From: Lama guanicoe
Lineage: Eukaryota
Reading direction: 5' to 3'
NCBI GenBank assembly: GCA_013239625.1
Contig: MU054925.1
Location: 310,001 to 374,000, forward strand
DNA length: 64,000 nt
Shown here: positions 1-64,000 of the stretch, one piece after another
Layout: each line of letters starts with the position of its first letter
Position numbering within the stretch: the first letter of the stretch is position 1
Translations under genes and position numbers: made by a program
Notes under the pieces: model-generated
What the model was told of the DNA's origin: nothing
The model's input: only the letters and a program-made list of their open reading frames with translations
Databases searched by the model: none

Positions 1-321
1 GGAGAGAGATGGCTTCCCTGGAGAGCAAGCCCTAGCACACCACTCAATCCCTCCCCCATTCCTGCCACCTGCCACTCTGGGGCCCAGAGGACAGCCCTCA
101 TCTGGCCTCCCTCACATCTGACCACAGGACAGTCTCCTCTCAGGAGGGTGTAAGCTGACATGGTGAGGGCTTATCCCATCAGAGGACAAGAAGCCATGTG
201 GATAAGATACCCAGACACACCCTCCCTCAGGCTGGCAGAACAACAACAAACTCATGTGGACATGGCCTGGCCAGGCCAGAATGAGGGCACGAACTCTACC
301 CCAGGCCCAGCTCACTCTCAC

Positions 322-3300
322 CTGACATTCTCACTGGGTCCCTCCACGGTCTGGGCCAGAGGTGTGCCCTGGAACGCCGTGGCATGCAGGTAGTCAAAGA
401 CCACATCCCGCATAGACGCATCATTCTCCTGCAGCTCCTGCAGGATCACGTCACGCTCCTTCTCAACCTGGGAGTCTTCCAGGCTGCAGTTCTGCACAAT
501 GTCGGCCAGGAGCTCCACAGCTGGACGTGAAAGAAAGACATGTCTGAGCACCAGGCGGGCCACTGGAGACCAGTAACAGCACAAAACCCTCAGGCCTGAA
601 CACCACTGGTTGCTGTGCTGCAAGTCCATACTCTAAGGGTAACCCCGTCCCTCAGCCAGCCCCGGGGCTCCAGAGTGCCTGTCCTCTGCACCCATGGAGA
701 CCTATCCCACCCCTGCCCCACCCTGCAGGCGTACCTTTTGGCAGGTCCTTGGACAGTGCCTTAATGTAGTAAGCTGTGTGCTCCCGGGTGCTGTACGCAT
801 TAAGATGGGACCCCATGCTCTCCACCTCCTTCTCCAAGGCATTTCCAGGCCGATTCTTTGTTCCCTAGAACCAGACATCAACAGCACTCATCAGGAGCCA
901 TGTGAGAGCCCAGGACTCCCATCCTTCTCCCTCCTTCTCCATCCCACCAAGTGCTAAACAGGACTTGAGCTGGTCGAGGCCCCAGCATTCTGGGTCAACA
1001 GAGTGGAGACATCCGGAAGCCAGGAAAGAAGCGCATGGCCAAACCAAGTGTTACCTGAAATCTAGAGCTCCCATAACAGCCTGATCTTACCAGCACTCCC
1101 TCTCCTCTTACCGACAGTCACGGTCAGGTAAGTTCACACTTCGTTCAGGTGATGCTCCCACTACCACTCTCCCTCCCGCCATTCATATGACTATGTGAGT
1201 GCTAGCTGCCTCTGTGGGACTCAACCCTAGTCCTGTATGTGTGCATATGTGGCAGTGGTGCTGTCCAATGACACACACTCATATGCTGAGACCGACACAC
1301 ATCTGTGATGCTGGAGCTGGCAATGCCCATTCCTGTTCCACAACTCCAGCCATTCTGTATCATCTTCTCCATTTATTCATTCATTTAGAAACTCAGTCTC
1401 TACTCCATGCCCACATAAGCTGGCTTAGCGGCTGTTCCCTTCCTCAAGAAACCTCAGTATTTACATCTAAAAACAAAAGATGAAGAGCATTTCACACAAA
1501 CTAAGTCTGTGTGTTTGTTATAAAGCACGTGTATATCCGCAATTCTACATGCATGCACGCACACACACAACATGGGCCTGGCCTCTGGTGAAGGGTAGGG
1601 CTCCTATGGCTCCCCAGGGTTTTATTTTTTTTTTTTGGCTCTGGGTGCCTTGTGCAGGGACTCACCAACTAGGCTTCACTCAGGAGAGGCCAAACCCATG
1701 TGGCTCCTTCCAGAAAAGCCAGTCAAAGATCACCCCACCCCCAACCCCAATGAAGCCCATAATTGAGAAGGCTGACTTTTCTGACATGCATCTTCAGGAG
1801 GGACAGCAGGAAGCCCTAACCCCGGGGGAGATTCAGGCCTTTAGGAGCCTCACCTTGAAAGCCAGATGCTCCACAAAGTAGCCTGCCCCGTTGTTCTTCT
1901 CAGTCTCATAACGGCTACCAGCGTCAATCCACACCCCGACCTGGACAAGAAACCCCCAACAAAGATAACAAACCAACCAACCCAGCCCCCCACTTACAGC
2001 CCACCCTGTGGGTGACTCCACAAGCCCCAGGGTGGGGAAGAGTTTCTCAGCAGGACCCTTGTGCTTGGAGGCCAGGGCGTTAGCTGAATGACTAGTCACA
2101 CTGCATCATCTCTCCTTCCTACTCTATTTCCTTACTGGTTATCAAGACTCCCAGGGAAAAGGGAAGTTTCTAACTGCACGGTTGCCTGTCCCATCACCAC
2201 AGGGAATTCTTAAACACAATCTCAGTTTTCCATTGATCTTTGTTTTTCCTAGGCAAGCAACTAATCATTTGCAACAATTCCTTTTCTTCCTTCCTAAAAA
2301 TTATACCCTGCCTTTGTTCTGGTGATTGTGTCCTTTTGCCATTAGAGAAGGAGGCTATTTGCTCAGACACTGAAAACTTTATCATGTTTAGGAAACAGCC
2401 TTCATTCACACTTAAAAATAAGAACAAAAAAACCTTCTTAATCAGCCTTAGACACCTAACACTGCCAAGTGTTTCCCTGGCACCCAATGAGAGAATCTTA
2501 TAATTTTCTTAATAGCCTGGTGTGCTATGAAACACACATCATGCTACTCACCCCATATGGTAACACAGATCTAATCTTTTAACTACTATTTGTTCATAGT
2601 TGATTTAAAATTTTCCCATCTACTTTCCTAAGAGATGTTGATGTATATGCCACACATCATAAATTCTTACACGAATGTCTACTTCATCTAACATACTGGA
2701 AAGCAAGATGCATTTTACACAATCCAAGACATCCTTTGATTGTAACGGACAGCACTCCTCTGGCACTAAAGCACAGGGATATTTCTTACAATCTATAGCA
2801 CCTTACTGTCCATGAAGTACAGTATTCTCTACCAAGCTTTCTTAACAGGCTGTGGGTCAGCTTATACAGGTGCCATAGAATAAGGAAGCTGCCTGTCACC
2901 TTTTGCTGTTTTCAGTGACAACTTATATCACAGGACATTATTTGTTCCTGGAAAACTTAAAAGAATTTGCGAGAAAAACCACTTAGCCCTGGAGTTTGGG
3001 GTGAGGAGACAGAGAAGGATCACTTCTTGAGAATATTCTGTTTATCTAGTCAAGATTTCTACCTTTGAGTCAATTTTGAGGGTTTTATTTTTAGGAAAAA
3101 CCAGCAATTCAACTGGAATATTCAAGTGCATTTCTTCTGCAATACAGTTCCGGTCTAGTCAAGATACTGACTTTGGCCGTGAGGCTGGCAGTCACTAATG
3201 TTTCTGAATCCCATTTCCTTCATTGAAGGATCACTTCTTTCACATGGGCTGCGTAAGAAAAAGCTGAAAAAAGAACTTGGCTTGCTGATTGGCAGGCATC

Positions 3301-3942
3301 ACAGCTAAATGAGTGTTGGCTACAGCGAGGACTGCCCCCGATAAGTCAAAACGTGGGCCGGGATTGTGGAGGAGGGTCAATACAGCAGTGACTGAGCAGG
3401 AGTCTGACCCAAACCACAGAGCACCTGGGCCCAAGGTCACACCCTGACCTGCGAAAAGTCGCCAGGCCCAATATGGAGGCGCCCTTCCGACCGCGGCCCC
3501 TACTCACCGTGCAGGTAGGCTGAGAGGACTGCTCGGACGCTACTCGCAGCCCGTTGTCCAGCTGGCTGACCTGCGTCTCTGGCACGTTCTGGAGGGCTTG
3601 GGCATAGGTGGCGGTGCCCCGCAAGGCAGGGGACCTCAGCAGGGCTTGCTGCTGGAAATAGGCGACCAGAATAGAGAACTGGGTTGGGGGGGGGGTCGCT
3701 CCTCAGCTCCCAGGCCCGCAGCGGCATCCCCGTCCCCGCCCTCAGCCATGACCTTCCCACGGCCCTGACCCCGCGACCTCCTCATTCTCGACCCGCCGCC
3801 GCTAAAAGCCGGCTCCCAGTCCGCGTCCCGAAGCCCCGCGACACATAGCTCTGCGCTCTTGTTGCCACCTCACCGAGCGGCGGGTATGCAGGAGCACTCG
3901 CGTCCCAACGCTGGCCGCCCGGCAAACCGCGGAAGCCGCCAT
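322..3942 (-). CDS. UQCRC1: Cytochrome b-c1 complex subunit 1 (core protein 1), exons 1-5; gene continues left of the window
   Basis: Coding exons 3874-3942 (ATG at 3942, [10 protein letters not shown]...), 3508-3648, 1854-1940, 735-864, 322-520, all with GT-AG boundaries. Peptides [49 protein letters not shown] and [23 protein letters not shown] match UQCRC1 (M16 peptidase fold). Confidence 0.98.
1046..1260 (-). ncRNA. Candidate intronic H/ACA snoRNA (SNORA94-like) in UQCRC1 intron 3
   Basis: On the minus strand a TTACCTGA...TCAGGTAA stem is followed by ACA+3 nt (ACA at 1049-1051). A candidate H box ATATGA lies at 1183-1188, with an upstream CTGCC/GGCAG + GGACT/AGTCC hairpin. Human SNORA94 is recalled as hosted in UQCRC1. 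Boundaries approximate. Confidence 0.45.
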
Positions 3943-4340
3943 CTTCTAGCTCCAGTGGGCGCAGGGCCGCCCTGCGCATGCGTAGAGTAGACGCGACGGC
4001 GCCCAAGGCGCAGGGGCAGTACGGCGGCCTTGGCGGTCAGCCGCCCCCTGGCGGAGGAGGCCGGGAATATTCACTCGCTGCTGGGCGCCGGTTCTGTCTT
4101 GACGGCTACGGGTACCCGCGCGCATCAACCCACTTGGCTATCCATCGTCCTGGGCGGGTCCGTCCTTGGTGCAGTCCCTCTTTCTCTTTCACCTGTGGGC
4201 AGCAAGAGCGCGCGATGTTTCTCACAAATCGCGGGCGCCCGGAATCCATTGAGTTTTCCGAGCGGCCGAGCTCGGGCTCAGCCACAGCACGTCTGGGGAT
4301 CGCAATCCCTGGGCTAAAGCACCAGCGTGGAATCCTGGGA
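3460..4340 (-). promoter_or_regulatory. UQCRC1 CpG-island promoter with NRF1 and YY1 motifs
   Basis: CpG-dense. NRF1-type TGCGCATGCG at 3973-3982; YY1 motif AAGATGGCGGC overlapping the start codon (3935-3945); ETS core CGGAAG at 3930-3935. Typical of nuclear OXPHOS genes. Confidence 0.8.
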
Positions 4341-4849
4341 CTATAAGACTGCTGCTGAAAGTCAAAGTTTTCTCAAAGGAATGAAGTAAATGCAGACTGC
4401 CGACATGGGAAGAATTTAACAATATATTGCTTAGGAAAAAGCAACAGTTTTAGAGGCTAATTTGTGAAAAGGATTCCTTGTTTGGAAAACAAAACGCACA
4501 CAAATCAAAACGACTTGCTTTTTCTAATGGTCTACATAGAAAAAAATCCGGAGGAACTTTTAATATGAAATTCAAATTTTTACCAAAAAGTCTGTATTGC
4601 TTTTGAAGTAATAGCATACTTTTGAACTCTGCTTCCTTTTACAGGTATACATAATTTATTGCGCTATTTTTGTGATCATTCAAAATTATCATTCATAATT
4701 AAAATAGAACGTTTTTTTATAAAAATCAGACAAAAGATGCTTAAATGTGCATTGATTAATATTTTGTGGCCTAAAATTATGTTATGATTGAGACATGAAA
4801 AATAAAGTGAAATAGAATCTAATTGGTTCATCTTTCCACTTTTTAAAAA

Positions 4850-5140
4850 CTAGTTTTTAGAAATTTTATATTCACAGGAAAATTGAACAGATAGCACAGA
4901 ATTTCCCATATATTCCCACCCACAAACGGGTATACAGAGTTTCTCCTATCTGTAACATCCTAACTTTTGATACATTTGTTACAATTAATGAACCAATTAT
5001 TCATTATTAAAGTCCATAGTTTGTTTAGATTCCCTTAGTTTTAGTTTTTACCTAATTTCCTTTTTGGTTCTAGGATTCTATCCAGGACACCACATGACAT
5101 TTCGTTGTCATGTCTCCTTCAGCTCCTCTTGCCTGTAACA
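4850..5140 (-). mobile_element. Old L1 (L1M-type) 3' fragment
   Basis: Resembles an antisense L1MC-like 3'UTR (…tccaggacaccacatgacatttcgttgtcatgtctcc…); recognised by eye only. Confidence 0.55.
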
Positions 5141-5239
5141 CACCTCCTCTAGTGACCAGCGCACTCTACACTCTCAATCTAGCAGAGCTCCCGCAAAGAG
5201 CTCTGCCTCCAATTCCTCTCCTCTCACTCTCTCTCCCAA

Positions 5240-5800
5240 ACCCACTTCAGTCCAGCCCCGACTTCACTCTTGCAAAACCACACCTGTCAGAGTAATCCAT
5301 GAGCTCCATGGTGCTAAATTCAACGGTCAAAATGCTAAGTCTTGTTTAACATGTTTGGCCACTCTTTCCTCCTTAGAGCTTCATGCATTCTCCACCTCCA
5401 GGTTCCCATGCTCTCCTGTGCTTTCCTACCTCTCTGGACACTTTGTCTTAGCACCTCTGCTGGTTCCTCCTTACCTCCAAACTCCTACACAGTTGAGTTC
5501 CCAGGGCTCAGTCCTGGTGCTTCTTCCTTTCTTGATCAAAACTTGCCCTTTGGTCATTTTGTCCAGTCTCATGGCTTCAGTGCTGTCTGTACATACAGTG
5601 GCCCCCATTTTCCCATCATTTACTCACCATCTCTCCTGGAGGGCCAACAGACATCTCAATTAAGCATGCTAAAGCTGAAAGCTTTCTCCCAAGCCTGTTC
5701 CTCCCATAATTGTCTTCATCTCAGTAAATGGCACCTCCATGAACCCAGCTGCTCATCCTTGACTCCACTCTCTCAAAATCCACACCCAATTTTTTTTTAA
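5240..5800 (+). mobile_element. L2 LINE remnant
   Basis: Pyrimidine-rich decayed sequence with L2-like phrases (gctaaattcaacggtca, cagtctcatggcttc, catctcagtaaatggcacctccat). Confidence 0.55.
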
Positions 5801-6279
5801 CAAATCCAATAATTTCTAAATCCAGTTACCTAACCCCCTTCCCCACCCCTACAGCTCCCCTGGGCTGAGAAGGGAAGGACAATGAGACAACCAGGAAGTG
5901 TCATGTGCTAGACGCCCACGGAAGGACATGTTTCAAGAGGTTGGTCAAAAAGGAAATGTTACTAAAAGGTCACATACAAGCAGTGGTCCTTGCCACGATT
6001 TGGCAAGAGTCCTCAGTGACTCACTGATTTTCTGGACTTTACTTGGCATATGGAGTGAGGTAAGATCAAAATATCCCCTTCCCCCCTAAATTACGAACTG
6101 AACTTTGTAACAGCAATTCTTGACGAGACCTTCTTTCTCTCCTCATGTCTGAGACTCCATTAATTACCCACAGAGATTCTCAAAACTGTAAAACCCAGTT
6201 CATGCGGGCTGCCTGAGAGGGCTGTGGCAGGCCCCCACTTTCTCACTCAATATTTATTTGACATACACACCAGTGCATT

Positions 6280-7330
6280 CTTTTAGGTTTATTTCTGGGC
6301 TCTCTATTCTATTCCGTTAGTCTGTGTGTCTATTCTTATGCCAGTACCACACTGTTTTGATTACAGTATCTTTGTACTACATTTTGGAAATCAGAAAGCA
6401 TGAGTCCTTCAACTTTGTTCTTCTTTTTCAAGATTCTCTTGGCTATTCAGGGTCCCTCGAGATTCCATATAAATTTTAGAATGGGTTTTTCTATTTCTCT
6501 AACAAGAACCATTGAGAATTTCATAGGGATTACACTGAATCTATAGACCACTGGGTAGTACTGCTGCGTCCAGCGCAGCTTGGGACCGTGTCTGAGGGCG
6601 GGCGACACAAGACTTGAGAAACAAAGAGACAAAGTAAAGAGCAAAGATGGGAACAGGGGACTCAAGATCTTGTGGATCTAGAGTGCTGAAAGCCTGGTCA
6701 CAATCATATTTATTAGGAGTATACAGCTCAGGAAAAAAAATGCAATCAAAGAGGTGAGGCTTTAGATATCCCATGCAGAAGCACAAAGTTCTGCTTGCTG
6801 ATTAACTGATTAATTTCAGGCCTATCCCTTTCAGGAACAATCACCCTCCTCGGGGTATGCAAAATTTCTAAGTCTATCCTGTTATTGCCTCCAGGGCATC
6901 TCGAGATAGCAAATATTTCCCCTGGGTTAAGCCACTTGCTTTCATGCCAGAACAGAGCTCTGTTAATGGATGATCTGGCTTTCCAGGACCATTTGTTTTA
7001 CCCTAAGGAAATATCTGCCCTCCTTCGTGCCTTTATGGTCAGTCTCAGGATTGCCCCTTACAAATTTTCTTTAGCATAATACGTGTTATAGGTCATCTAC
7101 TACGGAAAACACTAAAACAAAGCAAGCATGTGCATTTTAAGCAAGCAAGTGTGAATACAATGTTTTAAGCTCATGGAAATCTATATGTGGCTTGTTTTCT
7201 AGCTGCTTGTTGTCCAGTGGCTTGTTTCCCAGCATAGTACTGTCATTTTAACAATATTAAGTACTCCAGTCCATGAACATGAAGTATCTTTCCATTTATT
7301 TATGTCTAATTTCTTTCAGCAAAGTATTAA
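6280..7330 (-). mobile_element. L1 ORF2 fragment, interrupted by an LTR at 6562-7234
   Basis: Antisense L1 text (tatgccagtaccacactgttttgattac, ttgttcttctttttcaagatt). Minus-strand translation IPMKFSMVLVREIEKPILKFIWNLEGP resembles L1 ORF2. The sequence resumes colinearly after 7240. Confidence 0.85.
6562..7234 (-). mobile_element. ERV solo LTR (class II / ERVK-like), 673 bp
   Basis: TGCTG...CAGCA inverted termini; perfect 6-bp TSD TAGTAC at 6556-6561 and 7235-7240; AATAAA on the minus strand near 6709-6714. Confidence 0.85.
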
Positions 7331-7340
7331 TACCGACATC

Positions 7341-8050
7341 CATAGTAGTTTTCTGTTGCTGCCATAACAATCACCAGAGTTAATGGCTTAGAACAAAACA
7401 AATTTATTATCTCATAGTTCTGCAGGCCCAAAGTCCAACATCAATATCACTGGGCTGAAATCAAGCTATCAGCAGGACTGTGTTTCTTTTTGGAGGCTCT
7501 AGAGAGATTGTGTATTCAGTCATTCAGGTTGTTGGCAGCCTTTAGATTCTAGTAGTTGAAGGAGCAAGGTTTGTTTTCTTGCTAGCTATCACCTAAGGGT
7601 CATTCCCAGCTTCTACAGATCACCTGAATTCCTTGGATCTCTGGATGGTGGGAGATCTCTTCCACCATCTCTAAAGACAGCAGCAGAAAACTAGTATTTT
7701 TCACACTTTGGATCTGTCCAACTTTTCTACCTTTAAGGGCTCATTGCGGTTATACTGGGCCCACCAAAATAATCCAGAATAATCTTCCTATTTAAATGTC
7801 TTTAACCTTAATTCCATTCGCAAAGTTCTTTTTTGCCATGTGCTATAAGATATCCACACGTTTCATGGGCATCTTTTTTTGTTTCCTTGAAGGGGGGGAT
7901 AATTAGATTTTTTATCATTTTATTTTTTTGATGGAGGTACTGGGGATTAAACCCAGGACCTCATGCATGCTAAACTTGCATTCTACCACTGAACTGTCTC
8001 CTTCCCCGCTCCATGGACATCTTGAGGGGTCATTATTCTACCTACCACCA
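7341..8050 (-). mobile_element. MLT1 (ERVL-MaLR) LTR, interrupted by a SINE
   Basis: Characteristic ttgctgccataacaa…aatggcttagaacaaaacaaatttattatctcatagttctg… and terminal cattattctacctaccac. Confidence 0.75.
7876..8007 (-). mobile_element. tRNA-derived camelid SINE (vic-1 type)
   Basis: tRNA-like head with A/B boxes and A-rich tail on the minus strand; ~16-bp TSD gtttcatgggcatctt / gctccatggacatctt. Confidence 0.85.
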
Positions 8051-8474
8051 CCTCCCTGGGAGGCACCAACTCCTGCCCCTCTGGAGACTGCTCCCTCCTG
8101 CTCTCCATACCTCTTTCTTCCACCTGAAATCCTGACCACCATATACTTTCTGGAATAGGTCAAGTTCTCTTGCTTCACCAGGCCCCTGTATGTGCTTATC
8201 TTTCTGACTGGAGCACCCTCCCTTCCTATCACCCCACTCATCCTTCAGGTTCCAGCCGTCAGCTCACACCTGCCCCACCCCAACCTGTCAGCATGCCTCT
8301 CTGCAGAGTAATTGCCTTTTTGAGCCTGTTTCACTGCTGCCACCACCCTTCCCTAATTGTGAGTGGGTGAAGGGGGAGCCAGTTCTGTTCTGTACATCAG
8401 CAGATCCTGCCATCCACAATAGGGCTAGCAAACAGTAAGTGCTTATTAAACTTTGTAGAATATAGAAGTGCATC

Positions 8475-9650
8475 TAACAAGAGGCTGATGAAGCTCAGCT
8501 TTCAACACCCTTCATTTCCAGGCCTTGCGAGGAGCTCTAGTCGGGTGTCCATGGGCTCAAGTATTTTTGGAAAACTTGCAAGGTTATGATCACCTAACTC
8601 CATCTACTTAGGATCTCTGTCCTTTTCCAGTCAGACTCCCATGCAGTCCACTTCCTCTCATATGGGGGACACCAGGAGGCTATAATTTTGGGGGTCCAAG
8701 AGGTGGATTGGGAGGATGGTGGATTGTCCCAGCTTGGATTCTCTGGGAAGCAGACTCCAAGAGGGAGATGAGGCTGTTTACCAAGATGGTTCTTAAGATT
8801 GACATCTGAAGGAGAGAGAAGACTGGCTATGCTCTCAGTGGCTGGCAACAGCAGGCCTTCCTTCAAGGGGAACCCAGGTGGCACATCTCTCAGTCTATCA
8901 TAGGGACATACTTGGTTTGGGTTTAGAGGGACATGTTTATGTGGTTTGCTTCACTCCTATATACAGCCAACTTATTATTCCTGTCCTGGCGCAGGAATGG
9001 CCTCCAGGAACCTCCTGCTGGATTAGAGCTCCTGGTCAAAACATAAGTGCAAGGTCCTGCTGCATTTAGACCCTGCCCTCACCATACTCAATGCTAGAAA
9101 AATCATGAGCTATGGAGGGAGAACAAGGTTTGAAATGTGTGGAGCCAGAAGCTCATTTGTGGAAAATTCTTCCAAATCATACAGCTCTTATAGGACAGAG
9201 AGTTGATGACAGTTTCCCAAAACTGAAAACAAGCCAGACCTTTTATGTGACACCATGAAATTAGTTTTCTAAACTATCAATAATTAAATCACAAATTTCA
9301 ATCAACCAGGATAGAAGAAAGACTGAAGTATCTTTCTATTCTCCGTATAGAAAATGTTTCTCCCCAAATTGTGAAATCCTTATCCTATGTCGAGGCCATC
9401 GGGGAGAGAACAGCCAGAAAACACGGAGGAGAAATATTACAGAAATGTATCAGGAAGTCACCACAAAAATGTTATTGTTCTGGATTTTGTGTTGTAGTAT
9501 TTGTCAACTTTTAAAAATGTGTACGTGGTCATGATTTTTCTGATTTTAATTATCTCTGTTTTTGAATTCGTAATGTTGTATTCTTTTTCTAAAACAGAAA
9601 CCCTCCAGATGCATAGGCCTCAGTACCTGCTCAACCGGGACTACCTATGG
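8475..9650 (+). mobile_element. hAT-Tip100 (Zaphod-like) DNA transposon remnant with an internal LTR-like insert
   Basis: 3' part (aagaaagactgaagtatctttctattctc…tggattttgtgttgtagtatttgtcaac…) and 5' part resemble the Zaphod consensus as recalled; highly decayed. Confidence 0.5.
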
Positions 9651-10213
9651 TAGAAGGAAGAGAGGAAGGGGGTGAGGGCCCCTTTGGGGAGGTTCAGCCC
9701 TCACCCCGCTTCCAGGGGCCTTAGAGCAAGGGCCATTTGAGTGACAAAGCATGTTGAGATGTCACAAAGTTGATGGCAGCCAGGGCCCACCCTCTACCCC
9801 CCAGTCCCAGCTTGGACCCACCATCCTCAACCAGGAGCCCTAGCTGACTCAGCCAGGTGGTCACCGCCTCCGGGCTGCCCTCTGTGAACCACTCAAGTCT
9901 GCCCTGATGGCCAAGTCTTCTCCCACCACACTGGGGTCCCCTGAGGAGCCCCAGAGGAGCAGCTGTATTTGTGAGTGGGATCCTTAGAGAAGAGGGGTCA
10001 CTTGATGGGGGCCGTGGAGCACTGTGAGCCAGCCGCGGCCCTGCCCGCCCAGCCGTCCTGGGCACTGAGGCTCTAAAAGTAGGAAAATGGCACTGGGGCC
10101 AGACAGGCCTGGAGAGAACAAGACACATGGGCCTGAGACTGGCCCAGAGCCTCAGGCCATCCCCTCCCCAACAGGCCACCAGGCAAAGAGAGGCAGATGT
10201 TGGCTCACTCGCT

Positions 10214-11021
10214 CTAGGCGGGAGTCCCCTTTATTTGGGTTCGCTGCTTGGTGGCTAGATGCTGCAGGTGGCCCTCGATGCGGACCAGGAGGGCATCCAG
10301 CATATGCAGGACCCCAAGGAGCAGGGCGCGGTCTGAGATAGGGCCCCGTCGTTTCCAGGGCACACAGGTGTCAGCAGTCACCTGTGGGTGCTGAGGATAG
10401 GACCAAGAGGCAGGAGTGAGAACAGAGGAATAGGACAGAAGTGTGGTGGGAAGGGGGACTTAGGGTGACGGAGGATCACAGAGGGTCTGTTGTGGGCGAG
10501 TGTGGTCATAGGGGCCCATGGAGGCTAGATGAGGAGTAGGGGAATTAAAGGGGGAGGATAGGGGCAGGGTACCATCCATGGGGAGAGGTCAGAGATTGTT
10601 GGTTGAGGACAATGTAGGGACCCTGGGGTGTGAGCGATGGGGGGAGGGCAGCAGGAGGCCCACAAGATGTGAGTGGGAGGATGGGTGGAGGTAGAAGGCT
10701 GTCGGGGCAGAGCAGTGCCAGGCTTACCTCACTCTTAGTAGCCTGTGAGCGCCGCCACTGCATCACCACACGGCTGAGCATCAGCATCATGGCAGTGGTG
10801 ACCGTGACCCCTGCCACAGGGTAGATGCGGTTCACCCCCAGGCCCATCCAATAGCCGGGACAGCCCAGGCTGCCCTCACAACCTTCCAGGCTATTTGGCT
10901 GGCACCCCCAGGGCTGTAAGTCCAGCCCCACCTGGTACCACAGGGGCCGTGACCAGGCATGGGTGTGGACAGGCATCACTAGCAGAAGCAGCCACAGCAG
11001 GAAAGACTGTGCCTGCACCAT
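10214..11021 (-). CDS. TMEM89: Transmembrane protein 89, 2 exons, 156 aa
   Basis: Exon 1 10728-11021 (GCCGCCGCCATGG Kozak; signal peptide, WSRPLWYQVGLDLQPWGCQP, TM helix). Exon 2 10214-10390 (HPQVTADTCVPWKRRGPISD…IKGTPA-TAG). GT-AG intron. Confidence 0.95.
10230..10235 (-). terminator. Probable TMEM89 poly(A) signal inside the last codons
   Basis: AATAAA formed by CAA-ATA-AAG; CA dinucleotides and a U/GU-rich tract follow ~25-60 nt downstream. Confidence 0.55.
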
Positions 11022-11641
11022 GGCGGCGGCAAGTGCCAGGGGCCGGAACCCGGGTGCCTGGCAACAGGCAAACACCCCTCCCCCGGGGGCAGGCTAGGCA
11101 GCAGGTTCCAGCTGGGCCCATGGCTTTCATGAGGGGCCACCTGGCCAGAAGGTATAGGACAGGGGATTTGTTCCAGGGCTGGGAGGATGGCGTCTTGGGG
11201 CCCAGGGCTGAAGAAGTGCCTCCTTTCCCCTCTCCCACCTCCTCACCTAACATCCAACCCCTGAAACTCTCACCCCAACAGCTCCCCATGCTGCTCTCCA
11301 CCCGCCCCTAGCAGAGCGCACAGAGCATTCTGGTCCCCTCCACCCAGCTCAGTTCCATAGTCCTTGCGACAACAGAGTGAATGCTAAAAATGTGGAAATA
11401 AAGCTTAAAGGCTCACCCTTGGCCTGTGAGGTGCCTGTGCTTTGGCCTCCTAGGTGTTCCTTGAACACACCCGCTGCTCCCGACGCCAGGAGCACTGTCC
11501 TGGAAAGAGACTTCTCATGGCTGGCGTTTCAGTTCAAGTGTCACCTGCTCCCTGAGCCTCCCTCCCAGGACCATCCTGGGTAACACAATCCCTTCTCTCT
11601 CACAAGACCCTGTTTTATTTCCTTCAAAGCATTTCTCTGTA

Positions 11642-12103
11642 CAGGTGTACCTCGGAGATACAGTGGTTCAGTTCCAGGCCACCACAATAGGGCGAGTCAC
11701 ACGAATTTTTTGTGTCCCAGTGCACATAAAAGTTATGTTTACACTACACTGTAGTCTTAAGTGTGCAGTAGCATTATGTTGAAAAAAAGTACATACCTTA
11801 GTACAAACACTTTACTTCTAAAAAATGCTAACCAGCAGGCGAGCCTTCAGTGAGTCACAGCAATAACATCAAAGATCATTGATGTCAGATCCACATAATA
11901 TAATAATAATGAAAAAGTTTGCAATATTGCAAGAATTACCAAAATGTGACACTGTCACAAGAAGTGAGCAAATGTTGTGGGGTAAGATGGCACCGACAGG
12001 CTTGCTCAAGGTGGGGTTGCCACAAACTTTTCAACTTGTTAAAAAAAACACAAAAAACAAAAAATGCACTACCTGTGAGGTGCAATAAAGTGAGGTCTGC
12101 CTG
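11642..12103 (-). mobile_element. Internally deleted Tigger1 (Tigger1a-type) DNA transposon
   Basis: TIRs CAGGTGTACCTC / GAGGTCTGCCTG with TA flanks on both sides; Tigger1 subterminal sequence. Confidence 0.85.
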
Positions 12104-12449
12104 TATCTGCAAGTTTATGTTTGAGGTTTACCTTCCACTCCAGCGCAGAAGCATCAGTTAACCAGTATTTACCAAGCACCTCCGTGTGCTAGGCGCTGTT
12201 CCTGGTGGGTGGACGCAGCATAACAGAGAAGACAAAGAGCCCTGACTTCCTGGGTGAGGTTGGGGGGTGGGGGTGGGGAAGACAGATGATTTGTGAACAC
12301 GATGCATGGCACTGACTCAGGTCAGGATAGAAACAGCCAGGCAAGGGAATGCCTCCGTGCATTGCAGGGCAGGACAGCTTAGCTTCTGTCCTCTGGCCCA
12401 GCACCGAGCCCAGCACCTGGTCATCACTTGCCAACGGCAAAGCTCTCAT

Positions 12450-12745
12450 GTTTTGGCAGGTGACATGAGCCTAGCACTGTCGCAAGCCTTTTGTGGCATT
12501 TACTCATTTAATACTCATTGTGGGGGAAGGGTATATAGCTCAGTGGTAGAGCGCATGCTTAGCATGCATGAGGTCCTGGGTTCAATCCCCAGTACCTCCA
12601 TTTGAAAAAAAAAAACTAAATAAATAAACCTAATTACCTCCCCAGCCAGCAAAAAAACATTCATTGAGCAACCCAGGAGGTGGGTACTATTACCATTCCT
12701 GCTCGCTTGGTGAGGACACTGAGGCCCAGAAAGATTCAACCCCCA
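12450..12745 (-). mobile_element. MIR remnant split by a younger SINE
   Basis: tactcatttaatactca…caacccaggaggtgggtactattaccatt…tgaggacactgaggcccaga (MIR core). Confidence 0.65.
12522..12657 (+). mobile_element. tRNA-derived camelid SINE (vic-1 type)
   Basis: GGGTATATAGCTCAGTGGTAGAGCGCATGCTTAGCATGCATGAGGTCCTGGGTTCAATCCCCAGTACCTCCA plus A-rich tail; TSD atactcattg / acattcattg. Confidence 0.9.
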
Positions 12746-13378
12746 CCCTGGGCCCTCAGTCACTCAGTATCAGCTGGCCTGAAGGCCCCCTGCTACCCAC
12801 TAGACCATCTGGCCAGATGCTGGTGGCTTACGGCAGAAACCAACACATGGTCCTTGGCCAACAGTGCCCTGTGAAGCCCAGGTGATCTAATTATACAAAC
12901 AGGCATTTTACCCCTAGTAAAGTAATTGCTCACATTCTTACTTTTAAATGCAGACCAGCAACCCCTGTGAACACCTGCACTGTCTCAGTGGGTTGCTCAG
13001 GTGTTCACACCACACCCTCCAGGGGCTGCCCAGTGGTACCCTGCCTGCCCTGCACCTTATCGGGTGTCCCTGAGAACAGATCACTCCTGAGAAGCAGCTC
13101 TGATTCCATCTAGCTTATAGCTGAGGACACAGGCGCTGAGGGCTGTGCGCGGCTGGGGAGAAACTTGGACCTGGGAAGCCCCCACCCTGGGCCTGGCCGC
13201 ATAGCTCTCCCTCCTGCTCCGCACGCCCCCTGCTTGACCCGGCCCTCTCCACACCTTCCCCCCAACTTCTGACTCCAGCCCCAACTTTTGGGCAGAAGAA
13301 GGGTCTGCAGCCAGGACTGTGGATCATGCCCCTGCCCCCACCAAACCACAGCAGAGCCTGGCATTGGGCAAACAAATC

Positions 13379-13384
13379 TTTATT
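13379..13384 (-). terminator. SLC26A6 poly(A) signal
   Basis: AATAAA on the minus strand ~230 nt after the stop, followed by GU-rich sequence. Confidence 0.8.
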
Positions 13385-13611
13385 CCTGAGACTAAAACCA
13401 TGTATGCTCCTCCAACTTGCCCAGTGCCTCATCGCAGGCCTAGAGAATTGAACTTGGAGTCCCAGGACCTCCATCCCTGAGTTGTGTGTGTGTGTGCATG
13501 TGGAGGGGACTCCTGGGGAACACATGGAGGCAGCCCAGGGGTTGGGGGGTTCTCATGGGTACCCCATCACAACCTCCAGATGTGAGCAGTCTCAGGCAGG
13601 GGGCAGCACGG

Positions 13612-16600
13612 TCAGAGTTTGGTAACCTGGCCAGGGAGAGGAGAGAGGCTCCTGTCAGTTTCCAAAGGACACATACCACCCCCTCTCCCAGGAGCAGCTT
13701 CATCTAAAGGCAGGAGGGAAAGGCAGGGGGTCCCCAGTGGGCAGAGCCATTCAGAGCCATCCAGGCAGGGTGGACTTCCTGTAACTGGGCTCAGGGTGGG
13801 ACAAGCAGTAGATAAACAAAAAGAGCTTGGCCAGAGGTCAGCTCACCGAAACAGGGCTGACGGGGCTGGACCTCAGACGCTGGAGTGCAAAGATGACAGC
13901 ATCGTGGACAGAGGCAAAGAGATGCTGCTTGGTGATAGTTGCATCGAAGAAGTGCCCGGCCTCAAGCTGGGTGATCACGGGAGCTGGAGGTAAGGAGAGG
14001 TCTCTCCTGACTCGCAGAACCACCAAGAAACCCAACCCCCAGGCACCAGCAGAATGTCACCTTGACTTTCACTCCTGAGGTTTATAGCTAACCTCCAACA
14101 CTTGACCCTTGACCTCTGCCTCCCAGGACACCTCTGACCTCCAGTTTCAGATAAAGACTTTCTCCCTGTGCCTTGGCAGATACCTTGGCTGGAATCCCCA
14201 CACCCCACCTGGACCACTCCTGGTGTCCCCACCCCACGTACAGTGACAGGAGGCCATGTACACTTCCACCTCGATCTCCCGGAAGTCACGGAAAATCTGC
14301 AGCAGAAAGGGGGGCCAGCCTCAGGGGGAGGCTCAGGGGTTCTGAGTGGGGACTCAGGCAGGCAGCAGGGGTCCGAGGGGGAGCTCAGAGAGTCTGGGGA
14401 TCAGGCTCAGAGGGTTCTTGGACCTTGTCAAGGGGTCAGAGTGGAGAGGCCTCATCCCCCCCGCCAGGGCCCATCTCAGGGGTGCCCCCAGCCCCTTACA
14501 TTCTTCAGGCTTTTGAGGAACACAGTGTCTACAAAGGAGAGGGCGCCCAGATCCAGGATGAGGCTGTGGAAATCTGGCTGAGGCAGGCCCAGGGCCTTCA
14601 GTGAGGACATGTCTGGGGCCTTGGCATCTTCTGGACCCCTGGCTGCCATATCCTCTAGCTCATTCCCTGCAGTCCCCTGCTGGGGAAGCAAACACACTGC
14701 GAGGGCCGCCCGTGGTGGGTGAAGGCAGAGAATGTGCAGAGATGTGCAGAGACGCACAGGATCAGACGTGGGAGCGTGAATGTCAGCTCCCACATATATG
14801 GGGCATGCAGGGGACACATGAGGACATGGACACAAGGAGCCTGTATGTCAAGACAGGAGGGACACATGGGGACACACAGGAGAGGATGCCCAGACTCAGG
14901 GAGCACACGCAGACATGCATCTCCTGCTCTTTTATCCCCGGGTTCAGCCTTAATAGGGATGCTTAAGAAGGAGGGGTGCTGGGAGACCATGCCCCATCTT
15001 AAGCCAGAGTGGAGTGGGCAGGGGGCTCGGGGATAAACCAGAAGACACATGTGGACACATGTGGATACATAGGTATCTTGGACTTTGCCTGAGCCTCTAA
15101 TTGAGATTGGTGTCCCCTTTAATCCCAGATTTTTCCCGCATGCCTCATCCTTTCCCTCTACCCATGAGCACAGACTGCAGGGTCTTATGGAATCCACAAA
15201 TTCAGGGTCTTCACCTAGACCTCAGATTACAGACCCGAGAGCCACAAGCAGAACTGGGTGGCACATCACTAGAGATCTCCCCACAGAGCTTCTGATCCAT
15301 TGCCTCATTCCTCCTGCCAATGGCACAACAATCTGGAATCCATAGCTTGTGGGTCTACGAATTTCCCCACAGGTCATGCCCGGGCACCCTCATCTCTGCA
15401 GCGCATGGCTGGCCCCTCTCCCACCTCCAGCCGCACCTTGGCCTTGGAGTCCTCTGCATTGCTGCTGTCGATGTCGGCGACACTGGCGTTGACACTGATG
15501 GAAACCGAAGTGCCCTTGGAGGCGGCAGCCTGGGCCGGGGAAGAGGGGGGCTAGAAAGAGCTGGCCCAGCTGTCGTATGACAGGCTGGCCTGGTGTCATC
15601 CACTGGCTTTGGGAAGGTAGGTGGATCAGGACCTGAAGTTTGGGACCCAGGGCAGCCAGGCTGAAGGCCTTGGGGTTTGGACCAGCTTCAGGGATAGCCA
15701 TAAATGGAATATGACTGTGGCAGTTCACGCTGTCACCAGCTTAGCAGGTGAGAGAAAGACAAAATGGCCCCTCTAGAGCCTTGACCTGCCAGAGGAGTAA
15801 AGCAGGGTCCCCGAGAGCATCAGGGAGAGAGGAGGAGGGATGAAGAATGAGGTGGGAAGCCAGGAGGCTGGGAAAGGCTGGGTGGGGTCAGCGGCAGGAG
15901 TCGCTGGCTCAGAGGGGCCCCTGCCTGTTTCAGGAGCTTATTCTCCTTCTGCAGTCGCTTCAGCTTCAGCTCCTGCTTCCTGAGCAGCTTCTTCTTCTGG
16001 GAGATGAGGTGGTCCACGTCCACACCGCACTAGAACAGAGGGCAGGGCAGGGGATGTGGACCCTGGGGAGGTGAGGAGCCCTCTGCCACTTACTCCGTGG
16101 ACCCCAGGCCTCACCCTCTGCTTCAGCGCGTCACTGTAGAGCTCAGCGTTGGCAAAGTACACGGTGGCCGAGGAGCGGAACACCTTCACGCCCGGGACCT
16201 CCCTGGCCTGCAGATGGGTCAGAGTTGGGGGTGGCTGAGCCCTCGTCTCTCCTAGCGGCATCCTGTTCTCCTTTCTTTCTTCTCTGTGTGCCTCCCATAT
16301 CTGTCCCCTCCAACCCTCTGCTCCCCAGGGAGATAGAGGCCCAGCCTGCCCAGGTTATTCTGACCCCTTATCCTGTTCCCTCTGCCAGGCCCTCAGCCAC
16401 CTTCTCTTCCTTCAGGGCATCCTGAACCTCTCCTGCTCCATTTCCCCTGCCTTTCTGCCAACACCCAGGCCAGGTTTCAAAGGCTCTCAGCCTCCACTTG
16501 GGTCTCCAGTCCCTGCACTGTGGGCTGTTTTCTGCGTATGGACAGACGGCCCCACCTCAGCTGCCAGACCAGCCAAGCCTTCCCTGGCTCCCACCCAAGT

Positions 16601-19600
16601 CAGGCTCCCACTCCAGGTCTCTGCTCAGCATTTGGGCCCAAGTGATGTCCTCTCCCCACCACTTCCCTTTCCATCCAGCTGAGCTGCTCCCCTGATGTCC
16701 TCCCCTCATTTTGCCTCATCATATTGTGCTCAGCCCTCAAGGCTCCATCTCAGGCAGAATGATCTGGTTTTATTCCAGAGCCCCCACCTTTGTTCCCAGA
16801 GCTTGGCATGAGACTTCTCAGGTGGTAAATGAGGGACAGAGATTCAGTAAACCCACTGATCAGATCAAGAAACAGTCTCCCCTACATCCTGGTGCCCTAG
16901 AGCTTGCTGCTCAGCATTCCTGGCCCAAGGCTATTCTGCAGGATGAGGCTTGTACGGCTGCCTCTAACACAGACCCTGTCCCCCAACCCCCAGGCCCATA
17001 CTCTGAATGGAAGGGTCATAGACCCAAATTTCTCCCTTGAAATTCCAAGGTCCAAAGCACCCTTAGTGCCCCACTATGCTGTTTTTGTCCCACCCCATCC
17101 ACGCCTTCCTCTTGCTTAGTCCCTGCCACTCACTTCTGAGTACTCTGCCACATCTCTGTAAATATCCGTGTCTGGCACCTGGCCCAGGACAGAGTAGTGG
17201 GGCCTGTGAAGGAGAGAGTGAGTGTGAGATAAGAGTGGTGTTAGGAGAAAGAGTGACAAGGGGGTACTAATGAGCCTGGGGTCACCCTCAAGATGTAGGA
17301 AAGCTGGGGGAAGCCAGGGTGGACTCCTTCATCAGCTGGAATGAGGGTACCAAAGAGGTGACTCACATCTGTGTGCGGACCACCACGAGCAGCAGGGAGA
17401 AGACTACTGCCACTACCAGACCAATGTCCAGGTTCAGCAGGATAGTGGCTACAAAGGTCACCAGCCAGATGAGCTGAAAATAGAAGGGCAGGGGTCAACA
17501 GGGTCTAGATGGGCCACTGGGGCTGAGGGGCCTGCTCCTGCCCCCGGCACCCAGGCCTCTCACCAGATCCACTCTATTTGCCTTCCAGAGGGAGCATATG
17601 TCTCTGAACTGCATCAGCATGCCCTTCAGATTCACGATGATGACGGCTGCCAGGACTGCCTAGGGGACAGGAGCGCGGCAGCAGGGACTAAGAAGTGCCC
17701 GGAAGCCGACAACCCAGACTGCCTGGGCATCAGCCATGCTGATCCCAAGAGTCTCAGTATGACCCCAAGTGACACTGACCACCACCTGCCCCCCTCACCT
17801 AACCTGCATCTGACTCTGAAAAGTTCTCACCCATGACCCTTGACTCCAAATTTCACCCCAGAGATCGCAAGCTTGACAAACAGCATGACCCTGTATCCCT
17901 CCCCCTTACCCAGGACCCGAGTGACTGATCTGCATCCCTGGCCTGGCCAAGGCCCTCAGGCCTGGCTGGGTGGGGGTGGGGGTGCAGGCTCACCTTGGGC
18001 AGGTCTTGGAAGAGTTCACCAAGTTTGAGGATGATAATGAGGATGAAGAGGGAGGAGACGGCTCCAGCCACCTGCGGAGTGGGAGTACGCAGGGAGTGGG
18101 CCCGTGTACAGGGGAACTGGGGGAGCAGGGGGTAGGGAGAGAGAGGGAAAGGGGAGGCACAGACGCACACCCCCGCCCACACCTGAAACCCACCTGTGTG
18201 TTGCCCCCGGTGCTCTCCTGAACCAGGCTCCGGGACATAGAGCAGCTCACAGGGAAGCACTGGAAGATGCCCCCGATGAGGTTACTAAGGCCGAGGGCCA
18301 CCAGCTCCTGGAGGGGGGAGTCCAGGTGTGAGGATCTTTCACTAGCAGTGCCTGGTCACTGCGTCTAGGCCCACCTCCATCCTCACTCAGTAGTCCCCAA
18401 AGACTTGGCTGCTGTCCCCTGCTGTCCTGCTCTCCCATCCTCAGTCCCCCCTCCTGGCTGCAGCCCATCTGTTTGCTGTTTCCCTGTGTCCCTAGGCCCT
18501 GGGGTCCCTGTACACCTGCCCCCTCATGTCCCTCATCCCATCCCCCAGACCTGGTTGCTGTCCACCCGGTAGCCATGCCTCAGGGCGAAAATCTTCCCCA
18601 GCGAGATGGCAATGGCGAACCCAACCACAGCGATGGCGAAGGCATTTCCCACAAGCTTGGCAAACAGCTGGGGGCTGGGGGCCACTGGAGGCAGCATCCT
18701 GTGAGGGGCATCCGTGAGGCCACAGGAAGGTTCTGGCCCTGGCCACCCAAACCCTCCCTGACCCAACTGGGGCCAGAGCTCACCCTGCAGGGATTTTGCC
18801 CACGACATCCACCCCAAATCTGTGCTGCAGGCCCACGCCGTAGGAGATGCCCGTGGCCCCGATGAGCTTGGGGGGAGAGGACAGAGTCAGGGGAGGGAGG
18901 TGCCAGCACCATTGTTAAGGGGGATGGAGAAACCACTCTGGGGGTGAAGGAAGAAGCCTGAAGCGAAATCTTCAGAGAGGTGGGGAGAAGTCAGCAAAAG
19001 GGTGAGAGACAGACACCGCCATTTGGGGAAAGGGGAGATGCTGTAGGGGACTATGCTGTGGCCTCCCCAGTCCTCAGGAACGCTTATCACTGCCCACTCC
19101 AGCTAGTCTTTCAATACCTTGTGGATGCCCATGTGGCAGGGACATATTCTCACTTGCCCTTCCCCCGTGCCCCAACACCCTGAGTTCGAACCGTAAGCAG
19201 CTCCCCGGGGATCGGCAGGGGCAGATGTCGACGTAGTTTGTCATTCAACAGCTTCACCAGCACGAGTACCACCCCTGCCACAACTGCGGTCACCATGGTG
19301 CCCACCACGCTCTGGGGCAGCTTCCAGCAGACCTCCAGTACTGTCTGAGGGGAGACAGGGTCACAGCCAGCGCTCAAGGTCCTGGGCACACCCATCAGTT
19401 CCTCTTCCCACCCTCCAGTCCCTCCTCCTACCCTCACTCACATAGATGAGGGACAGCGGCCCAGAGCGGCTGCTCAGATAGAGGCCAAACACATACTTGA
19501 GCTGCGAGACGAAGACCTGCACGGATGCAGCTGTGGTATAGCCGCGGACAAGAGGCTCAGACAGGTAGGTGACCACAAAGCCGAAATGCACCAGGCCTAG

Positions 19601-22600
19601 CCCCACCTGTTGGGTGGATGGGGCAGTCAGAGGAGGAGAGGGTCCTAGGGGTGGCCAGAGCAGAGCCCAGGGCAGGTGGGATCAGAGGGGTATGAGTGAT
19701 GGAGGGGGAATACGGTGATGGCCCGACACTCAGGGGAACTGGCAGATGGGGTTGGGGCTGGGTTGGGCAGTCGGGGGCATGTACTCCTGACCTGGAAGAG
19801 GCCAACCAGGACACTGAGTGTGGAGGCCAGCTGCACCCGGGCAGCGTCTCTGGCCGTTACATTGACTGTGGAGTTCAAGTCCTGCAGGAAGGCCTCATCT
19901 GGGGCCAGGGATTCTGTCACACTGCCCACCATCACGGACATGATAGCAAAAGTGCCTGCAGAGACAGATCAGGGTAGGTCTCAAAGATAAAGGACACTGC
20001 CCTGCCCTGCAGCCCTGGTCTTAAGGGAGAGGCCAGGAGACATGCAATTCTAGACAAATATCCTCAGACTAGGCCATGCAAATAGAGGCAAGGCTGTCAG
20101 TCAGACATGAACCCTAAGTTCAAAGCTCTTGAGGGCAACTAGAAATGTTCAAGGACTCTTAAGTGCAGCCCCCATCATCTACCTTGACCGACCTGTGTCC
20201 ACTGGCTCAGGACCGCTCCCCTTGTAAAAGGTGGAATGGGGAAGAGAGCATGACCTGCCTCAGGCTATCAGTTCTGTTCCAAGTCTGGGCCCCTTGAGTT
20301 GCTTCACTCACCAGCTGACCCTGGCCCAGTTGCTCCTAGGACAGGGCCTCTGTGGAACCTGAATCTGTGGCTCTGTGGTCAGAGGTCCAGTGCTGCCTGG
20401 GAATGACCCTTGGGCCGGCCTCCCAGCAGCCCAGCACCAATGCCTCCCTCCCTCTTTCTGATGTTTCCTTGCCCTGCTCAGCCCTCCCTCACCCTTTCCT
20501 CTGTGGAGAATGTGAACAGCCTCCTGTAAGGCTGGGCCTGCTCCACTCACCCACGGAGATGTGCCGGGAAGTGCCGAATAGGAAATAGATAAAGACAGGG
20601 TAGAAGGAACTGTAGAGGCCAAACACAGGGGGCAGTCCAGCCAGAAGGGCGTAGGCCAGGCCTGGGGATGGAATGGTAGCAATGTAGGCTTGGAGGACAG
20701 GACCTTGAAAGGATGAGGGAATCCCAGCCCTAGGTCATGGGCCATAGTTCCAGGGGCAGGGGTCATGGCTTCAGGTTTGGAGTAGGGGGTGTTGCAGACC
20801 ACAGGGCCTCCAGGCCAGGGCCTTGAACGGTCAGGGTCACCACCCAAGGGTTAAGGGTGCAGCCTCGGGGCCAGGGGTGGCTCACCCTGTGGTAGCTGCA
20901 TAATGGCCACACTCAGGCCAGACAACAGGTCACCCAGAAGCCACTCACGCACTGGATACTGGGGTAGCCAAGCCAAAATTGGGAGGTATTGGAGCAGAAG
21001 GGCTCGGGCCCGAGCACGGGAACACCTGGAGACACAAGGGTAGGTATTAGGGACAGGTGCTACCTAAGTCCTGCAGGGTTCCCAGCCCCCACCCACCTCA
21101 CCGAAACCAGGTTCGCCATTGGCGGGTCCCAGCTGCTGAACCCCTCCTTCCCAGCTCCTCCAGCCGTTCCTGGTTCAGCAGTGGCCGCTCCACATGGTAG
21201 TCTCGCCTCCTCAGCTCCATCGCATGCGTTGTGGACAGCAGTGCCTGTGTGTCCCTTTGTCTGGGGTGGTGAGGCGAGAGACATAGTGAGGGCACTCCTG
21301 GCCCTACCTCCCCAAGGGACCAGAAAGTCACCCACCTGACTTCTCTAGGTCCCAAGATCTAGGTAGGTCCAACCCCCCCAGCTGGTTCCTGCGGGCTCCA
21401 TGCCCACGCCCAGCCAGGGGCAGTACCTGAACTTTGGCTGGTGGCAGACTCTTGATGGGCCAAAGTCCCCCACGAAGACAGCAGGATGAGCGCAACCAAA
21501 GCTTCAGCCCAGCTGCGACTGCCCAGCCCTGAGTGTTCACCAGTCTGGGTCCCAGGCTGACTGCCCCTCCTAGCCCCCTTCCCTCAGGCCCTGCTCTTCC
21601 CCAGCCAATCCCTGTCTAGTCTGAGTCCTTATCCAACTGCCCATGAGCCCAGTGCATGCTGTCTGGGAGCACATGCAAGGAAGGAATCCAGCAAACTAGG
21701 CAAGATTTTCGTCACATGAGGAGGCTCTAAGAGAAGGTAAGTTTTGGGGCTAAGATTGCCCCTGGGCCTCTGGCCCCAGGGTCCAGACTGTAGACAAGTT
21801 CAGGCCTCTTCTGGGAAAGCCAGGGGTGGCTCTCACCTGGAAGGAAAGGTTTCTGCCTGTAAAGGCAAGCTCCCATCTGAAGGGGGAACGATCTCACCTA
21901 AGGGGAAGCTCTCACCTGACAGGAAAGTTTTCACCAGTGAGGTAAGTTCTGTCCTGGGGAGAATTTCTCATCTGCCCAGTAGCTACCACCGAATAAGGGG
22001 AAAGATCTCACTTGGGAATCTAGGAGATGTGGGGAGAGGGAGTTCTTACCCGGGGGAAGCTATCCCAGGAACAGTTCTCACCTGGGAATAGGAGCTCTTA
22101 GAAGGGGAGGGCTTATCTGGGGGAAAGTTTTCACCTGCCAGGAATGTTCCGGTCTAGAGGGGATTCTCACTTAAGGGAAGCTCTGACCTGGGGGAGGCTC
22201 CCACCTATAATGGGAGAAAGCTTTCACCTGGTAGTGGATTCCAGAAAGGGGAGTCTTACCTGGAGGGAAGCTCTCCCCTGCTGGGAAAGCCTTTACCTGT
22301 CAGGAAAGTTCTGATCTGTGAGAAACTCTGACCAAGGTGGGGGATCCCACCCGAGTGGCAGGAGCTCACCTAGAAAAGGCCTCTAACCTGGATGTCCCGG
22401 TTGGAGGAAGGAGTGGAGAGGGTGCAAGGACGATCCTTGGAGACTCTGCATCGCCGTCTCACAGAGATCTTTGAGCCCCCTCGCCCCTCCTCCGTGAGTC
22501 ACTTTAGGTCTTAAAGGGCTCCCCCCCCCGACCCCCCCCCGCAGGATCCGTGCTCGGAAGGCGGGGCTGAAATCTGTGGCCCCACCCGCCTGGGAGGGCC

Positions 22601-23058
22601 CGGCAGGCTGAAAGGCGGGAGAACTAATTCCAGGACCAGTTGCATCGCTGGGTAGACTCAGGCTCCCATTATGGACACTCTTGCAGCGACCTCCCGGGCC
22701 CCAGCGCGCATTTCCTGGGCCGGGGCTCCTCTGCACGCAGCCGCCTACGGGCGGTCCCCGGCTAACCCTCGAACGGCGCTCAAGCGGCTTTCCGCACAGC
22801 CCGCAGGAGCCGAGGTCCCTCCGGCTCCCGCCCCATCCCTCGCTACAGCTGGGCAGCCGCCTGCGTAAGATCGACAAAGCGGTAAACCGACGCGCGGCAG
22901 GCGGGAAATGCCTGCTTGGGACTCGGCGGTACCCCTTCCGCGCTGACCCAAGCCGGGCGCCTGCGCGGGGGCCGAAGGGCGGCCCGCGCCTCGCAGACTG
23001 GAACATGGGGAACCCGGGCCCCGCCCTGCACTCACCCCGGCGCTTCCGATAGCCCCAT
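13612..23058 (-). CDS. SLC26A6: Solute carrier family 26 member 6 (Cl-/HCO3-/oxalate exchanger), 21 exons, 762 aa
   Basis: Exons 23036-23058, 21102-21260, 20886-21025, 20551-20661, 19792-19955, 19442-19606, 19192-19344, 18784-18866, 18551-18698, 18194-18307, 17994-18071, 17564-17659, 17367-17473, 17134-17203, 16115-16207, 15925-16029 (GC donor), 15437-15529, 14500-14679, 14242-14296, 13847-13983, 13612-13626. Sum 2289 nt in frame. SLC26 signature [28 protein letters not shown] domain, C-terminal PDZ motif VTKL. Confidence 0.97.
21261..21320 (-). ncRNA. Segment homologous to the human mirtron-like MIR6824 at the 3' end of SLC26A6 intron 1
   Basis: GGGGAGGTAGGGCCAGG…TGTCTCTCGCCTCACCACCCCAG ends at the acceptor and resembles the human hairpin as recalled. 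Function in this species unsupported. Confidence 0.3.
21820..22392. repeat. Degenerate ~18-20 nt tandem array (GGGAAGYTCTCACCTG) in SLC26A6 intron 1
   Basis: Roughly 25-30 diverged units visible by eye, e.g. 21902-21918, 22120-22137, 22174-22190, 22283-22299. Confidence 0.85.
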
Positions 23059-23420
23059 GGCTGGAGGGCAGCCCAGAGGCGGCAGCTCCTACACCTCCGG
23101 CAGGAGGCCGCTATGGCCCGAAAGGCGAGTCCGGGACCAAGGCAACGCCGGAGGCGCGCTCCCAGCGGCCAGTCCCGGGGCAGGACCGGGAAGGCGTGGG
23201 CCAGTCAGCGTGCCGGGGCGGGGCCTAAGGGACGCTCCCCGGGTGTAGCGACCTCCAAGGAGGGAGATTTAACTCCTTCCTCCCCCTGCGGCTTGGCTTG
23301 TGCTCCCCCTCGTGGCCCGCCGAGCTCTCCTCCCTGAGCCAGTTGTTACCGAAAAACTGGGACTAAGGACCCGAGCTGGCCTGGCCGTATCCGCAGCCGC
23401 AGCCGCAGGTCCCTGAGTGG
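22500..23420 (-). promoter_or_regulatory. SLC26A6 CpG-island promoter and exon 1
   Basis: CpG-dense; GC boxes (e.g. GGGGCGGGGC at 23215-23224); ATG at 23058 in CCAGCCATGG context. Confidence 0.8.
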
Positions 23421-24136
23421 GACGAGGCTGATACCAGGTCCTGGCTTCTTGCGGAGGGTCCCCGGGGGATGGGGAGCTGGATGTCTAGGGGCGTGGCTGG
23501 TAACTAGAGCATTAGATCTCTAGGGGGGGGCGGGGGAAGTATCCAGATCCTGGAGGCCGCCAACTGAGAACGCCACCCTCAGGCTTTCCCCCTGAGACCT
23601 CTCTGAGACCGAAGGGGCTCAAAGGCCTCCCTTTAACCCTGGACGCGCAGACCTGAAAGGCTGAGAGGTTCCCCTCTCCTGGACATAGCACAGGCCGGGC
23701 ATCAGGCCCGAAGCCTTCTGCCTGAGTTCCGGAGGAACGCTATGTCCCGGCAATTCCAAGTCTGAGAGGCTCCTCAGTGCTGTCAGTGGGCTGAGGGCAG
23801 TTCCTAAGGTGGGTCTGACTGCCAGAGAAAATGCCAGGTGAGGGCTGCAGGCCCTGCAGACTTAGGAAGCCATCAAGTTGTTGCCTTGACTCTCAGTACG
23901 TGTGCTCATACTTCAGGCCCAACCTCAAGGCCACTGGACAAAATTCAGGATGAAAGAGATCGGAACCTGGTCCAAATCTCCAATGAAATAAGCTAAAAAT
24001 AGCCGAATATTCTTGGGAAGGTGGGTGAGGGCAGTGCTCACATTTCTCCCAAAGGTCAGCCTGGCCTGAATCATTCATAGCCACCCTGGTACCCCACCCC
24101 CAAACAGAAAGAGGCAATAACCATTTTCTATAGAAG

Positions 24137-24142
24137 TTTATT
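24137..24142 (-). terminator. CELSR3 poly(A) signal (3'UTR ~24115-25826)
   Basis: AATAAA on the minus strand with downstream U/GU-rich sequence. Confidence 0.75.
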
Positions 24143-24624
24143 CCCAAAACAGAGCGCGGCTTCACGGAACAATTTACACAGACAGGGAAAGGAGCCACTG
24201 GGCTCGAGAGGGGACCTCTGGAGAGGGGCATCTACAGAACCTAGGACACAGCAAGGACAACCCCCTCTCCCCACGGCAGGCCCCTCAACCCTTCAACGGC
24301 TGGGGACACTCGATAAGGAGAGCTGGGGTCCTGGCTGGCGGGATTTGGCACCAGTCAGTAAAGCAGAGCTTTCAGTCTCTTTCAAAACTGCCTCCCAAGA
24401 GTGTGCATGAAGGAGTGGGGTGTCTGCACCGACCCTTCACAACCCTGCTTGGTCACTGTTCCCCATGGTAAGAGGATGCCTACTGGGCCTGCTGTTCTAC
24501 AGGGACTCAGGGCTGACCTTTGGCCTGGGAGAGTGAGGGGTTAGAAACCCCTCAAGGTGGCCAGGTTCAGGGTCCTCACAGGTGGGTCCTCCACACCCCT
24601 CTCCCACATTCTCTACCTTTCATT

Positions 24625-25165
24625 TGTAAACAAAACAAAAAAAATATTCTCAACGGTAAACAAAGTGTAAAAGTTCAAAGTTGTAAGTTGTAAACAAAGT
24701 TTAAAAGTGTTTTCAACCTTGACCTGTAAACAAAGTAACAAAATTTAAAAGTCCCCATTTCTGGACATCAGACAAAGTAATAAAAGTGAGTTTGTGAACA
24801 TGGTCCTAACAGTCATTTTTCCCTTTAGAAGGGAATTAAGGAGGGATGGAACTGAGTCACTTCCTGCAGCCCGGGTGCCTAGGGCCAGGGAGGCTCCTGT
24901 AAACATGGGAGGCAGTGGCACCTACATTCTGAGTCTTCAGTTCCCTTGTTTCTGCTTCTCCCTTTGCTTCCACCACCAACCTCTCCTGCAGAATAAATTC
25001 CAGCAGGGGGCAGTGTCAGGGAATCAAATGGCACCACAGACAACTTTTACTGACAGCAGGGGCAGGGGCTGGCAAATAACCCCTCCATCCACCTTCTGCA
25101 GGAATGTCTGAATAGAGGCCTGAGCCCCTCCCCATGGGAGAAAGGGAAGCCTTGCTCTGTAAACA
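24625..25165 (-). promoter_or_regulatory. Cluster of six miR-30-5p seed matches (TGTTTAC[A]) in the CELSR3 3'UTR
   Basis: Plus-strand TGTAAACA at 24625, 24689, 24725, 24898, 25158 and GTAAACA at 24656. Confidence 0.75.
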
Positions 25166-25826
25166 TGACATCTGCTGCTCCACCAGCGCCCCACAGCATC
25201 AGTCCTGGGTCATAAGGCAGTAAGTGGCAGGGACTCACGTAATGAACACACACATCCATGGGGAGGGACACAAGAGTGAGCCCCTGTGAGGAGGTCAGAG
25301 GACCCCTGTTTCCAAGACCAACTCCCAGTCCCAGAAGTTTGGCCCCTGGGATATCCAAGAAAAAGCAAAGATCAGTTCTGCACTTTTGGCCCTGACGATA
25401 TTCAGATCTACCTGGGCGGGCAGTGGAGGGGTGGGGAAGGAATTTACCCCTCCTGTCTGAATCCACCCTGGTAAGATGAGAGGAAATATCATATAATTTG
25501 CCAGGGACCCAAAAGGGGCCAAACTCTGCACCTCTTTCCCTCTGTCCCCCTCCCCCTCCTAGCCCAGCCTCAGAATCTGGGAGACAGAAAAGCTGAAAAA
25601 TAACATAAGCATATCTGGTTACAAAGGTACAAAATGTATAAAAGTCCTCCCTTCAGTTCCCTCGCTCTGCGCTCACACGCTCACACGTCAGCACTGTAGC
25701 AACGGGGAAAGCTGGGGGGCGAGGGGTGTAGGAGGCTGCCTTGGGATCAGCCTCTGACTCCGGGAGTCTTCTGTTCACCCAAATCCTCCATCGCCCTCGG
25801 CTGTTCCTCATCCACACGTCTGCCCC

Positions 25827-28800
25827 TCAGGAGTGACTCTCACTTCTGGGAACTCTGCAGAGTTGAATGTGGAGTCACAGGTGGTTGCTGTCAGGTGGCT
25901 CTGGACACCCCCCCCACCAGACCCAGCGTGGACCACCTCTCCTTACCTCCCCCAACACCTTTGCCTCTCAGTCCCTAGCCCCAGACTCACCAGCAAGGCC
26001 CCCTGGCTGGCCACCTATGTCTTTTCTCTAAGTGCTTAGCAAGCACCTGACAAATTGTGTCTCAAAAGTCTCCATGTCTCAAAGAGTTTGTTACTACAGA
26101 CACATTTTGCAGATGAGGAAACTGAGGCTCAGAGAAGTCAAGTGGGACTCCAGAACCTGAACCCCTGCTCAGTTCCCCAAGCACCCCATCCCCCAACAGC
26201 CAGACCCCCAAGGCAGGAGCCAGGGGGTGCTCCCAGCTCCCTCTCCTCTCTACCCCAGTATCCTTCCAGGGCTCTGGGCACCAGGCCCCCAAATCCCCTG
26301 CCTCTCCTTCCTGTCTCCTCCTCCAACTCTGCTCAGGTACTGTTGGTCTCCTGCCCCACTCCCAGGGTGCCCTTCCCTCCAAAGTCACCTCTCACCCTAC
26401 AGACCTCCGCAGAGCCTGACCTAGCTGTCCCTCCTTTGGAAACTCAACTCTGCTTTTGGCTTCCAAGACCTGGGAATTTCTGATTCCTACTCACTCCCTC
26501 TGCATTTTATTTTTATTTTGCTATTATTATTATTGTTAATTTACTTGGGGGGATAATTAGGTTTATTTATGTTTAGAGGAGGTACTGGGATGGAACCCAG
26601 GACCTTGTGCATGCTAGGCATGTGCTCTACCACTTGAGCTATACCCTCCCCCCTCACTCCCTCTGAATCCTGTAATTCAGCTGCTTCCCAGGTATGTCTG
26701 CCATCCCCTACCCTACAGATACCCCACAGGCACCTGAGATGCACCAGGTCCCAACTCAGTTCCTGTGTGTACTAGCCCAGTCTCCACAGGCAGAAGGAAC
26801 TTAGTATTGACTGAGTGAGTAAATGAATGAATGATTTACTCCCAGTTCTTCAGCCTGGCATATAAGGCACCCACATCCTGGCACTACTTCTGGCCCCTTT
26901 CTATTCCATTCTACCCCCTAAGCAAATCCTCCCAAGTAGAGACCCCTCCTCTCCTCCTTGCCCCTTCCACATATTGGGCTACCTCCCACTTCTAGGCCTT
27001 GGCTCTGCCTGCCCCCTTCCACTAGCTCAGGCTCTTTGGAAGGCACCTTGCTCTCTTTAGTTCAGGAGGTGCAAGGGAGGGTGGTTGGCCCTAGGCATAC
27101 AGCTGACAAAGTCTGGGCTCATCACCCCATTTGCTGCCAGATTTCTGCCCTTGGCCTGTGGCCCCTTGGCAGTGCTGAGCCTGGGGTAGCCCATGCTGTC
27201 TGCCAATTCCCGCTCCATTCTGTGGTGGAACACAGACCCAGGTGCCCAGGAAGTTGCCCTAAACTGATGGGGATGTGAGCAGGTGGCTGGACCCTGCTTA
27301 CTCTGAGTCCGGGGACAGCTCCGAGATGCTGTGGGACGTGGCAGAACGTGGCGTGGAGGGCCCAAGAGCAGAGGCTGTGGCAGAAGGCGTGGCTGTAGTG
27401 TGAGGGCCCGAGGGTGTGCTTGAGGACTGCACGGAAGAGGAGAGAGCCGAGGAGTTGAAGGAGGCAAGGATGGAGGACAGAATGTCCAGCTGCTCTGTGG
27501 AGGGGCCGTGGCTGGGGCCACTGGCTGGGTCTTCCCTGACTCTGAGCAGCTGCGGTGGGGGCCCGAGGCCTTCTCGTGAGGGGTGCCGGCTAGGCACACG
27601 GTCCAGCCGCTCCCCCGAGTTCGATTTCCTGGACAGAGAGTCCAGGGGCCGGGATGGCAAGAGGGGGTCCCTTGACAGTTGTCGCTGGGGAGATAGTGGC
27701 AGAGGCGGGGGCTGTGGGTCAAGGTCCCGGGCACCATGTGGCGGGGGCAGCGTGCGCATCCACTCGCAGGGTCCCCCTAGGTCCAGCGCATCGCGTGACC
27801 CAAAGCGGCCGGCTGTGGCACCAGGATAGTCCCTGGGTGGCTGCCTCCGTGGTAGGGTGCTGCCCCGATCCCTGGGCTCCAGGCGGCCTGGCACAGCATC
27901 CAGGTGTTCCTGGGAACCTGGTCGACTCAGGGGACGCAGGACAGGGGCAGGGGCCTCCTCCAGTCGCTCACGACTCAGCTGCCGGCGAAGAAGCAGATCC
28001 AGCTGTTCTCGAGAGGAGTAGCGGCTGGCTGGCTGCGAAAGGCTGCCTGTGCCCCCTCCAGCATAGATGCGACCATAGGAGGCAGCCGGCACAGCACGGT
28101 GGCCCAAGGTGGCTGCACGGCACCAGGACAATTCCGGGGCACCCCGGGTCTGTGGCACCAGTGGGTACTGCAATCGGTTCTTCAGGATGCCTAGAGGGGG
28201 AGCAAATAGAGGACAGGGTGTGTACGTGGTGGAGGGTGGAGCAGGAACCCCCTGGGTCTAGGAATGCAGCAGCCCCTGGAATCCCTGTGACACAGGGTTG
28301 GGGGCAGAAACGCTTTAGGGAGAGGGTGCAGAGGTAGCTCCTGGGAATCCTAGAGAGGCTGCAGGACAGGGGTAAGAGTGGGGAGGCAGTAATCCCTTGG
28401 GTCAGGACAGGGGCAGTCCTCAGGGTACAGGGGCAGGGGCAAACCTCCCCCCAAGGTCAGAGAAGGGGCAGCCCCCAGGTCCTGGTAATGCAGGCCAGGG
28501 TCCAAGGGGCAGGAATTCCCAGGGTTGGGGCAGGAACAGTCCTCGGTGGGAAGTCTCTGTGATGCAGTGGTGAAGGCAGAAACCCCTTGAGTTGAGACAG
28601 GGAAAATCTCTTGGGATCCTTGTAAAGCAGGGTAGAGGGCCAGAAAATTTCCAGGTTAGAACAGAATTTGTGGGTTCTGAGGCATAGCAGCTCCTAGGAT
28701 CCTTACAAAGCAGACTGGGGTTGGAGGAAGGGGAGGAATCCCCTGGGGTGAGGCGGGAGTGGCCACTGGGGTTTCCATGGTGCTGGCTAGGGTACGGGGG

Positions 28801-31800
28801 GGGGGGGGNNNNNNNNNNNNNNNNNNNNNNNNNNNNNNNNNNNNNNNNNNNNNNNNNNNNNGGGGGGGGGGGGCAGGCAGTTCCCAGGTCAGGATGGGGC
28901 AGTCCCCAGGGACCATAAAGCAGAGTAGAGGTGCAGAAACCTCCCAGATCAGAGCGAGAGAAGTTCTCAGGATCCCTGTGAAGCTATTTGGAGTAGAAGA
29001 ATGAAATTCCCTGAGTCAGGGCATGGGCAGTCCCCTGGGTATAGGCCAAGGTCAAGGATCCACACCTTTTCTCTGGCGCTGGGCCCGGCCCAGGGAGGTT
29101 TCATCTCCACTAGTCAGGGCCAGGTCCGGCTGGTTGTTGTTGGCTGCGTCCTTGCTGGTATCCAGCCCCAGGCGCCTTTCCGAGCCCCAGGTCTGCAGAG
29201 CACAGGGAGTAGCCTCGCATTCCCCCAGGGCTGGCCAGTAAGACAGGAGGTCATTGCCATCCACATCTGTGGAGCCAGGGCAGGTTACAGGAGCCTCTGG
29301 GTTGACTCCAGTGACCATGGCCCCTGTGACCCAGACTCAGTGACCCCCAACCCTAAAGACTCCTGAAATCTGGGCTATTCTCATGGAGCAGAGGTAGGAA
29401 TAGGAAGGTGTCTCTCAGAGGTCAATGGAACCATCTAGGGAGAGGGTTACTGATAAGCACTCCTACTCCTGACTGGAGGTGGACAGAGACTGGAGGTGGG
29501 GGAACCTGATGGCTGAGGGGTCGGGAAGACCAGGCTGAACCTCAGCCCTCAGGGAAGAGGATGAGCTGGAGGGATGACATGTCACCCTATAAAAATCCCT
29601 GACCTCATTCTTCTGTTACCTGGGCCATTCCTGGGTCTTTGGCTAACAGAACTCTGCTGGGAGGCTGGATGGGGAGAGGTACGTATGGGCCCAATGATGA
29701 CCCCGGGTCCCCAGTAGGTTGGTCCCAGGACTCCGCAGGGGATAACAGGGTCCCTGGGTTACACCCAAGTGTAATATGGGGTATCTCTTGGTCACTTGTT
29801 GGGTAGAAGGCCCCATCACCTTTGGGGTGGGTGAGGAGCCTCTCACTCTGCGCTGCTCGGCGGAGAGGACGCTGGAAACGCCCCCGTGTCCGGCCGTTGT
29901 CCTCGCTTTCTGAGGATGGGATAGACAGACTTCTCTCCTCCTCCAAGGACAGGTCACTGTCAGAGTCGGAGTCAGCACCTGAAGTTGGGAAGGTCAGGAG
30001 GAAGGCCTAGCAGTGGCCTAGGGAGGCAAGGGACTTGGGGGGCTTGTGGGAGGCAAAAACAAGGGGCTGGGGCTGGGAACTGGGGAGAGCTTGGAGTTGG
30101 GGTAGGAACAGAAGGCTGGGACTTGCCAGGAGAACCAGGGCTGGGGGATAGATGCCTCCTGGGGCAGTGACTTCAGGAAAGATCTCCCCAGGACAGTCAG
30201 CAGCTACTCCCAGATTGGGGCAGAAGAAAGGTGAATCAGGGAGATCCTCTGCCTCCCTCCTCCCTGGCCCAGGCTCCCACCTCCACCAGCATCTCGATGG
30301 AACATGGCCACGTCCAGGTCAGTGGGGCCAGCGTGAGCCTGGACGCTGTGGTCAGTGTGGTCAGCAGCTGAGCCATGTCGAACCAGGACATTGTCCCTGG
30401 AAATGCAGGAGAACCCCCCATCAAAGAGGGATGTGATGGGGTGCCCTGGAGGCAGGGACGTCTGTAGGTGCACAGCCAGCTGTGTGTGGAATGGCTCTGA
30501 AGGCACCCCTGGGTGTGTGGCAGGAAGCATCTGGGGCAGAGGCAGTAGCAGAGGCCCAGCTGGCTGAGATGGGAGGTGCCACCCCAAGGACGTGGTGATG
30601 CCAACCCCTGGCAAAGTGCGGCTGGTCCGAGCTGTGTGCGCCCCTCGCGAGGAGGCCACTCCCCTCACCTGAGGTAGCTGCGGCCCCGCTGGCTGTCTTG
30701 GTCCTGGGTCCGGCCGGAGCGGGCACTGCTCACTGAGGAGATGGTGGAGGCACCGAGAGTGATGCGGATGAGGCCACTTTCCTCGAAGAGAGCCGTGTTG
30801 TTGTAAGCCCCAGGCCCCTGGGGGAGGTGGGTGGGACAGGAGCATGAGCCAGCCCTGGAAAAGCCTCAAAGCCTGGCTTCCCGGGGGCCCCACCCTCACT
30901 CCCCAGCTCTGGGAGCCCCTCACCGTCCCAGCCGCTGGCCTGGCCTCCTCGGGCTCTGCCTTCCTGCCCAGACAGGCTGGTGTCCAGGCGGCTCGAGTGT
31001 CTGCATTCACGACACAGAACAGCAGCAGCACCACCAGGCCCTGTGGGTCAGCAAGGACCAGTGTGGAGTCAGTGAGAGGTCAGAAATGAGGCAGAGGACA
31101 GGGTCAGGCCACCACAGGGTCAGTTAGGGCCAGGGTAGGTCACCATGGGTCAGCAAGGGGGATCAGTCATTGCAGGTCAGAGTGAGTCAGTGATGAACCT
31201 GAGGCAGAACCCAATAAGGGAGTTAAATCAGCAGAGGCAGTGAGAGGTCAGAGTGGCCCGAGTGACCAGAGTCAGTGCAAGTCAGTGTGGACCAGCAAGC
31301 AGCCAGAGATCTTAGTGCCGGTGAAAGTCAATCCAGGATCAGTATCAGCCTGGTGTCAGTCATCCCATCTGGGGTCAAGGCCCCAGGCCCCACCCTGCTG
31401 AAGCCCCCTCTGGTCCAGGGTGAAGGAGGGGTGCTGGAGTTACCTGGAGCCCAGAGAGGCCAGCGTGGAGGTAGTGGAAGGCCAGGACACTGTGGTTGAC
31501 CGCCAGGAGGCCGAAGAGCCAGGAGGCACTGACCAGCAGAAGGAGCAGAAAGGAGCTGCGAAGTGTCCTGCCGCAGGAACATGAAAGGACACAGCACACG
31601 CGAGGGTCACACAGGGCTCACGTGGGGGACATAGGAGGACACACAGGAGTCACATAGGGGACACCCAGGGGATAGGGAAGGAAAGGGATTCACACAGAAA
31701 CATGGAGGTTTTGGGAGGACACTCAGGGAGACTGGAGGTCACAGAAAGAACCAGAGAGAACTCAGGCAGTCATGAGGGGACATGGGGAAAACACACAGGA

Positions 31801-34800
31801 AGGAGGTTGGAGCCTGAGAGAAAACATGGAAGGCAGGTGGAACACATTGGACAGGGGGCCAAGTGAGCCACCCAGGCCATGGGAGACTGGGAAGATGGCA
31901 GGGTGGAAGCGTGTCTGGAGCCAGAGTAATGCAAGGGCACCAGAGAGGGACCGCTGGCCAGGGCAGGTGTGACTTTGCCCCAGCCCAGAATCTGGAGCCC
32001 AGCCTGCACCAGGGATGCTCCAGGAATCCCAGACCCCACTCAGGAGAAGGCTGCCGTTCTGAGAATCCCCCACTCCCCCCAGCCAGCCAACTCACAGCAC
32101 AGAGGTCTTCTTGGCCTCCCTCTGCCCAGTGGAGCAGGATGTGCGGGCAGCGAGGAGAAACATGGTCCCATTCATCTGGACCCACGGCCAGACATGTGGA
32201 GCAGGGGCAAGGCAGAGAGAGACAGAGATAGTGAGAGACAGACAGAGACAGAGACAGAGAGAGGCTAAGACTCAAAGAGAGAGGCAGAATGAGTAAGAAA
32301 TACCAACAGACACACACACACAAAACAAAGATCAAAAACAAAGAGAGGTAGAGGAGCTTAGAATCAAAAAAGAAGTCAGAGAGTAACCAGGGAGGGACTG
32401 AGAGTTGGAGACGAGAGAGAGACAGTGGCGGGGCGAGGCAGTCTCTGAGCCCCGCACCTCCCATCTCTATGCCAGTTAAACAGGAACAGAAATGGAGGCC
32501 GAGCCCAGGAAGCCTGTGGACGGCCACTAGCGCCCCTCAGCTAAAACCACCACACCAGCTGCAGGGCCACCGTCCCCACCCCAAGGGGAGCACACAGGTG
32601 GCACTGAGTGAGGGCACTCACCACGATGACAATGACGACAGGGCCTGCAAAACTCCAGATGAGGGGCTCATGGACCGAGATCCAGCAGAAGTCAGGGTTC
32701 CCATAGCCTTCGGGATCCAAGCCGACAGCCAGGCCTGTGGGGGAGAAGGGAGAGGATGGATGGGGCATGTTCTAGAGTTGCTGACCCACTCATGTATGGG
32801 GAGAAGCTGGGGGCAGGGGCAGGGCAGGCTCCTCCCTGAGCAGATGGCACGGAGGAGTGAGGATGGGGTCATGATTAGGATGGGGGGCAGGGGTCAGGCC
32901 ACTGAGGAAGGGCGGTTGGGGGTCACAGGCCCTCACCCAGCAGCACAGCGGGGACGCCCCAGCCCAGGGCATGGTAGAAACGCATGGCGCCGCGGTCCAC
33001 ATTGCGTGGCTCGACCTGCATGCGGTAGAGGTGCAGCCCCTGCACAAGCAGCCACGCGAACGTGCTGAGGAAGAAGTAGTGCAGGAGGATGGCGACCGCG
33101 GTGCACACCAGCTGGAGGCAGGGTAGCGGGACGTCAGGACCTTTCCTGCCCTGCCCCGCCTCTATCCCCTCAACCACCCCAGGTTACCCCAGCATCCTGC
33201 CCCAAACCCGGGCCCCAGCCTGAGCATCCCTGACCTCTGACCCTGAACTCTGGCCCAGGCCTTCCCAGGGCCTGGTGAGGTCATCAGGACACAGATCCCC
33301 TGGCCCTGACCCGGCACCTGGTTTTGGGTTCTGTGGATCCCCAGCAGGAAGAGGAGCTCTGCCACCCCCAGGGCGGCAGCCACATTGGCATGGATGCCAC
33401 GCATGTTGGACTTGAGGCTGCGCAGGCTCAGCAGGACAGCTGCGGTCAGCAACAGTGCGGCCACAGACACCGATATGACCATGTGGGTGAACACAGCCAG
33501 CAGCTCCAGGTCGCCCTCTAGCCGCTGTGGGGATAGGATGGTCGCTGGGGTGTTGGGCACCCCTGCTTTTGACCCTCCCACTTCCTCAGGACTATGAATA
33601 TAGCCCCACCTCGCGGGGGGAGGCATCCATGAGGATCCCAAAGGTGCCCGTCCGGCTGCAGCGACACCGTGCGTGGGACCCATTCCTGTGCACCAGCTCG
33701 CAGTCCCGTGCTGTCCAAGTGCCATGCCGGTCCACCCTGCAGCCACAGGGCAGTTAGACTTACCATCCCTTCTGGGGGATGCCCCATTGCCAGGCGGGGT
33801 TTGAGAGACAGTGGGAGGGGCTGAGGGCGCCTGGAGTTGGGGAGCAGCATTCCTTGTGGGCCTGGGCACACAGGGGCGTTGGTGGGGGCCCCAGGGGTAG
33901 GCTGGGCCTCCCGGGGGCTACCAGGGGGACCAAGGGTTTCCAGATTGGAGGTCCTCACGGGCCAGGCGGGTCCCACTGCACACAGATGGCCTTGCTGCGA
34001 TTCGCAGTCTGTAGCAGGCGGAACTCAAGGCTGATCGGGGACTCCAGGACACCCCTTAGGAAGCTGCGTCCATGGAATACAGCCACGCTGACCACCGGGG
34101 AGTTCATAACAGGGTTCTGGGGAAGCCTGAGGAGACACCCCACCTGGGCTTGGACACTGCAGACCTCCCCCTGCTCTGACCACCCACCTTACTGTCTTCA
34201 CGCCACCTGCCGTGGCCCAGAGTCTGGGATGCCCCAGAGTGGATGTTGTTTCTGAGAACCCCTTTGGCCTCTGCTAGGCTGCTTCAGGACTGGGAGTCCA
34301 TGGCCTGGTTCTGCAGAAATGCAGCCGAGGGGCTTTGGACCCACTCTCCACACTGGGGTCTGCAGCTTGAGAAGTTCCAGACTGCCTCAAACTGCCCTCT
34401 CCGCCACCCCCAGCTGACCTCCCTCAGTCAGCCTGTCTTCGCCTGTCTCTATCAGCCAGTTCGCCTGCCTGTACTTGGCTCCTGTAAACTCCTTCATGTG
34501 ACCACCCCCAGCTGTGGCTCCTCATCTGTCTGCTACTCTCCACAACTTCCCAGAACATGATTTACATGGAGCCCAGCATGGATAAAGCTCCCAGGGCTGT
34601 GGGCAGAGGCGTCTCTGTATGACTGTGAAACTGCTCATTTGTCCCCCCAAAATGGGGGTGCTCAGTTGGGTAGAAGCTCATAAGAAGTCCAGGGGTGAGG
34701 GGCCCGGGAGTAACTCTACTCCTACCTGGCACCCCGGCGCTCAGCCTGGAACTGGGCAGGGAGCAGCCCCCCCAAGGTGCGGTAAACCAGGAGGATGATG

Positions 34801-37800
34801 ATGGAGATCCCAGGCTCGGGCTCAGGCTCCGGGGGGGACGGTGGCGGAGCCACACTCAAGGTGGTGGAGTTTTCAGTGCTGCTGCCGCTTGTGGACAGAA
34901 CTGCCGGGGGATGGCAGGCAGGAGCCACTGTCAGTGACCTCTGACCCTGAGCACCCACAAACCCAGCTCTGAACCCAACCCAGCATCAAGCATGGGAATC
35001 TCTTCCCTGCAGGCCCAGAACTAGGTGGTGCAGGAGACAGGAGCCCGTGAAGGACACATGGGCCCCCCAGGGCTGGATCCCGAATATCAAGGCTGGGAGA
35101 GGTCATCTACGGTGACGGAGCAGATGTGGAGAGGTGAGAGGTACTGTGGCAAGTTGTGGGATGGAGAGCTGGTGTGAGAGGGTCTCACACAGTGGGGGTC
35201 TGATGTGGGGGAGTTCTGGCAAGGGGAGAATTGGCAGGAGGACAACGTGGTATCTGGCTTAGGGGAGGGCAGGGAAACAGGACCTGGCCCAGGGGTCATC
35301 CAAGGGCTCTCACCTTCAGCAGGGGATGGCCGTGGGGCCTGGGAAGGCAGCAGCACATGCGTGTGAGGATCCCAGGCATCCTGGCCCCGGAAAAGGTTGC
35401 TGTGGTAACGAGGGTAGCGACGGGTCCCCCGGGTGGGGCTGGGGTGCTCCATGCGGTCGATGCTGAGCACTGCCCAGGAGGAAGAGGGGTGAGACCCGTC
35501 AAGGGTCTCTTCCCGGTGCTGTCCCATTCCCTCCTACCCCTTATCCTGCACCCACAGCCCACAGCCTCCTGCTACCAGCTCAGAGCCTGTCCCTGCAAAG
35601 CGCTGAGGGTGGCAGCACAGCCTGTACCACTAATGTCGACATCACTAGCCCCCGGCCCCTCGGACCTCCAAGTCCTTGCCCTTACACAGCCGCCTGTCCC
35701 ACCCCCCTACCCTCCACATACTGATGTTGGGTGTCACCAGCCCCACAGGATTCAGGTATGTGAGTTCCATATTCCTTGCCAGCGTGGCCGCATACTCCTC
35801 CAGATGCTGCACCAGCCCCGCGCTGCCTGGGGAGCCCCCAGGGGCCCGCTGCCCCAGTGCCGCCCACAAGTCTCCGGTCTCTGGAGCAAGCAGTGCAGAG
35901 CCGGCCCACAGCAGGTTCTGGGAGGAGGGAGGGGAGAGTGGGGCCCAGCCAGATCAGGAGGGTGAGGGGACAGGGCAGGCCTGAGGGGTCTGGCCAGGTG
36001 CCTAGAGGGACCCCAGCAGGCAAGGGGGTGGACCTAGAGAGGACAAAGCAGAAGAGAGAGCCCAGAGCCTTCACCTCCCCAGGGTCAGGAGGGGCCTGAG
36101 TCGGGGATCCAGGGCAGGGGAGCCTGGGCCAGGGGATTGGGAGCCCAGGGTGCAGCCCTACCTCATTGAAATGGGCATCCTGTGTGGCTGTCAGCCCGAA
36201 GCCCTGCTGGTGGCTCTCAAAGGCTAACAGATGGGCCAGCAGGCGGGCAGTGACTCGGACATCTTGGCTGAAGTAGTGGTCGGTGTGGCCGGTTACCTCC
36301 CGAAGCCTCTGAGCCAGCTTCTTGGCCTCCACAGTATCCAAGACTGTCTTGTTCAGCTCCAGGCCATCCAGCTACCAAGACAAAGATGGAGGTGGTCACT
36401 CAGGCCTTTCTCAAAAGCCTCACAACAAGAAGGGTTTGGTTAGATTAAAGGGCAACCAGGAAAACCCCAGGTCCGGGGCCAAGGCCAGTCTTCAGTGCAG
36501 GGCAAGGTCTGGGCAGTCTCACCAGCAGATTGAGTTCTCGGAAGGCAGGGGAAGTACAGTTGAAGAGGTCGGGTTCCAGCCAACCCTGGTCTTCATCACA
36601 TAGCCGCATGGCGGTACCTGAGAGCAGGCAACCCCTCGTCAGGCCCGGGGCCCGGACACCTCCGCTGATGAGGTGACCACAGCACCCTCCCCTATCCCAG
36701 GGGAGCTCTGAGGCAGAGACCAGGTAGTAGGCATCTGTGGCTGGATCCCTGGACAGAACCACCCCAGTCCTCAGCCCAGATGGGCCCCAGGGGCTTGTCA
36801 GTCAATTCCTGAGGGGTCTGTGGACCATTTTGAACCACCATGATATAAAGAACACATCAGCAGGGCTGTATGTGTACACACGTGCACAGACATATGCACA
36901 AGCCAGAACAGCTGCACAGACCCGTGGCCCAGGGCAAGCACACATACCAATGCTCTCACATCTACACATAAACAGATGTGCAGACCAGGACAAACACACA
37001 GACCTACAATGCTTGCAGGCACATGCTCTCGCTCGCTCGCTCGCTCTCTTTCTCTTTCTCTCACTCGCTCTCTCTCTCTCTTTCTCTCTCTGACACACAC
37101 ACACATATACACAGTGACATGGACCAGGTTTTCCAGATGTATTTTGTGACCAACATGATGTGGGGGTGGAAGCTCTCACACACATTTTAATTGCCCCAGC
37201 GGTGCCTTTGCTGATCTCTCTCCCTTGTCTTTGCGATTGGAATGAGAGTTGAATGAGAAGTGACCTGGGCCTTAAGAGAGCTTGTAGACACTGGTAAAGT
37301 CTGACTTAAACGCAGAACTCCCTGACTTACATAGAATCCCCTCCCCAAAAGACAGACTCACAGATGCGTGCACAGGCACAGAGAGACACACACAAGAGCA
37401 TGCATTCACAGACAATCTCTGTCTGGCCACTGCAGAGACCTGAAGCAGCAGGAAGGATTCTGTGGGGACCTCAGGCAACAGAGAGAAGTGGGATCCTCAA
37501 ACAGAAGGTGGGTGTCTTTCATGCCCTCAGGTAGTAGGGAGAGGCCTGCAGGGACCTCAGGAACTGAGGAGGGGTCTACAAGGACCTTAGGAAGTATGTG
37601 GGGGGGTACTCTTCAGGGTCCTCAGGCAGTGGGGAGGGGCCTCTGAGGATGTGAGGCATCAGAGGGCCCCCAGAGTCCTCAGATAACAGGAAGGGTTCTC
37701 CAGGGACTTCAAGCAGCTGGGAGTAGCTTTTAGAGACCTCAGGCAGTGGGGAGGGGTCTGCAGGGACTTCAGGCAACAGGAGGGATCTGCAAAAGCTCTG

Positions 37801-40800
37801 GCAGTGGGAGGGGGCAGCGCACCTAAGCAAACACGTACCCCTTACCTGCACCCCGCAATCCTGCCCAGAAGCCAAGAGAAACAGATGGAGGCTCATTGAG
37901 GGTGTGGTGAGGGACCCGGAGCCCCAAAGAGGTAGTGAGGGGCCCACATGGACCCCTACCCAACTCCCACTTCTTTGTAGGAACAAGGCCGACCAACTCA
38001 GGAAAAGAGGTGGCTCCAGCAGGCAGAGGACAAGCCTGCACCCCCCTCAGTGATGTACTTGCCTCCTAGTACTCACCCAGGGCCCCCCGAGGACAGGGCA
38101 CTGAGGCCAAGACACCAAACTTGGTCTGGGGCCACCACACACCAGATCTCAGGGACTTGGGGCAGGCATCATAGAGCACTAGGGAGAGAGGAGGCACTGA
38201 GCCAGGCAGCCAGGAGCTGGGGCAAGTGACAGCTACTTCCACTGTCCTGCATCCGCCAAGCAACCCCCCCACTCCCCTGCTGGCCTCACAGGAGCTGGCC
38301 CGTCAGATTCTGTGACAGGTCATCCAAATACTCAGGGTAGATATGGGAGTGCCTGGGTGTAAGTAAGGCTCTCTCAGAGAAGCTTCTTAGAGTCCCCACC
38401 CAAGGAGCCAAGCATGCCATGGCTCTGGCCCGCTTGGTGGCAGCGGGCCAGAGCCAGCTCTCTATATGTGGGGCTGGGTGGAGCCTGCTCACCCCGGCAG
38501 CCGCTGGCTGTCACCTCGGCAAAAGGACTGTCGCAGCTGTTGCACTGGCGGCCAAGGGCTCCTGGGCGACAGGGGCACTGCCCGCTGTGGGGTGCACATG
38601 AGCGCGAGGTGGAGCCCACAGGGTAGCAGTCACATGGGAGGCACGAGTCACTGCCCCGTGGTCGGTAGTGGAACTCCTGTTTGAGAATGGGTCAGGGGCC
38701 TAAGGTCAGAGGTCAGGGCTTAAGGTAGGGGGTCTCAGCTCAGGACTTGGGGAATGAGTGGAATCAAGGGCAAAGGGTCAGGAGAACAGTGCTCACAGGC
38801 CAGTAGGAAGACTGGCCTCAAATGAAACCTAAGGGAGGGGTTAGACGTCAAGGATAAAATGTGGCCATTAGGTCATGGGATAGGGGTAAAAGGTCAGGGG
38901 CTGAGTGAGGTGGCAGAGGTCAGCAAGCTTGATAAGCATCAAAAATCATGTCTAGGGAAGAGTTAAAAGGTCAGGACTCAAGAGCCAGGCACACCTTGCA
39001 GTGACACTGCCCATTGGTCTTGTTACAGTTGGGGTCAAAGCCCTTGTGAACATCGCAGTTGCAGGGTCCACACGTTGGACTCCCCCACCAGCCCCGTGGG
39101 CACTGCTGGTCCATCCTGGGGCAGACAGGCAGGTGAGATGCCTCCACGATAGTACAGTGATCCTCTCTCTCCCCACCACCAGCTCCTTCCATCATTTCGA
39201 CCCCCAGCCCCTTACCTGTGCTCACAGTGGTGCCCAAAATAGCCACCTACACAGTCACAGATATAGCCATGGGGGGCCCCGGGGAGGTGCCGGCATGACC
39301 CCTGGTTCTGACAGGGGTTCAGGAGGCAGGCGTCCACACAGCCTGGGCCATAGTAACCTGCAGGTTAGGTCAGAGAACTTAGGACACTGGCCACAGAGCA
39401 TGGGGGGAAGCAGGTACCTGTCCTTCTCAGTCCCTGCCTCCTCCATGCTCTCCAGGTTCCCCAGTCTTCACCAAGAGCCCCAGATCACCCTGCCTCCCTC
39501 CCCCAGGTCTCACCTGGCCAGCAGGTACAGGAAAAGGTCTGCCAGAGGTCTCGGCAGTCAGCGTGGGGTGGGCAGGGCCCAGAAGCACAGGCATTGGTCA
39601 CAACGCAGCCAGGTTCCACGTTCACTCGGTGACTTGGGGGAAGCAGGGCCGGAGTCCCTGAAGGTGTGGAGCCGAGCCATACCCCCTATGAACACAGCCA
39701 GCAGGGGATGAGACCCATGGCAAAGCACCTCAGCCTCAAGTCCTGCAGAGCCAGCCACTTGGTTTGAGAACCCTGATATGCAATCTCCTTACAAATCCTG
39801 GACTCTGATCCCAAATCCTCAATTCAGTGCCCCTGTGGGACACCCAATCATGCTGTCCCTGACACAAGCCTCCAGTGACTGTTGATAATCTAAGCTAGAC
39901 TCTCACCTTCAGCAGCACAGAAAGGCTTGACCCATCTCTGATGGCTCTCGGACACTGCTACCCCTGTGCCAACCCCCATGTGAATGCAGCATTTCAGGTC
40001 CCAAGGCATCTTGATCTCTGACCACCCACCCTGATGCCCCATATCATGTTCGCATGCTGACCCCCACCTGGATACAGCCAACCAGCCCCTGAGGATCCTC
40101 CTCATCACTGCTGGGGGGCAGGCCTCCCACGTGGAGTCGCTTTACCTTCAGGCCCTGCAGCTCATTCCCCACTGCCAAGGTGTCCTGGAGGAGGGGAGCA
40201 GTCAGCATTGGGGGTGTGGGGGGACTTGATGGACCCCTGCCCTGCCCCAGGGTCAGTCTTGGCCTTATTCTAGCCCTGCAGGACCACTGTCTGCCCCTCT
40301 GGGCCAGGGGACCGGTCTGGGCATGAGATGCTCCCAGGTATGGAAGACCTACTGGAGCACAGCAGATGAGTGACAGGATGGTTTCAGTCGAGAGCTGAGC
40401 TCAGACAGATCCCTCTTTCCTGGACCCAGAACAGACCCTGAAATTCCAGGATTTTGAGCTGGGGAGATCGGAGCAGAGACCTGAAGAGGTTTCCAGGATT
40501 TAGGCAAAGCACTGGCCGTAGAGATTCCCCAAGACCAGGCCAGAAATCTGCATAGCATCCCTGACATGAGGAGGGCCTGGCAGTGGACCAGCCTAGCTGG
40601 CAGCATGTGCTCAGAGCAAGGATCTGAGGAGAGGGCCGGGGGAGACATGAGACTACGTGCAGTGGAGGGAACTGAGAGGAGCTGGACTAGAGGTGGGTCA
40701 AATGAGGCGGATCTGGTCAGAAGACTGAGAATGGACTACTTCAGAGTGAGAGGTCAGACCTGAAAGAGACTAAAGTCCAATGAGACCATGAGGACATGGT

Positions 40801-43800
40801 GGCCCCGCCGGCCACCCGGCTCTTCCTGCAACTCCAGCCGCAGATCATGCCATCGGCCGTCACTGACAGTCACCTTGTCCAGAAGGAGGTGGGCAGCTCG
40901 GCCCGAGCCCCTGGTCACCGTCACGGACAGCAACCCCTGATTCAGCTGCGGGCAGAGAGGCACAGCTGTGAGGTCAGAGCCCCAAGTGGGGCTGGAGCTG
41001 GGAGTGTCAGGAGGTGAAATCAGGGGACTCTGAGGTCAAGAATATCACAGGTCAGAACAGCAGGGGCAAGGCTATATCTGGCACATGCGGCACTGTGCCC
41101 GGGGACACTACGCTGCTGCGAGTGAAGTTAGGGGGCATGGGGAAGGACCAGGGGTTGAGGATTGGTGTAGATGGCACATGAGAGCTATGTCAGTACCCTG
41201 CACCTGCAGAGGATATCATGGTGGGGAAGTGGGTCAAAGCCAGGGTCCAGAGCAGAGTCAAGTATGGTCAGGACACCTAGCAGAGAAGTATGCTGTGTGA
41301 CCAGGCTGGAACCCACAGGAATGTTGCTGGTGGCATTAGAGATGGAGAGCTGAGGGTACAGGAGGATCAGGAGGACAGGATCAGGAGGACAGACACACCT
41401 GACAGAGAAGTGTGCTATGTGGCCCAGCCTGCACTTGCATCAAGACACCCTGCGTCGCCCGTGTCCGAAATGCCAGCCCCAGGTACCATGGTACAGACAC
41501 AGCCATGTCATTTCCAAAGTCCCAGCTCAGAGTGCCATTGCCACGGAAATGGTGGGGATGGGCCATGGCTGGTGGGATAAAAGAAGCAGGGTCACAAGCC
41601 CCACCTCAAGAACAGAACTTACCCTGTGGGCCCCTCCTGCCCCAGGCTGCCCACTCACTGAGCCGACAGTCTTTGCCTCCAAAACCCACAGGGCAGTCAC
41701 AGCTGAAGCCGCCCCAGCGTTCTGAGCAGAAGCCGCTGTTCTTGCAGGGGCCCGAGTCACAAAAGTGCAGCTTGGCCTGGCAGCCTGGGAGAGGAAGGCA
41801 CATGGAGGATGTAAGAACATGGTGAGGGTACAAGTGCTGGACAAACAGGGGACCAGAGGGGCTGAAAGTGGCCATGGTCTCAGCCCCATGTTCTCTCAGA
41901 GGGTGGAATTGGTAGCAATCTGGCCCCAAAGGCTAGGCTGGGGCATGGTCCTTGCCAGGAAAGGAGACAGGGGTGAGGTCAGATTTTGAATCAATCCATA
42001 TAGCCCTCCACCCTTTCCCTCTGATGCGGACATGGCCTACCTGCTGTGGTGCCATTGTTTGCCACGAAGGCCGCCATGTCCACTCGGCGGCCATCAATAT
42101 GCAGGTCCCGCATGCAGCCAATAAAGTCCTTGTGGGACACAGGGAAGTTCTCGGGGAGGTTGGGGACACCCCCCAGGAGCAGAGGGCCCGTCAGGTCCAG
42201 GGACCTGGAGGTCAGGGGTCCAAGTCATTGGTGGGACTGGGGCCAGGGTAGATTTGCTCCTGGGGGGCCACAGGAAATGGAGGGGGTAGGACTCAGAGGG
42301 TAAGATGATTGGTGGGGAGAGTAAGGTCAGGCTGGGGAAGGAACTGGGTCCTTACTTTAGTTGTGGGGGTGCAAAGGACAGTTCATGATTGGCAGATGGT
42401 CTGGGGAAAGGTGGGAGAGGCTGGTGTTGAGGACTAGGATGAGAAAGGGAGGCATCTGGGTGGCTAGGGTAGGGGATGGAGAGTGAAGAGTCTGGGGGCT
42501 GATGGGGACATGGAGCATTAGAGATCGGGGGAGTGGAGACTTTGTGGGATTGTGTGGGAGTGGGGAGTCTGAGGTAGAATACAGAGATGGGGGCTAAGGT
42601 GAAGTAGGGTTTCAGCATCCTACTGGGGAAAGGGAATTCTGGTGGTTTGGGGAATGATGGGGAGTTTGGCAGGCAGTATGTGAAGGGCTGGGGTGGGCTT
42701 TGGCAGGCAGAAGGCTTGGGGATCAGGGGCTGGGGACCTCACTTCTTGGAGCTTGTTTGCATGCCAGCAGCTGCGCATGAGTAGTTGCCAATCTCAGCAC
42801 CAAACTGCAGAGCCACGGCCACATCGCAGTCATCCACGCTCAGGACAGCCACCTTGTCCTTGGAGGGGCCCTGTGCACCCCCCAGGGCATCTGTCCGGGG
42901 CTAGAGACCCAGGTACACCACTCAACAGGACCCCCAGGGTGACCCCTGAGGGGCAGAATCTGGCATCCCAGCTCCCCCCATACTCCCATGCCAAGGGTGG
43001 TGCCCACCTTGTTGTAGTATCTCAGATGCACTGTATGCCACTGCCCGTCACTCAGGCCCCCTGGAACTGTGGGGCTGACCACTGTGTTGGACTCACCTGT
43101 GGGGTGGACGTGTGTGGAGGCTTGTCTGGAGCTGCTAAATTCCCCCACCCACCCAAGCATGCAGGCACAGCTACTCCCAGGGTGACCCTGAATACATCAG
43201 ATCACTCTCCTCACTGGTGACTACAACTGCTGGACTAGAGTGCTTTTGGACAGATAGGAGAAGCACATGCTTCTTGGAGAGCTGAGCTTTCCCACAGGGA
43301 AAGTGGTCCTCATCAGTGTCTGTTGGGCATTTGGTGTGTGTTCAGGTGTGCCGGTGGGGCAAACCTGAGGGAACCTGAGACTTGCACCCCACAGCCATCT
43401 CACCCACACCTGCACCCATTTGCCCCCAGACTCATCTGCCGGGGCACCCACCGGTGGAATATGTCAGCCGCACTTGCCCAGCCACGAGCTCCAAGGCCAG
43501 GAAGTCGTGCTTCTCGTTCAGGCGCCCGTTGTAGAACAGCAGTCCGCTTGGCTGCACGGTGGCGAACCTGGGCGGGGTGGGCGGGCGCGTCATGATCCAG
43601 ACCCCTCCTCACACCCACCATCCCTGAGACAAGAAGGTTCGCGACGTTCCCGCCCAGGCTGGGGTAAGAGAGGAAGCGACAAGAGAGGGTGGGACCAGCG
43701 GGTGAGGTCAGGCAGGCCATCAGGGGAGCGGTGGTGTGCTGTGGGACCCCAGGATGGGGCAGTCAGGTATCAGGGTCATGGAGCTAGTAGGGAAGGCGTG

Positions 43801-46800
43801 CAGGCGCACAGATGCGTGCGGGCACCTACGAGAGGGACAGCGTGAGGTGGAAGCGCTGCCGCAGGCCGCGGAACATGACGAACGAACTGGGCGGGAAGGA
43901 GCGTGCTGCCACCTCGCAGCGCGGACCCTCGAAGGCGCCACCCGCTGGGCACTGGCAGCGGAAGCCGCCGTCGGGCCCATCCGCGCAGGTACCCCCGTTG
44001 CGGCAGACGCCGGGCACGCAGCGTCCGGCCTCCGTGTCCAACTCACAGTCTTCGCCTAGGGGTCAAGCCGCGGTCAGAGGTCAAGACCGCGCAGGCCAAT
44101 GCTCCAGCGGGCCCCGCCCCTCCGAAGGCCACGTGCTCCAGGCCAGCGCCAAGACCTCTGAAAAGTCGAGCTCGCTGTGGGCACGCCCCCATTCTGCCTG
44201 GCCCGCCCGGCTGCGGCCACGCCCCTCCCCGGGTCCCGCCCCGTCCACTACCACAGAGCCTCACCGCCCCGCCTGTCCAGGGCCCCGACCCCGGTTGCCT
44301 CAAGAGTGATGCTCAATCCTCGCTTGCACAATAGTTCTGTCCCACTCTCTGCCTGGGTTCACCCCGGCCTGGCGCCCGTCTCACCTGTGAAGCGCGGGCG
44401 GCAGACACAGGTGTAGCCTCCCTCGCGCCGCGCGCAGGCGCCGCCATTGCGGCATGGGTTGGAGTAGCAGAGGTCGAGCTCCGTCTCGCAGAAGTCTCCG
44501 GTGAAGCCGGGCGGGCAGCGGCAGCGCAGGCCTGCGATGGGCTGGATGGGCCTGAAAAGCGTGGAGGCCGAGGCCAGAAAGGGTGCAGACGAGTCAAAAC
44601 GCAGCACGGACACGCACTTCATGTAGTTCTCACAGGGCTCGCGCAGGCACACGTTGTCGTCAAAGGGCAGCACGTCCAAGAGTGAGCGGGCGGCAAGGGC
44701 GGCGCGGCGCACGTACAGCTGCTCCTGCAGCTCCTCAGAGCTGAACCAGGGACCCGCAGCGCCAGCCCCGGATCCCCGCGGCGCCAGCGCCGAGAAGCTC
44801 ACATTGAGCACGGTACCCCCAACGTCCGTGTCGTTCTGAATATTGAAGATGAAGACATCCTCCGCGGGTGTGGCAAGTACCGCGGCCACGCCTTCCAGGA
44901 AGTGGCCCAGCAGTGGCGATAGGAAGCGTTCCTGCCACATGTTCTCCAGGCGCACTGTCAGGCTGTTGGCCAGCAGCTCCTCCGTGATGATGACCACACG
45001 CAGCACACACTGTGCCGTCACACTATGTAGGCCATCTACAGGCAGAAGTGGGGGAAGAGGTCAGTCTGGGGTCAGGGGCTTCCCCTCCCTGGGACAAGTG
45101 AATTGAAGGATAAATAAAATGTGCCTTCTTTGGCAGTGCCTGTAATTTATACTCCAAAACTTGAGAATGAGCACTGGTAAAGTCTGTCTCTCAACCCCTG
45201 CAGCCTCCAGTAGACAGGACTGCAAGAGCCTCTCCTGCCTGCCCTCTTCTATGAGGGAGAAGTTTATGAAAGCCTGGACCACGGAGGTAGGAAAGAGGCA
45301 GGTAGACCTCTGGACATTTTCCCAAAGGGCAGGGCTTCAGGCAGCCCCTTGGATAGCAGTCAGGCCAGTGTGGGTCCACTCAATGCCTGAGCTGCCAGAG
45401 TAAGCTGCGCTTCCCAACCACTAAACTGTTGGCCTCCCTCCCCTCCACAGGTAAGTTGAGGGTCAGACTGGACCTAAAGTAACGCTTCATTTGAATAGGG
45501 GTGTGGTGTGGGCTGACTGGCCTGTGGCATTTCCTGGAACCTCCAGAGCATTACCCCAGGATCTCCAGCCTTTCAGAGGGAGATGGGCTATCCCTAGACC
45601 AGCAAGCAGACAGTTCTTTACAGTCTTTATGGGATCTGCTAATGCTCTAGAATCTTTGGGGTTCTGTGGAGACCGTCCAAGAACCTAAGAAGAAACTATA
45701 TGAACCTAACCTGTGAGGTCTATGGCAGATCCTATGGGGTGAAGGAACCCAGCACTTAAGGAATTCTTGGAAGGCTTGGAAATCTCTCTGGTTTGAAGTG
45801 CCTTGTGGAGCCCCGGAGGTCACTGGCTCATTTGATTACCCTCTGCTGCTCACCTGTAACAGTCACCAACATGGAGGCCACCAGTGGACGGTTGTTGTCT
45901 AGCTTGCGGCTGAGTCGAAGCTCCCCGCTGGTCTGGTTGACCACTAGCAGCTGCAACTCATTGCCCCGCTCAAAGGAGTAGAAGAGGTGGTCAGAGACAT
46001 CAGGATCGTATGCTGGGATGCGCCCAATAATGCCTGAGGGGAAGGTGTCTGAGCGGTTGGATACATAATTGTTGAAGAGGATCTGAAAGTTGTTGAGCAC
46101 AGGGCTGTTGTCATTCTGGTCAACCAGGCGGATGTGCACAGTGGCCCGACTGACCAGAGGGGTTGATGTGGCCTGCACCACAATCACATATTCCTGGCGA
46201 GCCTCATAGTCCAAGTCAATGAGTGCCGTCAACTCTCCAGAGAAGATGTCCATTTGGAACAGCTCAGGGATGTTCCCCTCCACGATCTGGTACATTATAT
46301 GAGCATTGGGACCTTCGTCAGGGTCTACTGCAGTGATTTGGGCCACCACTGAGCCCACAATGCTGTTCTCCTTCACTTGCACCTCAAATTCCTCAGCCGG
46401 GAAGACGGGTGCATTGTCATTAATATCCTGCACTGTCACCTGGATGCTGACTGGAGTCCGAAGCGGGGGCACGCCTCGGTCCACTGCATAGGCAGTCAGT
46501 TCATACACTGGCACTGCCTCCCGATCCAGCCGCCTCACTGTTCGGACAATGCCAGAGGTGGGCTCAATGGTAAAATCTCCATCCCCATCTTCCCCATTCT
46601 GGAAAGTATACTGGACTCGGCCATTGGCATGAGCATCCCGGTCAGTGGCTGAGATCTGCAGGACACTGGTGAAAGGTGGGGCATCCTCAGAGACCAGCCC
46701 TGTGTAATGGGAGGCCACAAACTGTGGAGCGTTATCATTCACATCATTCACCATCACCTCCACGTAAGTAGTGTCTGCCTTCTGTGGTATTCCATTGTCC

Positions 46801-49592
46801 CGAGCAGTAATAGCCAGCGTGTAGGTCACCTGGTCCTCATAGTCCAGTGGGGCCTGCAGTGTAATGGCCCCTGAGTCTGCATCAATGCGGAACTGGGGCA
46901 GGTTGTCTTCCAGGAGATAGGTGATTCGAGCATTCTCACCCACATCATCGTCAGAGGCACTGATGACCACTACAGTGCTACCCACTGGCCTATCCTCATT
47001 CACACTCACTGAGTAGTGGGCACTTTGAAAGACAGGTCGGTGAGTGTTGGCATCTGTAATGTTGATGTGCACATAGCAGTGATCATGAAGGGCACGGTCA
47101 GATGCAGTTAGCACCAGCTTGAAGTAGCGTTCCTGCTTGTAGTCCAGTGGCAGAGCCAGTGTCANNNNNNNNNNNNNNNNNNNNNNNNNNNNNNNNNNNN
47201 NNNNNNNNNNNNNNNNNNNNNNNNNNNNNNNNNNNNNNNNNNNNNNNNNNNNNNNNNNNNNNNNNNNNNNNNNNNNNNNNNNNNNNNNNNNNNNNNNNNN
47301 NNNNTTCAGCCGTAGGTGGTACTCCTTCATCGTGAACTCAGGCCGATTGTCGTTAACATCCAGCACAGTCACCGTTACGCTGGCTGAGGCTGAGAGAGGA
47401 GGTGAGCCATGGTCTCGGGCCTCCACACCAAAGAAGTAATGCTCCACAGACTCACGGTCTAGGGGACCACTCACAGAGACCCAGCCAGTGGCACTGTTTA
47501 TCACAAAGGGTGTATCAGGTGCCACACCAGTGAGGGAGTACTCCAATCTGGCATTCTCCCCATGGTCTGCATCCACTGCCTGAATGTGGATGACTGAGTG
47601 GCCCAGAGGTGCATTTTCCAGGACAGAGACCTGGAAGGGAGTGCTGACAAAGATAGGAGTATGGTCATTGATGTCCACCACCTGGATGCTGGCCAGGCCT
47701 GTGTTGTTGGACAGCGGTGGGCGGCCCGCATCCTGAGCCCGGATGCGCAAGGCATACTCTCTTTCTGCTTCAAAGTCCAGAGGTGCCACCACCTGGATCT
47801 CGCCCGTGAGGCTGTCGATGGCAAAGTGGCCGCGGCTGTTGCCACTGATGATGTTGTAATGCACCAGTCCGTTGGCGTCCTTGTCCCGGTCGGTGGCCGT
47901 GACGCGTAGCACCACCGTATGGGGGCGCACATCTTCGCGCACCTGCGCCACGTAGCGCTTCTCGCTAAACTGGGGCGCGTTGTCGTTCTCATCCAGCACA
48001 GTTATGTGCACACGCACGGTGGCTGACCGAGGCCCGGGCTCTTGGCCCTGGTCGCTGGCCTCCACTACCAGCTCGTAGTTTTCCATGTGCTCGCGGTCCA
48101 CGCGACCACTGGTGCTGATGAGACCCGAGCGCGGATCAATTTCGAAGGCGGCGGCTGCGGCCGCGCGCGCAGCCGGCGGCCCCACAAAGCGGTAACGCAG
48201 GTTGGCGTTGGGGGGCGCATCACCGTCTGTGGCACGCAACTGCAGGATAGGGTAGCCCTCCTCCACGTTCTCACGAAGCGTCTCCCGGTATTGCGCCTGC
48301 TCAAATACCGGCGCGTGGTCGTTGCGGTCGGCCACAGTAACGGCCACCATGGTGGTGGCTGAGAGGCGCGGCGAGCCGTGATCCTGTGCTGTCACGCGCA
48401 GGTAGTGGCGATCCATGCTCTCGCGGTCCAGAGCGGCCTCTGTGCGGATGAGGCCGCTCTGCGGGTCGATGCTGAACAGCTCCAGAGAGCGGCTGTTCAT
48501 GAGAGCAGCCAGGGAGTAGACTAGGCGCCCGGCCTCACCCGCGTCTGGGTCCTGAGCCACTACGCGTAGCACCGCGGTACCCGCCGCCTCATTCTCGGGC
48601 ACTAGCGCCTGGTAGTTGTACTGCGGAAACTGTGGGTGGCGGTTCGCAGCGCGACGGGGACGGACCCGGCCGGCTGGAGAAATTCTCCATACTCCTGGCG
48701 GGGCTGGGACCCCAGGGGGGCGCGGCCCGGGGCGCTGCGGAAGGAAGCGGCGGAAGAGACCATGGGAGCGCATGCGCTCGGGCGTCGGCTCGGGAGCTGT
48801 CCGAGACTCGCGGGGTGCTGAACCAGACGCGGGAGCTGTCCTCGGTGTGCGAGGTGCTGAATCCAGCTCAGAGCCAGATACCGCAACCTCGGGAGGGCAG
48901 TCCGACTGGGGGACTGTCCTCTTCGCTCGGAATGTCGCGGTTCTCTCTCTCTGACCCCTGCGCCCCGGCGCCCACAACTCCCCGCAGCAGCGCGTGATTC
49001 CCACTTTTTTGGGGTCACTTCTCCCAATATTCCTCTGGGAGGACATCGACTGGGAACCACGCAGCCGAACGAGAAGGTCCGAAGGGAAGGGAGAGCTGTT
49101 CTCAGGACCCGAGACCCCTGGGGACAGAGCCTCTGGCGACAGACTCTCTCTTCGCAAGGACCCTGTCCGCCCACAAGAGGAGACCTCTGGGCGCCAGCAT
49201 AACAGAGATCCTGGTCCTTGTCCTGTCTCCCGCCCGCGGCTGCCAAATGCCTGGACCCCGTATTCTGCTTCCAGCCTCGGCTGCTCAGAGGGCTTTCGAC
49301 CGCTTTGGGCGCTTTGCTTTTCCCTTCGGAGCCCCACGAAGGCAGGTTCCCTGAATCCCAGGCCAGGCTCTCCATCCTCTCGGACCCCAGGCGGCTCGGG
49401 ACAAAGAGCTAAGGCTCCGCCACCGATCCGCGCCCCTGGCCCAGTAGCGGCAACTACCCCCGGGTCCCAGTCTTGGCCCTTGCAGCCCCCCAGCTCCTCC
49501 TGGCTAAGAGGGAACAAAGAGAGGAGGAGCAGGAGCAGGAGTAGTGGGGTCGTCGGCCCCCTGAGACCCCACCACGGCTGCCGCCTCGCCAT
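25827..49592 (-). CDS. CELSR3: Cadherin EGF LAG seven-pass G-type receptor 3 (adhesion GPCR), 35 exons, 3313 aa
   Basis: Exons 45854-49592, 44385-45035, 43830-44055, 43452-43567, 43008-43096, 42743-42900, 42041-42204, 41659-41784, 41399-41568, 40760-40945, 40068-40184, 39514-39685, 39216-39357, 38995-39115, 38493-38676, 38077-38178, 36523-36617, 36162-36371, 35722-35917, 35314-35469, 34726-34900, 33959-34126, 33610-33736, 33318-33524, 32937-33111, 32622-32734, 32096-32175, 31444-31567, 30924-31040, 30669-30817, 30287-30396, 29820-29978, 29066-29266, 27302-28190, 25827-25854. Sum 9942 nt in frame. Signal peptide, cadherin repeats (DRE, DxND), EGF, LamG, GAIN/GPS and 7TM domains. Confidence 0.98.
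26505..26652 (-). mobile_element. tRNA-derived camelid SINE (vic-1 type) in the last CELSR3 intron
   Basis: Same head as the 12522 copy; TSD ctcactccctctg at 26490 and 26653. Confidence 0.9.
28200..29050. repeat. Degenerate G-rich repeat intron (GGGGCAG…CCCCTGGG motif) with a poly-G-flanked gap at 28809-28861
   Basis: Recurrent ggggcagtccc / gggcagaaaccc / ggaatcccctggg motifs throughout CELSR3 intron 33. Confidence 0.6.
32074..32160 (-). ncRNA. Segment homologous to human MIR4793, overlapping CELSR3 exon 27 and its donor
   Basis: TTTCTCCTCGCTGCCCGCACATCCTGCTCCACTGGGCAGAGG…CCTCTGTGCTGTGAGTTGGCTGGCT closely matches the human precursor as recalled. Conservation may simply reflect coding constraint. 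Confidence 0.3.
36860..37115. repeat. CA-rich, (TCGC)n and (TC)n simple repeats in CELSR3 intron 16
   Basis: Directly visible. Confidence 0.85.
37425..37818. repeat. Degenerate ~30-nt tandem repeat (GGGACCTCAGGCAGTGGGGAGGGGTCTGCA), ~12-13 units
   Basis: Units visible at e.g. 37551, 37616, 37733 and 37763. Confidence 0.75.
37846..37860 (-). CDS. CELSR3: CELSR3 15-nt cassette microexon (adds LRGAG)
   Basis: TGTTTCTCTTGGCTTCTGGGCAG|GATTGCGGGGTGCAG|GTAAGG. Frame-preserving, phase 1-1, strong donor. A CELSR3 isoform carrying GLRGAG is recalled. Confidence 0.8.
43430..45030. promoter_or_regulatory. Intragenic CpG island over CELSR3 exons 2-4 with SP/KLF boxes in intron 2
   Basis: CpG-dense; CCCCGCCCC, GGCACGCCCC, GGCCACGCCCC and CCCGCCCC between 44110 and 44275. 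Confidence 0.65.
45854..49592 (-). CDS. CELSR3: CELSR3 exon 1 (3739 nt): signal peptide, prodomain, furin-type site RPRR|AANR and cadherin repeats; contains a 140-nt N gap
   Basis: ORF track 45828..49808; ATG at 49592 precedes the Leu-rich signal peptide; donor ACAG|GTGAGC at 45853. Confidence 0.97.
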
Positions 49593-49979
49593 CACCCACC
49601 ACTTCCCCACACCGCCTCCACCGTCCCCCGCCCGGGTCCAGACCTTGGGCCCGCCTCGCTGCTCGGGCCCCCACCCGAACCCCTTCCGCCGCCCCAATCC
49701 CCCGCCTCTCTGCCCGTCGCTCCGCGCCGCCGCCACCCTCTGGACACCATCTACTCCGTGGCCAGAGCCCCTTTGACGTGTGGGCCCGGCTTTTGCTGCC
49801 CCCACCATAGCATCCCCGACGCTGCTGCCGCCTCCCGCCGCTCCAACATGGCTCCCGGCCGCTGTGATGGTTCATTCCACCTCCGCCCGGAAGCCCCAAA
49901 CCCAATGGTACAGGCCGTCGCGCATGGCAGCTCTATATACCGAAGTTGTTGCAGCCATCTTTATTGAGGGCAGGGTATA

Positions 49980-50000
49980 AGTGCTACCCACGGTGCTGAA
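49980..50000 (-). promoter_or_regulatory. RE1/NRSE (REST binding site) upstream of CELSR3
   Basis: TTCAGCACCGTGGGTAGCACT versus consensus TTCAGCACCACGGACAGCGCC: perfect left half and canonical spacing. Confidence 0.7.
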
Positions 50001-50071
50001 CAGGGCGCGAAGGTTCACCACCCCTGGATCCACCCTCCTCCTCGTGGCCACCGCCCTCATCCGCCTCCCTC

Positions 50072-50383
50072 CCTCTAGAGCGCTGTCCCAGCTCCGTCTC
50101 CCAGCCTCGTCTCCCAGCCTTTCCTCTGCTTGTGTATCTCTTGTCCCCCTTCCTGAGCACTAGTTCCAAACCCTGCCTGTCCCGGAGTTTGGTCTGAAAA
50201 TTTGGTGCCCATGACATGCAGAGAACGCGTTCTACCTCTAGAGCGCTGTCCCAGCTCCGTCTCCCAGCCTTTCCTCTGCTTGTGTATCTCTTGTCCCCCT
50301 TCCTGAGCACTAGTTCCAAACCCTGCCTGTCCCGGAGTTTGGTCTGAAAATTTGGTGCCCATGACATGCAGAGAACGCGTTCT
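50072..50383. repeat. Perfect 149-bp tandem duplication (50072-50233, 50235-50383)
   Basis: Copies are identical except for an extra 13-bp internal repeat (CGTCTCCCAGCCT) in the first. Confidence 0.95.
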
Positions 50384-50829
50384 CACGACTATTGGGTGGG
50401 AATACCATGTGGAATCCTGGGTTTGGAGGGGACGATGGCTCGACGGGGCCTGGGGCGCCTCCAGCCCCCAAAATAACTTTAACTATTCGATCATTGAGTT
50501 TTAAGTCATGAAACATGTCGCGACCATCTGCTTGGAGCGCCCCACGGAGCAGGGATAGGAGGTGACCTGCCCGAGGCGGAAGCAGAGGCCAAACTCTTCC
50601 CGGCCTTGCCGACCCACAGCAGTCTCCTTGGCTGGGGCTCTTCCACTGGAAGCTACACCCGTCTCCAGGCGGCGAGTCTCGAGTGCTCTGGAATGCCACG
50701 TGGAACCCGGCGTTGCCACAAGCCTACGGACCCGGCTTCCTCGGGTCCCCGCCCCTCTCCCGCTACGACCGCGTCCCTTAATCCGTTGAAGGGACTAATA
50801 GAAGCTCAGTTCTCCTGGCGCTGTGTAAC

Positions 50830-51340
50830 TCCTGGCTGACGTCGGGCTGCCTGACCAATGGCAAACGCCGCGGAATAGACGTCACAGAAGACAAGTCAGG
50901 GCGGGAGGGCAGGGAAAGCCGACCGTTCCTATCGAAAATTCACTGTTTCTATTGGCACAATGGGTGGCTCCGCCCCTATGGCGGACTCATTGTTTGGTGG
51001 GAGGGGGCTCCGCGGGTTCCAGGATAGCCCGGAGAAATAACCCAGGAGGTGCTCTGCAAAGTCTGCAAAGGCAGCAGCGACAACGGGCTGCAGCTCATCG
51101 GGAAAACGGCGCAGGCGTCCCTGGACCGCGGAGAGGTTAAGGGCTGAGTGCCGAAATACTCCAAGGGGCGCGGCTCCTGCTTGGAACCGGCGGAGAACTC
51201 CAGGATAAGGCCTCTGGCCCGCCCCAAATGGTACCTATGACATCACCATCAACCAGTCAGACAGCACATTCTTAGCCCCCAGCCCCTGACTTCCGGGAGG
51301 CGGGGTTCCCGTGGGCTCCGCCCCCGAGGGCCTCACGTGA
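50830..51340. promoter_or_regulatory. Promoter-like module upstream of CELSR3 (CRE-like, CCAAT, GC boxes, ETS)
   Basis: TGACGTC at 50837, CCAAT at 50855, GACGTCA at 50878, ATTGG at 50951; GC boxes near 50900, 50968, 51218, 51298 and 51316. Confidence 0.6.
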
Positions 51341-52911
51341 CTACGGAGAGCTGTTGGAAGGGCTCTGGTGGTACCGTCCCGTGTCTCTACATGAGGACCC
51401 TAAGGCCAGAGCCAGATATACGGTCCTATAAGCGTGAAGGTGTAGCATCTGAAGAGGCGCTGAAGTCGGGACTCGGTTGGATGGGGGTCCAGTCCACGAA
51501 GGAGCTGGAGGAGGGAGGCCAAAGACATGGTTCTGAACGCATATCCGGCCTTCAGGTCCACAATCTAGCTAGTGGAAGGCAGAAAACTTTACACTAACGG
51601 AGGAGAGAGAAAGGTAGGGGGATGCTGGGGTCCCAGAGGAGGAACTTGAGCAGCCAATGTAGCAATCTGGGAAAGCTTCCCAACGAAGATGCTTGAGCAG
51701 AGCCTTGAATAGCCAAGAGAAGGTCGGCAGTTTCAAGGGAAGGGGGAGCCATCCTAGGTCTTAGAAGCTGTGTGGGCAAAAGTGCAAAGGCATAAAGGGA
51801 CCGTGGCCAAGGGAAGTCAAGCCCAGCTCTCCACTAGGGCTAGCACTGCCCTCAACTGATGCTCCTCGTGGAGAGCCAAGACCTACACCTCTCCTTGACT
51901 CCCCTGTCGACTGCAGATGGCTCTCTGTGTCGCTCCCTGCCATTCAGCATCCACCATTGTCCTTTGTGGCTGCTGTTCCATGTAATCCTCCCCCTCCCCA
52001 TCTACACTCACTTCTATGCCACACCCCCAGTGGCAGCTTCTAATGTTCCCTGTAAAGACAAAAATCAAGTATAGTTTCTCTTTCCAAGTCCTCTTTCCAC
52101 TGCCATCTAGAACATCTCAGCCACTCACCTCATGCTTTTTTCTCCCTACTCTGTGTTTGCCCCCTCCTTCCTCCCAGTCAAGTCAGGGATACCTTGCTGG
52201 GAGATGAGGTCAGAAGACCTGGCCAACCCATCCAGCTCAATTATCCAACAGTTCTTTGATCTCACTAAGACTTCCAATCTATTATTCGTCACCTCACCTT
52301 AACCATTAGCCAGTCCTATAACAACTTCTTAGACAAACTCACTGGGCTAAAATCTAACCCCACTTGAAATAGACTATTTGGGAATTCCTCGTCTTTGGAG
52401 AAGCAGAGCATTGCTAGAGAAAAACGTTTCACATTCATGACCACAAACCTCAGTATTATATTGGAGGGCCTTGCCAGTGCAGTAAGGCAAAATTAATTAA
52501 TTAATTAAAAGGTACAAGGATTAGAAAGGAAAAAATTCATTCAAAGGCAACAGGAATGTGTACGTAAAAAAAATCCAAAAGAAATTTTGTCAGTTGTAAT
52601 TTTTGTGTATCAAGTTAAAAAATAAAATTTTAATGATGCTATTTACAATAGCATCATGTAACATAAAATGCCAGGAATAAATATAATGAAAGATATGCTA
52701 TGACTCTTCTCACACACACATAGACATTAAACATTGTGATAATCATTTCATGATGTATGTAAGTCAAATTATTATGCTGCATACCTTAAACTTACATAGT
52801 GATATGTGTCAATTATATCTCAGTAAAAACTGGAAGAAAAAAACATTATTGACAGAAATAAAGACATAAGTGGAGTGAAAAACTATGTTCAAAGATTTGG
52901 AAGATTCAACA

Positions 52912-53370
52912 CAGACATACCTCAGAGATATTATGGGTCCAGTTCCAGACCACTGCAGTAAAGCAAATACCACAGTAAAGCGAGTTACATGAATTTTTTG
53001 GTTTCCCAGGGCACATAGAAGTTATGTTTAGACGACACTCTTGTCTACTAAGTGTGCAATAGCATTATGTCTAAAAAAAGTACATACTTTGATTAAAAAT
53101 TACTTATTGCTTAAAAATGCTATCATCTGAGCAGTCAGCNNNNNNNNNNNNNNNNNNNNNNNNNNNNNNNNNNNNNNNNNNNNNNNNNNNNNNNNNNNNN
53201 NNNNNNNNNNNNNNNNNNNNNNNNNNNNNNNNNNNNNNNNNNNNNNNNNNNNNNNNNNNNNNNNNNNNNNNNNNNNNNCCAAAAGACTTGCTTGATGCAG
53301 GGTTGCCCACCGACCTTCAATTTGTAAAAGATGCACTTTATGCATAGTGCAATAAAATGAGGTATGCCTG
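52912..53370 (-). mobile_element. Second internally deleted Tigger1 copy (N gap 53140-53278)
   Basis: TIRs CAGACATACCTC / GAGGTATGCCTG; colinear with and similar in length to 11642-12103. Confidence 0.85.
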
Positions 53371-53443
53371 ACTGCAAAGATGCCAATTCTTCCCAAATGA
53401 TACATGGATTCAATGCAACTCTGATAGAAATCTCAGTAGAAAT

Positions 53444-53445
<2 letters not shown>

Positions 53446-53482
<37 letters not shown>
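53446..53482. repeat. (TG)18 microsatellite
   Basis: Directly visible. Confidence 0.95.
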
Positions 53483-53485
<3 letters not shown>

Positions 53486-56400
53486 CTGACAAACTAGATT
53501 CTAAAATGTTATGAAGGCCAGGAATACCCAAGACAGTCCTGAAAAAAACCCAAGTAGGAGAACAGCTTCCTCTACTGGATATAAAGAAAGCTATAGAAAC
53601 CAAGACTGAATGTTGCTGGTTCAAGAATAGACAGACCAATGAAACAAAATCCAGAGAGGGGCTTGAAGATGTGTGGAGACTTGGATATTGACAAGGGTGG
53701 CTCTTAAGAGCCAACATGAGGAAAGGATGGCCTTTTCAATAAATGGTGCCGAGTCAACTGGACATCCATGCAGAACAAACTCAGTGAGATCCTTACTTCA
53801 TACTACCCACACAATCAATTCCAGATAGATTTGACATATGAAAAGAAAGACAATACAGCTTTGAGAAGAGAACACAGAAGCTTTCGGCAAAGATTTTTTT
53901 CAAACAGGACACAAAATATACTCACCATAAAGGAAAATACTGAAAAACTGGATTACATTACAATTAAGAACTTCCTTTCACCAAAAGATAGCATTAATAA
54001 TGGAAGAAGATAGTGTAAGATATACGACCCAAGGACTCATATCTGGAATACATACTGCAAACCAATAAAAGACAGACAACCCAGCAGATGAATGGGCAAG
54101 AGATTTGAACAGGTGCTTCACAAGAGGAGATCCAAATAGAGGTAAACTAATGAAAAGGTGCTTAACTTCTTTAGTCATTGTGGAGATGCAAATTTAAAAA
54201 TAAATACTACTGTGCTTCACCAGAATGACTACAAAACAAATGACGGACAATACTAAGTTTCGGAAAAGATATGGAAGAGCTGGAACTCAGACACTACTGG
54301 AGGAGGGTACCTGGGTACAACCACTTTGGAAAACCATTTGGCAATATCTGCCTGTGACTCTGCAGTTCCACGCTTGAGCATATACCCCTCAATATAATGC
54401 ATATGTGCAAGAAGCAGCCACGTACAGCAGTACTGCTTACAGCACTATTCGTGATAGGTGAAACTTGGCGACAACTGAAAGGTCATCAATAGTGGATAAA
54501 TAACTGGGGGCGTATCCCACACAGCACTGGGAATGAACACACTGCAACCACATACTATGACACAGACACATCTCAAAAATTTGATGGTGTGTGACGAAGC
54601 CAGCATTTCTACTGTATGATTGCATTTATAAATAAAATTCAAAAACAGGCAAAACTTATCTGTAATTACCTCTAGGGAGGAGGTCTGGGGAGAAGGGAGG
54701 AGCCAATGATTAAGAGGGGCATGCAAATGGGCTTTGGAAACTGGTGACACTCCATTCTTGACCTGGGTGGTGATTATATTAGCATCCTGTCATAATTCAT
54801 TAAGCTGTACTCTTTGTGTACTGTACACTTCTTAGTATGTTGTTCTCCCATTGAACAAGAGAAAAAAACTGTCCTCACATACTTGGAGCCTTAGTCTGCA
54901 TCTTTTGGGGGCTAAGCAGGCAGGTGGTCTTCACACAACCCCTTACCCCGGAGTTGCCTTATGCATGTGTGTGGCCTGTTGTCCTTGGTCATGTCCACAT
55001 CTGTAGGCACCCATTTCCAGCCCAGAAGTCAGCTCAAACCCCCGCCCCTCATTGCCCCTCAAAATTTGAGTTTTTTCCTTCAGCCACCCCCCAAACACTC
55101 CCCTTTCAGTGGCTTACTTCTTTTTCTGCCCTGTCTCCTGCCTAACCACTTCCTACATCTACCATCCTTCCAGGCAGTCAGAGGTATTCTCTCAAACAGA
55201 CAGTTCCTTCCCTGAGGAATTCTCTGGCTAATCATTTCCCCTGGTGGTTGTAATTCTGTGTAGTGAGACCATCATCAAGGTGTTTGCTGAGGGGTCCTGG
55301 AGTCCTGGACCCTCTTGGTGTATGTTTGCTGCCAGGAGACAGCATTTCTCTGTCAGCTGGGGCTCCTGCCCCCCTTAAAACATGTACAAGGGGCCCTTGG
55401 ACAATCAGGCCGAAGCACTCAGGGGCTTATAGTCATCTCGGCATGGGGCCTGCACTGGGACAGATGGCACAGCACAGCCCTGCTCTTCCCACAAGGCCAG
55501 TGTGTGCAGCCTAACAGGGGACAAAGCAAGGCACGGAGGCCATCAGATGTTCCTGCCTCAGCTTCCTGAGGACTTGTGCTTACCACTGAATTACGCTGTC
55601 TCAGGAGGAGATCCATGGTTCTCTGCCTTCAGCATTCCAAAGAGAAAGGAGTCGTGACTGGAAGCCAGTGCCACTGATTCCAGCTGTGAAACAGGAGGCA
55701 CAGGCCTCCAGGAGGAAGGGTGACCAGGTTGTACCACACACAGCTTTCCTGGGGGCCATTTTGTCAGCTCCTCCTCAGGTCCACGTGAGCCTGTGCACTT
55801 AACCTTCTAGAAGAGTCAACAGTTCAGGAAGAACAACTCCCTGTTGGCACATCTCCTGTGCTTTGCTCTCGTGGACCTGTTTCCCCAAGACCTCACTCCT
55901 AGACTGGCCTTTCTGGGCCCTTGCTGCATTACACTCTGCTGGAAGGGTAATGGCCCTCTGCCTTCAGCACAATGAGAAAGGAAAAGCGGTGACCAGAAGT
56001 CACAGCATCAGTGATTCTGGGTGTGTGCAATCTGATGAGCATCGTCTTGGGTACCACAATGGAGGGAACTGATGGGATCCACTGCTAGCTGCTGTCTGCC
56101 TATTGGTTTGTACTCTCCTCCCCACTTACGGCGACAGACTTTGTTGACTTGGGAGCCCAAAGGGAAAATAAAGTTTTTGTCAAACGGTGGCTTCTAATTC
56201 CCCTCAAACAGTAGTGCACATCTAACCCCACACCTGAGGTACTCTTTTTGTCCTACCATAATTATCAAATCTGTGCTGAGGCTGCAAAATGAGGAGATCT
56301 TGCTAGATCCAATGACAACTGAGGAAGGGAAACAGCTGGGCAGGCCTAGGGGTTCAGGGAGGCCAGGGCTAGGGTAGAGCCCACTTCATTTGAGAACAAC

Positions 56401-56731
56401 AGTAAAGGATGTTGTCTTCAACAGGCAAGAGAGAGATGGCATCCAAGGGAGAGAAGGAGGTAAGTGAAGCCTGGAGGGGCAGCTACCCGCAGGTGGACCA
56501 CAGGACTCCCGCTGGCTGTGGCTGCGGCCCAGGACTGGGAACCCAGGGAAGAGAGGCTGGAACAGAGCTCAAGGGACCTGGATGGAAAGGCCTCTCAGAG
56601 ACCATTACATCCTCAGGCTGGAGCGGGCAGGGCAAGCTAGTGACGAGATCTGGAGGCCCCAGCGCCCCTGCCCATCCTCTCCCACTGCCACCCAGGACCA
56701 TACAGGGAAGCTGGTTTCCAGATGCCTGTGA

Positions 56732-56737
56732 TTTATT
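56732..56737 (-). terminator. NCKIPSD poly(A) signal
   Basis: AATAAA on the minus strand ~660 nt after the stop. Confidence 0.7.
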
Positions 56738-57394
56738 TCCAAAGGTGAGCTGCAGCACATAGGAAAATACACATGGCTTTTCAGTCTACATTTTTACAGA
56801 GAAAATAGATTCTGTCATTGGCTTTATCGTTGCCATCACCCCACTCTGTGAGGCTCCAGGATGGATGGCCTGTCTCCAAGATTCTGCTTTGAAAGCAGCA
56901 GCCTGGCCAAGACCTCCAGGGGTGGGAGTGAGGGCTGGGGGAGCAGATCACATGAGCAGCACTCACTGCAAAGCTAAGGCAAAGAACAGAGCTGGCAGAA
57001 GGTGCCTCCTCTCACCCCGAGGACGTGGCTTGCTGAGGCCCAGGACACAGACCAGGCAGGGCGGTTATGAGGGCTCTGGCCCAGCCTGGAGCAGCAGCAG
57101 GACTCTGGGTGTACGTGTGTGGGGGTGGGGGGCATGCTGAAGAGGCAGCCGACCGGGAGATGGAGGGGCTTCATTCGGTGCACATGGTCCCCCTGCTCCT
57201 GCAGAGCTCCCAGCACATGGTCCGCGATACTGTGCTTGGCCCCTCGCATTAGCTCTACTTCAGGTGGGGGCCCCTGCTCAGGTCCCTTCCACCATCACCT
57301 CCCCTCACACTGTCAGTGTAAAACGTTCTTAGGGCCAAGGCTCCAAGTCCCCTGCACCCTGCCCAGGGCTGCAGGGAAAGGAGGAAAGGAGGTG

Positions 57395-60300
57395 CTAGCT
57401 GGGGGCCTCACCCAGCACTGGGAATTCTTTGCACATCTCTCGGACAATCATGCGGTCCATCTGGCACTGGGGTGAGGTGTCCTCCTCAGTTAGGATGCGT
57501 CGCAGTGTGGCCTGCAGGTCAGGGAGCCGATGGCGGTGCTGCAGGTAGGGCGTGGAGCGGACCACAGCGTGCATCAGGGAGAGGTACTCCATGCGCAGCT
57601 GCGGGAAGAGCAGGCAAGCTCAGGGACCCCAGGGAGGCACTGCGACTGCTGTCAGACACGGAGAGGCCACTGCTGCCTCCTGGCAGCCACATGGATCCAG
57701 GGCTGTGGACTATCTCACACCACTGAACATCAGGATTGCATCCCCGGCACCCAGAATGTACCCAGCACAGAAATGGCCTTTGATAGTCGTTGAATAAGTA
57801 AGTGAATATGTGAATCATCTCAGACACACAGTCCCAGAATAGGGCCGGCCCAGGAAGTCCTGGCTCAGAGAGGTGGTGAGGGGAAGCAGCGAGCCCCCAC
57901 CCCACCTTTAATGCTGGGCTCTCGTGGGGCTGCTGTCTGTCTGTCCGAGGCCCTCCACTTCTTAGTCTGTCCTCACAGCCTGGAAAATCTGGTTTACGCT
58001 CACAGCTTCAAATTCTGACCAACACTCATACCTCTTGCCTAGGCTCTCCAGTGAGCTCTAGACCTAAATATCCGTCTGCCCACTTGTTATCTGCTTATCA
58101 CAGAGAGACCTCATGATCTTCCTCGTCTTCCCAAAGCTGAGGGCCTTTTCAGGTTCTTTATGTTAATGAAGAGCACTGCTATCCTTTCAAATGCTCGAGC
58201 CAAAACTGTAGGCATCCTCTCTGATTCCTCTCTCCCCACAACCCAAATCCAGTCCATCCCTGAGACCTGGCTGTCTTAACTTCTGCAGGTGCCCTGAATC
58301 CATCTCCACCCCACCCACTCTCCCAGCACTTCTGGCTTTACCAGCTCCTTATCCTGAGACCCCCCCACCCCGTCCACTGATCTGGATCACCATCTCTCAT
58401 TTCTCTCTTTACCTCTGATTAGAGGAATGAATATCAAAACCACCTGAAGGCAGCATCACCCTGCTACCTCCCAACCCTGGTCAAATGAAAAAGCACCTGC
58501 AAATCTAATCCTAGTATCTAAGCGGCAGACAACTACAGGGCCGTGCACAGGCAGGAATGCCATTCCCCACCACAGATCTCACCGCCTGGACTCCCACCAC
58601 TTTTCTCTGGCACGTTCACTCCTCCTTGAAGGACCACTTGAACCATTTGAAGGACCACTTGAAGGACCTCATTGAAGGACCACCTTCTCTGTTTTCCCAA
58701 CCTCAACTGCCTGGTCAGCTGGCCTTGTGCTTCATGGAGGAAACAAGCAGTCTTCAGACACCACTGGTCTTCCCCTTTGCACCCACCTCACGCATTCCCA
58801 CCGAATGAGCTGCCCCAGCTCCGGTCAGGGCCATCCCTCCACGGGGTCTGGATCCTCCCCGCTCCCGCTGCCTGATCTATTTGACTTCTGCTTGACCCCT
58901 GTAGTGGCCACTCTCCCAACACATTAGTCAGTCCTCCCCATTTGCTGGGTCATTTCTTGTGGCTGAGACGTGCACCAGCATCTCTCACCTTTAAAACATT
59001 TTCCCTGACCCCACAGCTCCCTCCAGTGACTCCCTCCACTTTTTTCTGCTCCCCTTCACTGCTCCCACTTGCCCCCTTTCACTCCCCTCCAAGTTCAAAT
59101 CCTCTCTTCAACTTTCCACACAGACTCTCTTCCCTCCACTCCACTGACATTGCTTGCTGGTCACCCCCGACCTCCGTGTGGCAAATCCAGGGCTCATCCC
59201 CCCCTGCCTCTAATCACATGGCTTTGGGCTCTAGCTCTCCTGGTTTTCCTCCTGAGTGTCTCCCTACTTGCCTCAACTCTGCCCCAGGCTGAGGCCTGAG
59301 CTTACTTCTGACCCCTCCATCTCACACCCAAGGTGACCTCACTGTCACAGTTTTTCCATCACCTCTATGCACAGGCAACTCCAAGTGTCTCTTTCCAGTC
59401 CCAGCCCACACCCCACTTCCTCCCTGACGTCCTCCGTACCTGGATGTCCAGCAGGTAGCTTCTCAACCTTGACACATCTAAACACAACTTTATTTTTCTC
59501 CCCAAAGTTCTGCCCCACCTCAGCAATCAGCACTTCATCTACCCAATCACTCCAGACTAACCCAGCAGTGAGCCCTGCCAGCCCACTTCTAACACACGTG
59601 ACCTCCCCTCCCACCCCATCCATGCCACTTGGACAGCTACGGCTGGGTCCTAGCCAGCATCCCACTTCCACTGTGATCCCTCAGAGTCTCCGTTCCATTC
59701 GGAATGCTAATCAGATCACTTCCCCTGCCTCTGAGTCGGGGTGACAACCTCCCACTGCAGCCTCCAAGGCTTGGTGTCAATGCCACTTCCTCTTCTTGTG
59801 TCCCTCCATTCCTGCTTCCTCCAGACAGCCCCCCATCACATGATGGCAGACTCCTCTGGACCTTGGCACTCCTGTCACGGTTTCCAAGCGGCCACCCACA
59901 CTCACCTGGCTCCAGCAGTGCCCCTCACCTGTGGGACATGCCTTCAGTGTCACGTCCCCCCATTTTGTCACCGTTTTCACCTAGCTACCATCCCCTCGGC
60001 AGCAGCCTCCAGGCACCTTGTCTCCAGGCGACAGGTCGGCGATGTGACGCACGGTGATGTCGATGAGCGCCATCATGTCCGTGTGGTAGAAGATAGCAGC
60101 CGTGGCAGGGCTGGCGAACACGTCCTGCAGGAACTTCAGGATGGAGTGTGGCGGCTGTGGCTCATGTTTGAAGATGCGCACGGGGTCGTCTGGAAGGCAG
60201 GGGCAGGAGGGGTCAGGGAGGCCCTAGAGGGGGGCCCAGAGTCACTCCGGGGAGTGATGGGGGCCGTGGAGTCACAGGACACTGAAGTGGCGCTGCACAG

Positions 60301-63300
60301 ATTCCTGGGCTCACCTCCTCTGTTCAGGAGCAACAGCAGCTTCTCGGAGAAGATCTTGACGTTGGCGTGTTTGCTCAGGGCGGCCATGATGACGTTCTGG
60401 TCAGGGGCTGAGGGAGGACATGGGTGTAGACGAGAGCACAGGTGCTAAGCCTGGGGAGCGCCCTCTTCCTGGCGGGTCAGCCACCCTGGCTGGGCCCCGC
60501 CCCCACCTGGCAGGTGCAAGTTGAGAGCCAGAAGTAGGTTCATGCAGAGATCCGGCAGCTGCTCCGTGGTGTCCAGAGGCAGCCCATCCTCGACGATGTT
60601 CAGCAGGAACTGGGCAAAGGGTGTGCCCAGGTGCTCTGGGAGGGGGGCACACAGAAGCTGGCAGCCCTGCCCCACCCTCGACACCGCCCAGCCTCCCGGG
60701 GTTCCTGTGAGCCCTGGGGACGCTCTGTCAGATTATGGTCAGTGGGTCACCAGCCCCTCAGGCCACGGCTCCCATCTCCAGCTGGCTGTGGGCTCCCTGT
60801 GGTCAGCTGCTCTGCCTTCTTACCATAGTGTGCATAGGGCACTGCCTCCCCCATGGAGAAGACCATGGCCAGGATGAGGGCGGAGTAACAGAGTTTCTGG
60901 TGGTCTGTGGGGGAGCAAAGCAGGTGGTTAGAGCCCCCCCAGATGGTGGGAAAGCCCCCAGCTGGCAGGAAGCTCCCCCAGTCTCACCCTGTGTGTCTGT
61001 CTGCATGTCCCGTGCCAGCTCCACGGGCAGCACAGATGACACGAGTGTGGAGATGATGGCTGCGTCCAGGCTGCACATGGCGCCAAAGCACTTGAGAAGC
61101 AGCAGCCGCAGGGACACCCGGTGCTCCTGGCAGGGGACCTTGTGTGCTCAGTGCCTGGAACTCCCACCTCTGCCCAGGTCCCTCCATGCCCCGATCCCCT
61201 CTGCCTCACACACACCATTTGGTAGTAGGCCACCAAGGCCAGGACAGACTCGAACTCGTTTCTCTTGCACATTTTCTTGCAAACTTCAGGGTCTGCGTCC
61301 GTCTGTGGGGAGGAGGATGCGCGATGGGTCACTCAGTGGCTACATGTGAGTGGGCAGAGGATGAGCAGGGGAGACTCCTTCACGCTGGGAAGGGAGGATG
61401 GGGCAGGGTGGGGGCTACCTGGGGGCCCCCACCCCGCACCAGAATGTGCAGCAGCTCCTCCAGGTAGCAGCGGATGACACTCTCGTCCTCATACAGGGCC
61501 CAGCTGCGCTGCTGGGCATCGTCCTTCCGCCGAGCCAGGTCTGCAAAGATCACCTCCAGCCGCTGCTGGTCATGGCAGACCTGCCCTGAGGGCAGGGCAG
61601 TGCTTAAGTCCTGCAGGGAGAGGGTGAGGCCTGACTCAGCGCACTTGCCCCCACCATCTCCAGCAGGCCCCGGAGGCCTGGAGCTCAACCCGGACCATGA
61701 GGTCTGGGAAGGGGCTCGGCCTCTCCCAGTCAGCATCCTCCCAGGTTCTCTTCCTTCCTCCTCACTGCTCCCCATCAAGCTCCCACAAAAGACCCGTTCC
61801 CACAGCTCAGCTCTCAACATCAAGGCTCCCGATGGCACCGGCCCAGTTCTCTACCCCCTCTCCAAGTAATTCCACCACCCTCAAGTCGTGATAACCTCCT
61901 GGGACGGGACTCTGCATAGGACACATCTGTGGGGTGTTTTCCAATTACTTGCCTCTTGTCCAGATCCGAATAAATGTCCTCCACGAGGAAGGCCATGGAC
62001 TCCGTCACTGCCTGAATGTGACTCAGACTCCACTCCCTGATTCTACACAGAGTGGAGCCCTGAGGAGGGACCTCTGGCCCATCTGGCCCCCACTGTGTGG
62101 ACTGGGCTCATACCCTCCCATCCTGATCCCTGACGAGTGACCCAACATCGACAAAGGACCCCACACACCCTATGATGTCCACACACCTCACTCACATCTG
62201 GGTCAGCCCTCTGGCCTCTGCCATAGCTCTTGAGACTCCACAGCCAAGGCCAGCAAAGCACTGCCCTCTCTCGTGTCCTATGTCCATTCCTTCCCTGCAG
62301 CCTGAGAGACCTCTTGGCCACCCACATCTGTCTCATCTGTCACCTGCCCCAGATCTCACCTCCTCCCACACTCCCTGCTCTCTCCCTGACTCCATGTTCC
62401 AGCCATGCTGGCCTTATTGCACTCCCTCCCATGAGCCAAGTTCGGTCCTGCCTCATGGCCCTCATCCTGGCTGAATCTCTGCCTGGAACGCTCTTCCTCC
62501 CTTTCTCCATCATATCCCCAGCACCCAGCACGATGAAGCTGAGAGCTGGAGCTCAACAATACCTGTCAGGTAAGGGCCAGACACAGTGTGAGGGTGGGGA
62601 TAGGGTGGGGGCAGCAGGGTGGGCTCAGGATGGGGAGGCCCCTGGCTCTGCTGCCCACCCTCACCTTGCCCTCTACCAGCGAGAGGAGGACCTGCTCCAT
62701 GACAGGTGAGCTGGCCGGCACGGAGGCCTGGATGTGACCCACCACGACACCAATGGCCACGCGGCACAGCTCGTGACTCAGGCCGGTGTTTCTCCGCACG
62801 AGCTCCATCAGCTCTGCCCCGATGGTCCTGGGCACGGCAGTCTCAGTCACGGCCTTCTCCTCTGTGGTCCCCAAGCTTAGCGCACCCAGGGCCTCCAGCT
62901 CATCGGGGGCCGAGGCTGTATCACCTGTCACCTCCTCTGTAGAGGGCTCAGGATTTGGCACCTTTGAGGGAGGGGGCTGAGCTTGGGACACAGTGGTGTG
63001 GGTGCCTCGGCGGGGCACAGGTGGGGGCGTGGGTGAGCAGCTGGGGCCTGGCTCAGATGAGCTGGAGCCGGTATAGAGCGTGTCAAGGGAGGTGCTGCTG
63101 ACAGAGGAGCCGCTGGACACAGAACTCCCCCCGGAGGGTGTGGTGTTGCGGCCGCCTGTGGGCAGAGAGCAGATGCTGTGCTGGAACTGTTTCTTGGGGT
63201 CCCCCACCCTCCAAGCCCAGAGCCCCTGACCCCCGTACAGGGCCCAGTTCCCCTGCCAGACCCTCCCCACCAAGCCCAGAGCCCCCAGTTGCCCCGTCAT

Positions 63301-63861
63301 GTGCCCTGTCTTCCCCCAAAGCCTGGACCTGACACAGGCACAGCAACCATTCCGAGCACAGGGTGACTCCCAATTCCCCCAACCCCGGCTTCTCACCGCT
63401 CCCCAAGGCCACCAGGGCCTCACGGTCTCGGCGCTTCACAGGTGGGGGTGGGGTGGCGGGTGCTGCTCGGCGAGGCTGTGGCGGGATCTGGGAGGATGGA
63501 AGTGGGGTCTGAGGGGACAGGCTGCCATCCAGGGTGCAGCGTGGCAAGGGCCCAGAGCTCTGGGCTGCATCACTGACCCAAGTGAACCCTTCGAGCCTCT
63601 GGACAAAGCCTTAAGCCCCACGCACTTCCCTTCCCCAGGATGTTCTCATCAAGTACCTGGTAGAGGCCTCCATCAGCCCCAAGATACTCAGAACTGGGCA
63701 GGCTGTGCTGCCGCTCGAACCCGGCTCGACACACCCCATTGGGCTGCCTGGCAGCAGCAGCATCCAGGTGGTGGTCACTGGTGGATGAGGTCATGGCTGC
63801 AGGGCTGGGGGCTGAAGGGCCTCTGCGAGACAGGGTCTCTTTTCGGTGGTGGATCAGCTTT
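57395..63861 (-). CDS. NCKIPSD: NCK-interacting protein with SH3 domain (SPIN90/WISH), exons 3-13; 5' exons beyond the window
   Basis: Exons 63657-63861, 63397-63508, 62665-63155, 61440-61610, 61216-61302, 60988-61126, 60824-60904, 60507-60635, 60315-60407, 60017-60189, 57395-57598; all GT-AG. Peptides [47 protein letters not shown] and [21 protein letters not shown]. Confidence 0.97.
57950..59950 (+). mobile_element. Decayed L2-like fragments in NCKIPSD intron 12
   Basis: Pyrimidine-rich L2-like phrases (ctccagtgagctctagacctaaatatcc, tggatgtccagcaggtagcttctcaac); boundaries uncertain. Confidence 0.45.
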
Positions 63862-64000
63862 CTGACAGAGGGACAGCGAGATTATTAGGGGATCTACCTC
63901 ATAACTCCCAAAGTCCTCACATGCTCCAGGGGGATGCTGCCCACCCTAGCCCAAGCTCCACTCCCATGCTCCACCCGGCTCTGCACTACCAATTCTGCAC

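Follow-up and report, generated by a model that had tools for sequence, protein, structure and literature searches.

A degenerate array of splice-junction-like units in guanaco SLC26A6 intron 1 as a candidate cluster of competing splice sites

The array and its setting in SLC26A6

SLC26A6 is a widely expressed chloride/bicarbonate/oxalate exchanger that occurs in long and short N-terminal forms. In the window, the 64,000-nt stretch of guanaco DNA analysed here, its first two exons lie on the minus strand and are separated by an intron of 1,775 nt, within which a small degenerate unit is repeated many times over. The features of this region are listed below in the order of transcription, with a slash marking the splice junction.

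23036..23186, minus strand: exon 1, with the long-isoform ATG at 23058 and the phase 2 donor GGG/GTGAGT
22861..23035, minus strand: a 175-nt GT..AG sub-intron from the exon 1 donor to a cryptic acceptor, the sole joint in the RNA contigs
22712..22860, minus strand: a conserved 149-nt cassette, here labelled exon 1b, present in predicted isoforms of other mammals
22400..22492, minus strand: two more acceptor places inferred by peptide mapping, at ~22492 (rorqual models) and ~22400 (mustelid models)
21822..22391, minus strand: the array, 28 degenerate, quasi-palindromic units of 18–19 nt with the consensus YCAG/GTGAGAGCTTYCCY
21910..21948, minus strand: unit 24, the best-formed dual site, with 33 nt free of AG upstream, the junction CAG/GTGAGA and a U1 duplex of -11.1
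21102..21260, minus strand: exon 2, whose acceptor receives the donors of units 8, 9 and 11, with the short-isoform ATG at 21220

RNA contig cover of exon 1 begins at 23186 in one set (X1) and at 23152 in a second (X12), and the first 21 residues of the exon 1 plus exon 2 translation are identical to the N terminus of an alpaca protein (P0008). The exon 2 ATG is the start of 33 of the 206 SLC26A6 proteins anchored on this exon. Several of these proteins carry at least four accessions each, which is consistent with many 5′ variants for one exon 2 ATG protein. The long and short forms of mouse SLC26A6 have 758 and 735 residues (PMC7859274), and no description of how one form is chosen over the other was found in the literature searched. 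A retained SLC26A6 intron, which may or may not be intron 1, has been reported in human astrocytes (PMC8034657).

Profile tiling places the 28 units at a spacing of mostly 17–21 nt. The GT is kept in 18 units and the AG in 20, eight of which have no GT; the full YAG/GT is present in 12. Units depart from the consensus at 147 of 504 places, making them ~71% like it, and transitions make up 101 of these 147, as neutral decay would give. The initial annotation had reported 11 YAG/GT units in one orientation. All 11 are present on the minus (transcribed) strand, within a larger array than it described, and its two quoted example sites and the exon 2 start MELRRRDY are correct. Its positions, however, were lower by 4 bases than the G in each GT, which lies at 21836, 21897, 21915, 22081, 22134, 22187, 22227, 22259, 22296, 22369 and 22387; a twelfth site at 22204 was absent from its list. 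The 12 sites (21836–22387) fit in one 600-nt window, against a maximum elsewhere in the 64 kb of 6 on the minus strand and 8 on the plus strand, and the plus strand of the whole of intron 1 has only 4. Since a single unit repeated over and over accounts for this density, the enrichment alone is no evidence of function.

The array escaped detection by TRF at a minimum score of 30 because it is too degenerate; a separate repeat search does detect it. A DNA search of the genome with the array matched only the array itself, as did a looser two-unit pattern (a strict two-unit pattern was too tight, matching nothing, the array included). At that sensitivity it is therefore not a dispersed repeat and is present as a single copy. 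No stable RNA fold was found (z=-1.57, 6 of 100 shuffles as good), and Rfam gave no match at E<=1 in 21000–24500. Two coding candidates were rejected: the array has stops in all six frames in this genome, and the 166-aa frame of the exon 1–22860 form has matches that span only its first 49 residues, one 147-aa read-through ORF being a further match.

The two halves of the unit differ in quality as splice sites. The 18 GT units have a median U1 duplex of -8.55 kcal/mol against -8.9 kcal/mol for the 12 real donors of the gene (p=0.73), and 8 of the 18 reach the real-donor median, compared with 3.4% of the 3,439 minus-strand GTs in the window. At +6, where T would suit U1 pairing, 25 of the 28 units have A. 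The other half, the acceptor, is weak. The pyrimidine fraction of the 12 AG/GT units is 0.53, compared with 0.76 for 12 acceptors (p=7 × 10^-5), and nine of the 12 have another AG within 19 nt; units 1, 9 and 24 have 27–48 nt upstream free of AG. Unit 24 itself has no use among the predicted isoforms or RNA contigs. Shielding from premature polyadenylation, a known role of dense U1 sites that the initial annotation named, finds no target, since a scan for the canonical signals AATAAA and ATTAAA found neither on the transcribed strand of intron 1.

The units in gene models and RNA

A search with the frame that opens at 22860 retrieved dolphin SLC26A6 isoforms, and a wider protein collection followed. 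It comprised 225 proteins, of which 19 without an exon 2 anchor (5 read-through ORFs and 14 unrelated) were left out. The remaining 206 have 45 distinct N termini. In 18 of them, from 10 named species in four lineages, a piece of the array that ends at unit 2, 8, 9 or 11 is followed by exon 2. These isoforms are computer-predicted gene models, in which only in-frame forms are visible. The sites used are as follows.

22364..22372, minus strand: unit 2 donor TAG/GTGAGC, joined in models of two rorqual species (P0012, P0017, P0161) to an alternative acceptor inside exon 2
22260..22296, minus strand: 37-nt microexon from the unit 6 AG to the unit 8 GT, itself beginning with GT (the layout of an RS-exon), in dolphin models
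22222..22230, minus strand: unit 9 donor CAG/GTGAAA, in grey seal and harbour seal models (P0037, P0136, P0140)
22182..22190, minus strand: unit 11 donor CAG/GTCAGA, in river otter and ferret models (P0029, P0100, P0104)

The dolphin models use both sides of the repeated junction. In nine proteins from four dolphin species, GEAFPGRGELPSR is placed after exon 1b and before exon 2, the order being exon 1, 49 residues that match 22860–22712, GEAFPGRGELPSR and exon 2, and this peptide matches the 37 nt of the window between the unit 6 AG and the unit 8 GT. A read-through ORF, P0233, covers units 1–8 free of gaps and ends at unit 8, the dolphin donor. Hence the microexon of the dolphin models is made of array sequence, and the preceding units exist in a close genome. 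The same ORF has CAG/GT at the place of unit 2.

Exon 1b is part of isoforms predicted for dolphins, humpback whale, jackal and pinnipeds, with a similar form in colugo, and is joined directly to exon 2 in the jackal and pinniped models. In mouse, the short SLC26A6 form comes from an 'exon 1b'. In the guanaco the donor place of the cassette reads GAA/ATGCGC, without a GT, and the close relative has no variant at 22711. As exon 1b has no GT of its own in this lineage, the nearest strong donors are those of the array, 470–1,020 nt further on. Neither of the acceptor places at ~22492 and ~22400 has an AG in the guanaco window.

Units 12–28 are not used in any predicted isoform, among which only in-frame forms would be seen, and the array piece is absent from the listed horse, pig, deer and few primate proteins. 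A skip from unit 1 to unit 7 in mustelids is indistinguishable from a deletion in the DNA and was not counted as splicing. The evidence on the array comes from the guanaco window, a close relative and the mammals of the ORF and model comparison. The idea of a ladder of alternative first-exon donors leading to exon 2 holds in part: array donors join exon 2 in the 18 anchored predicted proteins, but in the dolphin, mustelid and minke-whale models the cassettes to which they belong are internal and lie downstream of exon 1. In some other models the start is an intronic ATG, and the 5′ ends are unseen. According to the gene models, then, the array is used by the spliceosome in several lineages.

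RNA from a relative ~97–98% identical to the window was followed across 21180–23250 in two contig sets, X1, which is on record as RNA, and X12, which is presumed to be RNA. In both, the exon 1 donor is joined to the AG at 22861, such that the cassette begins at 22860. At this joint the depth of spliced against unspliced contigs is 15.6 against 43.1 in X1 and 6.5 against 19.5 in X12. From 22861 a single unbranched contig of 1,924 nt spans the entire array and reaches exon 2, again in both sets. It extends 219 letters past the 21180–23250 stretch, equal to the remaining 78 of exon 2, the 140 of exon 3 and one shared G. This length fits the removal of intron 2, and so fits assembled RNA in which intron 2 has been spliced out while intron 1 is largely kept. 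The end of the contig at the exon 3 donor implies a branch there too, of spliced and unspliced forms.

Intron 1 retention therefore occurs in the relative's RNA. Neither contig set holds a junction at an array site (contigs drop rare forms), nor an exon 1–exon 2 junction, nor a part-spliced intermediate. Since contigs drop rare forms and intron 1 alone was covered, they establish that retention exists and do not thereby establish the array as its cause. Compared with the window, the relative has one extra whole unit, a copy difference of one, and the consensus is restored at three core positions. Within the array the two differ by substitution at 10 of 570 positions, no lower a rate than across the remainder of the intron (p=0.49).

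Age and constraint of the units

Read-through ORFs of other mammals follow the array colinearly, unit by unit. Besides P0233, P0232 ends at unit 9, the seal donor, and P0234 is colinear with units 3–25. P0234 also holds the extra unit, which was therefore lost in the window's lineage; that lineage has lost this whole unit and three core positions. Constraint was counted at residue-fixed bases only, in three of the five read-through ORFs, picked as separate lineages. Positions -3 to +6 differ from the window at 20 of 198 bases, against 45 of 168 in the rest of the unit (p=3 × 10^-5) and 32 of 157 outside the units (p=0.01); among the 18 possible windows of nine columns, this one has changed least. 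Within them the changes number 3 of 47 at +4/+5, 6 of 74 at -1/+1/+2 and 8 of 42 at -3/-2. On these sequence comparisons the column profile is donor-like rather than E-box-like.

Purines alone give 9 of 143 in the donor window, 13 of 38 in the rest of the unit and 15 of 89 outside; pyrimidines show little contrast (11 of 55 against 32 of 130), and in the ORF comparison alignment is less sure in C-runs. The donor window is kept alike in units with GT (14 of 144) and without it (6 of 54), and the A at +6, which U1 leaves unpaired, is changed in 0 of 15. Taken alone, the carnivore ORF does not give a significant difference (8 of 55 against 9 of 40). The three comparisons share the window's branch. 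With positions merged across lineages, the donor window still differs from the rest of the unit (19 of 137 against 40 of 126, p=6 × 10^-4), and its difference from sequence outside the units is borderline (28 of 119, p=0.053). The array as a whole is kept no better than its flanks (65 of 366 against 32 of 157, p=0.54).

Extra conservation of the AG/GT positions, on which the initial annotation had staked its reading, is thus seen between species and not within the array. There the AG/GT core departs from consensus at 21 of 112 places, compared with 32 of 168 for six other well-defined columns (p=1); the lower rate against all other columns (126 of 392, p=0.007) comes from a profile seeded on the core. 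As read from sequence, the array is old and carries a donor-shaped conservation signal.

Competing splice sites and the alternatives

Minisatellites that reiterate a splice donor are known from F7 IVS7 (a 37-bp VNTR), 6-16 intron 2, CBS IVS13, LAMIN B2 and PDGF (PMC1557585), and from the ABCA7 intron 18 VNTR (PMC5954066). The SLC26A6 array resembles these repeats in that a tandem unit reiterates a 5′ splice site in one (sense) orientation and the extra donors lead to out-of-frame forms. Upstream copies are preferred in the known repeats; here, among the in-frame forms visible in the models, use is confined to units 2–11 of 28. The array differs from the known repeats in several respects. They begin at an authentic exon–intron border, whereas the SLC26A6 array starts at 22391, ~650 nt into an intron whose donor is at 23035, and borders only cryptic cassettes known from the models of other species. 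They are young or polymorphic, whereas the SLC26A6 units are only ~71% like their consensus and are colinear across mammalian orders. Moreover, the SLC26A6 units carry an AG right before the GT, with both sides used, and units 8, 9 and 11 are used, beyond the first two or three. Given its position away from an exon border, its age and its dual use, the array is a variant of the splice-donor minisatellite and no plain member of the class.

A second likeness is to decoy exons favouring intron retention, as in SF3B1 intron 4, OGT, ARGLU1 and DDX39B, a role shown there by minigenes and U2AF binding (PMC6097662; Parra et al. 2018). Such exons lie in introns of more than 1 kb that are retained in RNA, as intron 1 is in both contig sets. 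They are cryptic cassettes under conservation, in which a number of 5′ and 3′ sites compete and junctions are leaky, as in the gene models of 10 species here. Unlike these single, highly conserved cassettes, the array is a repeat in which modest conservation is confined to half of each unit. By this analogy, it probably works like a cluster of decoy exons. The supplement files searched for PMC8034657, PMC4281565, PMC6097662 and PMC6224609 contained no entry for SLC26A6. No description of the array was found in the open-access papers and supplement files searched.

On balance we favour the view that the array is a cluster of splice sites, conserved and in competition with one another, that favours cassette inclusion or intron 1 retention and so cuts the output of the long isoform. 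U1 would bind the units, and array donors would be rivals of the exon 1 donor and partners for cryptic acceptors within intron 1, such that part of the transcripts would keep intron 1 or gain a cassette in place of the exon 1–exon 2 joint. Units paired with acceptors upstream of or inside the array would give cassettes; unpaired units would hold intron 1 in place. The usual outcome would be a stop in the exon 1 frame, with a short protein from the exon 2 ATG, nonsense-mediated decay or nuclear retention to follow. Of 174 single-cassette paths in this genome, just 4 preserve the long frame; of 18 paths that begin at 22860, 17 run into a stop at unit 1. The loss of the exon 1b GT would favour retention in this lineage. 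An unused 5′ splice-site motif can act as a nuclear-retention signal (PMC4380460), and in transcripts with intron 1 retained, 18 GT donor motifs would be left unused.

A stronger version is that selection has kept the dual-site repeat as a splicing rheostat or decoy ladder, which would set how much RNA stays unspliced, is destroyed or encodes the short rather than the long form, with rungs that are specific to each lineage. Such a rheostat would have been in place for some 80 million years or more. We put this forward tentatively, as a possibility that falls well short of probable.

The array may instead be the neutral relic of an old minisatellite, the unit of which resembles a splice junction by chance, with low-level splicing noise caught by gene predictors. 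Donor-bearing minisatellites do arise often: three YAG/GTRAG in tandem gave 51 exact matches at ~16 other places of the genome, against 10 for the reversed pattern. Neutrality would also account for a divergence of the whole array equal to that of its flanks, for decay dominated by transitions, for the loss of a unit and the decay of core positions in this lineage and for the use of different units by each lineage. It sits poorly with a donor window kept ~2.5-fold better than the rest of the unit, in purines alone too, and with units that are colinear across distant mammals in an array too degenerate for TRF, when 7 of the 7 other donor repeats tested are detected by TRF, at 71–98%. We consider this reading unlikely.

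Somewhat less probable still is a DNA-level role, in which the array would be a cluster of protein sites (ZEB-type CAGGTG, E-boxes or a dimeric factor on the quasi-palindrome) near a CpG-island promoter and splicing a by-product. Conservation that is independent of an intact GT speaks for it, as does the strong retention of A at +6 and T at +9, of which U1 has no need; the array lies 650–1,200 nt from the exon 1 donor, and CAGGTR, a ZEB-type motif, occurs 7 times against 1.3 expected, GGGAA 10 times against 2.0 and relaxed kappaB sites four times. Of the E2-box and kappaB-like content noted earlier, however, intact CAGGTR is found in only 7 of 28 units and strict kappaB sites number two. Furthermore, the C and A that an E-box requires are kept worst within the donor window, no conservation is seen for the pyrimidine half of the palindrome (45 of 168), and our literature search found no paper joining SLC26A6, ZEB1 and ChIP-seq.

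Least probable, and in our view improbable, is a recursive ladder that removes intron 1 stepwise, from exon 1 or 1b to a unit AG and from the regenerated donor to exon 2, the dolphin microexon being a rare included RS-exon: that microexon has GT at its start and a downstream donor at its end, the AG directly before a partial donor with a competing donor downstream and a small exon on inclusion being the RS-exon layout in PMC6224609, and units 1, 9 and 24 have AG-free upstream stretches, but the acceptors are weak and most have another AG 10–19 nt upstream, there are 28 tandem sites rather than the one of RS-exons, the intron is only 1,775 nt, the RNA contigs hold no part-spliced intermediate and eight AG units have no GT.

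Of these readings, the cluster of competing splice sites is the one we carry forward. The array differs from known donor minisatellites in its age, its mid-intron position and its use of both AG and GT, and it offers a concrete, testable control point in SLC26A6 intron 1. Should it promote retention, splice-switching oligonucleotides could be aimed at it. It also lends itself naturally to a comparison of the decoy with the recursive use of AG/GT sites. Known donor minisatellites have been regarded as young accidents, the first copy being the winner. If our reading is true, an old array with a selectively kept donor half and copies used in a lineage-specific manner would mean that repeats of this kind can be co-opted to regulate splicing.

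A cassette and an open frame in SLC26A6 intron 1

Two features lie in intron 1:
22712-22860, minus strand: conserved 149-nt cassette, donor place at 22711
22383-23204, minus strand: stop-free frame of 273 codons, in the GC-rich half of the intron

The donor place of the cassette has no GT in the window's lineage, and its acceptor is nonetheless spliced in RNA of a close relative. The exon-1 ATG runs into the 273-codon frame through a 175-nt splice and reaches a stop in unit 1 of the AG|GT array, giving 166 amino acids. Matches of this 166-aa frame to named proteins are limited to its first 49 residues. Within the frame region, at 22525-22534, the relative carries insertions totalling 6 nt.

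Other features of the window

One SLC26A6 exon is closed by a very weak donor, ACG|GTTCGA (19191, minus strand; U1 duplex energy -2.8 kcal/mol). Eight YAG|GT occur in each of 39094-39693 and 20765-21364 on the plus strand, opposite to the sense of the local genes. A near-perfect 150-bp duplication (1.9 copies, 98%) occupies 50099-50383.

45828-49871, minus strand: open frame of 1,347 codons

Judging by gene order, this frame probably represents CELSR3's large first exon. Three California sea lion SLC26A6-like proteins (P0123, P0129 and P0130) bear CELSR3 isoform names; the two genes are neighbours, and read-through between them or a merging of their annotation may account for the naming.

Donor-bearing minisatellites elsewhere in the genome

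The source genome (G000) contains about 16 younger minisatellites of period 17-22 with YAG|GTRAG in every unit; the donor-repeat pattern has 51 matches there versus 10 for the reversed pattern.

Younger donor minisatellites (L003-L022), by contig
C1600, C2563, C3031, C3191 (two places), C3616, C4216 (32.2 Mb), C5471, C5537
C5673, C6107, C6652, C7267, C7688, C8810, C8898

The two arrays on C3191 lie 57 kb apart and are alike in appearance.
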